From the NCBI GenBank assembly GCA_963713605.1, contig CAVQMO010000001.1, positions 480,001-544,000 on the forward strand: a stretch of DNA of 64,000 bases, read 5' to 3'. This document shows positions 1-64,000 of this stretch, in pieces. Every line of letters begins with the position of its first letter. Position 1 is the stretch's first letter. A program made the position numbers and the translations under genes. The stretch is from an uncultured Nitrososphaerales archaeon (lineage in GTDB: Archaea; Thermoproteota; Nitrososphaeria; Nitrososphaerales; Nitrososphaeraceae). Below the pieces are notes generated by a model. It did no database searches, was not told the origin of the DNA, and worked only from the letters and a program-made list of their open reading frames with translations.

Positions 1-1
1 G

Positions 2-1084
2 TTTTACTCATTCCACGTCTTCTGGCTGCCAATTGCAATGCTAGGTCTCATGGTCGTGCACTTTCCGAGGTTCTTGGTTTTTGATGTTCCTATGGTGATG
101 GCTTTTGCTGGGGCTATAATGATAACGGGAGGAGTTTTCCCTGTGGATATGGGATTAAAATTTGATCCTAATGTTCCACCCGGGATCACAGTTCCAGAAT
201 GGTATCTTACAGGTCTGTACGCTTTCTTGAGAACGATGTATGATAAGTTCGTGACGGGTGTGCTTTGGCCTGGACTCTTCATCTTTACATTGCTAATAAT
301 ACCTTTCGTGGATCGATACAAGAAGTTCTCGTGGAAGGACCGGCCAATCATTACTGCAGTTGGTATCACAAGTCTAGCCCAGATTATTGTTACAACCTAT
401 TGGGGGTTTTATATAGATCCAGATATTCAGAAATCTCTCCTCGCACGACTTGTGATTGACCCTATTTTCTTTTATATTGTAATGGTCTTATTGGTTCCGC
501 TTTCATTCGGTTTCACATATATGATGATAAAGCTAGCGAAGAATGCAGAGTCAAAGGCAAAGGCGCAACCAAAGAAAGCCACGGGAAAAGGTCCGATCAA
601 CCTTCCCGCAAAATGGGTGTATATAGTCTTTATTGGCTTACTCATATTTCAAATATACCTCAATATTTCAGCATACTACGCGGTAGTAAGTGGAATGAAC
701 AACTTTTCGTTGTTCATTGTAGGCTTGATGATGCTGGTATTTGCAGGGATGTTCCATATCTACAGACATGGTCGCGCTATGGAAAAAGCTCCACCACCTT
801 TGCCACCTAAACCTGCAATTCAGCCAAAAGCTCCTTCGCCACTCCCTCAAACGTCTTATGCTACCTACGCTGTGGAACCTAATGTTGAAAAGCCTTTAGC
901 TCCTCAGCAAGCGCAAAAGACTCAACCTTCAATTGGTTCATATCAAAACACTAAGTCTTCCTCATTAAGTGCCGATGGCAATGCTGACAATAGCGTTTCA
1001 AAGCAAGTGGGACTTACTCAAGACACCACTTCTTCAACTAAAATAGATAATAACGATAAAGCCCGAAATGAACACGACGGTTAA
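2..1084 (+). CDS. petB: Cytochrome b/b6 of complex III, C-terminal part (5'-truncated by the window edge), with extra TM helices and a Pro/Ser-rich tail
   Basis: Frame is open from base 2 (FYSFHVFWLP..VVHFPR, heme His pair); PEWY motif in VPEWYLTGLYAFLR; several TM helices. Confidence 0.9.
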   Translation, partial: FYSFHVFWLPIAMLGLMVVHFPRFLVFDVPMVMAFAGAIMITGGVFPVDMGLKFDPNVPPGITVPEWYLTGLYAFLRTMYDKFVTGVLWPGLFIFTLLIIPFVDRYKKFSWKDRPIITAVGITSLAQIIVTTYWGFYIDPDIQKSLLARLVIDPIFFYIVMVLLVPLSFGFTYMMIKLAKNAESKAKAQPKKATGKGPINLPAKWVYIVFIGLLIFQIYLNISAYYAVVSGMNNFSLFIVGLMMLVFAGMFHIYRHGRAMEKAPPPLPPKPAIQPKAPSPLPQTSYATYAVEPNVEKPLAPQQAQKTQPSIGSYQNTKSSSLSADGNADNSVSKQVGLTQDTTSSTKIDNNDKARNEHDG

Positions 1085-1148
1085 TCAACTTCAATACCAA
1101 AGAAGCTTTATATGTGAAATGTCTCCACCACATAGAAAGCATAGGTAG

Positions 1149-1610
1149 ATGACTAATAATGTTGCAGGGATCAGCATCATGGCCTTTGTTGTTTCTGTTG
1201 CCATAAGCGTAGGCTACTATCAATTTGTCTATATCCCACAAGCAACGGCAACTCCGGTGGTACCTGAAGAGGTTCTTAACCCCACAGAATCTGTAGAAAT
1301 ATCCATATCAGTAGGTTCTGCACAGCCATCACAGACCGAAAACTTTGTTCCGAAGGAAGTAGAAGGGGCATTGGGTTTATCAAACAAGTTCGTTTGGACA
1401 AACGACGATTCAGTTCCTCACACAGTGACCTCTGATACAGGATATGAAGATCCTGTCAACGGGGCATTCAACAGCATGGATACTATTGGTCTTATTCCTG
1501 CCAATGAAAAGTATGAGTTTACATTTACTGAAGTAGGTGAGTTTCCATATCATTGTGAGCCACACCCATGGATGACAGGAAAGGTTACCGTGGCCGAGGG
1601 AAGATTCTGA
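1149..1610 (+). CDS. Membrane-anchored type-1 blue copper (plastocyanin-like) protein
   Basis: N-terminal TM helix; ligands PHTVTS ... YHCEPHPWM (H, C, H, M). Confidence 0.9.
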   Translation: MTNNVAGISIMAFVVSVAISVGYYQFVYIPQATATPVVPEEVLNPTESVEISISVGSAQPSQTENFVPKEVEGALGLSNKFVWTNDDSVPHTVTSDTGYEDPVNGAFNSMDTIGLIPANEKYEFTFTEVGEFPYHCEPHPWMTGKVTVAEGRF

Positions 1611-1673
1611 TAATCATAGCATTCAAGATGTGTTTAATTGAAGCAGAACACGAACAATCTATAACTTCCAGTA

Positions 1674-2042
1674 TTACTTGCTAAGGATAAGGTAGGAGAT
1701 ATCGCTAGCTATTTCTTTATGTTCTTGGATTATGGATACCCTAAACTTGACCTTAGTGGAGGCATCGAGGGGAATATGATTGGTCCTCGCTATAAAGGTT
1801 ATTTTTTTCTGCCCAGAAATGTCTTTTTCAAATATTGAAAGCCTTGGGTAAGGATAATCTATCTTTCTTCCATTGAGCTCTACAAATCCAAAGGTACCGC
1901 TAGAATCTTCTATTTGTGAATTTATAACAACAGTATCATATCTGGAATTGTATGCAAGATTGATAGTTCCATGGATATCCTGGTCTGAAGTCACTTGCTC
2001 CTCTGTCAATTCAATTGAGATTGGACTGCTACTGACGTTCAT
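1674..2042 (-). CDS. Hypothetical protein, beta-strand-rich
   Basis: ORF 1674..2123; internal ATG at 2042 is the more plausible start. Confidence 0.65.
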   Translation of the reverse strand: MNVSSSPISIELTEEQVTSDQDIHGTINLAYNSRYDTVVINSQIEDSSGTFGFVELNGRKIDYPYPRLSIFEKDISGQKKITFIARTNHIPLDASTKVKFRVSIIQEHKEIASDISYLILSK

Positions 2043-2141
2043 TTTTAGGTTATAGAAATTATTCGAAATATTTGTTTTACTAGATGATAGGCCTTGACTT
2101 AAAGCATTTGGCTCAAAGTACAAGATATTAAATTAGGGCTA

Positions 2142-2975
2142 GTGAATGAAGAGCATGTAATATCGGTTGTGAGGCAGGATATTTCAATGAATCTGGTCCA
2201 TATGGATGAATACACTATACGATATTTATCGGGTAATAATTTTAATCCAAAGAGTAAGAGGATACTGGTTCTATTGCATGGAATAGGTGCCTCTGCAGAG
2301 AGGTGGGTACCCGTATTTCCTGGTTTATCAAAGAAGTTTGAGGTAATAATTCCTGATATAGTTGGTTTTGGATATAGCGATAAGCCGACCGTTGAGTATA
2401 CGATGGAGTTCTTTGTCGAATTCCTCGAAAGATTCATGAAGGCCCTTTACATCCAACAGGCCACTTTTATTGGATCATCGTTCGGAGGTTTTCTAGCAAC
2501 AGAATTCACGATGAAATTTCCCAGTCAAGTAAATAAACTAGTTCTCGTTTCTCCCGCAGGGACTATGAAGACGTCGACTCAAACCCTTGATGAATATATA
2601 ATGGCCGCTCTCTATCCCACTTATGAAAACGTTGCAAAAGCCTTTTCACATATGACTTACAATTCGGAAGTCGTACCTGAGTCAACGATACGCGATTTCA
2701 TTAACCGAATGAGACTCCCTAACGCAAAGTATGCATTCATGTCGACCTTGTTAGGGATTAGAGATTCTCCTGACCTTGCTGGCCGATTGTCAAAAATAAA
2801 CGTTCCAACACTATGTATCTGGGGAGAACACGATCAGATGATTCCATTCCAGTATTCGGCCGCCTACGGCGATATCCCAGGATGTACTACTAAAGTTATG
2901 AAGGGCTGCGGACACACTCCACCCATAGAAAATCCTGAGGAGTTTACAAAGATAGTCCTAGATTTTTTACAGTAA
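2142..2975 (+). CDS. Alpha/beta hydrolase
   Basis: LLHG oxyanion motif, GSSFGG nucleophile elbow, WGEHD acid, GCGHTP His. Confidence 0.9.
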   Translation: MNEEHVISVVRQDISMNLVHMDEYTIRYLSGNNFNPKSKRILVLLHGIGASAERWVPVFPGLSKKFEVIIPDIVGFGYSDKPTVEYTMEFFVEFLERFMKALYIQQATFIGSSFGGFLATEFTMKFPSQVNKLVLVSPAGTMKTSTQTLDEYIMAALYPTYENVAKAFSHMTYNSEVVPESTIRDFINRMRLPNAKYAFMSTLLGIRDSPDLAGRLSKINVPTLCIWGEHDQMIPFQYSAAYGDIPGCTTKVMKGCGHTPPIENPEEFTKIVLDFLQ

Positions 2976-3034
2976 GCTCATTGTGAAGCGCTCGGTGATA
3001 ATATTAAATAAATGTACCGAACTGATCTCTATCA

Positions 3035-3331
3035 ATGACTGAAAATGATAGTAACTCTTTCGACTCCTTAAGAAAAGCAGTTGAACAGGGAAATGAAGCC
3101 CAACGGGAATTTATGAAAAAGTTGACTTCGGTCCAGCAGGATGCAATGCTTAATTATATCTCAACTATGCAAAATGCTTTGCATTTTAATGCAATGTTCA
3201 AAACTACCGTTCAGAGCGGAGGAAGGATATCAATCCCCGAGGCTGAAAGGATCGCTCTAAACATTGAGGAAGGCGATCTGGTCCAGGTGATCGTAACACC
3301 CATACTAAGAAGAAAGAAAGGCACGGAGTAA
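3035..3331 (+). CDS. AbrB/MazE/SpoVT-domain protein, PhaR-like
   Basis: C-terminal TTVQSGGRISIPEAERIALNIEEGDLVQV AbrB motif; helical N-terminus; adjacent to phaE. Confidence 0.8.
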   Translation: MTENDSNSFDSLRKAVEQGNEAQREFMKKLTSVQQDAMLNYISTMQNALHFNAMFKTTVQSGGRISIPEAERIALNIEEGDLVQVIVTPILRRKKGTE

Positions 3332-3482
3332 GATTGTCAACTGCTATGCCCATAAACTCACATTCGTCTCACCCAGAACGCTTGTATCCCTATCGGCGAT
3401 TTCTTCGACTACAAGTCTCATGTCTTCCACCCCACTTTTGCATTATGCCATCATAGACATTGGGTTCATCGCAAGACACAGA

Positions 3483-4070
3483 CTAACTCTCCATCTTACT
3501 AATAGTTGTATCCAGCTTCTCACTCAAATCCATCACCGATTTACGCAAGTCATGCAGATCTTTTGATATCATGTCCAATTCCTTTCTTGTAGGAAGATTT
3601 AGTATGCCAAGCGCTCTTTGAGACGAGGCCTGGATTTGCTTTAACAAGTCCATCTGTTTGTCCAACAGATCTCGATAAGTTAGCGCAAATTCCTTGGAAT
3701 TAAATAACCTAGTAAACTCTTCTTCAAAGGAATCTATCATTAATTTTCTGTAACCATCTAGATCTTTTTTGGTTTTAATATCTAGTAATGAAGAGGAAGT
3801 CTTCTCATTTATTCTCAAAACCGCATTAATGTAGGCCTGGTTAACCTGCTTCCAATACTGACCAAGAGTAATCTGAGATTTCATTATTGTCTCAGCTAAG
3901 TTGGCAACCTGAGCGTTCTCGTCCTTGACATTACCAAAGAAGGAGAATAGAGGACCTATTGTTGGTAGTTTAAAAATTTCTTCCCAAATTCCCAGCATAC
4001 TTTTGCCGAACTCATCTTTGCCTTCAAGACCGCGCCGTATTTCCTCCCCCACTTGTTCGTCTGACGCCAT
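3483..4070 (-). CDS. phaE: Class III PHA synthase subunit PhaE
   Basis: C-terminal LNLPTRKELDMISKDLHDLRK PhaE-type motif; helical body. Confidence 0.75.
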   Translation of the reverse strand: MASDEQVGEEIRRGLEGKDEFGKSMLGIWEEIFKLPTIGPLFSFFGNVKDENAQVANLAETIMKSQITLGQYWKQVNQAYINAVLRINEKTSSSLLDIKTKKDLDGYRKLMIDSFEEEFTRLFNSKEFALTYRDLLDKQMDLLKQIQASSQRALGILNLPTRKELDMISKDLHDLRKSVMDLSEKLDTTISKMES

Positions 4071-4233
4071 ACTTATTCTTATTATGGTTTACCCGAATTT
4101 GTAGCTATTGAAATTTAGGGACCGTTCAGGCTTTTTTCATAAACAAAAACTAAGAATTTAATAAGGAATAATCCTTGGAAATTACAAAGCGGAAGAATGC
4201 CACCTTGTACATACTCGAGAGTTCGTTTACGTT

Positions 4234-4323
4234 GGGCTCGTAGACTCAGCTTGGATAGAGCGCCTGCCTTCTAAAGCTAGTGAAGAAAGCCGGAAGTCGA
4301 GGGATCGAAGCCCTCCGGGCCCG
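4234..4323 (+). tRNA. tRNA-Arg(TCT) with a 14-nt intron at 37/38 (4274..4287)
   Basis: Acceptor GGGCTCG/CGGGCCC; anticodon TCT 4270-4272; BHB central helix CTTC/GAAG; T arm GAGGG-ATCGAAG-CCCTC. Confidence 0.9.
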
Positions 4324-4400
4324 CTATAACTTGAGATACTCTAGAACCTTAGAATGTCTCTTCAATGCATTATAAACAATTTTAAGTAGGCTTCCTACAA

Positions 4401-5081
4401 ATGTTGCTGACCAACTTGGTAACTGAAAGGCATCTGCAAGAATTGATTAAACAAGCTAGGGATGGCTTGGATAAGCGACAATTCACGCAGTCAGCTGAAT
4501 TGACTCTTATTTTGAAGGATATTGATGTTAAAAGGGGTTTTAGTCTAAACGAAGTGGTGAACTTACCCCACAAATCAAATGATGAGTCTGCGATTTGCCT
4601 AATCGGCTCCGGAGACTTAGCAATGAGAGCCAGGAAAATGGGTATTCCAACAATACTAGAACCTCAAGAGCTCGACCGATTGGGAACTAATAAAAGAGAG
4701 GCGAGAAAATTAGTTAGAAAGCATGATTTTTTCTTGTCTGATACTTCCTTAATGGCATCAGTAGGAAGGTCTATCGGACAGTTTCTTGGTCCGAAAGGCA
4801 AGATGCCCACTCCGCTGCCATACGGCGCTCCTCTTGAATCAATTGTCAATCGTTTTCAAGGCTCTATAAGACTGAGAATCAAGAATCAATTGAATGTTTC
4901 TGCTAGAGTTGGAGATGAGAATATGGATGATTCCTCGTTGGCTAACAATGCAATTGCAGTAGTTTCGGCACTTGAAAAGAAACTCCCTCAAGGAGAGAAG
5001 AATATACGTGCCGCCGTCTTTAAATTTACAATGGGTAGGCCGGCAAAGACGGGCGCTTCTAAAGGGGAATCTGCGGGATAG
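4401..5081 (+). CDS. rpl1: 50S ribosomal protein uL1
   Basis: RQFTQSAEL, LGPKGKMPTP, KFTMG motifs. Confidence 0.97.
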   Translation: MLLTNLVTERHLQELIKQARDGLDKRQFTQSAELTLILKDIDVKRGFSLNEVVNLPHKSNDESAICLIGSGDLAMRARKMGIPTILEPQELDRLGTNKREARKLVRKHDFFLSDTSLMASVGRSIGQFLGPKGKMPTPLPYGAPLESIVNRFQGSIRLRIKNQLNVSARVGDENMDDSSLANNAIAVVSALEKKLPQGEKNIRAAVFKFTMGRPAKTGASKGESAG

Positions 5082-5085
5082 TAAC

Positions 5086-5979
5086 ATGGTCGAATCTAGT
5101 ATTATGAAAAGCGGCAGAAGGAGTTACCCTAAGAAGAAGAGGCTTATGTATCAGGAGATGATGAAATTCCCCAAGGAATACAAGGTATTGGCCATCTCAA
5201 ATCTGAATAAAGTTAGGGCAAGTCAATTAATGCAGCTTAGAAAAAAATTTCGTGCCGATATGAAGTTGAGGGTTGTTAAGAACAAAGTAGTACAGAGAGC
5301 ATTTGAAAAGATCGACGATATTCCTCGACTACCCGAATTCAGCAATAGACTGGAAGGCCAATGTTTGCTTCTGTTTACTAATACCAATCCTTTCCGACTT
5401 AATCTCATTTTTGATAAAAGTAAAATATTTCTACCTGCAAAGGGCGGAGATATTGCCCCTACTGAAATCATTGTTCATGCCGGAAACACCGGGATTACTC
5501 CAGGACCAGTCCTTTCAGAGTTCAAAGAAGCCAATGTTCCAACCAAAATTGACCAAGGGAGTATTTGGGTGGTAAAAGATACTCGTGTTGCTAGGCCAGG
5601 TGACCAAATATCTCAGAAATTAGCTTCCCTTTTAAGCAAATTGGATATAAAGCCCATTGAAGCAGGCATCTCAGTAAGTTCTGCTCTTGCAGATGGTCTA
5701 CTCTTTACGGAAGAGGATCTAAAAATTGATCTAGATGCCTTTGTTAAGGAAATGGCAAAAGGAGCCTTCGAGGGCTTAAATTTGGCTATTGTATGCGGTT
5801 ACCTTACCCCAGAAACAGTAAGGCCATTGATACTTCAAGCGGGAGATGAGGCTTTGAATTTATCAGTTTCGGCTGGATACCTAACCAAGGACACTATAAA
5901 ACCAATTCTATTGAATGCTCACGCTCAGTCTCTAAGTGTTTCGAAAATCGTTAAAGAAAAGGGCTACAGCGTAGCCTAG
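5086..5979 (+). CDS. rpl10: 50S ribosomal protein uL10 (P0)
   Basis: VVKN, AGNTGITPGP, LDIKPI motifs; ATG at 5086 just after the rpl1 stop. Confidence 0.95.
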   Translation: MVESSIMKSGRRSYPKKKRLMYQEMMKFPKEYKVLAISNLNKVRASQLMQLRKKFRADMKLRVVKNKVVQRAFEKIDDIPRLPEFSNRLEGQCLLLFTNTNPFRLNLIFDKSKIFLPAKGGDIAPTEIIVHAGNTGITPGPVLSEFKEANVPTKIDQGSIWVVKDTRVARPGDQISQKLASLLSKLDIKPIEAGISVSSALADGLLFTEEDLKIDLDAFVKEMAKGAFEGLNLAIVCGYLTPETVRPLILQAGDEALNLSVSAGYLTKDTIKPILLNAHAQSLSVSKIVKEKGYSVA

Positions 5980-6013
5980 ATTAATATTATATAGTAATCT
6001 AGGTGAACTCTCT

Positions 6014-6034
6014 AAAAATTAAAAATTAAAAATT
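6014..6034 (-). terminator. (AAAAATT)x3, oligo-T tracts on the minus strand, probable rpl12 terminator
   Basis: Three tandem 7-mers ~25 nt past the rpl12 stop, between convergent genes. Confidence 0.45.
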
Positions 6035-6058
6035 TAAGATTAGGTTAATTCAGTTAGC

Positions 6059-6364
6059 CTATCCAAATAGTGCAGACAGTCCTTCCAATGCTTCTTCCTC
6101 CTTCTTTTCCTCCTTCTTTTCCTCTTCCTTTGATTCCGTAGGTTGAGGCGAGGTCGCAGCCGGTGATGTTACAGGACCAGGCACAGAAACAGGACTGCTC
6201 TTTAGGGCTTCGTCGATATTTACCTCACTCAAGGCGGTAACGAGAGACTTTATTCGCACGTCATCTGGAGTTACTCCGGTAGCCTTTATGACATTCCTTA
6301 CATTATCCTCGTTTATATCCTGTTTCAGTTTGTGTAACAATAAAGCCGCATACATATATTCCAT
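6059..6364 (-). CDS. rpl12: 50S ribosomal stalk protein P1/L12
   Basis: MEYMYAALLLH start; acidic tail ending EGLSALFG. Confidence 0.97.
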   Translation of the reverse strand: MEYMYAALLLHKLKQDINEDNVRNVIKATGVTPDDVRIKSLVTALSEVNIDEALKSSPVSVPGPVTSPAATSPQPTESKEEEKKEEKKEEEALEGLSALFG

Positions 6365-6412
6365 AGTAGAATTTGGTCTATGCTTGACCATAATATAAAA
6401 CTTTCAATAGCC

Positions 6413-6916
6413 CTATAGAATCCGTGTACTTCTTGCGACCGCATAAACATGTTCCTTCAAGTCTCTTTCGTAAAGAGAGTTCATTTTTTCTAACAGGACA
6501 GTCCTCGCATATTGCCTTTCTTCCTCCGTAGTCGCTCTGAATATACGTGAGAATAAATCTGGAATATTCTCGCGTATCCAGCCATCTAGTACGAAGTATC
6601 TTTTTTCGTTTATCCAAGTAGTCTTAGTATTATCCAAATCAATTTCATCGCTGAAGGCCCCACTTTCCACCCGATCAATGAGCATAAATATACAGTTATT
6701 TGGGTCTGGATCATGAAGTACTTGTGTAGGCCTACCTTCCGCTATTCCCGATTTAACTCTCTCCATCAAACCAATTGGACGGATAAATGAGCCAAGGACT
6801 GATAGCTTTTTCCCGTTAACTTCATGGACTCTACCTATGACTATAATACGGTAGTCATTTTCGTTCTGTGCTGCAAATATATAATCTCCACGCTTTATCC
6901 GCCCACGCCCGAACAA
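6413..6916 (-). CDS. Hypothetical protein co-oriented upstream of rpl12
   Basis: 167-aa ORF with protein-like composition. Confidence 0.8.
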   Translation of the reverse strand: MFGRGRIKRGDYIFAAQNENDYRIIVIGRVHEVNGKKLSVLGSFIRPIGLMERVKSGIAEGRPTQVLHDPDPNNCIFMLIDRVESGAFSDEIDLDNTKTTWINEKRYFVLDGWIRENIPDLFSRIFRATTEEERQYARTVLLEKMNSLYERDLKEHVYAVARSTRIL

Positions 6917-7095
6917 TATCTATACAAAAACATCAGGTGAAATTATAGTTTTTGATCATGACTATTTTGCTGGGGATTAGACAATTAAGAAATTTAACAA
7001 CTTGACCAGGTTTCATTTATCTCCCGTTCTTTAGTATGAAATATTCGAAAAAACTACATTTATTAATCAGATCACCTGCAGTATGATTGTAAAAC

Positions 7096-7566
7096 GTGCA
7101 AAGATTCGACGACTTAGATATGAAGATCTTGACCGAGCTTACACGCGACGCTAGCATTTCGATTCCTCGCCTTAGTAAGAAATTGGACGTAAATGCATCC
7201 GTTTTGTATAGTAGGATTAAGCGTTTGTCCAAACGCGATCTTATTCAGAAATTTACAGTTATAATAAACGAAGGTATGCTAGGTATTAGCGTACGAGCCA
7301 TTGTTGGGATAAACAGAGATCCTAAGCAAAAAGAGAGGATTCATGCAGAGCTTCTAAAAATTCCGGAGATAAGATCAATTTCTGAAGTTACAGGTAGATT
7401 TGATATGGTTGTCACTGTGAACGCCAGAACCTTGGAGGAACTACACAATGTTGTAATAGAGCTGATAGGGAAAATTGAGGGAATTCAGAATACTGAAACC
7501 TTTGTAGAGATGCAGAGAACTGATAAAGACCCCGCCTACGGACTGCAACAACAGATAGTAAGGTAA
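7096..7566 (+). CDS. Lrp/AsnC family transcriptional regulator
   Basis: DDLDMKIL..HTH..RIKRL; VTGRFD ligand domain. Confidence 0.95.
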   Translation: MQRFDDLDMKILTELTRDASISIPRLSKKLDVNASVLYSRIKRLSKRDLIQKFTVIINEGMLGISVRAIVGINRDPKQKERIHAELLKIPEIRSISEVTGRFDMVVTVNARTLEELHNVVIELIGKIEGIQNTETFVEMQRTDKDPAYGLQQQIVR

Positions 7567-7644
7567 CAATTAGAAATTAGAGGTTCTCGGTTTCTTTTGC
7601 GTTATCTTCAAATATCCGAATCCTATGTCTAATATTGAAAGTAG

Positions 7645-7827
7645 TTGGCCGTAGTACAGCGAAAATTTACTGAGATAATACAGACGCTCAAGTTAGCGAA
7701 GAAGACAAGCAAAGATGACTATGTAACTCATATGCGATTAGTCTTACTTGGTCTAGGGATAGTGGGAGGTATTGCTTTTGTCATCAAGTTAATTGCAGAA
7801 TTTATTACGTTTGGCGGCAGACAATAA
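7645..7827 (+). CDS. secE: Preprotein translocase SecE/Sec61-gamma
   Basis: LKLAKKTSKDDY followed by a single TM helix (GLGIVGGIAFVI). Confidence 0.85.
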   Translation: MAVVQRKFTEIIQTLKLAKKTSKDDYVTHMRLVLLGLGIVGGIAFVIKLIAEFITFGGRQ

Positions 7828-7991
7828 CCAAATCTGTTTCCTGTAGTGTTAAAAGATGAGTTACGACTGAGGATTGTTCTGCATCATTTCATGACAAGGA
7901 AGAAAGAGCCACTAGTTTAGAGTTTTTTCTGGATTGGAACTACTCCCTCTCGAAGTGTTTTAATCACCCTCTGCCTTTAAGTTGGGTATTA

Positions 7992-9032
7992 TTGCTGAGT
8001 CAGGATATAAGCATTGCAACTATCGGTTCCCACTGTGCATTGCAGTTAATGAAAGGAGCAAAAGATGAAGGCTTCAAAACAGTTCTAGTGTGCAAAAAGG
8101 ACAGAATATCTCTGTACAAGCGATTCAAGTTTATAGATGAAATCTTCGAAATTGAACAGAATTCAGAATCAATATCCCCAGAATGCCAGGAATACCTTAA
8201 GGAAAATAATTGTATTTTGATACCTCACGGATCACTTATAGCATACTCAGATATTGATTATATTGAACAGCTCTCTGTACCTATTTTCGGTAACAAATGG
8301 ATATTGAGATGGGAAGCAGATAGAAATCTAAAACAAGAATTGATGATAAATGCTGGACTAACTACTCCTCAGGCAGTGAAATCGAAGTTTGACATAGATC
8401 GGCTATGTATAGTGAAGTTGCACGGAGCTGCTGGAGGGAGAGGATATTTCTTAGCTTGGAATAGGGAAACCTTTGAAAAAGGGGCTCTTAATCTAATAAA
8501 CCAGAATGTAATCAAAAGTGAGGATGATCTGTATATTCAGGAATATGTAATGGGAGTTCCGGTCTATCTTCATTATTTTTATTCCGCAATTAAAAATGAA
8601 ATAGAATTCCTTGGTGTTGACAGAAGATACGAAACTGATATAGATGGACTGGGAAGAATACCGGCCAGCCATCAATTGGGGATAGGAATTCAGACCTCGT
8701 CGTATAATGTGATTGGAAATTTCCCTCTTGTCCTAAGAGAGTCTCTGCTGGGAAAAGTGTTTTCAATGGGTGAGGACTTTGTGCAAGCCGCCAAGCAGCG
8801 AGTACCTCCAGGAATGATAGGTCCGTTTTGCCTTGAAGGCGTCTGCGATGCGTTAGGGAATTTCGTTACTTTTGAATTCTCTGCGAGGATTGTTGCGGGC
8901 ACCAACCTATATCTGATGGGATCGCCTTATTCTAGCCTCATCTATGATGATCCAATGAGTATGGGCAGAAGGATCGCCTTGGAAATAAAAAATGCTCAGA
9001 AGAATACTGATTTGAAAGTTGTTCTTACATAG
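7992..9032 (+). CDS. purP: PurP-family ATP-grasp (FAICAR synthetase)
   Basis: IGSHCALQ, IPHGS, GGRGYF, FEFSARIVAGTN, MGRRIA. Confidence 0.93.
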   Translation: MLSQDISIATIGSHCALQLMKGAKDEGFKTVLVCKKDRISLYKRFKFIDEIFEIEQNSESISPECQEYLKENNCILIPHGSLIAYSDIDYIEQLSVPIFGNKWILRWEADRNLKQELMINAGLTTPQAVKSKFDIDRLCIVKLHGAAGGRGYFLAWNRETFEKGALNLINQNVIKSEDDLYIQEYVMGVPVYLHYFYSAIKNEIEFLGVDRRYETDIDGLGRIPASHQLGIGIQTSSYNVIGNFPLVLRESLLGKVFSMGEDFVQAAKQRVPPGMIGPFCLEGVCDALGNFVTFEFSARIVAGTNLYLMGSPYSSLIYDDPMSMGRRIALEIKNAQKNTDLKVVLT

Positions 9033-9086
9033 AATTCATCGTTGGATGATAAATCGGGCCGAAGAAAAAATCAAGAAGTTCCCCAA

Positions 9087-9590
9087 TTATCCACCTGTCA
9101 ACCTAGCGAATTTTCCTTTCCTTTTAGTACTTGAGATAAAGTCTAGATTAGCCAGAGCTATCTTTGCTGATTCACGAACTTCCTGGCTTTCATCAGATAA
9201 TGCCTGCTGAAGCGGATCTCTCCCTTGCTCTGAACCGATCACCCCTACTGCGATAGCAGCTTCGTGCCTAACAAACAAGCTAGGATCTGAATTGATTGAA
9301 TGGGACAATGTAATCAATGCGTCAGTGAAACCCAGTTGTCCCAACGCAAAAGCTGCCTCATGTCTAACCAACGAGTCTTTATCATTTTTTAACGAGTCAC
9401 TTATAGCATTCACGACTCTTCTGCCACCTATTTCAGCAAGTATGCAAACTGCCCTTGTTCTGATTACATTGTCTTCATGATCAAGTAATCGTTTGAAGTA
9501 TTCAATATCTCTATTATCAAAATGCTTCTCCATCTTGCAAAGTAACCCAATACGGGATTTGTCAAATTTAGTATTTTGATTGTTATTCAA
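9087..9590 (-). CDS. HEAT / PBS-lyase repeat protein
   Basis: Repeated VRHEAAFALG / VRHEAAIAVG. Confidence 0.9.
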   Translation of the reverse strand: MNNNQNTKFDKSRIGLLCKMEKHFDNRDIEYFKRLLDHEDNVIRTRAVCILAEIGGRRVVNAISDSLKNDKDSLVRHEAAFALGQLGFTDALITLSHSINSDPSLFVRHEAAIAVGVIGSEQGRDPLQQALSDESQEVRESAKIALANLDFISSTKRKGKFARLTGG

Positions 9591-10062
9591 CTATCTTAAA
9601 GGATTATTTCTCAGTTTCCATATATATTATGGCATAGGGACTAGGTTCAAAGCTAATTCACCTGGAATATAGAAGACTATGTGTTTTAGTTCTTTCCAAT
9701 CTTGTCAACATACAACTAGTCTAAGATCGAAAGTTGAATTATTAGGTCCATTGATTATTAACACTAAATTCTAGAACTATACACGAAGAGTCAGGAAACG
9801 ACCTATTGTAAGAAAAACCTTAACATATTCTCAGTCTGCCCTTTTTTTCCTTCATTGCATTTTTATGATCGAAGTGATGGGCTGCGGTTTAATATGTGTC
9901 AATCTTGAGAGATCTGGGTTTCTTACATTTAATGACACAAATCTCTATATCAGTTATTCAAAAAGAAGAATAAAAGTTAGGTACCTATTTGGTATTTGAC
10001 CTTATGAAGCGACTTTGTAGAAGGCATCACCTTATTATACCGAATAAATAGCAAATTTTAGC

Positions 10063-10525
10063 ATGCGGATTAGGTATTGGAGACTCACAGTAGAAGACAT
10101 GTCTCTGGCGACGTACCCTTTAGAAAGGGCTAACCATTGGGAGATTAAATGCTTGCAAGGAGAGTACAGAACATTTCGGAGTTTTTTGGTTTAGATATGG
10201 CACACCGTATGACAAGGAACCAGTTCATGGACTAGCTATTTACTATAATGATGTTCCGCAGCACAAAGTAGACGAATTGATTGAAATGTTGCACAATAGC
10301 TTCGGTGGAGAAATCTTGCGCCGTCAAAACCGAGTATTCCTCAACGGTTCTAAGGAATTCACAGATCCGCAAGAAATAGCGAAATTGGCTAACGATATTA
10401 GTGAACGATTTAAAGGCCCAGTTGAGATCACTATAGAATTTGAAGAGATATCTGATGACGATAGGCAAGAGAATTTCATTAACCTCCCTACTTCTAAGTT
10501 ATTGGAGATCCCGGGGCTTAGATAA
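10063..10525 (+). CDS. Hypothetical protein with one +1 frameshift near 10155-10170
   Basis: MRIRYWRLTVEDM..WEIKC from ATG 10063 joins EHFGVFWFRYGTPYDK.., which is in frame with ORF 10277..10525. Confidence 0.65.
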
Positions 10526-10646
10526 CGAAATGCAGGAATCGTTGTGTCTTAGGCTTCGGACCTTGATTAAGTTCGATCCCTCAAGCTACGATAGTGGTGA
10601 TAAATTTGTTATAGGAAGCATTCATTGGTGATCTTAAGTTTTACAC

Positions 10647-11138
10647 ATGTCCTCTAACATTCAATCTCTTGTTACGGCCTTTCTGGAGAATCAGAGAGTT
10701 AATGAATTCAATGAATGGCGATTGGAAAATTTGATCCTTAAACTCAGCTTAGACGGAACCGATTTATCCAATCTAGATCTTTCAGGCGCTCTTCTGAATG
10801 GGGTATCTTGCATTGGTTGTAATTTTTCTAAGTCGAATTTATGTCGAACCAACCTTGTGCAATCAGCTTTATCCACAGCCAACTTCGAGAAATCTAATCT
10901 GGAATCAGCCTTAATTATGTATTCTGACTTAAGTAGGTGTAACATGTCTCATGCGGATTTAACAGGAACAAACTTGATGTGGTCAAACTTGAGTCGTTCG
11001 GATCTCTCTTATTGTGTTCTAACAAGGACGATACTTGTGGAATCAAATCTCTCACAAGCCAATTTTACGGGTGTGGACATGTCCACCGCATTTCTAAAAT
11101 ATGCCAAAACGGACAATTTGAAGAAAGTGGCAGTTTAG
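10647..11138 (+). CDS. Pentapeptide repeat protein
   Basis: Tandem A(D/N)LXX pentapeptides. Confidence 0.92.
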   Translation: MSSNIQSLVTAFLENQRVNEFNEWRLENLILKLSLDGTDLSNLDLSGALLNGVSCIGCNFSKSNLCRTNLVQSALSTANFEKSNLESALIMYSDLSRCNMSHADLTGTNLMWSNLSRSDLSYCVLTRTILVESNLSQANFTGVDMSTAFLKYAKTDNLKKVAV

Positions 11139-11648
11139 AATTTGGAGTGATGTCGTTATCCTATCCAGTCCTAAACATGATGTATCAAATGTATAAATAT
11201 ACTATAAGCTTTCTGGTAACGTGGATAGAACGCTTTATCACATGAATTTCAGTAATTAATTTGCAATTCGCAATTAGGTTGTATATCCTCTATATTCCAT
11301 GTTTATACAGGACTGGCATACCATTAGTTATTACTACTATTATGAATGGTCTATGTTTTTCCGTATTGCCATGACCGAGGTAAGAATAAACTCATGTATT
11401 GCACAGTAATTGAATAGCGACAGTAGTTGAACTAATGATTACGATTTTTGAACCTTGGCCAAAATTGAATTGGTTTATGGGAAGAACTTGATATCTTTTT
11501 TTGTCTAAGGATAAAAATGCAGTCTAAGGTGCTACAAAATTGTCACCATAAAGTAGCCTAAAATGTTGTGTTTCGAAAATAGGTCGCCAAAGTGAGAACT
11601 TAAGGCCATGACCTGTTATAACAAACTTAGATTTCGCAACGCCATTTA

Positions 11649-12518
11649 TTAGTGAAAATTTCGCTTGGCGATTCCAAACAACTTGCCTGCTTTAAGGGCA
11701 AGTGCGGTTTCTCTGACGTGGTGAGTCCGCAATATCCTTGCACCGCTGAGCGAGCATTTCAGTTCTGAGATGAGGGCAGGAACTAGCCTATCACCAAGCT
11801 TCAATTTGAAAAGTTCTCCTATAAAGGATTTATTGGAAACTCCAACCGAGATCGGTTTAGAAAGACATTGTAGTTTATTCAGATTCCTTATTATCTGCTG
11901 GTCACGAGCGTACCAAGGCAAACTTGTCACCCTAGTACTAAAGTTATTTGTAACTCCCTTTCTAAAGAAACCAATAGATGGATCCACTATGATCTTGTTC
12001 TCGGCAATTCCAGCATTTTTGGCTAACTCCAGACTTCCACGCAATGCCTTAAGAGTGGAAGATAGGTTTCCAGAAATGCAATCTTTGCTATATGCTCCAA
12101 CTATAATTGGAATTCCATAGCCGGAGATCACATTAGCCATATTCTTGTCAAACTTTAACCCTGTTACATCGTTAACGAGTGAAGCACCTCTCTTTATTGC
12201 TTCCTTGGCGACTTCTGCTCTTGGTGTGTCAACCGATATCGGCAAAGTACAACACCTCTTTACTAGACTAACTGCCCTTGCTACTCGCTTTGTTTCCTCA
12301 TTAATTGAAATGTACGTCTTTAAATAAGGAGCTGTGGATATCCCACCTATGTCAATAATGGTTGCCCCGCTAGCTTCCATACTAATCGCTGTATTTTCAA
12401 TATCATATCTTGACGTTTTTACAGATCCTTTGTAAAATGATTCAGGGCTTACATTAAGTACACCCATTATTCTAGTTGGGGATCTAATATCAATACGTAA
12501 GTTATTAATGACAACCAA
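11649..12518 (-). CDS. folP: Dihydropteroate synthase
   Basis: IMGVLNVSPESF, ISVDT, VNDV, GVSNKSF, RTHHV. Confidence 0.93.
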   Translation of the reverse strand: MVVINNLRIDIRSPTRIMGVLNVSPESFYKGSVKTSRYDIENTAISMEASGATIIDIGGISTAPYLKTYISINEETKRVARAVSLVKRCCTLPISVDTPRAEVAKEAIKRGASLVNDVTGLKFDKNMANVISGYGIPIIVGAYSKDCISGNLSSTLKALRGSLELAKNAGIAENKIIVDPSIGFFRKGVTNNFSTRVTSLPWYARDQQIIRNLNKLQCLSKPISVGVSNKSFIGELFKLKLGDRLVPALISELKCSLSGARILRTHHVRETALALKAGKLFGIAKRNFH

Positions 12519-12734
12519 ATTATCATTCCCGAAGAATCATCCGTTTATCCCAAATTTTTCTCTTTACCAGCAGAAAAGTAGAGATACCACCATTTCCCAA
12601 CCTTAATTCCGGAAACTGAGCCTGGATATTTAATCCTATCAAACTTTAGAGGTACTATTTGTAATCGCTATTGTCTTTGAATACTTTTATATGCTTTATC
12701 ACTTCGAACTAGTTCTAGTCGGGGATGATCAAGT

Positions 12735-15408
12735 ATGGCTAGAACACTAGATAAAACACATACTTTACTCTCTTATATTGAAGGAAGTTTAAGGAATGTG
12801 ACCATAGTCACGGGAGAAGACAAGTATAATGGATTCATATTTTCCTTGCTAAATCCTCCGGTTCCTTTGGGAGGAAATGTTGTATCGTTAGACATTTATG
12901 TCGATGAGATACCCTACCCAAAGAAGTCAATCTTCGTAGCAACTACAGAAGACATGATAAATGCAGCGTCAATTTCAGAAAACCGCCCACTTCCATTTAG
13001 ACCTTTCCAGAGTGCAAGGTTTCTTATCATTAGTAAAGATGGATTACCACAAGGGAAAAAACATAAGATCGTCATTCTAAGCAAGTTAGAGGGTTTCGAA
13101 CAAATACTTATCCCCTTTACACTTATCGACCATGTAGGTGAACAAAGAGAGAAAATAGTTATTCCATCAAATATATTGGAAGATCTCATATACGATACCA
13201 ATAGTGAAGATACCATCTTTAAGAATTTCACATCTCCTCTTATACTCTCTGGAAGGAAGGCATATATTGTTTGTTCTTCCAATGGTTCCCTTTCTGCAAA
13301 TTGGACATGGATGGGGGCCAGGTATGACAACGGAGGGTTGTATGTACCTCCCGTGCGGGCGTTTGGCAGAATTATTGTAGAGCTTTCAATTGAAGATCAA
13401 GTGAGAAAGAAGCTTCCCAATTTCGTTGCCTCCTCAAGACATGAAAAAGGTGTACTTTCAACTAGACATGAATTGGCCGGGCTTCAAGTGAAAAGAAAGT
13501 TGTTTGTCCCAACTGAACGAAAAGGATTCGTAACAATTCTTGAATTGATTGACAGAAGTATAGATCTCCCACGGCTGAGTCCCAAAAAGAGATCTGTAAA
13601 AACAAGGCGTAAGGTACGCATTCATTTTATTATAGATGGTAATATTACCAGCTACGGGCTAGCAGCTATTTCCCAGAGCAATTCTTCTAGATTCATTGAG
13701 AACGAAAATTGTCTTCAAGTGCAGACTGCGGCAAGAAAAGGAATCGCTCACTACTTTGGAACTATTGGCATTGCTCCGAAGGAATTGAAACCATCTCGAA
13801 TCCTGGTCGATACCTTCGATAATGATTTAGAACTATCATATGATATCGAGATCCCTGCCGGAGGAACAAGCGAAATCGCATTGGTTGCATCAGGAAGTTT
13901 CAATAGTTCTGGAGAATGTCTTAATGAATTCCAAACCATTAGAGACAATTATAAGCTACTTTTACGAGAAACACAAGAACATTTCAATCTTGTTATTTCA
14001 TCAAATACGCTAGATATCCAGCCAAATTCTAAGCAAAACCCGACGATTGTAAAAATTGCCAAAGCCTTCGAGAAAGCAAAAACAGGAATGGAGTATCTCA
14101 AAGCAGAATACGACGAGCTTGGCCCCGGCATCTGCGCGGGCTTGCCTCGATTTCCAAATTATTGGGCTAGAGACACAGGTTGGTCATTAAAGGGTTACCT
14201 CTCGCTTGGCGATTATGAATTTGTTTTGTCCGTCTTGGAGAACTTTTTAAGACATCAAGCTGAGGAGGACAACAAGAACTACAATTAAAGGTGAGCTTCC
14301 CATGATTATTAGCGGAAAGGCCTTTCTCCATAGTACTACTTACGGATCGGCTGACTCCACTTTTCTCTTCCCCTGGAGTATCAGAGAATATGTGTATTCA
14401 ACTGGAGACATTAGTTATCTTAAAAAAAGGTGGAACAATATAGTTGATTTGATCAACTGTGGGTTTAGTAAAGATACTGACGGTGATGGATTAATTGAAC
14501 ATGGTTTCACCGGTGTTGCAGAAATACTACCTATTCAGGATTCTACTTGGATGGACCATATAGATAGAAGAAAGAGTGCCAACGATGTGCAGGCTCTTTT
14601 CTATGAAAGCCTGCATATAGGTATCGATCTGGCAAAAATCATGGATGACAAATTACATCTCAAGAGGTGGGAAAAGGGTGCGACTAATTTAAAGCAAAAA
14701 ATTGAGTCCGAATATTGGGACAACAAGGAGGGGTTCTATTTTGATACTATAAGAAGAAACGGTACTAAAGATGCTAGTATAAGACCAAACGCTCTTGTCA
14801 TGTTATTGACTGGAGTCACTGATGTAAAGTCTCATGCCGAATCAGTACTTAGAAGGATTGAAAAAAGTGACATTACTACACCATGGGGTGTAAGGACCCT
14901 TAGCTCTCTTGATTCAAAATACCACCCAAGTCTTTATCATGATGGAGCAATCTGGCCTCTTGTTACCGGTTGGGCGGCTGCAGTTGAGACCAAGTACGGA
15001 CGTAAAGAACAAGCGCTGTACTACATCGAGTCTATGGCGGAGAGAATACTGTCTGAAAACGGGATGTTCGCAGAGACTTACAGAGGGGATAGGCCAGAAC
15101 CATTCAATTCCTGTATTTTACAAGCATGGTCGTTGGCAATGTATGTCTACTCCGTCCGCGAACTTTTTCTAGGGATGCACATCAATTTAGTTGACAACCA
15201 AATAAACTTTGATCCCCGTGTCCCAGACTCTATAAGAAGCAACTCCGTACCTATACGCTTTCACCACAAGTTCTATATTGCGGGGTCGCCACAAGACTCA
15301 GAGATTATTCTTGATCCGTATCAAGAGACAGTTAAAGTAGAATTCAGGAATTTACCAAATCAACAGGTCTTCCGTCCCGAAATCACGAGGCAGCACTTAC
15401 TCAGTTGA
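12735..15408 (+). CDS. Amylo-alpha-1,6-glucosidase / glycogen-debranching-type glycoside hydrolase, one frameshift near 14262
   Basis: AGLPRF..WARDT, GELP, TWMD, VQALFY, YHDGAIWP, QAWS; ORFs 12735..14288 and 14302..15408 join after removing one base. Confidence 0.85.
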
Positions 15409-15436
15409 TATAGGTAACTAGAGGCGTGCTTTAGTT

Positions 15437-15848
15437 CTAGACCCTTCGTCCTCTTCTGCCACCCGGCTTTCTAGTGGTATCATGGGGAATGGGTGTCACG
15501 TCATCAATTCTACCGATTCGAAAGCCTGCCCTCGCTAAAGCTCTAATTGCTGCCTGGGCACCTGGACCTGGAATCCTCGGCCCCACGCCCCCCACAGCCC
15601 TTACCCTAATATGAAGAGCGTTTATCCCTTTTGTTTTGGCCATATCGGCTGCGGCCACCGCAGACTTCATCGCGGCATATGGTGAAGATTCGTATCGATC
15701 AGCTGTAACATGTCTCCCACCCGAACTAAACGAAATTGTTTCAGCCCCGCTAAGATCCGTAATATGTACCAGAGTATTATTATAGCTGACTGAAAATGTG
15801 TGCAACGCCCCACTTATATTGGACTATTTCGTTAGTTTGATCACTCAT
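15437..15848 (-). CDS. rps11: 30S ribosomal protein uS11, frameshift near 15790
   Basis: KWGVAHIFS from ATG 15848, then [27 protein letters not shown]. Confidence 0.95.
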
Positions 15849-16087
15849 AGTTCGGAAGATATCGTTTTGCAAGTCTATATGAATGTAGTGCGTCGAGCAC
15901 ATATTTGGATTGGTTTTGACCGCGATTAGTTCAGTTTTTCCTATCCTTTAGCGTCAAAAGAGAGTGGACTTCTTCAAGTGCGAATTAATCTCCAAATTAG
16001 ACACTACTATGCTCAGCCAATGGGGTCGATTTAGCCTGCAGGTGGATATATGACAATATTCTGCATCGTCTTGTAATTGAATCGAAA

Positions 16088-17071
16088 TCACAAATCTGAA
16101 TAGCCCCTGTTTTCCAATTCCTCAGGAATATCATCTTTCCTCGTCAAAAAGACCTTCCCAGTACCCTTCGATACCTTACCAATTTCAATTAATTTCAACC
16201 CTTTAGATGTTGCCACCTGTCGCGCTCTACTCAACCTCCCTAATGGAATGGTTCCCACAATCTCGAATTCCTCACCACCGTACATTACCAAGTCCTTGCT
16301 ACTTATCCCATTCTCCGAGGCAAACTCATCGATTCCAGAAGCTATGGGAGCCCTTTCAACATGAAAATCTACATTGCTCTTAATCGCTAGTCGATACAGT
16401 GAACTGGCAAGACCGTCACTAGAATCAATAGAGGAAGAAAGAAATTTTCGAAGAGAAATTCCAAATTTGGGTCTTGGTTTAGGAAGCATCACGGACGACG
16501 TATATTTGGCCTTGATCTGTTTGTTTACCCTTGCATTATTTAAGAGTATTTTAAGACCTGCTGCAGTCCTTCCAAAGACTCCTGATGTGACAATTACGTC
16601 TCCAGGCTTTGCTCCGCTCTGAGCTGGGATTGTAGAAATTGGAATGTTAGAATGACCAAACATCGAACAGTCTATTGTAAATTCGTTGCTATGATTAGTA
16701 TCACCCCCTATGATATTAATTCCAAACTCCTTGGAAGCCCTCTTGAATCCACGAGTCAACTCTTTGATAGTGTGTAAAGAGATTGATCGGGGAAGGCCCA
16801 AGGAAAGGATGCATGCTGACGGTGTAAGCCCTTTTGCGGCGAAATCACTTACACACGATACTATACTTTTTCTGGCGACTTGCCATGACTTCATAAAGGG
16901 TGGAATGTCAGTACTCCCAACTAACATGTCGCACTTGAAAGCCAGCAGTCGGGGTCGTTTCGTCCTACCCAAATCAATAAGCGCTACATCATCTAGAGGG
17001 AATGGCAGCATGTGAAGTCGAAGCTCGGAGGACAGAATGTTAATTATCTGCTGTTCCCTCGATTCTCTCAT
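16088..17071 (-). CDS. thiL: Thiamine-monophosphate kinase
   Basis: DDVA, SDFAAKG, IIGGDT, DSSDGL, GGEEFE. Confidence 0.93.
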   Translation of the reverse strand: MRESREQQIINILSSELRLHMLPFPLDDVALIDLGRTKRPRLLAFKCDMLVGSTDIPPFMKSWQVARKSIVSCVSDFAAKGLTPSACILSLGLPRSISLHTIKELTRGFKRASKEFGINIIGGDTNHSNEFTIDCSMFGHSNIPISTIPAQSGAKPGDVIVTSGVFGRTAAGLKILLNNARVNKQIKAKYTSSVMLPKPRPKFGISLRKFLSSSIDSSDGLASSLYRLAIKSNVDFHVERAPIASGIDEFASENGISSKDLVMYGGEEFEIVGTIPLGRLSRARQVATSKGLKLIEIGKVSKGTGKVFLTRKDDIPEELENRGYSDL

Positions 17072-18368
17072 TGATGGCGAGTACCTTTGCCTTTATGAAC
17101 TCAAACAAATCATGAGTTTTATTCACCGTCGACTCCACTGAAATCCTCAAGATATCCTCTGTATTTGATGGCCTAACTAGAATCCATGAATTCTCATCTA
17201 ACAGTGCCTTTATCCCATCGTCAAGAATGGTTTCAGTAGCGATTTTTCGTAATGGCTCAACCAATTCGTTGATAATTTTGAATTTCGCTGAATTAGGGAC
17301 ATAGACCTTAGATCTTTGTTGTTTGTAGTTTCGAATGAATTGAAGGTATTCATCTTGTTTTTCTTCTTCTAAGCTTGAGATCAACGCACTTGCCAACAAA
17401 CCGTCTCTACACATGTTAAACTTAGGAGATATATAGCCAGCGCTGCTTCCTTCACCTCCTGCATCTGCCCCTGTCTCTAACATTTTGCTAACGACATTCG
17501 CTTCCCCTACTTTAGAGTAAACGATCTTTCCCCCTGAATATTTGATAAATTTCTCTAGAGCAAGACTAGTGTCCAAGCTCACAACAAACTTCCGGGCACC
17601 TTGGTCAATTGCTGCACCAATACACAGTAACAGGGTTGCATCTGGCTCCATTTTTCTACCGTATCTGTCTACTACAACTACCCTGTCCCCATCTAGGTCA
17701 AAAGCAAATCCGAGCGACAATTTATTATTCGTTACCAATGACCCTAATTCGTTCAAGTTTTCAACCGTTGGATCGGTCCCTCTTGAGGATACGCCGTACG
17801 CATCATTAATACCTAAATAGCCATGGCCTAATTCATGAAATAGCATGTTTACGTATCCACAATTGGCCCCACCACCGGGATCTAAACCTATCTTTTTTTT
17901 ATGGGAATGATTTCTGTCCTGCATAAAGTTCAATACGTCAGTCACATATGAGGAAGTAATTTGAAATACTGACCCTGGTTTACTTGGACTATACTCCTTA
18001 TTCGTAAGTATACTTTCTAGATCTTGCTCAGATAAACCTCTCCCATTCAAAATGAATTTTAGGCCGTTCCAATCCAAGGGATTATGTGAGGCAGTTATCA
18101 TTATTCCACCTTTATGTCTTCTTGCTTCTCTAAATGTAATAGGTGTAGGAGCAATATCTAGGTAAAATACTTGGACTCCTTGTTCCAATAGCGAGGCTAA
18201 AGTTGCGTATGCCAAGATTTGACCCGATGGCCGTGTATCCCTTGAGACGATGCATGAATTATTGCTCTTTATCAATGTCGCTGCAAAGGATCTGGTGAAC
18301 TTACTCACATCGGTTGCTCGCAAATCATTTCCATACACGCCTCTGATCCCTGAAATGGATACTTTCAT
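17040..18368 (-). CDS. Phosphomannomutase / phosphoglucomutase family
   Basis: SISGIRG, ITASHNP phosphoserine motif, FDLDGDR, GGEGSS, VRPSNTE. Confidence 0.93.
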   Translation of the reverse strand: MKVSISGIRGVYGNDLRATDVSKFTRSFAATLIKSNNSCIVSRDTRPSGQILAYATLASLLEQGVQVFYLDIAPTPITFREARRHKGGIMITASHNPLDWNGLKFILNGRGLSEQDLESILTNKEYSPSKPGSVFQITSSYVTDVLNFMQDRNHSHKKKIGLDPGGGANCGYVNMLFHELGHGYLGINDAYGVSSRGTDPTVENLNELGSLVTNNKLSLGFAFDLDGDRVVVVDRYGRKMEPDATLLLCIGAAIDQGARKFVVSLDTSLALEKFIKYSGGKIVYSKVGEANVVSKMLETGADAGGEGSSAGYISPKFNMCRDGLLASALISSLEEEKQDEYLQFIRNYKQQRSKVYVPNSAKFKIINELVEPLRKIATETILDDGIKALLDENSWILVRPSNTEDILRISVESTVNKTHDLFEFIKAKVLAINERIEGTADN

Positions 18369-18507
18369 GGTAATAGCATTATCTACCAAATATTTATTCG
18401 TGTGCAAGCTTTCGGTAAGTTATGGTTTATAGAGGTGAAGAATTGAATAAAATGTCCTTAACAGAAATCTAGTTCGGTGTATACGTACCTTAAATAATGG
18501 ATTGGCC

Positions 18508-19192
18508 GTGACGAAACAGGAGGCTATCCTAGACAAAAATGCTCTCATATGTAAACGCACTCCATAGCAAAACTATACGATATCGCTAACTGACTTCCTC
18601 AGGTTTGCAAAAATTGGAGCTGACCAAATCCTAAAGCTGGAGCCTAAGAAGGTTCAAGCTATCCTGATCAGCTACATTGTAGACATGAATGATAATAGAC
18701 GGCTAGCACCTAATAGCATGAAAGGAAGGATTGCAGCAGTAAAGACATTCTTTCTGTTAAATGATTTTGAGGGTATAAATTTAGGGTTTAAGGTAAAAAA
18801 GTATATTGGTGAATTCTATCGGGTGGCAGAGAATAGACCCCATACAAGGAAGGAAATCAAAAGACTAGTTAACGCAGCTCATACCAATAGAGATAAAGTT
18901 ATCATATTACTTTTAGCTAGTTCCGGAATGCGGAGAGAAGCCATAGTAAGATTGGCAGCTAAAGCATTTGAAAAAGATAGAGGAATATAATATATTTCTA
19001 ATCGACGTATACAAACAAGCAAGGGCGCATTATTACATCTTTTGTACTCCAGAGGCTAGGAAAGCCATAGAAGAATATCTAGATTGGAGGGCTAAGGTAG
19101 TAGAGCCTAATTTGTATGCTAAAAAACAGTTCAACTCTAAATCATCGATACCAATCAGGGTACCGGAGGCTCAATTTCATACTAAATCCTAA
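18508..19192 (+). pseudogene. Tyrosine recombinase/integrase remnant
   Basis: Box I RDKVIILLLASSGMRREA; IFCTPEARKAIEEYLDWR; in-frame TAG at 18565; frameshift near 18965; truncated before HxxR and the catalytic Tyr. Confidence 0.85.
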
Positions 19193-19202
19193 TGTGAAGT
19201 AC

Positions 19203-19307
19203 ATGACCGCAAAACCTTCAAATTCCAGGGTATATAGAAAAAAGTTGCATATTTCTGTTGTAAAGCTTTTTGCACTAAGCGGCAATAAATGTGCTTTCCC
19301 TCATTGA
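19203..19307 (+). pseudogene. N-terminal fragment resembling HNH-endonuclease-type proteins
   Basis: KLFALSGNKCAFPH, then TGA where the second Cys of CAFPxC is expected. Confidence 0.45.
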
Positions 19308-19467
19308 GGTGTCCAACTCGTATATACTGGTGTGAATCAAATTAAAGCTTACATGATAAACGTTTTCATATCATACAACGATTAGAGGACGGAGAGGAAT
19401 TTATAATCTCAATTTATATATTCAAGCTCGTTTAGGTACCTATACACCTATTTTACAGAAATCTAGA

Positions 19468-19540
19468 GCCCTAGTAGCTCAGCTGGCGGAGCGAGGGTTT
19501 CGTAAACCCTAGGCCATGGGTTCAAATCCCATCTAGGGCT
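19468..19540 (+). tRNA. tRNA-Thr(CGT), intronless
   Basis: Acceptor GCCCTAG/CTAGGGC; AGGGT-TTCGTAA-ACCCT anticodon arm; ATGGG-TTCAAAT-CCCAT T arm. Confidence 0.96.
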
Positions 19541-20181
19541 CTCATCTCGGAATTGACTTCATTGCACTTCCAGCACCTGTGATAGTCATAGTATTCTAAA
19601 TATTCTAGATATCAACCTCTTAGAAATGATCAAAAGAGCGGTGAAGCCTTGCAAGATCCCTTACCTAAATCTACAGCTTTCCACAATTCCTGCGGCTAAT
19701 GCTAAATGCGTTCCAGCTGGAAGAGATTCTATAGATTTTGGGTTACTCCTTAGTATTTTGGAAACAAGGAAGTTAGATATCAATTAGGTAGATCAGCCGA
19801 TCTATCCTCTTCCGTTACCTTTGTAGATATATCACCTCAAATCAAGTGTCATTAGTTTGAATTTATCAATGAGATCCTTGCTTCCTTTTTTCTTAATTCG
19901 AACTATCGATCAAATATATATTTGGTCCGGGGATCATCAAGTTTTAACTCCACCAAACCTTGATACCTTGAATGTTTCAGAACCTAGACCATGTCTCCTC
20001 CGCCCTACACAAAATCTTCGGGTGTTAGATTATAATGGCGATCCAACCGCTCGTATCGAATCTCCATTTTTAACCGAAGCAGATGTGATAGACTTGTCTT
20101 AGGATAAATCGCTTTTCGGTAAAAGGTTAAATCTAGTTCGTTGATTACAAAAAATGTTTGAAATCTAAGAGTATTACTGAA

Positions 20182-22071
20182 ATGGCCTCGTCTAGAATCT
20201 GTACCGTCGGGATCTTCATCAGGTGTTCAAACAAAAAGCAAAGCAAAGATCAACTTTAGTAGAAAAGCTGAATCTGAGTTCTTTGTAGATAATTCTGCTT
20301 TAGCAGGGTTTACTGGAGAGCGAATTTTGTATATGGCTATACGCGAGCTCATTGAGAATTCCCTCGATTCATGCGAGGCAGAGCGGATCTTGCCAAAAAT
20401 AGCAGTATCGCTCAAACTGATAGATCCTCTAAATGATTTGTGGTCGATATCATGTGAGGACAATGGGATTGGGATCCGTTCGGATAAGGTCTCTGTAGCT
20501 GTCTGTTCGTTTCTTACCTCCGGTAAGTATGTCGAACAACAGCAACGAGGTTTATTCGGCGTTGGTCTAAAAATGATAGCGAGCATTTTCTACAAAAGAT
20601 ACGGATCATCCTCTTCGAGTATGGTCAAAATCAGCTGAAGAGGCCAGCGAATATTACTTTGAGTTACGCACGGACATTGGTACCAATAAGCCAATAGTAT
20701 TGACAAGGCGTGATACTAAGCCTAAAGAATCTATTCTCAGAGGAAAGTCTGGTTTTCGGATAGAGGCAGTCTTACGAGGACGGCTTTCCCCTATAACCAA
20801 GAATAAGATACATGATTATATAAGTCAGACCAGCATTGTGAATCCCTACGCTGTGATATCATTTTCAACGGATGATGGAAAGATTACATTTGATAAGCGA
20901 ACCACTATCATGCCTGAACCCGCCAAGAAGGTTCTTCCACACCCCGCAGACATGGATTTAAAGACGCTAAAGAAGGCAATTGGGAATCATGCTCTTCAGA
21001 AGACATCAATACAAGGTATATTATGCAATTCCTTTCAAAAGCTGTCATTTGATAAGGCCAAAGAAATTATTAAAAATGCAGGTATTGAAGCAAAACAGGC
21101 TGATAAATATAATGAACATGAGCTTATCAAAATTGTAAATATTTGCAGGCAAACTAAATTTCAATCCCCTAATGTAGACCATTTGAGCCCAATTGGAGAA
21201 CGAATCTTTACAGTCGGAATGACTACTGAGAGAGCTATCCTTACTAAGAAAGAAAACGCGATTTCAGACGACCATCCTACAGCCAAGAATATCAACAAAA
21301 GAGATGAAACCGACACTAACAGGATATTCGTCCCGGGCATGTATAATTAATAACAGACCAACAATAGTAGAATGCGGACTTGCTTACGGAGGTAATCTTT
21401 CTTATTTTAAGCTCTATCGGTTTGCGAACAAGATACCTTTGCTTTATGATGAAGGATCTGATGTAGCTAGGGAAGTAATTTCGGAAGTAGAATTAAACAA
21501 GATGGGTGTATCTAAGAAGCAAGTTAAAGAGCAATTCAGTGGTCTGGATTCTCGATCGGATCGTGCGATAGATCTCCTTCCAATCCACATATTTTTCCAT
21601 ATATGCTCTACAAAAATTCCATACAAGACTGCGGGAAAAGAAAGTATAGCATCTGAAGGTGATTTGAAAAAATATATGAAAGCCTGCCTTAGTGACCTTT
21701 ACAGAAAAGTAAGTAAGCAGATACGACATGAAATGCATTTGAGGGACGCAGAGAACAGGCTTAAACTATACAAGTATTATATACCTTTGATAGTAAATGC
21801 AATTTCTGAATCTATTGACGTTAGCGCTGAGGATCTGACTAACAGCTTTTTGACCTTGGTTGAGAGACATGTGAAGAAGGAAGCCTCTCACCCGCGATCA
21901 CTTAAGGCCAAAGCTGAGAATCACACAGTATTAAAACAGGGGCGTAATATTCGAGGACTGTATAAGAGTTCGAGGTCGACCAAGTCAAGTAAATCTTCGA
22001 AAATGAAGCGTGCGGACAGTACGCAGGAGAAAATCGAGAATTTCATGGCATCTCCGGAGGATTTGGGTTAG
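20182..22071 (+). CDS. top6B: DNA topoisomerase VI subunit B (divergent), about 3 frameshifts (~20190, ~20582, ~21295)
   Basis: GHKL motifs RELIENSLDS, EDNGIGI, QQRGLFGVG; PHP; YRFANKIPLLYD; KIPYKTAGKES. Confidence 0.9.
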
Positions 22072-22073
22072 TC

Positions 22074-23180
22074 ATGGCAGCTATAGACAAACGCCATAAA
22101 GAGACAATAAAAAAGATAAAGTTACTTATGAAGGAAGTTTGCACTGATGTTCTTTCCGAAAATAAAATGCCTTCTCTCGACATAACAAAGATCGGTTATG
22201 ATAACACAGTTTGGTCAGAAGAGAAAAGGATGCTCACTGTAGGAACGAAGACAGTCCACATAAGTCCTGATACGACCAAAAAAATCCCAACCTTTTCACA
22301 GTATATTGTAATGTCCAATGCTGTTAGGAAATTGTTGGATGAGCAAATGGAGAGTACTATTAGAGGAATGTACTACGCGACCCTTAGCACGGTAGGTGAT
22401 GAAGGGAATAAGCAAAAATTCTGGACAAGCCAAGATGCATCAGATGATGCTATCAAAGCCGTAGAATTATTGACTGGAGTTCCACGGGAAGAGTTTTCTG
22501 TTACATCGAAGCCGAAGGGAATGATTTCAGGTCCCATCTTACTACGTGTCGGAGGTGACATAATAGACTGTAACCTCGGAAGTCGCGCAACATCACAATT
22601 GATTCCTACAAATATCATGGATGTAGAAATAGTCGACGTCAAAGCTAGCTTTGTGATGGTTGTTGAGAAAGACACTGTTTTGAATAATATTAGAAAATCT
22701 GGATTTATCCAAAAATACAATGCCATTTTGATGACTGGGTCAGGGGAGCCTGATAGGGCAACAAGAATGATGGTTAAGACCTTAAATGAGGTGTGGAAAA
22801 AACCAGTGGTGATATTTGCAGACGCAGACCCTTGGGGATTAGGGATCGCATTGAGGTACAAAATAGGTAGCGAATCCCTGAGCTACGATAGTGATAGGCT
22901 AGTTACTCCAGATGCAAAGGTACTGGGCATGATGTTTTCTGATATATATGATTATAACATCCCTGAAGTTGCTCGACTAACGGCATCTGAAGAGGATATA
23001 AACAGGGCCAATGACATGAAAAAGAAACAATGGTTAAAGGACAAGAAATGGCAAAAAGAATTGAATCTCTTTCTCAAGAATAAGGAAAAATGTGAACTTG
23101 ATGCTTTCTTTAAACATGGTTTCAGATATTTGGCTGAAACATACCTTCCTCAAAAATTGCGTGAGTCAGGCATCTTGTAA
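22074..23180 (+). CDS. top6A: DNA topoisomerase VI subunit A
   Basis: TIRGMYY (catalytic Tyr), TOPRIM VVEKD, PDRATR, DADPWG, KCELDA. Confidence 0.93.
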   Translation: MAAIDKRHKETIKKIKLLMKEVCTDVLSENKMPSLDITKIGYDNTVWSEEKRMLTVGTKTVHISPDTTKKIPTFSQYIVMSNAVRKLLDEQMESTIRGMYYATLSTVGDEGNKQKFWTSQDASDDAIKAVELLTGVPREEFSVTSKPKGMISGPILLRVGGDIIDCNLGSRATSQLIPTNIMDVEIVDVKASFVMVVEKDTVLNNIRKSGFIQKYNAILMTGSGEPDRATRMMVKTLNEVWKKPVVIFADADPWGLGIALRYKIGSESLSYDSDRLVTPDAKVLGMMFSDIYDYNIPEVARLTASEEDINRANDMKKKQWLKDKKWQKELNLFLKNKEKCELDAFFKHGFRYLAETYLPQKLRESGIL

Positions 23181-23357
23181 AGATCGTGTACAAATAGTTA
23201 GGTTACATCCAGATCAAATCATTTGTTATTCAAACGAATTGAAATCATTCGAAATAGGCAAGAGTTCACCGAATTTAAACGTGCTTCCTAATTCTATATT
23301 TAGTAGAATTCCAAGAGCTAAGTGTTCGAGGTGTCTAAAAATCGCTTATGTGCCAAT

Positions 23358-23398
23358 AACAGCAAATCTCCTTCCTGCTTTGCTTCATATTTGCTGTT
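23358..23398. terminator. 10-bp perfect inverted repeat directly after the lysS stop (possible 3' hairpin)
   Basis: AACAGCAAAT at 23358-23367 and ATTTGCTGTT at 23389-23398. Confidence 0.4.
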
Positions 23399-25060
23399 CT
23401 AGCCTGCCTCGGGTTCATGATATGGCCTTGCGAAAAAGTTATCGAGTTGTTCATAGGTCCATTTGATCCCCATGTCTACTATGTAATTTCCTAACCGTGG
23501 CCCTTTTTCCGCATTAATCAATATCCTATAGAGTATTCTGAAAAATACTTTTGGCTGTAGCCCTATCTTTTGCGCGATCGAGAATATCTCCGATTGAATA
23601 GTAGCAGCAAGTTCGCTCTTATCATCTATAGTTTCCATATTTTTTAGATATTGTATCAGTTCATGCAGAGCCTCTTGTTCTGTATTGGACGCATTTACGT
23701 TTGTACTCATCAGTGTTGTTGATAGATAGTCATTTGACCAGTTCGATGCCAGTTGAATCTTCATAATTAGTGAATCGCTCTTATTCTTTACCAACTTATA
23801 CTTTACCAATCGATCATACACTTTGTTCACCTGTTTTTCATCGTCTCTGAACAAAAGAGCCTGTTGTGCTAGTATTCTGTAAGGAACGTGCAGGGAAGGA
23901 CCGGAGGGAGGTTTGAGTTGGTGAATGTATTCAAAAATCCCTCTTAATTTTGTGCGCTTGGAGGTATTTTCTTCATTAACCGCACCAAAGAAAACATCCT
24001 CTAGGAAATCGTATTCATCCATCAGGTTTGGAACATCATCTATTCCTACATGTCTAGTGCCAGATATGCGTTTGTACAATAATAAGAGAAGAGATTCTGG
24101 AGTTCCGTATCTTAACCAGGTCTGGGGTGTCAAAACGTTTCCCGACGACTTACTAATTTTCTTTCCTCCTTTATCTAGGAACATTTCATACTTAATATGT
24201 GTGGGGTGCGCAAATTGCAAAATCTCGTCTGATATCCAATCATTTATTCTTACCGAATCCAAAATATCCTTCCCATATGCCTCGAATCTGATGTCAAAGG
24301 CCTGCCATCGAGCGGCAAATTCAACTTTCCAAGGTAACTTTCCGTTTCCTTCTTCTAGGTATGTTTCGCCATGGTAACCACAGCCCTCTATGTGAACCTC
24401 TCCTATTCTAGTCCCCTTGCACTCGTATTCTATCAAGCGTTTATCAGAGAAATACTCTCTAGGAGATGCGACGTATACTCTTCCACATTTGTCACAGATT
24501 GGAAAGTACGGAAGGGACCGCACATACTTTTCCTGTCCAACAATTTTGGCTATACTCTTTCCGATCCTATCATGATTCTTGAGAATCATGTCGATCTGGT
24601 TTACGAGAAGCCCGCGTTTGTAAGTCGATTCGCCGCTAACATGAATATACTTTATTCCAAGCCGATCCAAGGAGTCAAGTAATAGCCCTGTCATATGCGC
24701 ACCATATGATGAGTGACAAGATCCGAATGGATCAGGGATGCTCGAAACTGGCTTTGCAATGTATGAGTCTAAATCCTTCGATAACCCAGAAGGCACCTTA
24801 CGAAGCCCATCCATATCATCCGAATAAGCCAAAAGCTGCGCGTCATAACCCATATTTTTCAATGCAACCGCGATCCCGTACACTCTTACAGCATCCCCTA
24901 AACTCCCCAAATGGGGAATTCCCGATGCACCGAGGCCACTCTCAACTCTGATTGTGGAAAGGCTTCTGTTTAACTTTCTTTCTCTCTCAATCAACTCATA
25001 CGCAACTTTGTCAAGCCAAGTTCCTTTTCCTATGACTGCGTCAGAATTCAATAAATTCAC
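23399..25060 (-). CDS. lysS: Class I lysyl-tRNA synthetase
   Basis: [31 protein letters not shown]. Confidence 0.96.
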
Positions 25061-26712
25061 TTTAGTAATTTGGTAACATAATTTCCGTTCCGTTCATAAC
25101 CCAGTTTTTCGTAGTATTTTCTTGTTCCTACAGCACTAATCACTGATAAGGCGTCTACACCGAACTCGCATTTACTATTTGCTCAGCCTCGGCCATTAGC
25201 AATCTCCCTAGACCTCTATGCTGCCAAGACAGATTATTTGCTTTTCTTCCAACCCTAAGCGTCTGGCCATAAACGTGGAGTTCTCTTACAATAGCTACAA
25301 CTTGAGTGCGGTTATCGTGGCGTACATATGAATGAAGCTCAGATTCAACGGATCCAGTAACCTTTCTCAACCTCAGGAAACCCAATAATGCTGATCCATC
25401 GTCTGTTTCATAAGACAAGAAAACTTCTTGCCCTCCTGCCGCCTTGTAATCCAATCTAAATAACCGAAAGGATCGATGATCAATACTGCCTTTCGACCTT
25501 AATCCTATCTCTCTGCATCTGATGCACTTACATGTATACCCTTCTGAGTACAATCTTTCTAAGGCTATTTGTCTGAGGTTACCCTCTTTAGGACCAGCTA
25601 TTATATCCTTTGTTTCTATCTCCCTTTGGATCCTCATAATCCGGACCCAAGGAGGAATTTTCTTTTTCAATTCAACAAGTATTTTTACTATCTCCTCATC
25701 AGAACATGGGATAAACCGCCCACTACAATACATCTTATGCAATCCTGTATTTTTTACGTACTAGCGTAGGGTATATTTTTAGCATGTCAGGTCTGTAAAG
25801 AGGATCGTACATAAGCCGCTGTAAGTCTTCTAGGTCTTTTTTAGGAGATGAGCCGGGTAGACCTGGCATCATATGTGCAACTATTTTTAATCCTGCATTT
25901 CTAGCAATACTGAATGCTTCTATTACATCATCCATGTTATGCCCTCGGTTAGTCAGCCTGAAAACTTCATTTCGTAGCGACTGAACACCGATTTCTACTC
26001 TTGTTGCCCCTAGACTTAGCATCATCTCGATATGGCTCCGCTTGCAGTAATCAGGTTTAGTCTCGATTGTTAGCCCGACACATTTGTGATTTGATATTTC
26101 GTTGACGCTCATAGCCTCTTGAAGGTTGGATGAGGGTTCTGTCTTCAAATCACAATTGAGCGCATCATAACAAGCCTTTGCAAAATCCTGCTGATACTTT
26201 TTCATCATAAAAGGAAAAGTCCCACCTATTATGATTAATTCTATTTTGCCTGTATCATGACCATTTATCTCAAGGGTATTCAATTTAGTGGTTATCTGTT
26301 CAAAGGGATCGTATCCATGAGCTTGAGCAATTTTCGTGGCAGGTTCCGACCCTACATAACTCAAAGGAGTGTTGAACTCAACCCCACCTGGACAATAAAT
26401 ACATCTCCCTTGAGGACATGGGTGGGGTGTTGCCATTACAGTTACGATAGTAACACCTGATGCTGTTTTTACAGGTCTTATCTTCAAAGTGTTCCTCCAG
26501 GAACAGTTCTCTGGCAAATATTTCATAAAATCGTGGCGACGAGGGAGGTGTTTCAGATGAAACTCTGACGAAACTTCACTTAAAATAGTTGATACAATGG
26601 GTAATCTGGATTCATCCAGTTCGCATATTCTTCTTGCGATTTCCTTGCAGGCCAGATTATACTGAAATGAAATTTCTGCACCTGAGATTCCGACTAATTT
26701 CGACGCGGTCAT
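25057..26712 (-). CDS. elp3: Elp3 radical-SAM/KAT tRNA U34 acetyltransferase, frameshifts near 25750 and 25172
   Basis: [37 protein letters not shown]-terminal [15 protein letters not shown] lies in the shifted frame ending at 25057. Confidence 0.92.
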
Positions 26713-26849
26713 GAGTGGTGTAACAAATTATTCCACTATAGGAATATTAATTGTTGTTTCAGTTGAAACCTTGTTCAACTTTGGCCCTTCGGAACCGGAG
26801 GCCGAAGGTTTCTCAATTTCATCGAAGTCTTTTGTCTTTGTTATGAACT

Positions 26850-27885
26850 TCACATGAAACTTCTCCAGTACCCGGGCTTCTCTATGATACCGACTTTGGA
26901 GGTTCTCATCCCATACTTGTCGAAGGTTGAAACTATAGTTTCAGCGGAAGCACGTGGTGCGATTATGCACAAGCCGATTCCCATATTAAACGTCTTATAC
27001 ATTTCAGCAAATCCTATCTTCCCTTTAACCTGTATCAATCTGAAAATTTCTGGCGGACTAGGCATACTATTTAATCGAAAGTTGACCTTATCGTTGATTC
27101 TACGTAGTTTGGTAAAAGAACCACCTGTAATATGTGCTATGCCGTGGACCTCGACTCCAGCACTGAACAAATCGATCATCGGCCTAACGTAAATTCGCGT
27201 AGGTGTGAGCAGCTCATCGCCCAAAGATCTTTCTAAATTTCCTATGTTTTTATGAAGATCGTACTTTGACAAAACTCTCCTCGCCAAAGTGAAACCATTA
27301 GAATGTAGGCCACTACTTCCTACTCCCAATATGATATCTCCTTTCACAATCCTATTTCCTAAAACAAGTTCCGATTTTTTTTCGACAAATCCTATTGCTG
27401 TTCCGGAGAGTTCGATAGAATTCTTATTATGACCATTTGATAGCAATCCCGGTACTACCGCCGTTTCACCACCTATGATTGCAACCCCTGCTTCTGTTGC
27501 CCCCTTTACGAGGCCGGCAGGCAATTGTACCAAGCGTATGGGGATCTGGTTTCGCCGTGGCAATATAGTCGACGAAGGCAAAAGGGGCACTCCCCACACA
27601 GATAATGTCATTTACGTTCATAGCTACACAATCTATACCAACTGTGCTGAAATCGTTCATCGCTTGGGCAATTAATAATTTCGTACCTACGCCGTCGCAA
27701 TGAAGAGCCAATACGCATGATCCAATATCAACCAAACCGGCATAATGACCAAAACCGGACAATACTCGTCCTTTGTTTGTATTCTTGTGAGTCCGTTGTA
27801 TACTCCGGCCTATCAGTCGGTGTACAAGATCTATCTGCTTGATATTTACTCCAGACTCTGAGTATGTCAGTCCTTTACGACGCAT
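26850..27885 (-). CDS. purM: AIR synthetase, frameshift near 27520; true end may be 26819 after a second slip
   Basis: TYSESGVNI, DGVGTK, AMNVND, GGETA, SSGLHSNG, HITGG, TFNMGIG. Confidence 0.93.
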
Positions 27886-27947
27886 TCAAAAGTCTATAAT
27901 TAGGAACTCTTATTAAGTTTGAGATACCCCTATATTCTTGCAACTTT

Positions 27948-28664
27948 TTAGCCAGTTTGATTAGCTCTTCCTTCTCCCTCTGGGATAGTTAAATTTTGGA
28001 GAGGATACAATTTAGTCACTCCTATGACAAAAGTGCTTGTGTTAGGTAGAACAACTCTTTCACCACTAGTATTAAATAGTACTATGTCTGTAATCACTGA
28101 CGTATTTTTATTACTTGTAGAGTTTTGCTGAATCTCAAAGTTATAAAGACACATGTATCCAGGCCTGGAAAGATCTTTCTCCATACTCAAGTTGGCAGGC
28201 TGTAATTTTGGTATTTGACCTATCATTACTCTTAGCTGGGTACTATTATCATAATCACAAGGAAGTTTGGCGGATAAGGATCCCTCTGCTATAGCGAAAG
28301 GATAGGTGTCGTAAAGGTGAATAAAATCCTTTGCCGGTATTATTTGATGTGATAGTATTATATTCTCTCCTTGCGAGTATGAGCCTGCCTCACTACGTTC
28401 GACATTCGTGTCGGAGGTGTTGGTGTTTCTTACCTCATCAAGAACTGAATCCATCAAATTGCTTGGGGATCCGAAGGACTCTAGCAATTCCACTGGATCA
28501 CTTGCCATGTCTGGAGACCTGAGATTAGTTCCATCACTTGATTGCACTAGAGCATTGAAAGTTAGGTCGGTTTTAGTATCTAATAAGGGAACAAGCGAGA
28601 GAATTAATATACTAAATACAAGGAGCGCAATAATATGTCGAACGCAAGATTTTAAATTATGCAT
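27948..28664 (-). CDS. Hypothetical secreted or membrane-anchored protein
   Basis: N-terminal hydrophobic helix, acidic Ser/Thr linker, beta-rich domain with two Cys (KLPCD, YMCLY). Confidence 0.75.
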   Translation of the reverse strand: MHNLKSCVRHIIALLVFSILILSLVPLLDTKTDLTFNALVQSSDGTNLRSPDMASDPVELLESFGSPSNLMDSVLDEVRNTNTSDTNVERSEAGSYSQGENIILSHQIIPAKDFIHLYDTYPFAIAEGSLSAKLPCDYDNSTQLRVMIGQIPKLQPANLSMEKDLSRPGYMCLYNFEIQQNSTSNKNTSVITDIVLFNTSGERVVLPNTSTFVIGVTKLYPLQNLTIPEGEGRANQTG

Positions 28665-29215
28665 GTGTCAAAACGTGAAACTTTCTACAAAAGACGCGAT
28701 GTCATTTTTTGTTGATTATTGCATGATCCCATTTAACTCGTGTGCAGCTATCAGTTCTGACCTATCAAGGAGAAACTCCTCTTCGAAATTGTTTCGGTAT
28801 ATTTTGATGCAAAACGATATCTAGGCGTGCGAAAGAAGTTTCGAAGCTGCACACTTCACCGTCTTTCATAGCTAGTCATGAGGATGTTATATCAATTTTG
28901 ACTTCACGTCCAGTAGACGAAAATCAAGAATTCATGTTCGTGTTTGGGAATTGGGACGCATCTAAAGGTCGTTTGAACATGTCAATATTGCTTAAATCCG
29001 GTTCAGAGACGGTGTGCGTTGTTCTCTACAGGGGAGTCTGACGGAAGTTATATAGGTATTAGTATATAATCTCGTCAATTTGAATGATTATCGAGGATGC
29101 AGGATATGTGGATGTAGCGAGCATAGATGGATAGGGTGTATAATACATTGGATGAACCACACTAAGAGGAGAGACGGAGTTTGTGCTCAAAAGGACTCAT
29201 AGGAATTGAGAATGA

Positions 29216-29833
29216 TTACTTGATTTCGTATAATGCTATTGACAGTTTTACGGCAAACCTTTCGTCAGTAGCTTGAGCGATCGGAATCACATATTTTTCG
29301 GTTTCTTCCTTATACCTAGATGCCCTTTCACGCTGACTGACAGTTCTCAAAAACCTGGCGTTGTCTAGTCTGTCTGCTAACATTATATATCGAGTAATCT
29401 TGGAACTAGACGCAATTTTCTCAAAATAGTGTTGTAAATATTCAGCTTTTCTATCCTCCGGGCTATTGCGTGATAGTGTAAAAATGATATCGCCTATGTT
29501 CTCACCAAAGTCTGCCAACAACCTTGTCGAGTCGTATGATGGAATTCTTGTCTTTTCGAAGACATCATGCAGAAGAGCCGCACATAATGCATTGATATCT
29601 CTACAACGGATCTCTTCACTTAGGATAAGTGACACTCTTAGGCAATGATTAATGTATGGATCATTTTTATTGGTATTTCTCGAAAGTCCAGCGTGTATAT
29701 TGAATGCTACACTGAACGCTCTTGTTAACTTATACAAGTCATCAGGAGAATTTTCAAAGGGCTTCATTAATGTAGACAAGCCTGTCTTCGTAAATTCATT
29801 CAAGCAATTATCTATAATCATGTAACTACTCAA
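29216..29833 (-). CDS. HD-domain phosphohydrolase, Mesh1/(p)ppGpp-hydrolase-like
   Basis: HAGLSR, PYINH, AALLHDVFE, LADRLDN. Confidence 0.85.
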   Translation of the reverse strand: MSSYMIIDNCLNEFTKTGLSTLMKPFENSPDDLYKLTRAFSVAFNIHAGLSRNTNKNDPYINHCLRVSLILSEEIRCRDINALCAALLHDVFEKTRIPSYDSTRLLADFGENIGDIIFTLSRNSPEDRKAEYLQHYFEKIASSSKITRYIMLADRLDNARFLRTVSQRERASRYKEETEKYVIPIAQATDERFAVKLSIALYEIK

Positions 29834-29913
29834 ATATCAACCCCTTATGATATTATCGTTGTTGTTGAAAACCACTAACAGCTATGCTTGTAACAATACC
29901 TTGTGTCGTCGTT

Positions 29914-29946
29914 CAAAATTGGTGCATCGTGCAAAATTGGTGCATC
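29914..29946. repeat. 15-bp direct repeat CAAAATTGGTGCATC x2, period 18
   Basis: Copies at 29914-29928 and 29932-29946. Confidence 0.9.
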
Positions 29947-29979
29947 AGAAGGTATATTCTTGGACATGAAAGCAATAAG

Positions 29980-30639
29980 CTATTCTGATTTTGCTTTAGC
30001 GAGTTCTTCAAATGCCTCATCTAGCACCGTCAGGACGCTACTTCGAAATTGGGAAAATCTATTATCTTCTGTCAACAAACTCAACATTTTATCTTCTTCA
30101 TGATTCAATTGGCCTGTATGATGATCTCTCTCCTTGGAAATGCCCTTGTAGCGGGAATAAAGTCGCGTTAACCTGATCCCTAAACAAAACGCGAATACTT
30201 TGAGGTCTAAGTCAAGTATTTTCAAATACCTGTCTCTATCTTCTGAAATCTTTGATGATTTTATGGTCTCGATGGTACGTTTTGACGTAACGCAGCATTT
30301 ATGCAAATAATCTGAGATTATGATTCCGGCTTGTGGACTCCAATTTTTGACGGTATTCTCTTCAAAGTATTGGAACAACAACAGCCGCAAAATAACATTT
30401 TCGCGGTATTTCGAGAGTAACATACCAGAAAAAACCTGATTGTCGCTCAGAATGTAAAATAATCCACAAGTGGTCAATAAGTAGTTTCGGTCGCCTCTTC
30501 TAAGCCTCTTTCCATGAAACACCGCGATGAGATTACGGTCGACGAGAGCAGTAAGTAGCCTTTCATCCTCAGCGCTAAACGGTAGCTGCTTCTTGAACCA
30601 CAACGAATGTATCCCTTCATTCTTATAAGAAAGCTCCAT
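29980..30639 (-). CDS. Hypothetical protein; true start may be 30727 via a +1 slip
   Basis: 219-aa ORF; frame stays open upstream to ~30723. Confidence 0.7.
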   Translation of the reverse strand: MELSYKNEGIHSLWFKKQLPFSAEDERLLTALVDRNLIAVFHGKRLRRGDRNYLLTTCGLFYILSDNQVFSGMLLSKYRENVILRLLLFQYFEENTVKNWSPQAGIIISDYLHKCCVTSKRTIETIKSSKISEDRDRYLKILDLDLKVFAFCLGIRLTRLYSRYKGISKERDHHTGQLNHEEDKMLSLLTEDNRFSQFRSSVLTVLDEAFEELAKAKSE

Positions 30640-30793
30640 GAGTCTTAGTAAAGAAGTTTTTTCCTGACCCTTTAACTCAGCCAGAGTACAAGTGATTAGT
30701 TCGGATATGTACTCAGCATAGACTCATGTTATCCGAACTTATACAACTGGAGTTGTTATATATAGCGATCTTGTAACCCTTATTTGCAAAAAT

Positions 30794-30931
30794 CTAATAT
30801 GCATGAAGTTGAGATTTGTGCGATTTGAGCTTTCTAAAGGTAGAAAATGTACCATCACATTTGTCGCATCTCCACTGATTCGCTCTTGCATCTTTATATC
30901 GAATATGGTTCTCTGATTCCGTATTATACAT
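30794..30931 (-). CDS. Small C2H2 zinc-finger protein (45 aa)
   Basis: CDKCDGTFSTFRKLKSHKSQLH matches C-x2-C-x3-F-x5-L-x2-H-x4-H. Confidence 0.75.
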   Translation of the reverse strand: MYNTESENHIRYKDARANQWRCDKCDGTFSTFRKLKSHKSQLHAY

Positions 30932-31399
30932 GCCTATCTGTACATCGTAATTTATTGGATTGTAATTTATCCTATACTTTAGCTTTGCAAGATTGACCCT
31001 CAACGACGAATGCGTAAAGATGCAAGATTTAAGGATGGTTGTTAAATTAGTGTTTACATTTGCAAAATGATATTTAGCATGACAGAAGATCATTCAAAAC
31101 CAATATAGGTATAAATAACATCTGGATCAGGCAGAATCCTCATTTTTAACAAAAAGCTTCCAAATTATGGTAGCTACTCCCGACTGTAGTCGCCCTGTTT
31201 ATCAATTGGTGAGCGACGCTAATATTTGGCTGCGTTTCTCGCCAGCGTTGCTATGTGATAATCCTCAATGTTAGACCACCCATAGCTTCTCGAAATCCAG
31301 ATATAACTGTGACTTTGAAATATCTGTCATATGGAAGATGGAACTTCTTCGACGCAGAATACTGTCCCCTTCCCGACATTGACAATATTATACTTGCCA

Positions 31400-31631
31400 A
31401 TGGAGGCTGAGACCATTGTGGCGGAGATTGGTCAGAAATACAATAACATGACCGCTGAAGATTGTTACTGGATTTTTTGCAGGGGGATCAGAGAGGAGAT
31501 TCAAGAAAGTGACCATTTGGAGTCAAGGAATTGATAGCCTTTGGTTTAATGCAATCGTAGCTAGAGTCAAGGAGTTATCTGATCTGACCAAGATACCTAT
31601 CGTTTCAGGTGGTATAATGTATTGCATCTAG
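31400..31631 (+). CDS. Possible small hypothetical protein with one frameshift near 31453
   Basis: MEAETIVAEIGQKYNNMT joined to LKIVTGFFAGGSERRFKKVTIWSQGIDSLWFNAIVARVKELSDLTKIPIV.. Confidence 0.35.
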
Positions 31632-31753
31632 CTCCCTGATTAGAATCTTCTTCTAATCTGGCAAAAATGCATAGACGCAAATAAATCAGACCATATCAAA
31701 TGAGGATAGCAAATATATGGTTTGACATGTAGCATTTTTTACGAATAGTTGAT

Positions 31754-33176
31754 TTGGTTGAAGTTGTTGTAGCGAAATTCGGGGGAAGTACCCTTGGCGT
31801 GAATGGATCGTTACTTCCCTCAGTTATAGAGCGGATAAGGCAACTTAAGGAAGACGCTAAAATAGTTGCTATTTTTTCTGCACCCATGATTAAATACGAC
31901 GAGAAGAATGTTTCAATGACTGATATAGCAATAAGTAAAGGCAAGAGTTTTGCTTCTTCCCATCCAGTTGATTTACAATTACTTAGAAGTGTCTACGAGG
32001 ATTTGTCATCGAATTATCTTAACTCAACTTACAGACAAGAATTCGTGGATCTATTGAACTCTTTTTTTCAGGAAGTGATTGTATCCCTTAAACAAGCTGC
32101 AGAAAATAAGCGCTTTGTGGATGTGATTAGATCAAGGACATTGGCATACAGCGGCGAAATTCCTATGTCTTACCTAATGGATTATGTCTTAAAGAGCAGG
32201 GGCTTTAGATCTGCACATGTCAGCATTACACAATGGCCAATTGTCACGGATGACAATTTTGAAGGGGCAAACTTCAGCTTAGTAGATTCTAGAAGACGGG
32301 TTTCTTATTTAATAGATCTGATCGAAAATAACGAAGTTGTGACGATGGGAGGGTTCATCGGAAAGACGCCTGATGGGCTTGAAACTACATATGAACGCGG
32401 CGGCTCTGATAGGACTGCTGCAGATATTGCCATACTTCTCAACGACAAATATGACGTCAGACTAGACTTCGAGAAGGATGGTGCCGTGCAAAGCGCCGAT
32501 CCTAAAGTAGTCAAGAACAAATTACATTACGTTACTCATTTATCTTATAATGAAGCAAGGTTGGCAGGTATGTTTGGAATGAAGATTCTGGACCCAGTGG
32601 CGATAAAGGAGATCGATGACAACGGTCTAGATATCCCTATAACAGTAACTGATATATCATATCCTTCACGCTTCACGATCATAAAGAGGAAATTGCCCAA
32701 TGATGGAGACGAGAATCTGATCAAGATCGTTACTGGTAAAAAAAACTGTGCTATTGTAAGAATGGATTCAATCTCTGCCTCACATTTATTAGCAATGCTT
32801 GAGAAGGTAAGAGATTATCACGAATTTGTGAAACTATCTCCATACAAAGTCGATGACCTTGAAATCTCAAGAATACTTTTTTTGGATGCGGAATTCATAA
32901 GAAGAAATGAGCGGTACTTTAGAGCTTACAGCTCCAAGGTAGACATAATATATCAAAGAGGTGTGGTTACAATGATAGGAGACAATATGTGGAAGAGCCC
33001 TCGAATTGCGTCTGTGGCAAGTAGTACCTGTAGGAGAGCATGGCATTAATATTCTCAATTTAGATGCTCAAGAAGAGACCTCTAGAATACTAATAGTTGT
33101 AGAAGATTCAGGGAACAGCGTTAATAGTGCAATCAGCGCTATACATTCGCAACGACCTAAGTTTCACGCAGAGTGA
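31754..33176 (+). CDS. lysC: Aspartate kinase, frameshift near 33027
   Basis: VAKFGGS, ERGGSDRTA, ADPKVV, LSYNEA; ACT tail GINILNLDAQEETSRI lies in the shifted frame. Confidence 0.93.
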
Positions 33177-33486
33177 TCAAATTAAACTAAATCCACAAAA
33201 CATTGCAACTATGCCTTGCAGGAACAAGAAAGTACTCATGGTCCAATATTGTCCATGCACTGATTTCAATGGTTTGTCCATTAAATCTTTGCTTTTGGCA
33301 GCAAGGTCGATCGTCAGGTACGGTACATGGGTCTTTTCTAAAATGAACTATGCTAAATGTAACGACTGAGGATGTACTCTGTCATGAATATAATCCAGCG
33401 TAACTCGGGGCCATGTCGAGCAGAACTCCAATCAGCAGGCGTGCAGCTTTATAACGGCTGATATAAGAATCGGAAGCTAATACAGA

Positions 33487-34099
33487 ATGCTAGGCCAATT
33501 CATAAACGACTTGAATCCGTTGCGATGGCTATCCAAATTTCAGCGAACATCGATCCCATATTTGTTGTTGATGTTCGGTTTCTATCACTCCTTAGGTATT
33601 ATTGTTGCCCTTGCTGGTACACTTTTGATACAAACAACTATTCCCGGTTATATCGAGCCCAATATTCCTCGGTATTTTGATTCAGTAATATTAGCTGGCC
33701 CTATAGAAGAGTCATTATTTTTTGGAATACCCTTGTACGGATTGGCAAATGGAAATGCGAGCACTAATCGGAGGATTGGTTTGGATTTTTCTGCATCTTA
33801 TTAATACTGAAGATTTATCTGTTTTGAGCCTTGCATATATCAATTGGTTATTCGTAATTCCCTCATTTTTTTTCAGTTTTCGGGTGTGGATTTCTGGTAA
33901 GGGCTGGTTCGCAGTGGTAACTCATTCCGTTTGGAATTGCTTGTTCTTTCTCGCCGGCTGCTATGCTGGGGAATATAAATGCATGTCGTATGAAAATCTA
34001 AGTGCACTACTGAGCGGCACTTTTCTCGCCGCGTTGCTAGTCCTAATTACCTATTGGCTATATCAGAGGAGAAATTACCTACTTGAAAAGAAGATATAG
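33487..34099 (+). CDS. CPBP/Abi (CAAX type II) intramembrane protease, frameshift near 33755
   Basis: AGPIEESLFFG, WIFLH, HSVWN motifs; several TM helices. Confidence 0.8.
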
Positions 34100-34254
34100 A
34101 ACACCATTTTCAGAGCTATTTATGCTATATCAGTCACATCATAACAAGTCTCGATATGGTGAATACTGAACTTGCAAGTATGGCCACGGATTCAATTATA
34201 TTCGAGCGTTACAGTCAAATATTAGTCCTGGTTTACTAATCCACACAGCTCGGA

Positions 34255-34384
34255 AGCCCGGTCGAGCACGTCGTAAACGTGCGCCGAATCTAGTGGCCAA
34301 ACTTACTTGAGGGCTAGGGATTTCAGGCTCTGGATCTACAAGAAAAGAAACCTGAGGACAGCAGTTCGAATCTGCTCCGGGCTA
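34255..34384 (+). tRNA. tRNA-Gln(CTG) with three introns: 34265..34288 (10/11), 34301..34317 (21/22), 34334..34349 (37/38)
   Basis: Spliced product AGCCCGG TC GTCT AGTGGCCAA GGAT T TCAGG CTCTGGA CCTGA GGAC AGCAG TTCGAAT CTGCT CCGGGCT A folds as a cloverleaf; each junction forms a BHB-type motif. Confidence 0.9.
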
Positions 34385-34393
34385 CTCTTCAAT

Positions 34394-35995
34394 TTACTGT
34401 GTTCTAGGACCCGCCTTAATGATTTCTATCGGCATATTGCCAAATCTCCCGAAGTTTTTGACGAATAGAGAAGCGAGTCTTTTAGCAGATTCCAAATACT
34501 TTTGTTTGTCAGACCATGTGTTGATAGGATCAAGAATATAATCTGGGACCCCAGGGCATGAGATCGGAATCTCCACATTGAATATTTCGTGTCGTCTATA
34601 AGAAACCTTTTCCAAATCACCATTGATTGCAGCTTTCACCATGGACCTAGTGTGTTGAAGGTTCATCCTACGTCCAACCCCATATGGTCCCCCTACCCAA
34701 CCTGTGTTTATCAAATAAACCTTTGAATTATGTTGGGCAATTCTTTTGCCAAGCATGTCCGCGTATACTCTTGGCTTCAACATCATGAACGGTGCGCCAA
34801 AACAATGAGAAAAGGTCTCTTGTGGTTCAGTGATGCCCCTTTCGGTGCCAGCCAACTTACTAGTGTACCCGGACATAAAGTGATACATAGCATGTTCCTT
34901 TGACAATCTTCCGATTGGAGGGAGTACCCCGAACGCATCTGCTGCTAGGAATATAATGACATCTGGATGGTTCCCTAAACTTGGCACAACGGCGTTTGGA
35001 ATGAATTCAATCGGATACGCAACCCGGGTGTTTTCTGTTAGAGACTCGTCATCAAAATTGGGTTCACGACTTTGGTCTAGGATAACATTCTCCATAACCG
35101 ATCCAAACCTTATTGCATTCCATATTTGTGGTTCCTTAGATCTTTGTAAGTTTATACATTTTGCGTAACAACCGCCTTCAAAGTTGAAGATACCATTCTT
35201 TGACCATCCATGTTCATCGTCTCCAATGAGACGTCTCTCTGGATCAGCTGAAAGTGTCGTTTTTCCAGTCCCTGACAAGCCAAAAAATAGGGCCGTCCTT
35301 CCATCACTACCTATGTTCGCGGAGCAATGCATAGGAAAAATATCTTTGAGAGGAAGCAGATAATTCATTGCAGAAAACATTGATTTTTTTATTTCTCCTG
35401 CATAGGACGTAGAGCCAATCAATACAAGGCGCTTCGTGAGATTGAGAATGATGAAGGTTTCACTTTTTGTTCTTTCTACTTCTGGGCGAGCTTGAAAATC
35501 AATTATAGAAAGAATAGTAAATGATGGATGATGAATTAGAAGTTCTGGTGGACTTGGGCGGATGAAAATCTGCATCGCAAACAGATTGTGCCATGCACTA
35601 TCTGTTATTGTCCTGATCGAAAGCCTACTCTCTTTCTCTGCTCCAATGAATCCATCGAACACAAAAGCTTCCTTTCCTTCTAGGGATCTTTTCATCCTAT
35701 CGAATATTCGATCAAATATCTCAGGAGACAATGGGTGATTTATCTTTCCCCAATCAACTGAATCATGTGTCAAGTCATCATCCACAATATATCTGTCATC
35801 AGGAGATCGGCCCGTAAACTTGCCGGTTCTGACCGAAAGAGCCCCGGTTGTAGAGAGTTTCCCTTCACGCCTATGAATAGCAGCTTCAATCAATGATGGA
35901 GGGGGTAGGTTTCTGTGCAGCTTAGAAAAATTGAAACCCGCCTCTTGTAGTTGAACAGAACATCTAAGGTCCGATGCTAATAAGCTGTCATTCAT
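34394..35995 (-). CDS. pckA: PEP carboxykinase (ATP)
   Basis: TGRSPDD, YAGEIKK, GLSGTGKTTLS, LIGDDEHGW, NFEGGCYAK. Confidence 0.97.
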   Translation of the reverse strand: MNDSLLASDLRCSVQLQEAGFNFSKLHRNLPPPSLIEAAIHRREGKLSTTGALSVRTGKFTGRSPDDRYIVDDDLTHDSVDWGKINHPLSPEIFDRIFDRMKRSLEGKEAFVFDGFIGAEKESRLSIRTITDSAWHNLFAMQIFIRPSPPELLIHHPSFTILSIIDFQARPEVERTKSETFIILNLTKRLVLIGSTSYAGEIKKSMFSAMNYLLPLKDIFPMHCSANIGSDGRTALFFGLSGTGKTTLSADPERRLIGDDEHGWSKNGIFNFEGGCYAKCINLQRSKEPQIWNAIRFGSVMENVILDQSREPNFDDESLTENTRVAYPIEFIPNAVVPSLGNHPDVIIFLAADAFGVLPPIGRLSKEHAMYHFMSGYTSKLAGTERGITEPQETFSHCFGAPFMMLKPRVYADMLGKRIAQHNSKVYLINTGWVGGPYGVGRRMNLQHTRSMVKAAINGDLEKVSYRRHEIFNVEIPISCPGVPDYILDPINTWSDKQKYLESAKRLASLFVKNFGRFGNMPIEIIKAGPRTQ

Positions 35996-36158
35996 CGATT
36001 CGTTTTATGCGAGTTTTTGCATATTTATTTGATTTCCTCAATTTGCGGGGTTAGAATCTACCAAATAAGAAAAAAGACCGGAAAGAGCAGAGTTATGGTG
36101 GAGGTTCTTGGCAGGACCGTGAAGACCTGGTCCACACAAGAATGATTATTTATAGGAT

Positions 36159-36599
36159 TTGTCAGATCATTTAATCGTGTCCGATTACTATGACGTACTG
36201 AACCTGCATCAATCGGCATCTCGCGAAGATATTAAACGATCCTTTAGGCAGCTGGCGCTAAAGCATCATCCAGATAAAAATAGAAACTCTGAAGACTCCA
36301 AAAAGAAGTTCATGGAAATTGTGGAAGCATACGAAATTCTATCAGATGACCAATCAAGGAAAGAATACGATCGGACTTACAAGTATGAGGGGTTCAGCGT
36401 AAATCGAGAATGGACTCCTCCTGCTGATTGGCAGCAGGTCTATAGCTATGAGCATCTGAAGAAGGAATACGATCGGTCCCACGTGGCGGGAGGTATGTGG
36501 GATATTAGCGACAGAGCTAGTGGAAGTTTATGGAAGGCTACATTATTCTTGTTTGTGGGCCTACTTGGGTTGGTTGCATTCATATTATGGATTAGATAA
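36159..36599 (+). CDS. J-domain protein with a C-terminal TM helix
   Basis: DYYDVL..HHPDKN..AYEILSD; hydrophobic C-terminus. Confidence 0.92.
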   Translation: MSDHLIVSDYYDVLNLHQSASREDIKRSFRQLALKHHPDKNRNSEDSKKKFMEIVEAYEILSDDQSRKEYDRTYKYEGFSVNREWTPPADWQQVYSYEHLKKEYDRSHVAGGMWDISDRASGSLWKATLFLFVGLLGLVAFILWIR

Positions 36600-36774
36600 G
36601 ATATGTTGCTAGAATCTGCAGGAGGTACTTTGTAAGTGCAGACATTTGCTACAAATTGGTTTTGGAGATTATATTTCCTCACACTTGGTATTTTATCCTC
36701 TTTTCGTGATTCCTTAACAAGCTCAGCCACAGAAGGAATAAAAGGGGACTTTAACAGAGTCATTTTGATCAAGA

Positions 36775-37071
36775 TTGAGAGTTGTTGCTGTAGGTAGTAG
36801 GGTCTTTGTTACCAGCTTTCAGTTGGCAGGCGTAGAAGGCATTAAGGCAAACTCTGCGGAAGATGTATTGAACGAGATCGCCAGGATTGGTAATGGCGAT
36901 GATGTAGGACTGATTCTTGTTAGTGATGACTTCGGGAAGCAGATTCGATACCAATTGACCGAATTGCGATCTAAAAAGCCTATTCCACTAGTCTTTGAGC
37001 TTCCATCACCAGGAAGCACTAAAGAAACAGTCGATTACCGAGCTCTACTCAAACAGATTCTTGGCGTATGA
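36775..37071 (+). CDS. atpF: A/V-type ATP synthase subunit F, standalone
   Basis: VVAVG..FQLAGV, DVGLILV, FELP. Confidence 0.9.
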   Translation: MRVVAVGSRVFVTSFQLAGVEGIKANSAEDVLNEIARIGNGDDVGLILVSDDFGKQIRYQLTELRSKKPIPLVFELPSPGSTKETVDYRALLKQILGV

Positions 37072-37093
37072 TAGGATTTTTAGACCTGCACGC

Positions 37094-37891
37094 TTACGTA
37101 CCTGTTTCAAAGCCTGGTTCTTTATTCTGGAGTGCTTTTCTTCCAAAAATGAGATAGGTTGTATGACCTATCATTCTCATCGCTGGCCGTGTTTTTCCTG
37201 CCCTGGCCTCGATGCTCCTTATCATCAACTCAGTGGAATCAACGGACACAAACCCGAACTCGGTTAGAGCCGAGGACATTTTTTCGAGTTGATTCATCGT
37301 AGGGCATATTGCAACGAGGGTTCCACTCGGTCTCAGGGATTCATATGTCTTCTCAATCATTGTCCAGGGGTCGCCAATATCAACGACAACTATATCTACC
37401 TCACCACAGTTTGCCTCTTGGAACTGGGTATGATCATGAAACGTTACAAAATCAGACAGGTTTGCCTTCTTGATGTTTTTCTTGGCGATAGCACTAAATT
37501 TTGGATTCACGTCAAACGTATAGACATGCCCAAACGGTCTAACTATACTTGCTAAGTAGGTCGTTAGTCCTCCGCTGCCTGTGCCAACTTCTATGACTTG
37601 TGAACCACTTGTGAGTCCACTCCGAATCCCGATATATGCTAGATCCTTGGGATATACAATTTGAGTTAGCCTTTCTGATTTCATCACGAAATCATACACC
37701 AATGGTTCTAGTAGAATGACTTTCTTTCCTTTAGAAGATAAGATAGGTGAACCAAAGTCAGAGCCTACTGCTTTTCCTATATCGAGCACTCCTAAGTGGG
37801 TGTGGAACTTCTTTCCAGCATTTGCCTCTACCAACCAAGTTTTTTGAGGAGAGTGGTAAAGAAGTACTTACAATCCTTCTTGAATAATCAT
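37094..37891 (-). CDS. trmI: tRNA (adenine-N1)-methyltransferase; in-frame TAA at codon 8 (37868-37870)
   Basis: TQIVYPKD, EVGTGSG, DIGDPW, RPAMRMIGHT; upstream ATG 37891 is in frame. Confidence 0.9.
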
Positions 37892-38318
37892 GGATTAACC
37901 ATCATGTACCGATGATAAAAATTAATCCCATACTCTGAACTAAGCTACCAGCCTGCTAACCAGTGGGGACAAGTACTAATATGCATTGAAATTATTTGAA
38001 TTGCATCTTGGCGTTGTTATATGTATAAGGAAAAGTCCGATTCACGAATTACCTATTTCGGTTCGCGCATTAACGTACTAATGCAACCATACATTCAATT
38101 ACATTGACTGCTTAGTCAACTCGGAAAAATATTTCATAATTAAGCGCCATTTATTGATACCACTTTCTTTAGATCCTCAAGGGGGCTCGAAATGAGTTTA
38201 GTCCATAGTCGTCCGTTCGCTCGGTCCCCGCTTTTTGAATTGGTTGAAACTAGGTTAATTTAAATTTGAGAGGCATTGAAGAGGAAAAGTCCATAATATT
38301 TGGCTTGATATTTAGAAC

Positions 38319-39029
38319 ATGATCTCAGCGAAGGCAGTTTGCATACTTAGTGGTGGACTAGATTCCGTTGTCTCGGCATTCTATGTTAAGCAAGTTTGGA
38401 ATCTAGTGCCATATACGATTACTTTCCACTATGGTCAAAGGTCGACAGAGGAAGAGATGAAGAGAGCACGGTTTTTTGCTACAATGTTGGGGTCTGGAGC
38501 TCATAAGGAAATTGATATAGGCTTCATGAAAGATCTCTACGGCAACGATAACACGCTGACTGGGGAGAATACCATTATTCCGGAAAAATTTCACCAGTCC
38601 ATAGTTGTTCCACACAGAAACTCAATTTTTTTGACGATAGGCTCAGCGTGGGCTGCTAGCCTAAAGATTGGTGTTTTAGTGTATGGAGCACATGCTGACG
38701 ACCAGAATTATCCTGATTGCCGACCAAAGTTCGTAAGCTCTCTTGAAAACATGTTAAATGAATCTGATCTTGACGCTATCAACCTCGGTTTACGAAAGCG
38801 GATCGAAATCTGGTGTCCAGCAAAAGAGAATATCCACAAGAATGAGCTGGTCAAGATAGGGTACGATCTTCTGGGTGATAAGATATTCTATACGTGGAGC
38901 TGTTATTCAGATGCATCACGTAATAGTCTAAGTAAGCCAGTGCACTGTGGGGCGTGCGAATCATGTATCAACAGAAAAACTAGTTTTAGCGAAGCAAATA
39001 TTGCAGATAAAACAGAATATGCTACTTGA
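38319..39029 (+). CDS. queC: 7-cyano-7-deazaguanine synthase
   Basis: SGGLDS, YGQR, VPHRN, YPDCR, TWSCY..CGACESC. Confidence 0.96.
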   Translation: MISAKAVCILSGGLDSVVSAFYVKQVWNLVPYTITFHYGQRSTEEEMKRARFFATMLGSGAHKEIDIGFMKDLYGNDNTLTGENTIIPEKFHQSIVVPHRNSIFLTIGSAWAASLKIGVLVYGAHADDQNYPDCRPKFVSSLENMLNESDLDAINLGLRKRIEIWCPAKENIHKNELVKIGYDLLGDKIFYTWSCYSDASRNSLSKPVHCGACESCINRKTSFSEANIADKTEYAT

Positions 39030-39098
39030 CTAGTCCTCTTAACTAGTATATCCCAATTGTATCGACAGTAAGAATAATATCTGAACAAATGTGTACTT

Positions 39099-39713
39099 GT
39101 GATGGAGTCCCATAGTAAGATATTGTTACAGGAAAAGGAGAAGGGTAGAACCCTAAACAAGAAGAAGATTGAAAAGATTCTGAGAAAACTGTTGATAGAA
39201 TTGGGTGAAAATCCTGACAGAGAAGGCCTAATCGGAACGCCAAGAAGGATGGCAGAGGCATTTGAGGAGATATTTGCCGGTTACACAATGAGTTCCGGAC
39301 TCGATGTGAGTTTCTCGGAGGAAACCGATGCTATAATTGCCAAAGATATTCAATTTTATAGTATGTGTGAGCATCATATGCTCCCCTTTTATGGCAAGGT
39401 TCACATTGCATATTTACCTGAAGGCAAGGTATTTGGCATATCCAAATTAACCCGTCTCGTAGAAAAGTATTCGCGTAGGATGCAAATACAGGAGAGGTTA
39501 ACAAAGCAGATAGCTGATGAAATAACCAAAATGGGGGTTAGAGGGGTCGTCGTCATAGCTGAAGGCGAGCACTTGTGCATGAAAATGAGAGGAGTCAGAA
39601 ATCACAGCCTTGTCGTCACAATGGCACACCGAGGTTTAATGGAACAAAAAGAGCTAAGAGAAAATATTCTTACTCTCATTTCTAATTCAAAGCCAGGTTT
39701 AAGATCTTTCTAA
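39099..39713 (+). CDS. folE: GTP cyclohydrolase I (type IA)
   Basis: REGLIGTPRR, SMCEHH, QIQERLT, HLCMKMRG. Confidence 0.96.
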   Translation: MMESHSKILLQEKEKGRTLNKKKIEKILRKLLIELGENPDREGLIGTPRRMAEAFEEIFAGYTMSSGLDVSFSEETDAIIAKDIQFYSMCEHHMLPFYGKVHIAYLPEGKVFGISKLTRLVEKYSRRMQIQERLTKQIADEITKMGVRGVVVIAEGEHLCMKMRGVRNHSLVVTMAHRGLMEQKELRENILTLISNSKPGLRSF

Positions 39714-39788
39714 ACATGAAAGGACATCGGCTTTTTCCCAATATTCACAAAGGCTTATAAAAAAGAGTATTTTCTATAGGTAAGAAGA

Positions 39789-40058
39789 ATGGCAGGCACT
39801 ATTTTTCGAGTCCAATCTCACAAGTTCAGCCAGGATAATATTCAAACTACTTTGGTTTGTTCTAAATGCGACCAAGTTTTCTCGAAGGATTTCCTACTAG
39901 ACTTGGAAGGTCAGACAATTGAATTCAAATGTCCTGTCTGTGGTACAGCTGGTGAAACTGATCTGCCATATAAGAGTGCGGAAGAGAGAGAAGAGCTTGA
40001 TGAAGACATTGAGGACGTTGAAGAAGAAGGCGAGGAAGAATTTGAAGAAGAATATTAG
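39789..40058 (+). CDS. Small Zn-ribbon protein with a highly acidic tail
   Basis: CSKC..CPVC; C-terminal E/D-rich run. Confidence 0.8.
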   Translation: MAGTIFRVQSHKFSQDNIQTTLVCSKCDQVFSKDFLLDLEGQTIEFKCPVCGTAGETDLPYKSAEEREELDEDIEDVEEEGEEEFEEEY

Positions 40059-40142
40059 AACGCGAAAATGCGATCATATCCTTTTAGTTCGTTGATACCA
40101 TGGAGTTTAAGAATTTCTCGGCCCTAGAGATTACATCCTACC

Positions 40143-41090
40143 ATGGCCGGGTGGATTAGCCAGTTTAGGGAAGATGTATATTCTCAAGTAAGATATCTTC
40201 AAGGACTCCGGCTTCCAAAATCCACGAGTACTAGGTGCGGGCTATTTGTTGGTTCAGGCGACTCGTATGCCTGTGCTCTTCTAATGGAATATCTATCTAA
40301 GCATAAAATGCTTGCCTATCATCCTTCAGATATACTCCATTGTCCACAAATCCTATCGGATCATGAAATATTCTTCATATCCGCGTCTGGCAGAACTCGT
40401 TCAAACATTGAGGCTGCTAGAATAGCTCGTAAATTTGAGATTAAAACTACTGCTGTTACTGTCCGTTCTAAAAGTGCTCTACAAGAGGTATGTAGTAAAA
40501 CACTCAATCTGGATTACTTGCATATTCCGCAATCGTCGAGCACTGGTATCTTGGAATTCACAGCTACGGTAATAATCTGTATGGCGTTGATAGGAATTAA
40601 CATGAACTTGAACATCTTGGGCAAAATAATGAGTGATGCTCGTGAAAAGGTCAATCTGCATGGTGTCAACCTGCCAACAAAATTCAAATCAATCCTATTT
40701 CTGGGAGACGACATTTCATATCCACTAGCGAGATATGGGGCACTCAAAATGCACGAGCTTTTTGGATTAAGGTCGTTCGGATATCTACTTGATGATTACT
40801 ATCATTCACCTATTTTCAGCTTGAAGAAGCCAGACTGTGTTTTCGTTCTTGACCACGAAACGAAGAAAAACTCATTGACTGCGGAATTTCATAAAAAATT
40901 AAAAAAGGTCCACGCTCGCTCCTATTATTTTCAGCCACATGTAGGTCGATCTCTTTTTGAACGGATACTATTTTCTATATTCGCCATTCAAATCCTTGGC
41001 CTTACTATGGCAGAAAAAATGGAAGTAGGCAAACCCTATTATCTGTCAAAAGAAAATATACTCAAATTTAGTTCGAATCTAATTTACTGA
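40143..41090 (+). CDS. SIS-domain sugar isomerase family protein
   Basis: FVGSGDSY, ISASGRT, ALKMHE, YYHSP. Confidence 0.85.
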   Translation: MAGWISQFREDVYSQVRYLQGLRLPKSTSTRCGLFVGSGDSYACALLMEYLSKHKMLAYHPSDILHCPQILSDHEIFFISASGRTRSNIEAARIARKFEIKTTAVTVRSKSALQEVCSKTLNLDYLHIPQSSSTGILEFTATVIICMALIGINMNLNILGKIMSDAREKVNLHGVNLPTKFKSILFLGDDISYPLARYGALKMHELFGLRSFGYLLDDYYHSPIFSLKKPDCVFVLDHETKKNSLTAEFHKKLKKVHARSYYFQPHVGRSLFERILFSIFAIQILGLTMAEKMEVGKPYYLSKENILKFSSNLIY

Positions 41091-41344
41091 TCCTGAGAAT
41101 CCTGTGGATCATTGTTATTACGGCTAATTCTACTCGGGCCATGAAGTGGAGAGGAAGAATATATAGTTCAACTGAATGATCAATCGCCTCTGACTAGTTA
41201 TTCTCAAAGTGATCTACTCTAATAAGTAATTTGACTAATTCACCTTCAGTTCCGAAAACAATGTTTATGTTCATGCCAGCATTATGCATCTAATAACCTG
41301 GTAAATGATTCAGCCAAAATTTCATGAAAGGTTAATGTAAACAG

Positions 41345-41367
41345 TATATATAGTTCTCCTTTATAAA
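41345..41367 (+). promoter_or_regulatory. tbp promoter with TATATATA (41345-41352) and a second TTTATAAA (41360-41367)
   Basis: First box ends 28 nt before ATG 41381, the spacing of a leaderless transcript. Confidence 0.55.
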
Positions 41368-41380
41368 GGCTGAATAGGGT

Positions 41381-41944
41381 ATGCCTCAGACTAAACCAAT
41401 AGTTAGCATAGAAAATGTAGTAGCGTCAGCCACGGTTAGCCAAACAGTAAATCTCAATTTGATTACCCAGATTTTTCCAGACGTGGAATATCATCCTGAT
41501 CAGTTCCCAGGGTTAGTTTTTAGACTGAAATCACCAAAGACTGCCACTCTGATCTTTAGTTCAGGAAAGATGGTATGTACCGGAGCTAAATCTGAAGACC
41601 AAGCCATTAAAGCAGTAAAAAATGTAGTCCAAAAATTGAAAAAAGGAGGCATTTCTATCGAGCATGAACCGATTATTGAAATACAGAATATCGTTGCTTC
41701 GGCAAGCTTGGGTGGAAAAATTCATCTCGAGCTCGCGGCCAGAGTACTCCCCCGGAGCATGTATGAGCCTGAACAATTTCCAGGGCTCATTCATCGAATG
41801 CTAGATCCTAAGACCGTGATTTTATTATTCGCTTCCGGAAAACTAGTTTGCACTGGAGCAAAGAAAGAAACTGAAGTATATAGAGCTGTGCATAATCTCC
41901 ACAATCTCTTGGAAGAAAAGAATCTGATGATTTATGAAGGTTGA
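41381..41944 (+). CDS. tbp: TATA-box binding protein
   Basis: Two repeats of NVVAS..YxPxQFPGL..IFSSGKMVCTGAK. Confidence 0.98.
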   Translation: MPQTKPIVSIENVVASATVSQTVNLNLITQIFPDVEYHPDQFPGLVFRLKSPKTATLIFSSGKMVCTGAKSEDQAIKAVKNVVQKLKKGGISIEHEPIIEIQNIVASASLGGKIHLELAARVLPRSMYEPEQFPGLIHRMLDPKTVILLFASGKLVCTGAKKETEVYRAVHNLHNLLEEKNLMIYEG

Positions 41945-42325
41945 AGCTCTCGGGTACTAATCATGCATATGGCAACCAAAAGAATTATAGCTAATCCGTC
42001 TCTTGAAGGTATAGAAGCTATATCCTTGGGCGTTATTTGATACCCGTTCTGCTAGTCGATCTCCCTCGTCTGATCTTGATTCATCAATTGTTGGTATCCT
42101 CTGGAATTCATAGCGTTGGCGGTGAAAATTTAGAATCGAGAATGATCATAGAAAATGTGCAGTCATTGCCTAGATCGATATTTGTGATTAATTGCCAAGT
42201 GTTGTGTGTGAAACCTCTGCCACTTCAAAAAATTGTTTCGTCAGATAGAAATGCCTTTCCTTTGACTAATCATCTTTTTACCAATTTAGGTTCGGACTCA
42301 AACTATTATGGGGCGATGATACTGT

Positions 42326-43441
42326 TTGCCTGAGCTGTGGCTAAAATACGGTCAAACTTCTGTAGTAGTGGACATTAAGTACGAAAATCTACAAGCTCAC
42401 ATTTTTCCAACTCCATCTACAGGTTACTTGGCAGAACAACAAATAGAGGATGAACTGTCCAATATGGACATAACTGATAACACCATCATAGTTGTTTTGT
42501 CGGTGTCACAGGCGGTCTTGAATTTGGTAGATCGAATCTCTCAAAGAGCCATCCTAAAAAACCATGCTTGCGTTGCTTTTGCTTCTCGAACAAATCTTCT
42601 AAAAACACTAAAGAATTCATTACGAAAACAGCCCTACCCTATATATGAGGCAACATATTCTTCACTGTTTCCTCTACTAAGCAAGTACAAGAATGTGCTA
42701 TGTATCTCCCAAGTTAGATATGATCCATTGTTTGGTTACGGTGGAACTCCCACCTTGTTTCTTCGACAATTCTTTCCAGCAGAAATGAGCGAAGCATTTT
42801 ACTCACGATCAAACAACCTACCTAATCCTAGCAAAAAACTTTCACCACTAGAAATTGCATTGCGAACGGTCGACAATATGAACGCGACTTCGATCGATGT
42901 AGTTGGCAGTCCAAAGATCTTTAGTTTGCACCATGGAACTATTTCTCAGTCATTTGAGAGTGCCATTCGCTCATTAGATCGTGGTCGGAAAACTGGCACC
43001 GAAAAGTGCCAAACAGCTTTGATAAGTCCGAGTGACGATCTTGAACCACATCTTACTTTATGTTCGTCGCTGAACTCTCTCTGGAACGTAGTAGAAGTGA
43101 TTAAGGAGGGTGGATTAGCATCTCTGCTTTCAGAAAATAATATAGGCTTAGGTTGCGAGGCTTTAGAAATGTACGTCCAAGAAAGGTTGGATATACAAAA
43201 ACACTTAGAAGAGAAACTTCAATACTTGGAGGGCCTAGAACATATCTTGTTCCTACAGGAGTTAACTAGAAATTATGATTTAGGAATAATATCAACTTTG
43301 CCTGAATATTATCTACTAAAGTTGGGACTTGTTCCTTTAAGGTCCACTAAGGAATGTTATGTTAGAGCCTTGTCGAAATTCGGAAGATCTCAAAAAATGC
43401 TCGTAATCTCAGGTGCAGATATCCTCTCTTTATTCGATTAG
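42326..43441 (+). CDS. Hypothetical protein, degenerate LarA (DUF2088)-like
   Basis: LWLKYG, DPLFGYGG and VIKEGG..SENNIGLG resemble LarA-family blocks. Confidence 0.55.
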   Translation: MPELWLKYGQTSVVVDIKYENLQAHIFPTPSTGYLAEQQIEDELSNMDITDNTIIVVLSVSQAVLNLVDRISQRAILKNHACVAFASRTNLLKTLKNSLRKQPYPIYEATYSSLFPLLSKYKNVLCISQVRYDPLFGYGGTPTLFLRQFFPAEMSEAFYSRSNNLPNPSKKLSPLEIALRTVDNMNATSIDVVGSPKIFSLHHGTISQSFESAIRSLDRGRKTGTEKCQTALISPSDDLEPHLTLCSSLNSLWNVVEVIKEGGLASLLSENNIGLGCEALEMYVQERLDIQKHLEEKLQYLEGLEHILFLQELTRNYDLGIISTLPEYYLLKLGLVPLRSTKECYVRALSKFGRSQKMLVISGADILSLFD

Positions 43442-43679
43442 CCCCAGCGTTCGGATTCTATGGATGCTGTCATTTGATTCAAGGTGCTGAGAAATATGGA
43501 GTGCTCTGAAACTGGATCCGCTTAAATATTCGGGGAACCTATTCAAATTCTGATGTAGAACTTTTCGGGCCAGATAAAGATATACCTATATATTGAGAAA
43601 GGGGGGTAGGTGTATCAGAATTTGTATTTCATGTTGCATTCCTCTACCCAATTACTGGGTACTGGAGGTAGTTGAGTAT

Positions 43680-43931
43680 TTGTCAGCTGAGAAGAAGATT
43701 ATCAAGATAACTGATCATATTTATCAGCCCAAGCATGAGATTCTGCCTAAAACCGAGGCTAGCGCTGTGCTAAAACAATACAACGCTAAACCTAGCCAAC
43801 TCCCGTACATAATGTTGAGCGATAGAGGCTTGCAGGACCTTGACGTTAGGCCAGGAGATATCATAAAGATTACTCGCAAAAGTGCTACTGCGGGTGAAAG
43901 TGTATATTACCGGTATGTGGTAGAGGGATAG
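43680..43931 (+). CDS. rpoH: RNA polymerase subunit Rpo5/H
   Basis: HIYQPKHEIL, QLPYI, GDIIKITRKS, YYRYV; TTG start after GGAGG. Confidence 0.96.
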   Translation: MSAEKKIIKITDHIYQPKHEILPKTEASAVLKQYNAKPSQLPYIMLSDRGLQDLDVRPGDIIKITRKSATAGESVYYRYVVEG

Positions 43932-43949
43932 GAATAATTTAGGTGGTGG

Positions 43950-46900
43950 TTGTTCGTTTTGTGGCCCATTATAAATGACATTTTGAGAAAGGAAGGAGTA
44001 GCAAGGCAACATTTGAATTCCTACAATGAATTTATGGAGAAAGGGATTCAAAGTATTATCGATGAAGTTGCAGAAATAGAGATAGAGACTTCCGAATATC
44101 CTTACAAGATCAAGCTGAGGAAAGATAAAGCTGCAGCAGCCTAGGATTATGGAGCTTGACGGCTCGATTACCCATGTAGCTCCTATGGAGGCGCGTTTAA
44201 GAAACTTGACATATGCCTCGCCGATCATGTTAGAATGTAGCATAGTAGAAGATGGCAAAATATTGGAATCCAGATTTATTCACATAGGTGACATGCCTGT
44301 GATGGTAAAATCTAACGCTTGCATTTTGCATAATATGCCAGAACACAAGCTGAATAGAGTTGGCTGAAGATCCACGAGATCCAGGTGGATACTTTGTCAT
44401 CAATGGTTCCGAAAGAGTCATTGTAGGATTAGAAGATCTTTCATACAACAAGATTATAGTCGATATGGAAGAAGCCACCGGTACCCTCCTGTACAAGGCT
44501 AAAGTATACTCCTCTATTGTTGGCTATAGAGCAAAACTGGAACTAATAATGAGACCTGATGGATCCATAGTAGCAAAGATACCTGGATCTCCTGTGGATG
44601 TGCCCTTAATCACATTGGTTCGCGCTCTGGGACTGGAAACCGACAAGGATATTGCAAATGGCGTATCATTGAATCCCCTCATACAAGACGAGCTTGAACC
44701 CTCATTTGAAAAATCCAGTGATGTGGTTACAAGTAGGGATGCAATAATCTATGTTAGCAAACGTATTGCCCCGGGCATGCTTGAAGAATTTCAGATCAAG
44801 AGAGCGGAAACCCTTCTTGATTGGGGACTTTTACCACACTTAGGAAAGAACCCCGATAACCGGCATGAAAAAGCACTCTTCCTTGGTGAGGCAGCTAGTA
44901 AGTTGATCGAACTTAAACTTGGTTGGATTGATGCAGACGACAAAGATCATTATGGTAATAAAGTAATAAAGTTCGCTGGTCAAATGCTAGCAGATCTATT
45001 CCGGTACTGCCTTCCGGAATTTGATACGCGATATGAAATACCAACTCGAACGCTCAGGTCAGAAGCGAGGAATTAACGCTGTTGCTGTCTGCGGTCCGCC
45101 CTGGAATAATATCGGATAAGCTGAATAACGCAATTGCAACTGGAAATTGGGGACGAGGCCGGGTCGGAGTAACTCAGCTACTAGATAGGACAAATTATAT
45201 GTCTACAGTAAGCCATTTGCGGCGTATTCAATCTCCTCTTAGCAGAAGTCAGCCTAATTTTGAAGCAAGGGATCTACACGCAACTCACTTTGGTCGCATC
45301 TGTCCTGCTGAGACGCCAGAAGGATCTAACTGCGGACTGGTCAAAAACCTGGCTCTATCAGCCATTATATCAGTGAGTGTTTCTTCGGCTGAAATTGTCG
45401 AAAAGCTCTTTGATTTGGGAGTTGAGCATGTAGATGAGGCGAATGAGAACTTGAAGAGAATTGGAGCTAGGGTATTTGTTGATGGGCAGCTTGTTGGTTA
45501 TGTGGAGGACGGCGGCCATCTAGCTAACACTTTAAGGACAATGAGGAGATCTGGCAAGATTCATCCTCATGTGGGTGTCTATCTCTACAGTTCATTAAAC
45601 GATAGCGCAACCAAGCGTCTTTACATTAGTTGCAATTCTGGCCGCGTGCTTAGACCCTTGATTATTGTCAGAGATGGTCGGTCACTGATCACTGACGAAA
45701 TAATTGAAAAAATTCAAAAGAAATTTCTTTCCTGGACTGATCTTCTGCACACAGGCATCTTAGAATTAGTTGACGCGAATGAAGAGGAGAATTGTTATGT
45801 TAGTATAGGTACCGATGTTGTAGAGCTTTCACACACTCATTTGGAGGTTTTTCCCTCCTCCATATTGGGAGTTGGGGCATCCATCATTCCTTACCCTGAA
45901 CACAATCAATCTCCACGTAATACCTATGAAAGTGCGATGGCAAAACAGAGTCTCGGGTTTTCAACCCCCTTGATGAATGCGAGTACATATGTGAGACAAC
46001 ATTTGATGCTTTATCCTCAAACTCCAATGGTTAGCACCAAGGCGATAAATCTGCTAGGCCTGGACGATAGACCAACTGGGCAGAATGCAATTGTGGCAGT
46101 CCTTCCTTATGAAGGTTATAATATAGAAGACGCTGTGGTATTTAACAAGTCTGCAGTAGATAGAGGGTTTGGGAGAACCTTCTTTTATAGAGTGTACGAA
46201 GCAGAGGCCAAGCAGTATCCAGGGGGTATGAAAGATAATTTCGAATTACCTTCATCGGACGAGAATATACGCGGCTATAGAGGGGAAAAGGCATATCGCC
46301 TCTTAGAACAGGATGGTGCTATAATGCATGAAGCTGTGGTCGTAGGTGGCGATATTCTAATTGGTCGAACCTCGCCTCCAAGATTTATGGAGGAATATAG
46401 AGAGTTCGAGGTCAAGGGACCATACAGGCGGGATACTTCTATTGGGGTTAGACCTTCAGAAAACGGGGTTGTCGACACGGTTATAATGACTCAGTCTGTA
46501 GAGGGTGGCAAAATGTTTAAGATACGCGTTCGTGATATGCGAATTCCTGAAATTGGTGATAAATTCGCATCAAGACACGGTCAAAAGGGTGTCGTTGGTA
46601 TGCTGGTTAGTCAGGAGGATTTACCCTACTCCGAGAACGGGATAGTCCCCGATGTTATGATCAATCCCCATGCATTCCCCTCCCGTATGACAGTAGGTCA
46701 GTTTCTGGAGTCACTTGGGGGTAAAGCAGCTGCACTAAGAGGTAGAATCGTAGACGGATCAGCATTCCTAGGAGAAAAATTAGACCAACTTAAGGATGTA
46801 TTGCAAGATTATGGTTTCAAGTTTACGGGAAAAGAAGTAATGTATGATGGCAGAACGGGAAGAAGATTCCCAGCCGATGTTTACGTAGGTGTAGTTTATT

Positions 46901-47292
46901 ATCAGAAACTCCATCATATGGTAGCAGACAAGATCCACAGCAGGGCTAGAGGTCAGGTACAAATGCTGACCAAACAGCCGACAGAAGGTCGAGCAAGGGG
47001 AGGGGGTCTACGGTTTGGTGAAATGGAACGAGATTGCCTCATTGCATATGGTGCTTCAATGATGCTCAAGGATCGTCTCCTAGAGGAGTCAGACAAAGCC
47101 GAAATAAACGTGTGCGAGCGATGCGGTCTCTTGGCTTATTATGACATTAAACAGCGCAGATACATTTGTAGGGTGTGCGGGGATAAAGCCAAGATCTCAT
47201 CTGTCATAATCGCATACGCCTTCAAGTTATTGTTGCAGGAAATGATGAGTTTGAATGTTGCTCCTCGCCTGTTGGCGAAGGACAAAGTTTAG
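43950..47292 (+). CDS. rpoB: RNA polymerase subunit Rpo2/B, single gene with four +1 insertions (~44117, ~44353, ~45003, ~45089)
   Basis: GGYFVINGSERV, DKDHYGNK, ETPEG, GDKFASRHGQKG, GLRFGEMERD. Confidence 0.97.
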
Positions 47293-47306
47293 GAGGAGAT
47301 TCTGAT

Positions 47307-50300
47307 TTGACAGAAGAATCAATGAAAATATTAGGAGGAATAAAATTTAGCATCTGGTCGCCGGTGGAAGTGCGTAAATTTAGTGTCGCTGAGATTACTG
47401 CTCCAGAAACCTACGATGAAGACGGTATGCCTGTTCAAGGAGGTCTGATGGACAATAGGCTTGGCACGCTGGAACCAGGTCAAAAATGTGGAACATGTGG
47501 GAACACATCGGCAAGATGCCCCGGACACTTCGGGCATATTGAGCTTGCTGAGCCAGTACTTCATATTGCATTCGTGGATGATATTCATAAACTGCTTATC
47601 ACCTGCTGCAGATCATGTAGCAGAGTGAAACTAGGCCATAGTGATATCGAGAAGTATCGTGCCTTGCGTAGCGCAAAAGCAGCATATTCCGTGATAACAC
47701 TAGAGAACATTAAGGATGAAATAATAGAGAAGGCAAAGAAAGTTAAGGTCTGTCCGCACTGCGAGAAAGAACAGTATGAGTTAGTCTTTACAAAACCAAC
47801 TATTTTTGTAGAAAAGACTGAAGCTGGAGAGAACCGGCTGCTCCCAATTACTATTAGGGAGAGGATGATGAATATCCCTGATGACGACCTTCTCCTGCTA
47901 GGATATGATTCTAAAACAGCAAGACCGGAATGGTTTGTGTTGCAGGTTCTGCCTGTACCACCGGTCACCGTAAGACCTTCAATAATACTGGAGACAGGCA
48001 TTAGATCGGAAGACGATCTGACACACAAGTTAGTAGATATCATACGTGTTAATCAGAGATTGAAGGAGAGCAAAGAGGCTGGCACGCCTCCATTAATAGT
48101 TCAGGACTTGGTAGATCTATTACAGTACCATGTGACTACATACTTCGACAATGAGGTTTCTGGTATTCCACAAGCACATCATCGTTCTGGAAGGCCTTTG
48201 AAAACTCTTACCCAAAGATTGAAGGGGAAGGAAGGTAGATTTAGAGGATCCTTATCTGGGAAGAGGGTTGATTTCTCTAGTCGAACAGTAATATCACCAG
48301 ATCCTAATCTGACAATCTCCAGCGTGGGTGTTCCTGTTGACGTAGCAAAGAAGCTTACTATTCCGGAAACAGTCTCCCAATGGAATCTTGAACGTCTGAA
48401 AGCCCTCGTTGTTAATGGACCAAACATATATCCGGGAGCGAATTACATTATTAGGCCTGACGGTGTCAAAATTAGGCTCGATTATGTAAGTGATAGGGAG
48501 ATGGTTGCCGAATCGCTTGCTCCAAACTATGTTGTAGAGAGACATCTTTCAGATGGCGATATCGTGATCTTTAATCGTCAACCATCGCTCCACAGAATGT
48601 CCATAATGGCTCATTACGTTAAGGTTCTTCCCTATCGCACATTTAGACTCCACCCAGCTGTGTGTCCTCCTTATAATGCAGATTTTGATGGAGACGAAAT
48701 GAACTTACATGTACCTCAAAGCGAAGAAGCTCGAGCCGAGGCCGCATTGTTAATGAGGGTTCAAGATCAGTTGATATCTCCCAGGTATGGCGGACCTATT
48801 ATTGGTGGTATCAGAGATTTTATCACTGGAGCGTATATTCTCACCTCAAAGGACACTTTTCTGAACAGAGAGGAATTCGCTAACTTGGCCTTGAGTGGGG
48901 GCTATGGGGGTGTGCTTCCACATGCAGATTCAAAGGATGGAGAATATCAACTTTACAGTGGTAAGCAGCTCTTCTCACTTTTCTTCCCTAGTGATTTCAA
49001 TTTTGTTGTCACTTCTAAGTGGAACAAAGCATCCAAAGGCGAGGGCAAGGATGTTGTAATTAGAAACGGTCAACTCCTAAGTGGGGTTGTAGACAAGGCA
49101 TCGATTGGTGCTGAAGAGCCGGATAGTGTGCTGCATCGCATTGCAAAGGATTACGGAAATGATACAGCGAGAAAATTTTTGGATTCGATCCTGATCATAT
49201 TGAAGACCTATTTGACTCAACGCGGATTCTCTTATGGATATTCAGATCTATGGCTAAGCGATGAAACAAGGAAAGAAATTAGTGCGATTATTGAGCGAGC
49301 TTATGAAAAGGTTGATGAGTTGATAAAGCAGTACAAAGACGGTACTCTCCCACTGACGAGAGGTTTGTCTCCCGAAGAAGCTCTGGAGCTGTATGTGGTT
49401 AATGAATTGTCTAGGGCCAGGGATAGGGCAGGAAAAACAGCAGATCGAGCATTTCCCGACGATAATTCTGGTGTAATTATGGCATCGACGGGCGCTAGAG
49501 GTTCAACACTGAATATAGGTCAGATGACTGCGGCTTTAGGGCAACAATCCATTAGAGGGAAGCGCATTAACAAAGGTTACCATAACAGATCACTCCCTCA
49601 TTTCAGGATAAATGATACCAATCCTGACGCGAAGGGCTTTGTCAAATCCAATTATCGGGACGGATTAAGTCCTTTGGAGTTCTTCTTCCATGCGATGGGA
49701 GGTAGAGAAGGCTTAGTAGATACCGCCGTAAGGACTCAACAGTCCGGATACATGCAGAGGAGATTGATAAATGCGTTAGAGCATCTGAAGATTGAATATG
49801 ACCTCACCGTGAGAGATCCGCATGGAAATATCATTCAGTATTTGTATGGCGAAGACGGGATCGATCCCGCGAAGAGTGACCATGGAGAGGCTGTAAATAT
49901 ACTCAGATTAATTGAAGGTGAATTTATTGTGGATGAAGGTAAGAAAGCCACCGACGTTGAAATTACAAAGGTACTCAACTCAATTGGCGCTAATCTTAAC
50001 GTAAAAGTAAAGTCTAATCTAGAAATGACTCTATTAAATAACCGACTGAGCAAGGCAGGAGTAGAAAAAGTAGTTCGAAAAATTGTTGAATTCACACAAA
50101 AAGCCATGGCGGAACCAGGTGAGGCTGTCGGTGTGGTCACAGCACAATCCATAGGGGAACCAGGTACACAAATGACTCTTAGAACTTTCCACTTTGCAGG
50201 CGTCAAGGAAAGAAATGTAACTTTAGGGTTACCTCGTTTAATTGAGTTAGTAGACGCACGTAAGAAACCAGTTACGCCAACCATGGATATTTACTTGGAT

Positions 50301-51134
50301 GAAGAACATAAGATTAGTAGGGAAAAAGCGTTACAAGTAGCCAAAGAAATTATTTACACTCGGGTATCTGACCTAATAGATAAGACTGATATTGATTATA
50401 GTGGAATTTTAAACTTTTACTTCTCTGAAGCACAGCTTGCAGAACGCGGATGCGAGCTTGAACAGGTATTTGATGTATTGAAGGGCTCAAAGAAGAAATA
50501 CGACATTAGTATGAAAGATAAACCTTATCACATACGAGTCTCAATTCCAGATGACCCAGACGCCCAAACGATCTTAACATTGAAGAATAAGCTTTTGAAC
50601 ACTAGGGTTAAGGGTGTGCCTGATATTGAAAGAGTTACCATCGTAAAACAAGATGAAGAATGGGTTATACAAACGGCAGGCTCGAACCTATCCAAAGTGG
50701 TTCAAATCCCTGGTATAGACACTCGGAGGATTTCGACAAATAATGTTTACGAGATTTGGCAGACACTAGGAATAGAGGCTGCGAGAACTGCATTGGTGAA
50801 GGAAATCACAAACACTTTAGAGGAGCAGGGGTTGGAGGTCGATCTCCGTCATATTATGTTGGTGGCTGATTTAATGTCATCTAAAGGGTATCTCCAACAG
50901 ATAGGAAGGCATGGTATTGCGGGGACAAAAACCTCCGTACTGGCACGCGCAGCATTTGAAATTACTGTTCCCACCATAGCGAGGGCTTCTCTCGAGGGAC
51001 AGGTGGAGACCTTAAGGGGAGTAACAGAAAACGTTATAGTAGGAGTTACTGTACCCGTTGGCACCGGCATGGTTGAGCTTTATATGAAAGTAAAGGAGGA
51101 GAATGCTGATGAAAGCACTAGACAAACTAATTAA
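47307..51134 (+). CDS. rpoA: RNA polymerase subunit Rpo1, fused A'/A''
   Basis: CPGHFGH, NADFDGD, AQSIGEPGTQMT, AAFE in a single 1275-aa ORF. Confidence 0.98.
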   Translation: MTEESMKILGGIKFSIWSPVEVRKFSVAEITAPETYDEDGMPVQGGLMDNRLGTLEPGQKCGTCGNTSARCPGHFGHIELAEPVLHIAFVDDIHKLLITCCRSCSRVKLGHSDIEKYRALRSAKAAYSVITLENIKDEIIEKAKKVKVCPHCEKEQYELVFTKPTIFVEKTEAGENRLLPITIRERMMNIPDDDLLLLGYDSKTARPEWFVLQVLPVPPVTVRPSIILETGIRSEDDLTHKLVDIIRVNQRLKESKEAGTPPLIVQDLVDLLQYHVTTYFDNEVSGIPQAHHRSGRPLKTLTQRLKGKEGRFRGSLSGKRVDFSSRTVISPDPNLTISSVGVPVDVAKKLTIPETVSQWNLERLKALVVNGPNIYPGANYIIRPDGVKIRLDYVSDREMVAESLAPNYVVERHLSDGDIVIFNRQPSLHRMSIMAHYVKVLPYRTFRLHPAVCPPYNADFDGDEMNLHVPQSEEARAEAALLMRVQDQLISPRYGGPIIGGIRDFITGAYILTSKDTFLNREEFANLALSGGYGGVLPHADSKDGEYQLYSGKQLFSLFFPSDFNFVVTSKWNKASKGEGKDVVIRNGQLLSGVVDKASIGAEEPDSVLHRIAKDYGNDTARKFLDSILIILKTYLTQRGFSYGYSDLWLSDETRKEISAIIERAYEKVDELIKQYKDGTLPLTRGLSPEEALELYVVNELSRARDRAGKTADRAFPDDNSGVIMASTGARGSTLNIGQMTAALGQQSIRGKRINKGYHNRSLPHFRINDTNPDAKGFVKSNYRDGLSPLEFFFHAMGGREGLVDTAVRTQQSGYMQRRLINALEHLKIEYDLTVRDPHGNIIQYLYGEDGIDPAKSDHGEAVNILRLIEGEFIVDEGKKATDVEITKVLNSIGANLNVKVKSNLEMTLLNNRLSKAGVEKVVRKIVEFTQKAMAEPGEAVGVVTAQSIGEPGTQMTLRTFHFAGVKERNVTLGLPRLIELVDARKKPVTPTMDIYLDEEHKISREKALQVAKEIIYTRVSDLIDKTDIDYSGILNFYFSEAQLAERGCELEQVFDVLKGSKKKYDISMKDKPYHIRVSIPDDPDAQTILTLKNKLLNTRVKGVPDIERVTIVKQDEEWVIQTAGSNLSKVVQIPGIDTRRISTNNVYEIWQTLGIEAARTALVKEITNTLEEQGLEVDLRHIMLVADLMSSKGYLQQIGRHGIAGTKTSVLARAAFEITVPTIARASLEGQVETLRGVTENVIVGVTVPVGTGMVELYMKVKEENADESTRQTN

Positions 51135-51408
51135 AGAAGCAGTAGCAACTGGCAAGTACAAGAAAGGGGCAAAGGAGGTAATGAGATTTGTTAAAGGATC
51201 AAAACTCATCCTTGTATCTGATTCGGTTGAAGATAGGAATAGAGGCAGTATTGAAAATCAGGCGAAATCTATTGGTATTCCGGTGCTTAGATTTCATGGA
51301 ACATCGGTCATGTTAGGGAGGGCTTGCAATCGGCCGCATAGGATATCCGTGCTCTCCATTCGGACCGGGACTGAAGAAGAAATTCGAAACATTCTCTCTG
51401 AAAGGTGA
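51103..51408 (+). CDS. rpl30e: Ribosomal protein eL30 (start may be 51109)
   Basis: TGKYKKGAKE, LGRACNRP; position after rpoA. Confidence 0.9.
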   Translation: MLMKALDKLIKEAVATGKYKKGAKEVMRFVKGSKLILVSDSVEDRNRGSIENQAKSIGIPVLRFHGTSVMLGRACNRPHRISVLSIRTGTEEEIRNILSER

Positions 51409-51644
51409 ACTATTTTTGCGCATTCAATTGCGTGAAACATGGTACAGTGGCTTATTACAATGTATGCTTTGGTGATTTTATACTACGGATTATATTCAAG
51501 CGGAATATCTATTTGATCTAGACAGCTGCCCGTGCAGCCATGCATGACATGGAAGACTTAAATTGGCGATAATGAATCAGATGCATGATTCGCGAATTGC
51601 GTGTATTGTCTTTCTGCGCTTATGGTAATAAGAGGATTTAAGAT

Positions 51645-52121
51645 TTGACGGAAAAAATCAAGTTGACTTCGGATGAATTGCGACTTATGTCTTTATTTCA
51701 GAGTATCACGAGTGTAACTGCTAGGGATTGTGTAGTTGATGATAAGATGGACCGTGTTATCTTCATTGTCAATAAGGGCCAGATGGGCCTGGCCATAGGG
51801 AAAGGAGGTGCGACTATTCGACAACTACAAAACGTTGTGGCTAAGAAAGTAGAACTTGTTGAATATTCTGATGATGCAAGCGATTTCGTCCGCAATATAC
51901 TGAACCCTCAAATGGTAAATGATGTAAAAATCACCCAGAGAACAGATGGCTCCAAGCAAGCGGTAGTTCTTGTAGATGCAAAGCGAAAAGGCGTAGTAGT
52001 AGGGAAGGAAGGAAGGAATGCAGAGAAGGCTAGATTGTTGGCAAAGAGGTACTTTCAAATATCCAATGTTCTGATAACAAGTGCACCTGAAAGAATGATG
52101 GGAAACGAGGTTATAGATTAG
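51645..52121 (+). CDS. nusA: Archaeal NusA
   Basis: KH motifs AIGKGG and VVGKEGRN. Confidence 0.95.
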   Translation: MTEKIKLTSDELRLMSLFQSITSVTARDCVVDDKMDRVIFIVNKGQMGLAIGKGGATIRQLQNVVAKKVELVEYSDDASDFVRNILNPQMVNDVKITQRTDGSKQAVVLVDAKRKGVVVGKEGRNAEKARLLAKRYFQISNVLITSAPERMMGNEVID

Positions 52122-52559
52122 TTGGCCAAATCACCGTTAGGTTTGTTTGCGGGGCGTGTGCTCAGGTCAAAGAGAAAACGCGCACGCTGGTCGAACAAAT
52201 ATTACAAGAGGCGCATGTTGATGCTGGACAAGAAAGCTAACCCTCTTGAAGGGTCTCCTCAGGCAAAAGGAATTGTTCTTGAAAAAGTCGGAATAGAATC
52301 GAAACAGCCGAACTCCGCAGTGAGGAAATGCGTTCGAGTACAATTGATAAAGAATGGAAAAACCATCACAGCATTCTTACCAAAGGATGGGGCCTTGAAT
52401 TTCGTAGATGAACATGACGAGGTAATGCTAGAAGGAATTGGAGGTTCAATGGGAGGGGCAATGGGTGATATCCCTGGAGTAAGATGGCGAGTCTTCAAAG
52501 TAAACGGCGTCTCCCTTAATGAGTTAGTTTTAGGACGGAAGGAGAAACCACGGAGGTAA
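52122..52559 (+). CDS. rps12: 30S ribosomal protein uS12
   Basis: [17 protein letters not shown]. Confidence 0.98.
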
Positions 52560-52564
52560 TTGAT

Positions 52565-53170
52565 ATGAGTGGAAAGGAACGAGCAAATCTGCTTTTATTC
52601 AACAAGTGGGACACAAGAAAGATAGAAATAGGCGACATCGGCCTTCAGAAAGTGATATCGTTAAAGCACTCCGTTATTCCCATCACCTTTGGACGACATG
52701 AACATCAACGATTGAAAAAATCGGAGGTTAACATTGTGGAAAGGCTCGCCAACAAGTTAATGCATTTTGGAAAAAGATATGCGAAAAATACTGGTCGAAT
52801 GGGTGGCAAAAAGGCAAAAACTCTGAACATGTTGAAGACTGCTTTTGAGATAATACACCTCGAAACAGGCAAGAATCCGCTAGAGGTATTTGTGAAGGCT
52901 GTTGAGAATGCATCCCCTAATGAAGATACTACCCGAATCGTTTACGGAGGAGTAGTTTACCACGTCTCCGTTGACGTAGCTCCCCTAAGACGGGTTGATT
53001 TTGCTCTCCGTTTTATAGCGGAAGGGGTTAGAGAATCAACGTATTCTAACCCGCAAGCCATAGAGGAAGCTCTTGCGAGAGAACTTGTTTTAGCTTCAGA
53101 AAATGAAATGGCCAGTCACGCTATAAAAAAGAAAAATGAACAAGAAAGAGTAGCAATGGCATCGCGATAG
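52565..53170 (+). CDS. rps7: 30S ribosomal protein uS7
   Basis: IVERLANKLM, VDVAPLRR, ERVAMASR. Confidence 0.98.
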   Translation: MSGKERANLLLFNKWDTRKIEIGDIGLQKVISLKHSVIPITFGRHEHQRLKKSEVNIVERLANKLMHFGKRYAKNTGRMGGKKAKTLNMLKTAFEIIHLETGKNPLEVFVKAVENASPNEDTTRIVYGGVVYHVSVDVAPLRRVDFALRFIAEGVRESTYSNPQAIEEALARELVLASENEMASHAIKKKNEQERVAMASR

Positions 53171-53277
53171 CCCAATGTATCGTTAGAGCAGAAAAGTAGT
53201 AACCTTCCAAGATTGCATGCGCGACTGAGCATTAGGCTGAAACTTAAATAACAAGGTTCCAGTGAAAATCAATATAA

Positions 53278-54415
53278 ATGAATGGTAAAGATGAATTCCT
53301 ATTCAAGAAAAGCACCTTAATTAGTACAAGAGCAGGACGGGACATAATCAAACAAGCTCTATTGAGAGAAAAGGGATACAAGCAGTTTAGTAAATACAGC
53401 CGTGAAACTGAAGAACAATTTCAGGACTTTACCAAACGCTACTTGTTATCGCTACACAAGCTGATCATCTCTGACCAAAATCCCTCTGGTTCTCTTAGAA
53501 AATTCTCCGAAGAAATAGGGTCTTCAGAGATGGTTCTTGACGATTCTAAAATACAAGATGTCATGGCGAGAATATCTCGACCTGAAATTCTTGCAGACAG
53601 AGTGGAGCGCATATTAAATTCCAATTTTGTCTTAATGACTTTCCCTGTTCTAAATGCATTGTTTGATGGGGCAGCTGCATTCTTTCAAGAAAGTATTAGT
53701 CCTGAGGTGAGAACTACCATCATAGACGGACACATTATCGCAATAGATCTTAGCGAACCTATGGACAGGATTATTGACAAAGATGAGGACTTGGATTATC
53801 TGGATGATTACAAGCTAATGAATCCATATATACTTCAGGTTGCAAGACAAATGATTTCCGTCGGAGGAGAACGCAGTACTTAAATCATTTGAAGAAGGCT
53901 TTAAGGATGCTAGAGTAGGACAGTATATTGATCAGAGACTCAAAGCGAAGCCTGAGTCTGTCACAGATGAGAATATGATGGGTTGCTACAAGAAGTATCG
54001 AGCAATTATGGGCACGGCAGCTAGAAATATGGCAGTTGATAGGAAACCACTTGGTGAAATCTATCATTTGGGTATGGCAAAGGCCAGTGAAGCTGTAGGT
54101 TGTGGAAACGAGATCCAGGATGCAATTAAGAACGGATCAATAAAAATTCCATCTTGGCCGTTGTACTATAGCATTATCACTGGGGACGTGCAAAAGGCAT
54201 TCGAACTTACGATGAGAAAAAGCTCAAACTACTTGGACGAGGCAAGAATCGCTCTAGATATGCTTCCGCACGAATATGGCTTTAGACCGTTCTTAGAATT
54301 CCTTTTCCTGTACGTCAATCATTACAATCAATATTGGTTCAATGAATTGAATAAGCGAGACCTCTATGCATTGTTACAGAAAAACCTAACACTGAGTGAC
54401 CTGCATAGAAAATGA
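53278..54415 (+). CDS. Helical hypothetical protein, frameshift near 53872
   Basis: ORFs 53278..53883 and 53975..54415 join after removing one base. Confidence 0.75.
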
Positions 54416-54482
54416 AGGTGCCACCCTTCGTATTTATTAAGAAGGTTTATTATTCTAACCACAGTTCTATCTTCAAGCGCAA

Positions 54483-54695
54483 ATGTCTAGCGAGTACGAG
54501 AAGAACGTAGTAAAGCTCATCCAAGAAAAACTTGACGAGTTAGAATATTTGAAAAAGGCTGAAGACTGGAATAAATCTCGGGCACAGAGATTGGCAGACG
54601 AAATTGAAACACTTGAGACCTTATTTGAAAATTACAACTTAGGAATGAATTATTTTCGGCGGGCGAAAGGGGGAAGATCAGGACTCAGAGAATGA
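54483..54695 (+). CDS. Small coiled-coil hypothetical protein
   Basis: 70-aa ORF with an upstream TTTATTAT box. Confidence 0.75.
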   Translation: MSSEYEKNVVKLIQEKLDELEYLKKAEDWNKSRAQRLADEIETLETLFENYNLGMNYFRRAKGGRSGLRE

Positions 54696-54860
54696 GGGTT
54701 TCGCCTGCATAAGGCTAGCAGGTGTATGTTCAATTTTTAGTATCGGAAATTATCATTATACCTTCTTCTCGGAGCGTAACTGCGGGTCTGGCAGCTCAAA
54801 ATCTCATTATAAACTAACAAGAGAGACTTCGTAATTATTTATATACCTAATTCTTGGCAT

Positions 54861-56415
54861 ATGACTCAGGCCATGCACGAGGATAAGATAAAGAAGTTAT
54901 ATCATATCAAGAAGCTGTCTGAGGAAGGAGGCGGGCCGGAGAGGATTTCCGCCCAACATTCCAAGGGTAAGCTAACAGCGAGGGAAAGAATTAGCCTTCT
55001 GTTAGATGAGGATTCTTTCGTCGAAATTGATAAGTATGTAATCCATCGCAATGATGATCCTTCGACTAGAGCGTATTTTGGAGATGGGGTATTGACAGGA
55101 TTCGGCACCATTGATGGGCGAAAGGTGTTTGTTTACGTTTACGATTTTACGGTGTTAGGAGGCTCGCTAGGTGAAATGGCAGGAAAAAAGATCGTGAAGG
55201 TTATGGATCATGCTCTTAGGGTCGGTGTCCCTATCATAGGAATTCTGGATTCGGGAGGAGCAAGAATTCAAGAAGGAGTAATGAGTTTAGACGGTTACGG
55301 GGATATCTTCTATCGGAACACTCTCGCATCGGGCGTTATTCCACAAATAACTGCCAGCATGGGTCCTTGTGCAGGGGGTGCTGTTTATTCTCCTGCCATG
55401 ACTGACTTCGTAATTATGGTGGAACGCATAGGGCAAATGTTTGTTACAGGACCTGAGGTAGTCCATGAGGTGTTAGGGCAGGAGGTTTCATTTGAAGAGC
55501 TAGGAGGTGCAATAACACATGCCAGTAAATCTGGCGTGGCTCATTTTGTAGCAAAAGACGAATATGCATGCATTGATAAGATAAAAAAACTCCTTTCCTA
55601 TCTACCACAAAACAATAGCGAATTTCCTCCAATTGTTCAACCAGGAGATGATCCAAATCGGATCGATGCTACCCTTGCGTCTATACTCCCTGAAAATCCG
55701 TATGAACAATATGATATGAAGCAAATAGTCAAATCAATTGTCGATCACGGAGATTTCTTTGAGATACACGAACTCTTCGCAGAGAATGTTGTTGTAGGGT
55801 TTGCAAGAATGGGAGGAAGATCTGTAGGAATAGTTGCTAACCAGCCTTTGTATCTTGCTGGAGCCTTGGATATTAATTCTTCCAACAAAGTCTGCGAGGT
55901 TCATTAGATTTTGTGATTGCTACAACATTCCCATTGTTACCTTGGTAGATACTCCTGGTTACCTACCTGGAACGGATCAAGAACACAACGGGATAATTCG
56001 GCATGGGAGCAAATTGTTGTACTCTTATTGCGAGGCATCTGTGCCTAAGATCACTTGTATAATAGGAAAAGCGTATGGCGGCGCTTATATCGCCATGGGA
56101 AGCAAAAACCTTAGAGCTGACATAAACTTTGCATGGCCAACAGCTGAAATTGCAGTTCTTGGACCCGAGGCCGCAATAACGATAATAAATCGCCGAGACC
56201 TCAAGAAATCTGAGGACTTGGCAAAAACCAAAAAGACTCTTGCGAAAGAATACAGAGAAAAGTTCGCCAATCCCTATATCGCAGCAGAGAAAGGAATTAT
56301 CGATTTGGTTATAGATCCAATGGAAACTAGACCTATGATTATAAGGGCACTTGATACCTTATCCACTAAAAGGGAGACATATCCGTGGAAGAAACATGGG
56401 AACATAAATTTATAG
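54861..56415 (+). CDS. pccB: Acetyl/propionyl-CoA carboxylase, carboxyltransferase subunit, frameshift near 55890
   Basis: KLTARER, DSGGARIQEG, GPCAGGA, KAYGGAY, KKHGNINL. Confidence 0.95.
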
Positions 56416-56425
56416 AGGTGAGCAA

Positions 56426-57947
56426 ATTACGACCAAAACAATAAGCAAAATTCTGATTGCAAATAGGGGCGAGATCGCTCTAAGGGTAGTCCGTGCATGT
56501 AAAGAACTGGGAATAAAATCTGTTGCAGTATTTTCTGATGAAGATACACGCTCAGTGCATGTAAAAAGAGCTGACGAAGCATACAACATTGGACCAGCAG
56601 CAGCCACAGAAAGTTATCTGAATCTGAAGAGAATTATTGAGATTGCAAAGCAATCAGGGTCAGATGCTATTCATCCAGGGTATGGGTTTTTGTCCGAAAA
56701 CGAAGGATTTGCAAAGGCTTGCAAGAAGAGTGGGATAATATTCATAGGGCCTGGAAGTGAAGCTATGGAAGTCACTGGTGACAAGATGAAGTGTAAAGAA
56801 GTGATGAAAGAAGCAGGAGTTCCATTGGTGCCCGGTAGTGACGGTGTAGTTGATGATCTTGATGAAGCCGTTGCGATAGCAAAAGATTCTGGATTTCCTG
56901 TCCTCCTCAAATCTGCATTTGGTGGGGGAGGAAGAGGGATTCGCTTGGCCAAGGATGAAAAAGAACTACGGCAAGAATACGAGATGGCCTCTGCCGAATC
57001 AAAGGCAGCGTTTGGGAAAGGCTGCACTTTATGTTGAAAAATGCCTTGAGGGCATCCGCCATATTGAATATCAACTTATTCGCGATACACACGGCAACAG
57101 TAGGCACCTATTCGAACGTGAATGTTCTGTGCAAAGAAGACATCAGAAGCTCATCGAAATGTCTCCGTCTCCCGTCCTAGATGCTAAAACTCGTAATAAG
57201 ATAGGAGAAATCGCAGTTAGAGCTGTTGATGCCGTGGATTACGTCAATGCGGGAACGGCCGAATTTTTAAGAGACAACAAAGGAAATTTCTACTTTATAG
57301 AAATAAACTCCAGATTACAAGTGGAACATCCAGTCACTGAATTTGTTACAGGGTTAGATCTTGTGAAATTGCAAATTTCAATAGCACAAGAAGAAAAAAT
57401 CCCGTTCAAGCAGGAAGAGTTAAATTTAAGAGGATCAGCAATTGAATGTCGTATAAACGCAGAAGACCCATTTAACGAATTCTCGCCATCGGTCGGATTA
57501 GTTCCTTCATGCAATCTACCTTACGGGCCCGGTGTACGGGTGGATTCATATCTATACCCTGGCTGTATGGTATCCGGATATTATGACTCCCTCGTGGCAA
57601 AGCTCATTACTTGGGGCAACCATTTCGAAGAAGCTAGAAGCCGGATGATTAACGCATTAAATGAATTTGAAGTCGAGGGTGTAAATACAACCATACCTCT
57701 TCACAAGACGATAATGAAGGAGGAGCATTTCATAAGAGGGGAGCTGTCAACTGACTATCTAGATCGATATGCGTTAATGGATAAGCTTCTCAAGGATACG
57801 AAGGGCTTGTCATCTCAGACTCAGGTTCCTGCTCTCGCCGCACTTTTGCTTTATTCAGAGTTTAAGAGAACCCATTCACTCAGCAGAGGTGATGTTCGGC
57901 CTTCCGAACGCATGCCGGCATGGATCAGACAGAGAGGAAGCTTTTGA
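56426..57947 (+). CDS. accC: Biotin carboxylase; no canonical start codon; frameshift near 57015
   Basis: KILIANRGEIA, HPGYGFLSEN, GGGGRG, RECSVQRRHQK, RLQVEHPVTE, RINAED. Confidence 0.95.
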
Positions 57948-58459
57948 TGGAATTTAAAATAGCGCATCTGGATCAGCCCGTTAACGCAGAGTTTGTCAGC
58001 ACCCTGGGCGAGTCTGAAGCCATGGTCAAGATAAACCAAAGAGATTACCGTCTGAAAGTCCTGAGGTTTTCTTCAAATATTGTCGAATTTATGATAGATA
58101 ACTCCTACCATTACGCAAAAATACTCAATTCTAGTACTTCTGAGGTGAAGTTGTTAATAGATGGGACTGAAATGAAAATAAACAAGCATTCCAAACTGTC
58201 AGAAGTTTTGGAAAAGTCATTATCTATGATCTCGCAGACGACGGGAGTAAATAATTTGACAAGTCAGATACCCGGAAGAGTTGTTAGCGTATTAGGGAAG
58301 CAGGGTGACCCGGTAAACAAAGGGGACTCCATAGTGGTACTGGAATCCATGAAAATGCAGGTTGCGGTAAAATCCCATAAAGATGGCAAGATAAAAGAAA
58401 TAAAAGTTAAGCAGGGAAACACTGTATCCAGAAATGACGTCATTGCTGTTATAGAGTAG
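57947..58459 (+). CDS. accB: Biotin carboxyl carrier protein
   Basis: LESMKMQ biotinylation motif. Confidence 0.95.
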   Translation: MEFKIAHLDQPVNAEFVSTLGESEAMVKINQRDYRLKVLRFSSNIVEFMIDNSYHYAKILNSSTSEVKLLIDGTEMKINKHSKLSEVLEKSLSMISQTTGVNNLTSQIPGRVVSVLGKQGDPVNKGDSIVVLESMKMQVAVKSHKDGKIKEIKVKQGNTVSRNDVIAVIE

Positions 58460-58558
58460 TAAGAATAAAAAAGTAACATTCAGTCACATGCATCTTGCCA
58501 CAGAGGGCTGGCACCTTTACATTTAACAAACCTTAATTAGTAAAGTAAAATTGCCTAA

Positions 58559-59050
58559 CTATTTTTCCAAAGAAGATCTTATCTCGTCGTAATTTGGCTC
58601 CACCAGTGGATTGTCAGATATCCATCTGTACCTAATTATTCCGCTTTCGTCCAGCACGAACACTGAACGCTTAGCTGCGTTATAACTTTCTAAAGGACCC
58701 AAGTTGGCCATTACAATGCCATATTTGTTTATGACCTCACGCTTGTAATCGCTAAGAATCGGAAAATTAAGGTGTCTGTTCTCTGTAAAAATCTTGTTAG
58801 CAAACGGGCCGTCTACGGAGATACCAACAACCTGAGCCCCAAGGGATTTTAGCATTGCTAGCGAGTCCCTCAGCGCACACATTTCGGCAGTACATACAGG
58901 CGATTCTGCAGCTGGAAAAAAAGCGAGAACAAGTTTCCTGCCCCTAAATTCTTCAAGGCTTCGACTTCTCATCTCAACATCAGGCAGATTAAAGCCAGGA
59001 GCTTCTTGTCCTATCTTGGGAACTGAAACGGTTGTTGGGGTTGAAGACAT
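58559..59050 (-). CDS. Peroxiredoxin (AhpC/TSA family)
   Basis: FFPAAESPVCTAEMC, GISVD, KRSVFV. Confidence 0.93.
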   Translation of the reverse strand: MSSTPTTVSVPKIGQEAPGFNLPDVEMRSRSLEEFRGRKLVLAFFPAAESPVCTAEMCALRDSLAMLKSLGAQVVGISVDGPFANKIFTENRHLNFPILSDYKREVINKYGIVMANLGPLESYNAAKRSVFVLDESGIIRYRWISDNPLVEPNYDEIRSSLEK

Positions 59051-59092
59051 GGACCAGACTACACCTTAGGACAATAAATTAATTTCGGAATC

Positions 59093-60299
59093 TCAGCTAT
59101 TTGGAAAGCCGGAGTGTCTGCGTAGCTCCCTAATTGTTTCTTCCAACGCCAAAACTACCCTTTCTACTTCAAACGTTGTGTTTTGATGACCAAGAGTAAG
59201 CCGAAGGGAACCTTCAATTTCCAACAGCGATAGGCCCATTGCTTTGAGTACATGGGAGGGCCTAGCTTTATTAGAAGAGCATGCTGCCACCGGTAGACGC
59301 CGCAATCCCGTACTCATTCAGTTTTACAATGATGTCCTCTCCCTTGACTCCAGGAAAGCTAAAATGAGCGTTATTGGGTAGTCTTTGATTCATTGAACCG
59401 TTGACATGGCTTCTAGGTACCGTCGATAATACTCTATCAATGAGATAGTCCCTGAGTTTCTTTACGTTGCTCCAATTTTCAAACAGGTTTTCTGAAGCGA
59501 TCCTGCAGGCCTCACCAAAACCTACTATGCCATATACATTTTCAGTGCCCGATCTCAAGGACTTTTCTTGACCCCCGCCGTCGATCAAAGGGATCAATTG
59601 GTCCCGGTCGCGAGCATATAAAGCCCCAATTCCTTTCGGTCCGTATATCTTGTGTGACGATAGCGATAGCAGATCCACACCAAGTTGCTTCACATCGATT
59701 GGAATTTTCCCCAGAGCCTGGACAACATCACAATGGAAGAGGGCGGTGGAATATTCATGGGTAATTTTAGCTAATTCTCTAATTGGCTGAATGGTCCCCA
59801 CCTCATTGTTCGCTAACATCATGCTTACGAGCCTTACTTTATCTTTCTTTAGGATTTCAAGTAAGGATTCCAGCTTAATGATTCCTTCCCTATTCACTTC
59901 GACAAATTTAACATTGAATCCCTGAGCTTTTAAGGTATTGAAAGGTTGAAGTACTGAGTCATGTTCTATGCTACTTGAAATAAGAACAGTACTCTGGTTA
60001 TCATTGTCGATACCTAGTCTGGATACACTGCCCTTAATGGCTAGATTGTTTGCCTCTGTTCCACCAGATGTGAACGTTATTTCGTTAGGACTGCTTCCCA
60101 CGAGGTAAGCTACGTGTCTCCGGGCTTTCTCAATTGCTCTTGAAGTGTTGAAGCCAAACGAATGCTGTGAAGACGGATTTCCATAGTGATTTCCAAGATA
60201 AGGAACCATTTCTTGGATCACTTCGGCAAGAACGGGAGTAGTTGCCGCGTTGTCAAAGTAGATCAAGGCACGGTGATCCATTGTCAAATTCATCTTCAC
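59093..60299 (-). CDS. iscS: Cysteine desulfurase (IscS/NifS group I), frameshift near 59290
   Basis: YFDNAATT, TSGGTEANN, SSHKIYGPKG, RSGTEN; ACSS catalytic Cys lies in the shifted frame. Confidence 0.93.
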
Positions 60300-60306
60300 T
60301 ATTGTC

Positions 60307-61143
60307 CTATTTCACTATAACTAGGCTTCCTTGTCTGTATCCTTTCATGTCGACTGACACGTATCTAAAACCAAGTTCTTTGATCATTTGGTCGGCTTCT
60401 CCCAGCTTTTTGACATCAAACAACCTATGAAGTTCATTACTTCCCACCTCAATTCGTGCAAGCTCGCCATGATCTCTTACTCTGACCTGTTCTACATCAA
60501 AGATTGTCTTTATTATGGATTCAGCCTTTTCAATCCTAGCAATTAAAGAATGTGTTATTCCCTTCCCGTACGGGATTCGAGAGGCTAAACAAGAATTTGC
60601 AGGTTTATTAGAGACAGAAAGTTTGAAGTATTCTGCGATTTTTCGAATATCTGACTTATTTAGGCCAACTTCAAGTAAGGGATGTCTTACACCTGCCTCC
60701 TGCAATGCTCTAATTCCGGGTCTATGATCTCCTAGATCATCAACATGTGTCCCATCAACAATACTTTTGGCTCCAATTTCTTTTCCTCTTGAAACAAGAT
60801 GGAGTGCTAGGTCCTTTCGACAGTGATAGCATCTAGCATTGTCGTTTCTTGTGAAATCTTGATTCATGAGCATATTGTACTCTACTATTTCATGTTTAAT
60901 CCCCAGTTCCTTTGCTACAATAATGGCACTCTTTAGTTCCTCTTCCGAGGTAGTAGCACAATTTGCCGTCATCGCCATAGCTTTCTGGCCCAATCGCATT
61001 TGAGCGGCTAATGCTACAACAGCACTATCTACTCCGCCAGAAAGGGCAACAATTACCTTGTCATTGATCGCGCCGAACCATCTGAGCAACAGATCGTATT
61101 TTTGACCTGACCCGTCAAGCTCGCGAATGGAATTTATCTCCAA
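60307..61143 (-). CDS. larE: LarE sulfur insertase (PP-loop)
   Basis: SGGVDS, RCYHC, DGTHVDD..RPG, SCLASRIPYG, VRVRDHG. Confidence 0.93.
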   Translation of the reverse strand: MEINSIRELDGSGQKYDLLLRWFGAINDKVIVALSGGVDSAVVALAAQMRLGQKAMAMTANCATTSEEELKSAIIVAKELGIKHEIVEYNMLMNQDFTRNDNARCYHCRKDLALHLVSRGKEIGAKSIVDGTHVDDLGDHRPGIRALQEAGVRHPLLEVGLNKSDIRKIAEYFKLSVSNKPANSCLASRIPYGKGITHSLIARIEKAESIIKTIFDVEQVRVRDHGELARIEVGSNELHRLFDVKKLGEADQMIKELGFRYVSVDMKGYRQGSLVIVK

Positions 61144-62377
61144 ACCTAGTTTGAATCTCAGATAAAGCTATCTGGTTTGCCACTCTTAAAGGTATTCTTA
61201 ATGACCTCGAAATTTTACTGATATCATTAAATTCTGGTTTGGCATTCACAATCTTTCCGTTAGAATCTTTGGAAACCTTCACGTGTATGATAAATTCATC
61301 GTTCAATATCTTGCATTTCATGGTTATTGCATCTCTATCTAATACTATCCTTTTCATATCTTGAATTCGCACGCCTAAAGTTCCCGTCTCTGTAAAGAGA
61401 AAATCCAAAGTAGCGTCTACTCTACTGAAATCAGTTATGATTTTTATCGTATAGTTTGGTCTGTTCTTCTTCGATATACCAGGTATAACGGTTACATCCT
61501 TTATCCCGCTTTTACTTAAATGTTCGATCAAGGCTCCCAAGTTCTCTCCTGTGATATCGTCTACATTTGTTTCCAACACAATCACAGTATCGTTTCCGTA
61601 CTTGAATGATGAACGGGAATTTCCCTTTACAAATCTTGTCACATTTGCAATTTGTCCGAGATCTTTGGAACCTGCACCGAATCCTATTCTTTCCGGTTGG
61701 AAGTCTGGGTATCTATTTACACTTCCTATACAAAGATTTGCAAGTAGAGCGGCACCAGTTGGAGTAGTAGTTTCAGTTTCAGAATACCCAGCTGTAAGGA
61801 TAAATGGTCTGCCCAAAAAGATCTGTAATACTGCGTTGGTCGGATTCTGGACAATCCCATGCGAGAAATGTGTGAGCCCGCTTCCAGTTGCAATCGGTGT
61901 AGAGTAGACATTCGACGAGAAGAGATCAAGACTATTGGCAGCAATCCCCGATCCTACTAAATCGACCAGTGTGTCGATATTTGATGCTTCGTGGAGGTCA
62001 ACAGCCCTAGTACTCTGACCGTGAATTTTAGATTCAGCGGCAACCAATGTTTGCATGGTATTCTGAATATATGATTTAGTCCGGTGATCTAAATCTAATT
62101 TTTTGCAGCAGCGAGAGGTGGCTGTAATAAGTTCCCTCCCTTTTCTACTGGTCTTATTATCCGTAGATTTAAGAAAGAATCGCGTCGCTTTGATTCCCTT
62201 AGACGTCACCTTTTCAAAACTTGCCTCTAAGATCCTGACACCTTCCAAGAAATCTTCGCACGCATAGATTGAATCAAGAACCCGCTTCACGTCCGCCCCT
62301 GCATCTATAAGTGATGAGAGAAACATATCGCCTGATATACCTGAAATTTGCGAATCAATCACTGCAATTCCTGGCAA
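61115..62377 (-). CDS. larC: LarC nickel insertase
   Basis: GISGDM, AESKIHG, TTPTGAA, ETNVDD, KKNRP, TGTLGVR, KPEFND. Confidence 0.93.
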   Translation of the reverse strand: MPGIAVIDSQISGISGDMFLSSLIDAGADVKRVLDSIYACEDFLEGVRILEASFEKVTSKGIKATRFFLKSTDNKTSRKGRELITATSRCCKKLDLDHRTKSYIQNTMQTLVAAESKIHGQSTRAVDLHEASNIDTLVDLVGSGIAANSLDLFSSNVYSTPIATGSGLTHFSHGIVQNPTNAVLQIFLGRPFILTAGYSETETTTPTGAALLANLCIGSVNRYPDFQPERIGFGAGSKDLGQIANVTRFVKGNSRSSFKYGNDTVIVLETNVDDITGENLGALIEHLSKSGIKDVTVIPGISKKNRPNYTIKIITDFSRVDATLDFLFTETGTLGVRIQDMKRIVLDRDAITMKCKILNDEFIIHVKVSKDSNGKIVNAKPEFNDISKISRSLRIPLRVANQIALSEIQTRFGDKFHSRA

Positions 62378-62455
62378 GAACTAACTCAGATAATTAGGGC
62401 AAATACATATTTAATTTGTAGCCATGTCGATGATTTTAGGGCACAATTAGAAGAC

Positions 62456-62463
62456 TTTTATTA
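62456..62463 (+). promoter_or_regulatory. TATA box of mdh
   Basis: TTTTATTA ~30 nt upstream of ATG 62493, preceded by a purine-rich BRE-like stretch. Confidence 0.5.
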
Positions 62464-62492
62464 GCGACTCGGGGCGTATTTTTGGAATAAAT

Positions 62493-63407
62493 ATGAATAT
62501 CACTGTTGTCGGTTCGGGCAAAGTTGGTGCTTCTGCGGCATTGAATGCTTGTCTTCGAAAGTTAGGAGATGTTCTTTTATTGGATATCGTGAAGGGACTC
62601 CCTCAAGGGGAGGCCTTGGACATAAACCATCAATTGTCTGAACTTGGCATCGATTGTAGAGTAAGAGGTTCAAATGAGTATGAGGATTTGATAGGCTCCG
62701 ACATCATCGTATTGGTGGCCGGGGTGGGAAGGAAGCCCGGAATGACCAGGATGGACCTCTTAACCACAAATGCAAATATCATCAAAGATATTGCTACCAA
62801 GATACGATCGTTGGCTAGTCGTGCAATTGTGATCGTAGTCACGAATCCTGTTGATCCGATGACCTATTTGACTTTAAAAATTCTTGGAACAGACAAAAAA
62901 AGGGTCATGGGAATGGGTAACATGCTTGATCTTTCGAGATTCAAAAGTCTTATTCACGAGACCACTGGATTTTCAAGAGCCTCCATCAGCGCAATGGTGA
63001 TTGGAGAACATGGCGAGAATATGCTGCCTCTTCCTAGGTTTTCTTCGGTATCAGGAATTCCGTTAACCACATTCTTGTCATCGGAACAAATCAAGACCAC
63101 TCTCGAATCTACGAGGAAGATAGCTGCTGAAGTTATATCTCTAAAAGGTGCGACAATTCACGCCCCCGGTAATGCGATAGCCGCAATGATTGAATCTATT
63201 GTAAGAGACAGAAAGAGCCTGATCCCGGTGTCTGCTCTTTTGGACGGAGAATATGGTGGTTCAAATGTTTGTCTTGGGGTACCAGCAGTACTCGGTGCAA
63301 ATGGCATTGAGAAAATAGTTGAACTAAAACTCGATAGTTCGGAAAGAGAGATATTTGATAGAGGAATAGCAAGCGTTAAAACTGCAATTACCGAGCTTCA
63401 TATGTAA
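62493..63407 (+). CDS. mdh: Malate dehydrogenase (LDH-like)
   Basis: GSGKVG, RKPGMTRMDL, TNPVD, LDLSR, GEHG. Confidence 0.96.
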   Translation: MNITVVGSGKVGASAALNACLRKLGDVLLLDIVKGLPQGEALDINHQLSELGIDCRVRGSNEYEDLIGSDIIVLVAGVGRKPGMTRMDLLTTNANIIKDIATKIRSLASRAIVIVVTNPVDPMTYLTLKILGTDKKRVMGMGNMLDLSRFKSLIHETTGFSRASISAMVIGEHGENMLPLPRFSSVSGIPLTTFLSSEQIKTTLESTRKIAAEVISLKGATIHAPGNAIAAMIESIVRDRKSLIPVSALLDGEYGGSNVCLGVPAVLGANGIEKIVELKLDSSEREIFDRGIASVKTAITELHM

Positions 63408-63440
63408 GGCTTTTATCATCGAGAGTTTCATTGGTTACGA

Positions 63441-64000
63441 ATGGATCTGGGCCAATTGCTGAAAAAATACTCTGATGGCGAGATTGGGATTAACGAAATT
63501 CAAAGAGAAATTTCAATTGAGAACATCGGATACATAGGAGATAACATAGCACGTCTTGACGTACAAAGGGAGAAGCGAAAGGGTTGTCCAGAGGTTATCC
63601 TTGCTTTAGAAAAGCAATACAAAGATTTGTATGAAATTACCCTAAAAACGTTGGAGAAAACAGGCCTGGCCCTCATAAGCAAGGTATCAGAGGAAGTCTT
63701 TGCAAAACTCTCAACTCAGTTGAAACTGGAAGGATATATGGTTGAGTTAGCGGCACGTGGGACAACCATTATGGTATCGACCCAAGAACTCACAATCAAC
63801 GGGAGTAATCCTCAGATTGGGATCATTTGTGCTGGGACATCGGATATACCTATCGCTGAGGAGGCGAGAATGATGGCCAAAGCTATGGGCTGCGCCGCAA
63901 ATATTCACTATGACGTAGGGATAGCAGGAATACATAGGTTGCTTCCAGCTCTAAAGGGCATCATGGAAAAAAACGTAGAAGCTATCGTAGTAGTAGCTGG
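63441..64000 (+). CDS. larB: LarB (PurE-like carboxylase/hydrolase), 3'-truncated by the window edge; not in the ORF track
   Basis: Manual translation: ARLDVQREKRKGCPEVI, CAGTSDIPIAEEA, YDVGIAGIHRL, IVVVA. Confidence 0.92.
   Translation, partial: MDLGQLLKKYSDGEIGINEIQREISIENIGYIGDNIARLDVQREKRKGCPEVILALEKQYKDLYEITLKTLEKTGLALISKVSEEVFAKLSTQLKLEGYMVELAARGTTIMVSTQELTINGSNPQIGIICAGTSDIPIAEEARMMAKAMGCAANIHYDVGIAGIHRLLPALKGIMEKNVEAIVVVA

Follow-up and report, generated by a model that had tools for sequence, protein, structure and literature searches.

A leader decoy and a proposed acceptor-strand swap in the maturation of a three-intron tRNA-Gln(CUG) of the Nitrososphaerales

Introduction

The tRNA-Gln(CTG) gene at positions 34255-34384 of the 64,000-nucleotide stretch of Nitrososphaerales DNA analysed here (the window) is interrupted by three BHB-type introns, located at positions 10/11, 21/22 and 37/38. 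The first of them builds its splice motif from bases of the acceptor stem, and its maturation probably relies on a strand swap that is set up by a decoy in the 5' leader. The 5' leaders of tRNAs are generally regarded as sequence to be discarded. In our model, by contrast, the transcript would open with a duplicate of the 5' acceptor strand, and this decoy would capture the 3' acceptor strand, thereby freeing bases 5-8 for the central helix of intron 1. The early helix between these bases and the end of intron 1 would then stay undisplaced, so that EndA could cut. After excision of intron 1, branch migration would return the 3' strand to the true 7-bp stem, and RNase P would subsequently remove the leader.

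Multi-intron and non-canonical BHB tRNA genes are known from the Thermoproteales, and passages in PMC8450103 and PMC11291895 report them for the Thaumarchaeota and for Asgard archaea, respectively. Part of PMC3082918 describes a Caldiarchaeum tRNA-Gln(CUG) with multiple introns, part of a preprint (bioRxiv 10.64898/2026.10.13.758758) mentions Asgard archaeal genes with as many as five insertions, and a section of PMC8450103 presents a dedicated BHB model for the Thaumarchaeota together with 107 non-canonical introns. With such cases in print, the statement in a preliminary description of this DNA that multi-intron tRNAs occur mainly in the Thermoproteales is too narrow. Position 10/11 is absent from the list of intron positions given in part of PMC4090602, which is open-ended ('etc.'), and may be catalogued elsewhere. 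Nitrososphaera Gln genes do not occur among the rows listed of the version-comparison file of PMC8450103; as far as these rows go, both tRNAscan-SE versions therefore call or miss them alike.

Results

Anatomy of the gene and its splice motifs

Every intron boundary of the gene (Table 1) carries the elements of an archaeal BHB motif, comprising a 4-bp central helix, 3-nt bulges and an inner helix, with intron 3 in a relaxed form. Intron 1 has the central helix CGGT/GCCG (4/4 pairs) and a 6-bp inner helix, and intron 2 has GGCC/GGCT (4/4 pairs) and a 3-bp inner helix. Intron 3, with CTCT/AAAG, forms 3/4 central pairs owing to a C34.A mismatch that the preliminary description did not mention, followed by a 3-bp inner helix, and uses the anticodon stem as its outer helix. 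None of the motifs has the strict hBHBh' architecture: introns 1 and 2, with no more than one outer pair, are relaxed HBh' motifs, and intron 3 is mismatched centrally. The exons are contiguous and in the correct order, which distinguishes the gene from split and permuted tRNA genes. When each intron was shuffled 100,000 times, an equally good motif arose at the fixed boundary with frequencies of 2e-5, 1.5e-3 and 6.4e-4 for introns 1, 2 and 3, respectively. A blind procedure, in which BHB segments were removed from candidates across the genome and the products scored as cloverleafs, recovered the same three introns and, together with the sequence itself, upholds the coordinates, helices, bulges and positions that had been proposed for them initially.

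Table 1. Features of the tRNA-Gln(CTG) locus (positions in the window).
Feature	Position	Strand	Remarks
TATA-like element CAAATA	34216..34221	+	predicted transcription start at about 34244-34245
Leader decoy AGCTCGGA	34247..34254	+	near-copy of acceptor bases 1-7; complementary to tRNA bases 65-72
Exon 1	34255..34264	+	tRNA bases 1-10; bases 5-8 (34259-34262) build the central helix of intron 1
Intron 1	34265..34288	+	position 10/11; 24 nt; relaxed HBh'-type motif without outer helix
Exon 2	34289..34300	+	bases 11-21; GGCC at 34295-34298 builds the central helix of intron 2
Intron 2	34301..34317	+	position 21/22; 17 nt
Exon 3	34318..34333	+	bases 22-37; anticodon CTG at 34330-34332
Intron 3	34334..34349	+	canonical position 37/38; 16 nt; C34.A mismatch within the central helix
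Exon 4	34350..34384	+	bases 38-73; 3' acceptor strand 34377-34383; discriminator A73; CCA not encoded
pckA (PEP carboxykinase)	34394..35995	-	convergent neighbour; served only as phylogenetic marker

Removal of all three introns yields a 73-nt tRNA-Gln(ctg) that ARAGORN recognises as a full cloverleaf with an A1-U72 pair. The same length resulted for 115 of 115 parsed CTG orthologues. Among eight spliced and partly spliced forms, ARAGORN called a complete tRNA-Gln(ctg) for the fully spliced one only; the unspliced gene and three partial forms remained uncalled, and three other partial forms were truncated or miscalled. If intron 1 were placed at 8/9 instead, the D-stem pair would be perfect, but there would be no central helix. 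Moreover, intron 1 is missing in 30 of 238 genomes of the family, all from one genus (g14; 30/72), and exon 1 there joins exon 2 exactly at the predicted 10/11 junction. These natural intronless alleles thus fix the 10/11 register independently of folding.

The mismatch in intron 3 (34328-34331/34344-34347) is conserved: 112 of the 115 parsed orthologues have the A, and one has a pairing G. It might slow the cutting of this intron or form a C.A+ pair. The TTG gene was considered as a possible origin of intron 3, whose AAAG would fit CTTT, but the family TTG genes seen lack a 37/38 intron; TTG paralogues read through normally at both 21/22 and 37/38. In addition, the end of intron 2 (GGGCT, 34311-34315) is complementary to bases 1-5 at 34255-34259, which are partly free in the decoy form, and a coupling between introns 1 and 2 is possible.

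A predicted two-subunit EndA

Two EndA-family genes (PF01974 matches) are present in the genome. The product of one (L001) has its best matches among crenarchaeal catalytic subunits (E 3e-44); its alignment with 3p1z_B is gap-free over the specificity loop and places K55-P56-K57 against K44-P45-R46. In the other (L002), the aligned column does not hold the histidine of 1a79_A, which we take to be catalytic, and this protein looks like a structural subunit. The genome thus combines two EndA paralogues with a catalytic subunit that contains the extra loop and its K-P-(K/R) motif, and the broad-specificity EndA that the preliminary description considered necessary is indeed encoded. Residue roles within this loop are outlined in part of PMC12397907. 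The introns are predicted to be cut by an EndA of the (alpha-beta)2 type; sections of PMC4090602 and PMC3218864 attribute an EndA heterotetramer to the Thaumarchaeota, and part of PMC3239211 reports that the heterotetrameric type cuts relaxed HBh' motifs.

Detection and functionality

ARAGORN finds one tRNA in the window and Rfam at gathering score finds two, none of which is this gene, and the expectation that default annotation could miss it is justified for these two programs. Exon-motif searches of the 87%-complete genome detected no second Gln(CTG) gene, and its long ORFs contain 7,407 CAG codons. Of 150 other family genomes, 139 contain a match to the gene; its exons are nearly invariant, and its introns vary yet keep their helices. 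Judged by these features, it is a functional tRNA-Gln(CUG) gene, and we regard it as extremely improbable that it is a pseudogene, or the result of chance insertions, from which no mature tRNA is made. A spliced read was not seen in RNA contigs, as this possibility would predict, but such contigs drop rare forms and are uninformative in this respect; for a family member's locus, four RNA runs gave only unspliced one-piece contigs, which for the same reason cannot report spliced forms reliably and cannot show transcript starts.

Several other features related to tRNAs were noted. A tRNA-Arg(TCT)-like gene at 4234-4323 of the window, missed by ARAGORN and scored at 29.6 bits by Rfam, has an anticodon-loop insertion, an extra D-stem A and an anticodon-stem mismatch. 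In the genome, 15 of the 32 scored tRNA genes (from an inventory covering 104 of 160 candidates) contain introns, several of them being misnamed by ARAGORN, and 15/16 introns are found in the Glu(TTC) and Asp(GTC) genes. A tRNA-Tyr gene was not located in the 87%-complete assembly. The ORFs at 37094-39713, 3-5 kb from the tRNA gene, we take by eye to encode a tRNA m1A58 methyltransferase, QueC and GTP cyclohydrolase I.

Distribution of the three introns

We sampled 110 family loci from 17 genera, with deliberate enrichment for g14, the genus lacking intron 1. The 115 CTG genes parsed comprise 90 family genes with three introns, 15 family genes without intron 1 and 10 genes of a second family with introns 2 and 3 only; 12 rows did not fit the parser, two of them with a mis-set 3' end and ten from the second family. 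The three-intron form is thus the norm in the family (90 of the 105 parsed family CTG genes, in a sample enriched for g14), and the same gene occurs in records titled Nitrosocosmicus, Nitrososphaera and Nitrososphaerales. Exons are almost invariant across the orthologues, and introns differ in length and sequence with their helices retained. All 115 parsed orthologues keep 4/4 pairs in the central helix of intron 2, six of them with double changes to GGTC/GACT, and the central helix of intron 1 has 4/4 pairs in 146 of 148 genes with either anticodon. An intron at 10/11 is also found in the tRNA-Gln of 54 genomes of the second family and in the class of a Bathyarchaeia record. Relatives share the three introns, and the rarity claimed in the preliminary description was overstated. 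Within the class of the Bathyarchaeia record, three tRNA-Gln(CTG) genes (L258, L262, L286) combine the 10/11 intron with insertions at 37/38 and in the T-loop; two of them (L258 and L262) also have an anticodon-stem insertion, apparently making four in one gene.

A copy of the acceptor strand in the leader

As stated in the preliminary description, intron 1 borrows acceptor bases 5-8, and its helix consequently excludes the pairs 5-68, 6-67 and 7-66 at the same time. Not described there is the decoy in the 5' leader, at 34247-34254, which can form a duplex of -13.0 kcal/mol with the 3' acceptor strand. Most other genera of the family have GTAGCTCG as leader decoy, pairing with bases 67-74, and bases 73-74 are covered as well in most family CTG genes. 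The tRNA-Gln(TTG) gene of the same genome (C1:458299-458393, minus strand, outside the window) has one 22-nt intron, at 10/11, and a leader with a perfect tandem copy of bases 1-7. With its single intron, it is the simplest of these substrates for the decoy. The same decoy was recognised by eye at TTG genes across the family, among the matches listed (150 of 364 rows).

The position of the decoy follows the promoter. The decoy starts 21-25 nt after the end of AAATA in 85 family CTG genes, whereas base 1 of these genes follows the element at a distance of 32-44 nt; the latter distance is 26-28 nt in 15 genes without the intron. In one genus (g11), a perfect GTAGCCCG decoy lies 96-106 nt upstream in four of five genes, the contig of the fifth ending too early, and all four have an AATA element 22-23 nt ahead of the decoy, as if the decoy had moved about 100 nt upstream along with the promoter. 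Since its distance follows the promoter rather than base 1, these arrangements suggest that the decoy opens the transcript. The leaders of g11 would then be unusually long; in the four loci (L040, L051, L084, L110), about 100 nt of low-complexity, TGCA/TATG-rich sequence separate the decoy from base 1. A promoter scan with models for bacterial, not archaeal, promoters returned no match.

The decoy and the 10/11 intron occur together

A leader duplex was scored as strong at -12 kcal/mol or below, computed for the last 25 upstream bases against bases 64-76, with the cut-off chosen after the data had been seen. Among 271 parsed tRNA-Gln genes, which come from related genomes and are not independent events, 139 of the 148 that carry the 10/11 intron have a strong duplex, as opposed to 4 of the 123 that lack it. 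Of the nine misses, five are g11 genes, two are rows that were mis-parsed although the motif is present, and two have shorter decoys. Dropping G035, G077, G099, G280 and G773 together with the two mis-parsed rows changes the counts to 137/142 and 4/122. The four long-spacer cases include G077, the 30 intronless alleles include G392, and G280, G772 and G773 contribute three of the 54 true rows of the second family; none of our claims rests on these genomes by themselves. In that family, the intron pattern matched in 56 of 301 genomes; of the 56 rows, 54 represent true tRNA genes, each of which has a decoy, weaker in three of them. For the class of the Bathyarchaeia record, 34 of 301 genomes matched, a lower bound given that the pattern missed the centre genome itself, and 36 of 40 rows are true genes, each with a decoy (36/36); an initial, tighter class-wide intron pattern had matched 24 of 201 genomes. 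Decoy letters facing G68, G69 and G70 are only C or U, with mismatches in at most 2 of 139 cases, and opposite C67 and C71 the decoy has G in 137 of 139 cases; co-variation at the variable base 65 is weak.

The intronless alleles provide the complementary picture. All 30 have a changed leader, with the decoy lost in 27 (short GGTY end) and shortened in three (GTAGC only). A pckA tree of 28 rows, which is based on this single gene, with one genome lacking a match and one paralogue left out, implies that the intron state changed three times, with well-supported branches requiring at least two of these changes, and places six intron-plus-decoy genomes in one clade with five intronless ones. Intron and decoy have therefore changed together more than once, which may reflect repeated loss, or loss followed by regain. 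A strong complement without the intron was observed in four leaders (L240, L204, L187, L143). The first of these is a perfect tandem copy, which may reflect recent intron loss or another need, and the leaders of L204 and L187 are able to fold on themselves.

As a control, we scored 32 tRNA genes of the genome, of which only the two Gln genes and Ala(TGC) reached -12 kcal/mol. The Ala(TGC) leader duplex (-14.0 kcal/mol in this genome) is not conserved beyond the genus, as judged by comparison across 54 genomes, and an upstream match of tRNA-Val(GAC) sits directly behind a TATA-like box; both were discarded. A search of this genome for other isotypes with an intron after bases 8-13 found none, returning two tRNA matches, both Gln, and two chance matches.

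Folding energies

Because minimum-free-energy folding fails to recover the cloverleaf even of the mature tRNA, explicit conformers were compared. With all three motifs drawn, the precursor of this gene has -33.6 kcal/mol with the native stem and -35.8 kcal/mol with decoy and intron 1 BHB, whereas the fully spliced form favours the native stem (-24.3 vs -21.9 kcal/mol). Across 137 distinct precursors, decoy plus BHB lies below the native stem in 128. The BHB without the decoy does so in none (0/137), with a median of +7.5 kcal/mol, or +3.8 kcal/mol when pairs 1-4 are kept. After removal of intron 1, the native stem wins in 126 of the 137 comparisons. In these calculations, the energies fit a strand-swap switch.

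In free ensembles, the median probability of the intron 1 helix for CTG genes is 0.155 with the decoy, 0.044 with shuffled leaders and 0.0015 without a leader (0.26 with the decoy for this gene). For TTG genes, it rises from 0.005 to 0.90 with the decoy, shuffled leaders giving 0.012. Return of the native stem after removal of intron 1 is not predicted by free folding (median 0.24 for CTG, 0.04 for TTG), and it would need tertiary folding and irreversible cleavage by RNase P.

Discussion

Our analysis identifies a real three-intron tRNA of a known kind, which is ordinary for its family. Its 10/11 intron is accompanied by a conserved leader decoy, a feature well supported by gene comparison and without a match in the literature searched. 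Pairing of the decoy with the 3' strand would likely open the acceptor stem for intron 1. The refolding envisaged in the preliminary description holds in that this stem must open, but a fixed order among the introns is not supported: the three motifs use disjoint bases and fit one evaluated structure (-35.8 kcal/mol), so that no order is forced. It is also at odds with relatives that have introns 2 and 3 without intron 1, or intron 1 alone. A path in which each removal refolds the next motif could invoke a passage in the tRNAscan-SE 2.0 paper (PMC8450103), according to which some close introns need prior removal before the next BHB forms, as well as the potential of GGGCT at the end of intron 2 to pair with freed bases 1-5 and a mismatch that might delay the cutting of intron 3; we nevertheless consider it rather improbable.

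The co-occurrence of intron and leader would equally be explained if the leader paired with the 3' strand but served to tether the 10-nt exon 1 until ligation, or to gate RNase P and 3' processing until removal of intron 1, with EndA capturing the BHB unaided. Such a role would suit a decoy that extends over bases 73-74 in most family CTG genes and stays competitive after splicing, both in free folding and in 11 of 137 explicit comparisons. However, forming the BHB without the decoy costs at least 3.2 kcal/mol in 137 of 137 precursors, and the true bases 1-7 could themselves tether exon 1 after cleavage, which makes this reading unlikely. Still less do we expect the upstream copy to act at the DNA level, as an initiator element or as the scar of an intron-bringing duplication, without a role in RNA folding. 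Its location at the predicted start site and its resemblance to the 5' end of intronless relatives, suggestive of an origin by tandem duplication, would agree with this idea. Yet the copies of CTG and TTG genes differ in sequence and always complement the 3' strand, with changes that keep pairing; the copy is kept over spacers of 0-106 nt and across two classes, and the genome's other tRNA leaders lack it.

The gene shares many properties with known multi-intron archaeal tRNAs, namely the 3-4-3 cut geometry, relaxed HBh' motifs, three introns in one gene, the combination of D-loop and canonical positions and a host with two EndA subunits. It differs from them in that the helix at 10/11 is built from the acceptor strand, for which the leader would substitute. 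Among largely open-access literature, including parts of PMC4033280, PMC3293823, PMC2724299 and PMC4390854, we found no paper on a leader replacing an acceptor strand. A flanking leader is likewise needed for a splice-competent fold in the split and permuted tRNAs of Nanoarchaeum equitans, Caldivirga maquilingensis and Cyanidioschyzon merolae, as described in sections of PMC4090602 and PMC3218864. There, however, the leaders pair mutually and form part of the BHB, whereas the decoy lies outside the BHB and would pair with mature tRNA sequence, in cis on a contiguous gene. Part of PMC4090602, referring to Sugahara 2008, mentions a 3/4 acceptor-stem intron in certain Thermoproteales, whose splice motif conflicts with the acceptor stem as that of the 10/11 intron does. 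Its geometry implies that the central helix would use leader bases directly, as opposed to the use of bases 5-8 at 10/11, where the leader would stand in for them.

It is tempting to generalise the decoy model: a short duplicate of the tRNA 5' end, located where the transcript starts, would serve as a cis-acting surrogate acceptor strand and strand-exchange chaperone. Intron and leader would then be gained, retained and lost together across Nitrososphaeria and Bathyarchaeia, with RNA folding alone setting the order of splicing and RNase P cleavage. We lean slightly towards this broader reading, under which intron positions just behind the acceptor stem would become tolerable. Cultured members of the family exist, and nature provides alleles with and without intron and leader. 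Essential tRNA genes of these abundant soil ammonia oxidisers are missed by ARAGORN and Rfam. If a leader indeed stands in for the acceptor strand, this would explain how an intron persists where its splice motif competes with the tRNA fold; archaeal tRNA maturation would gain a folding switch, with a bearing on the fixation of non-canonical introns.
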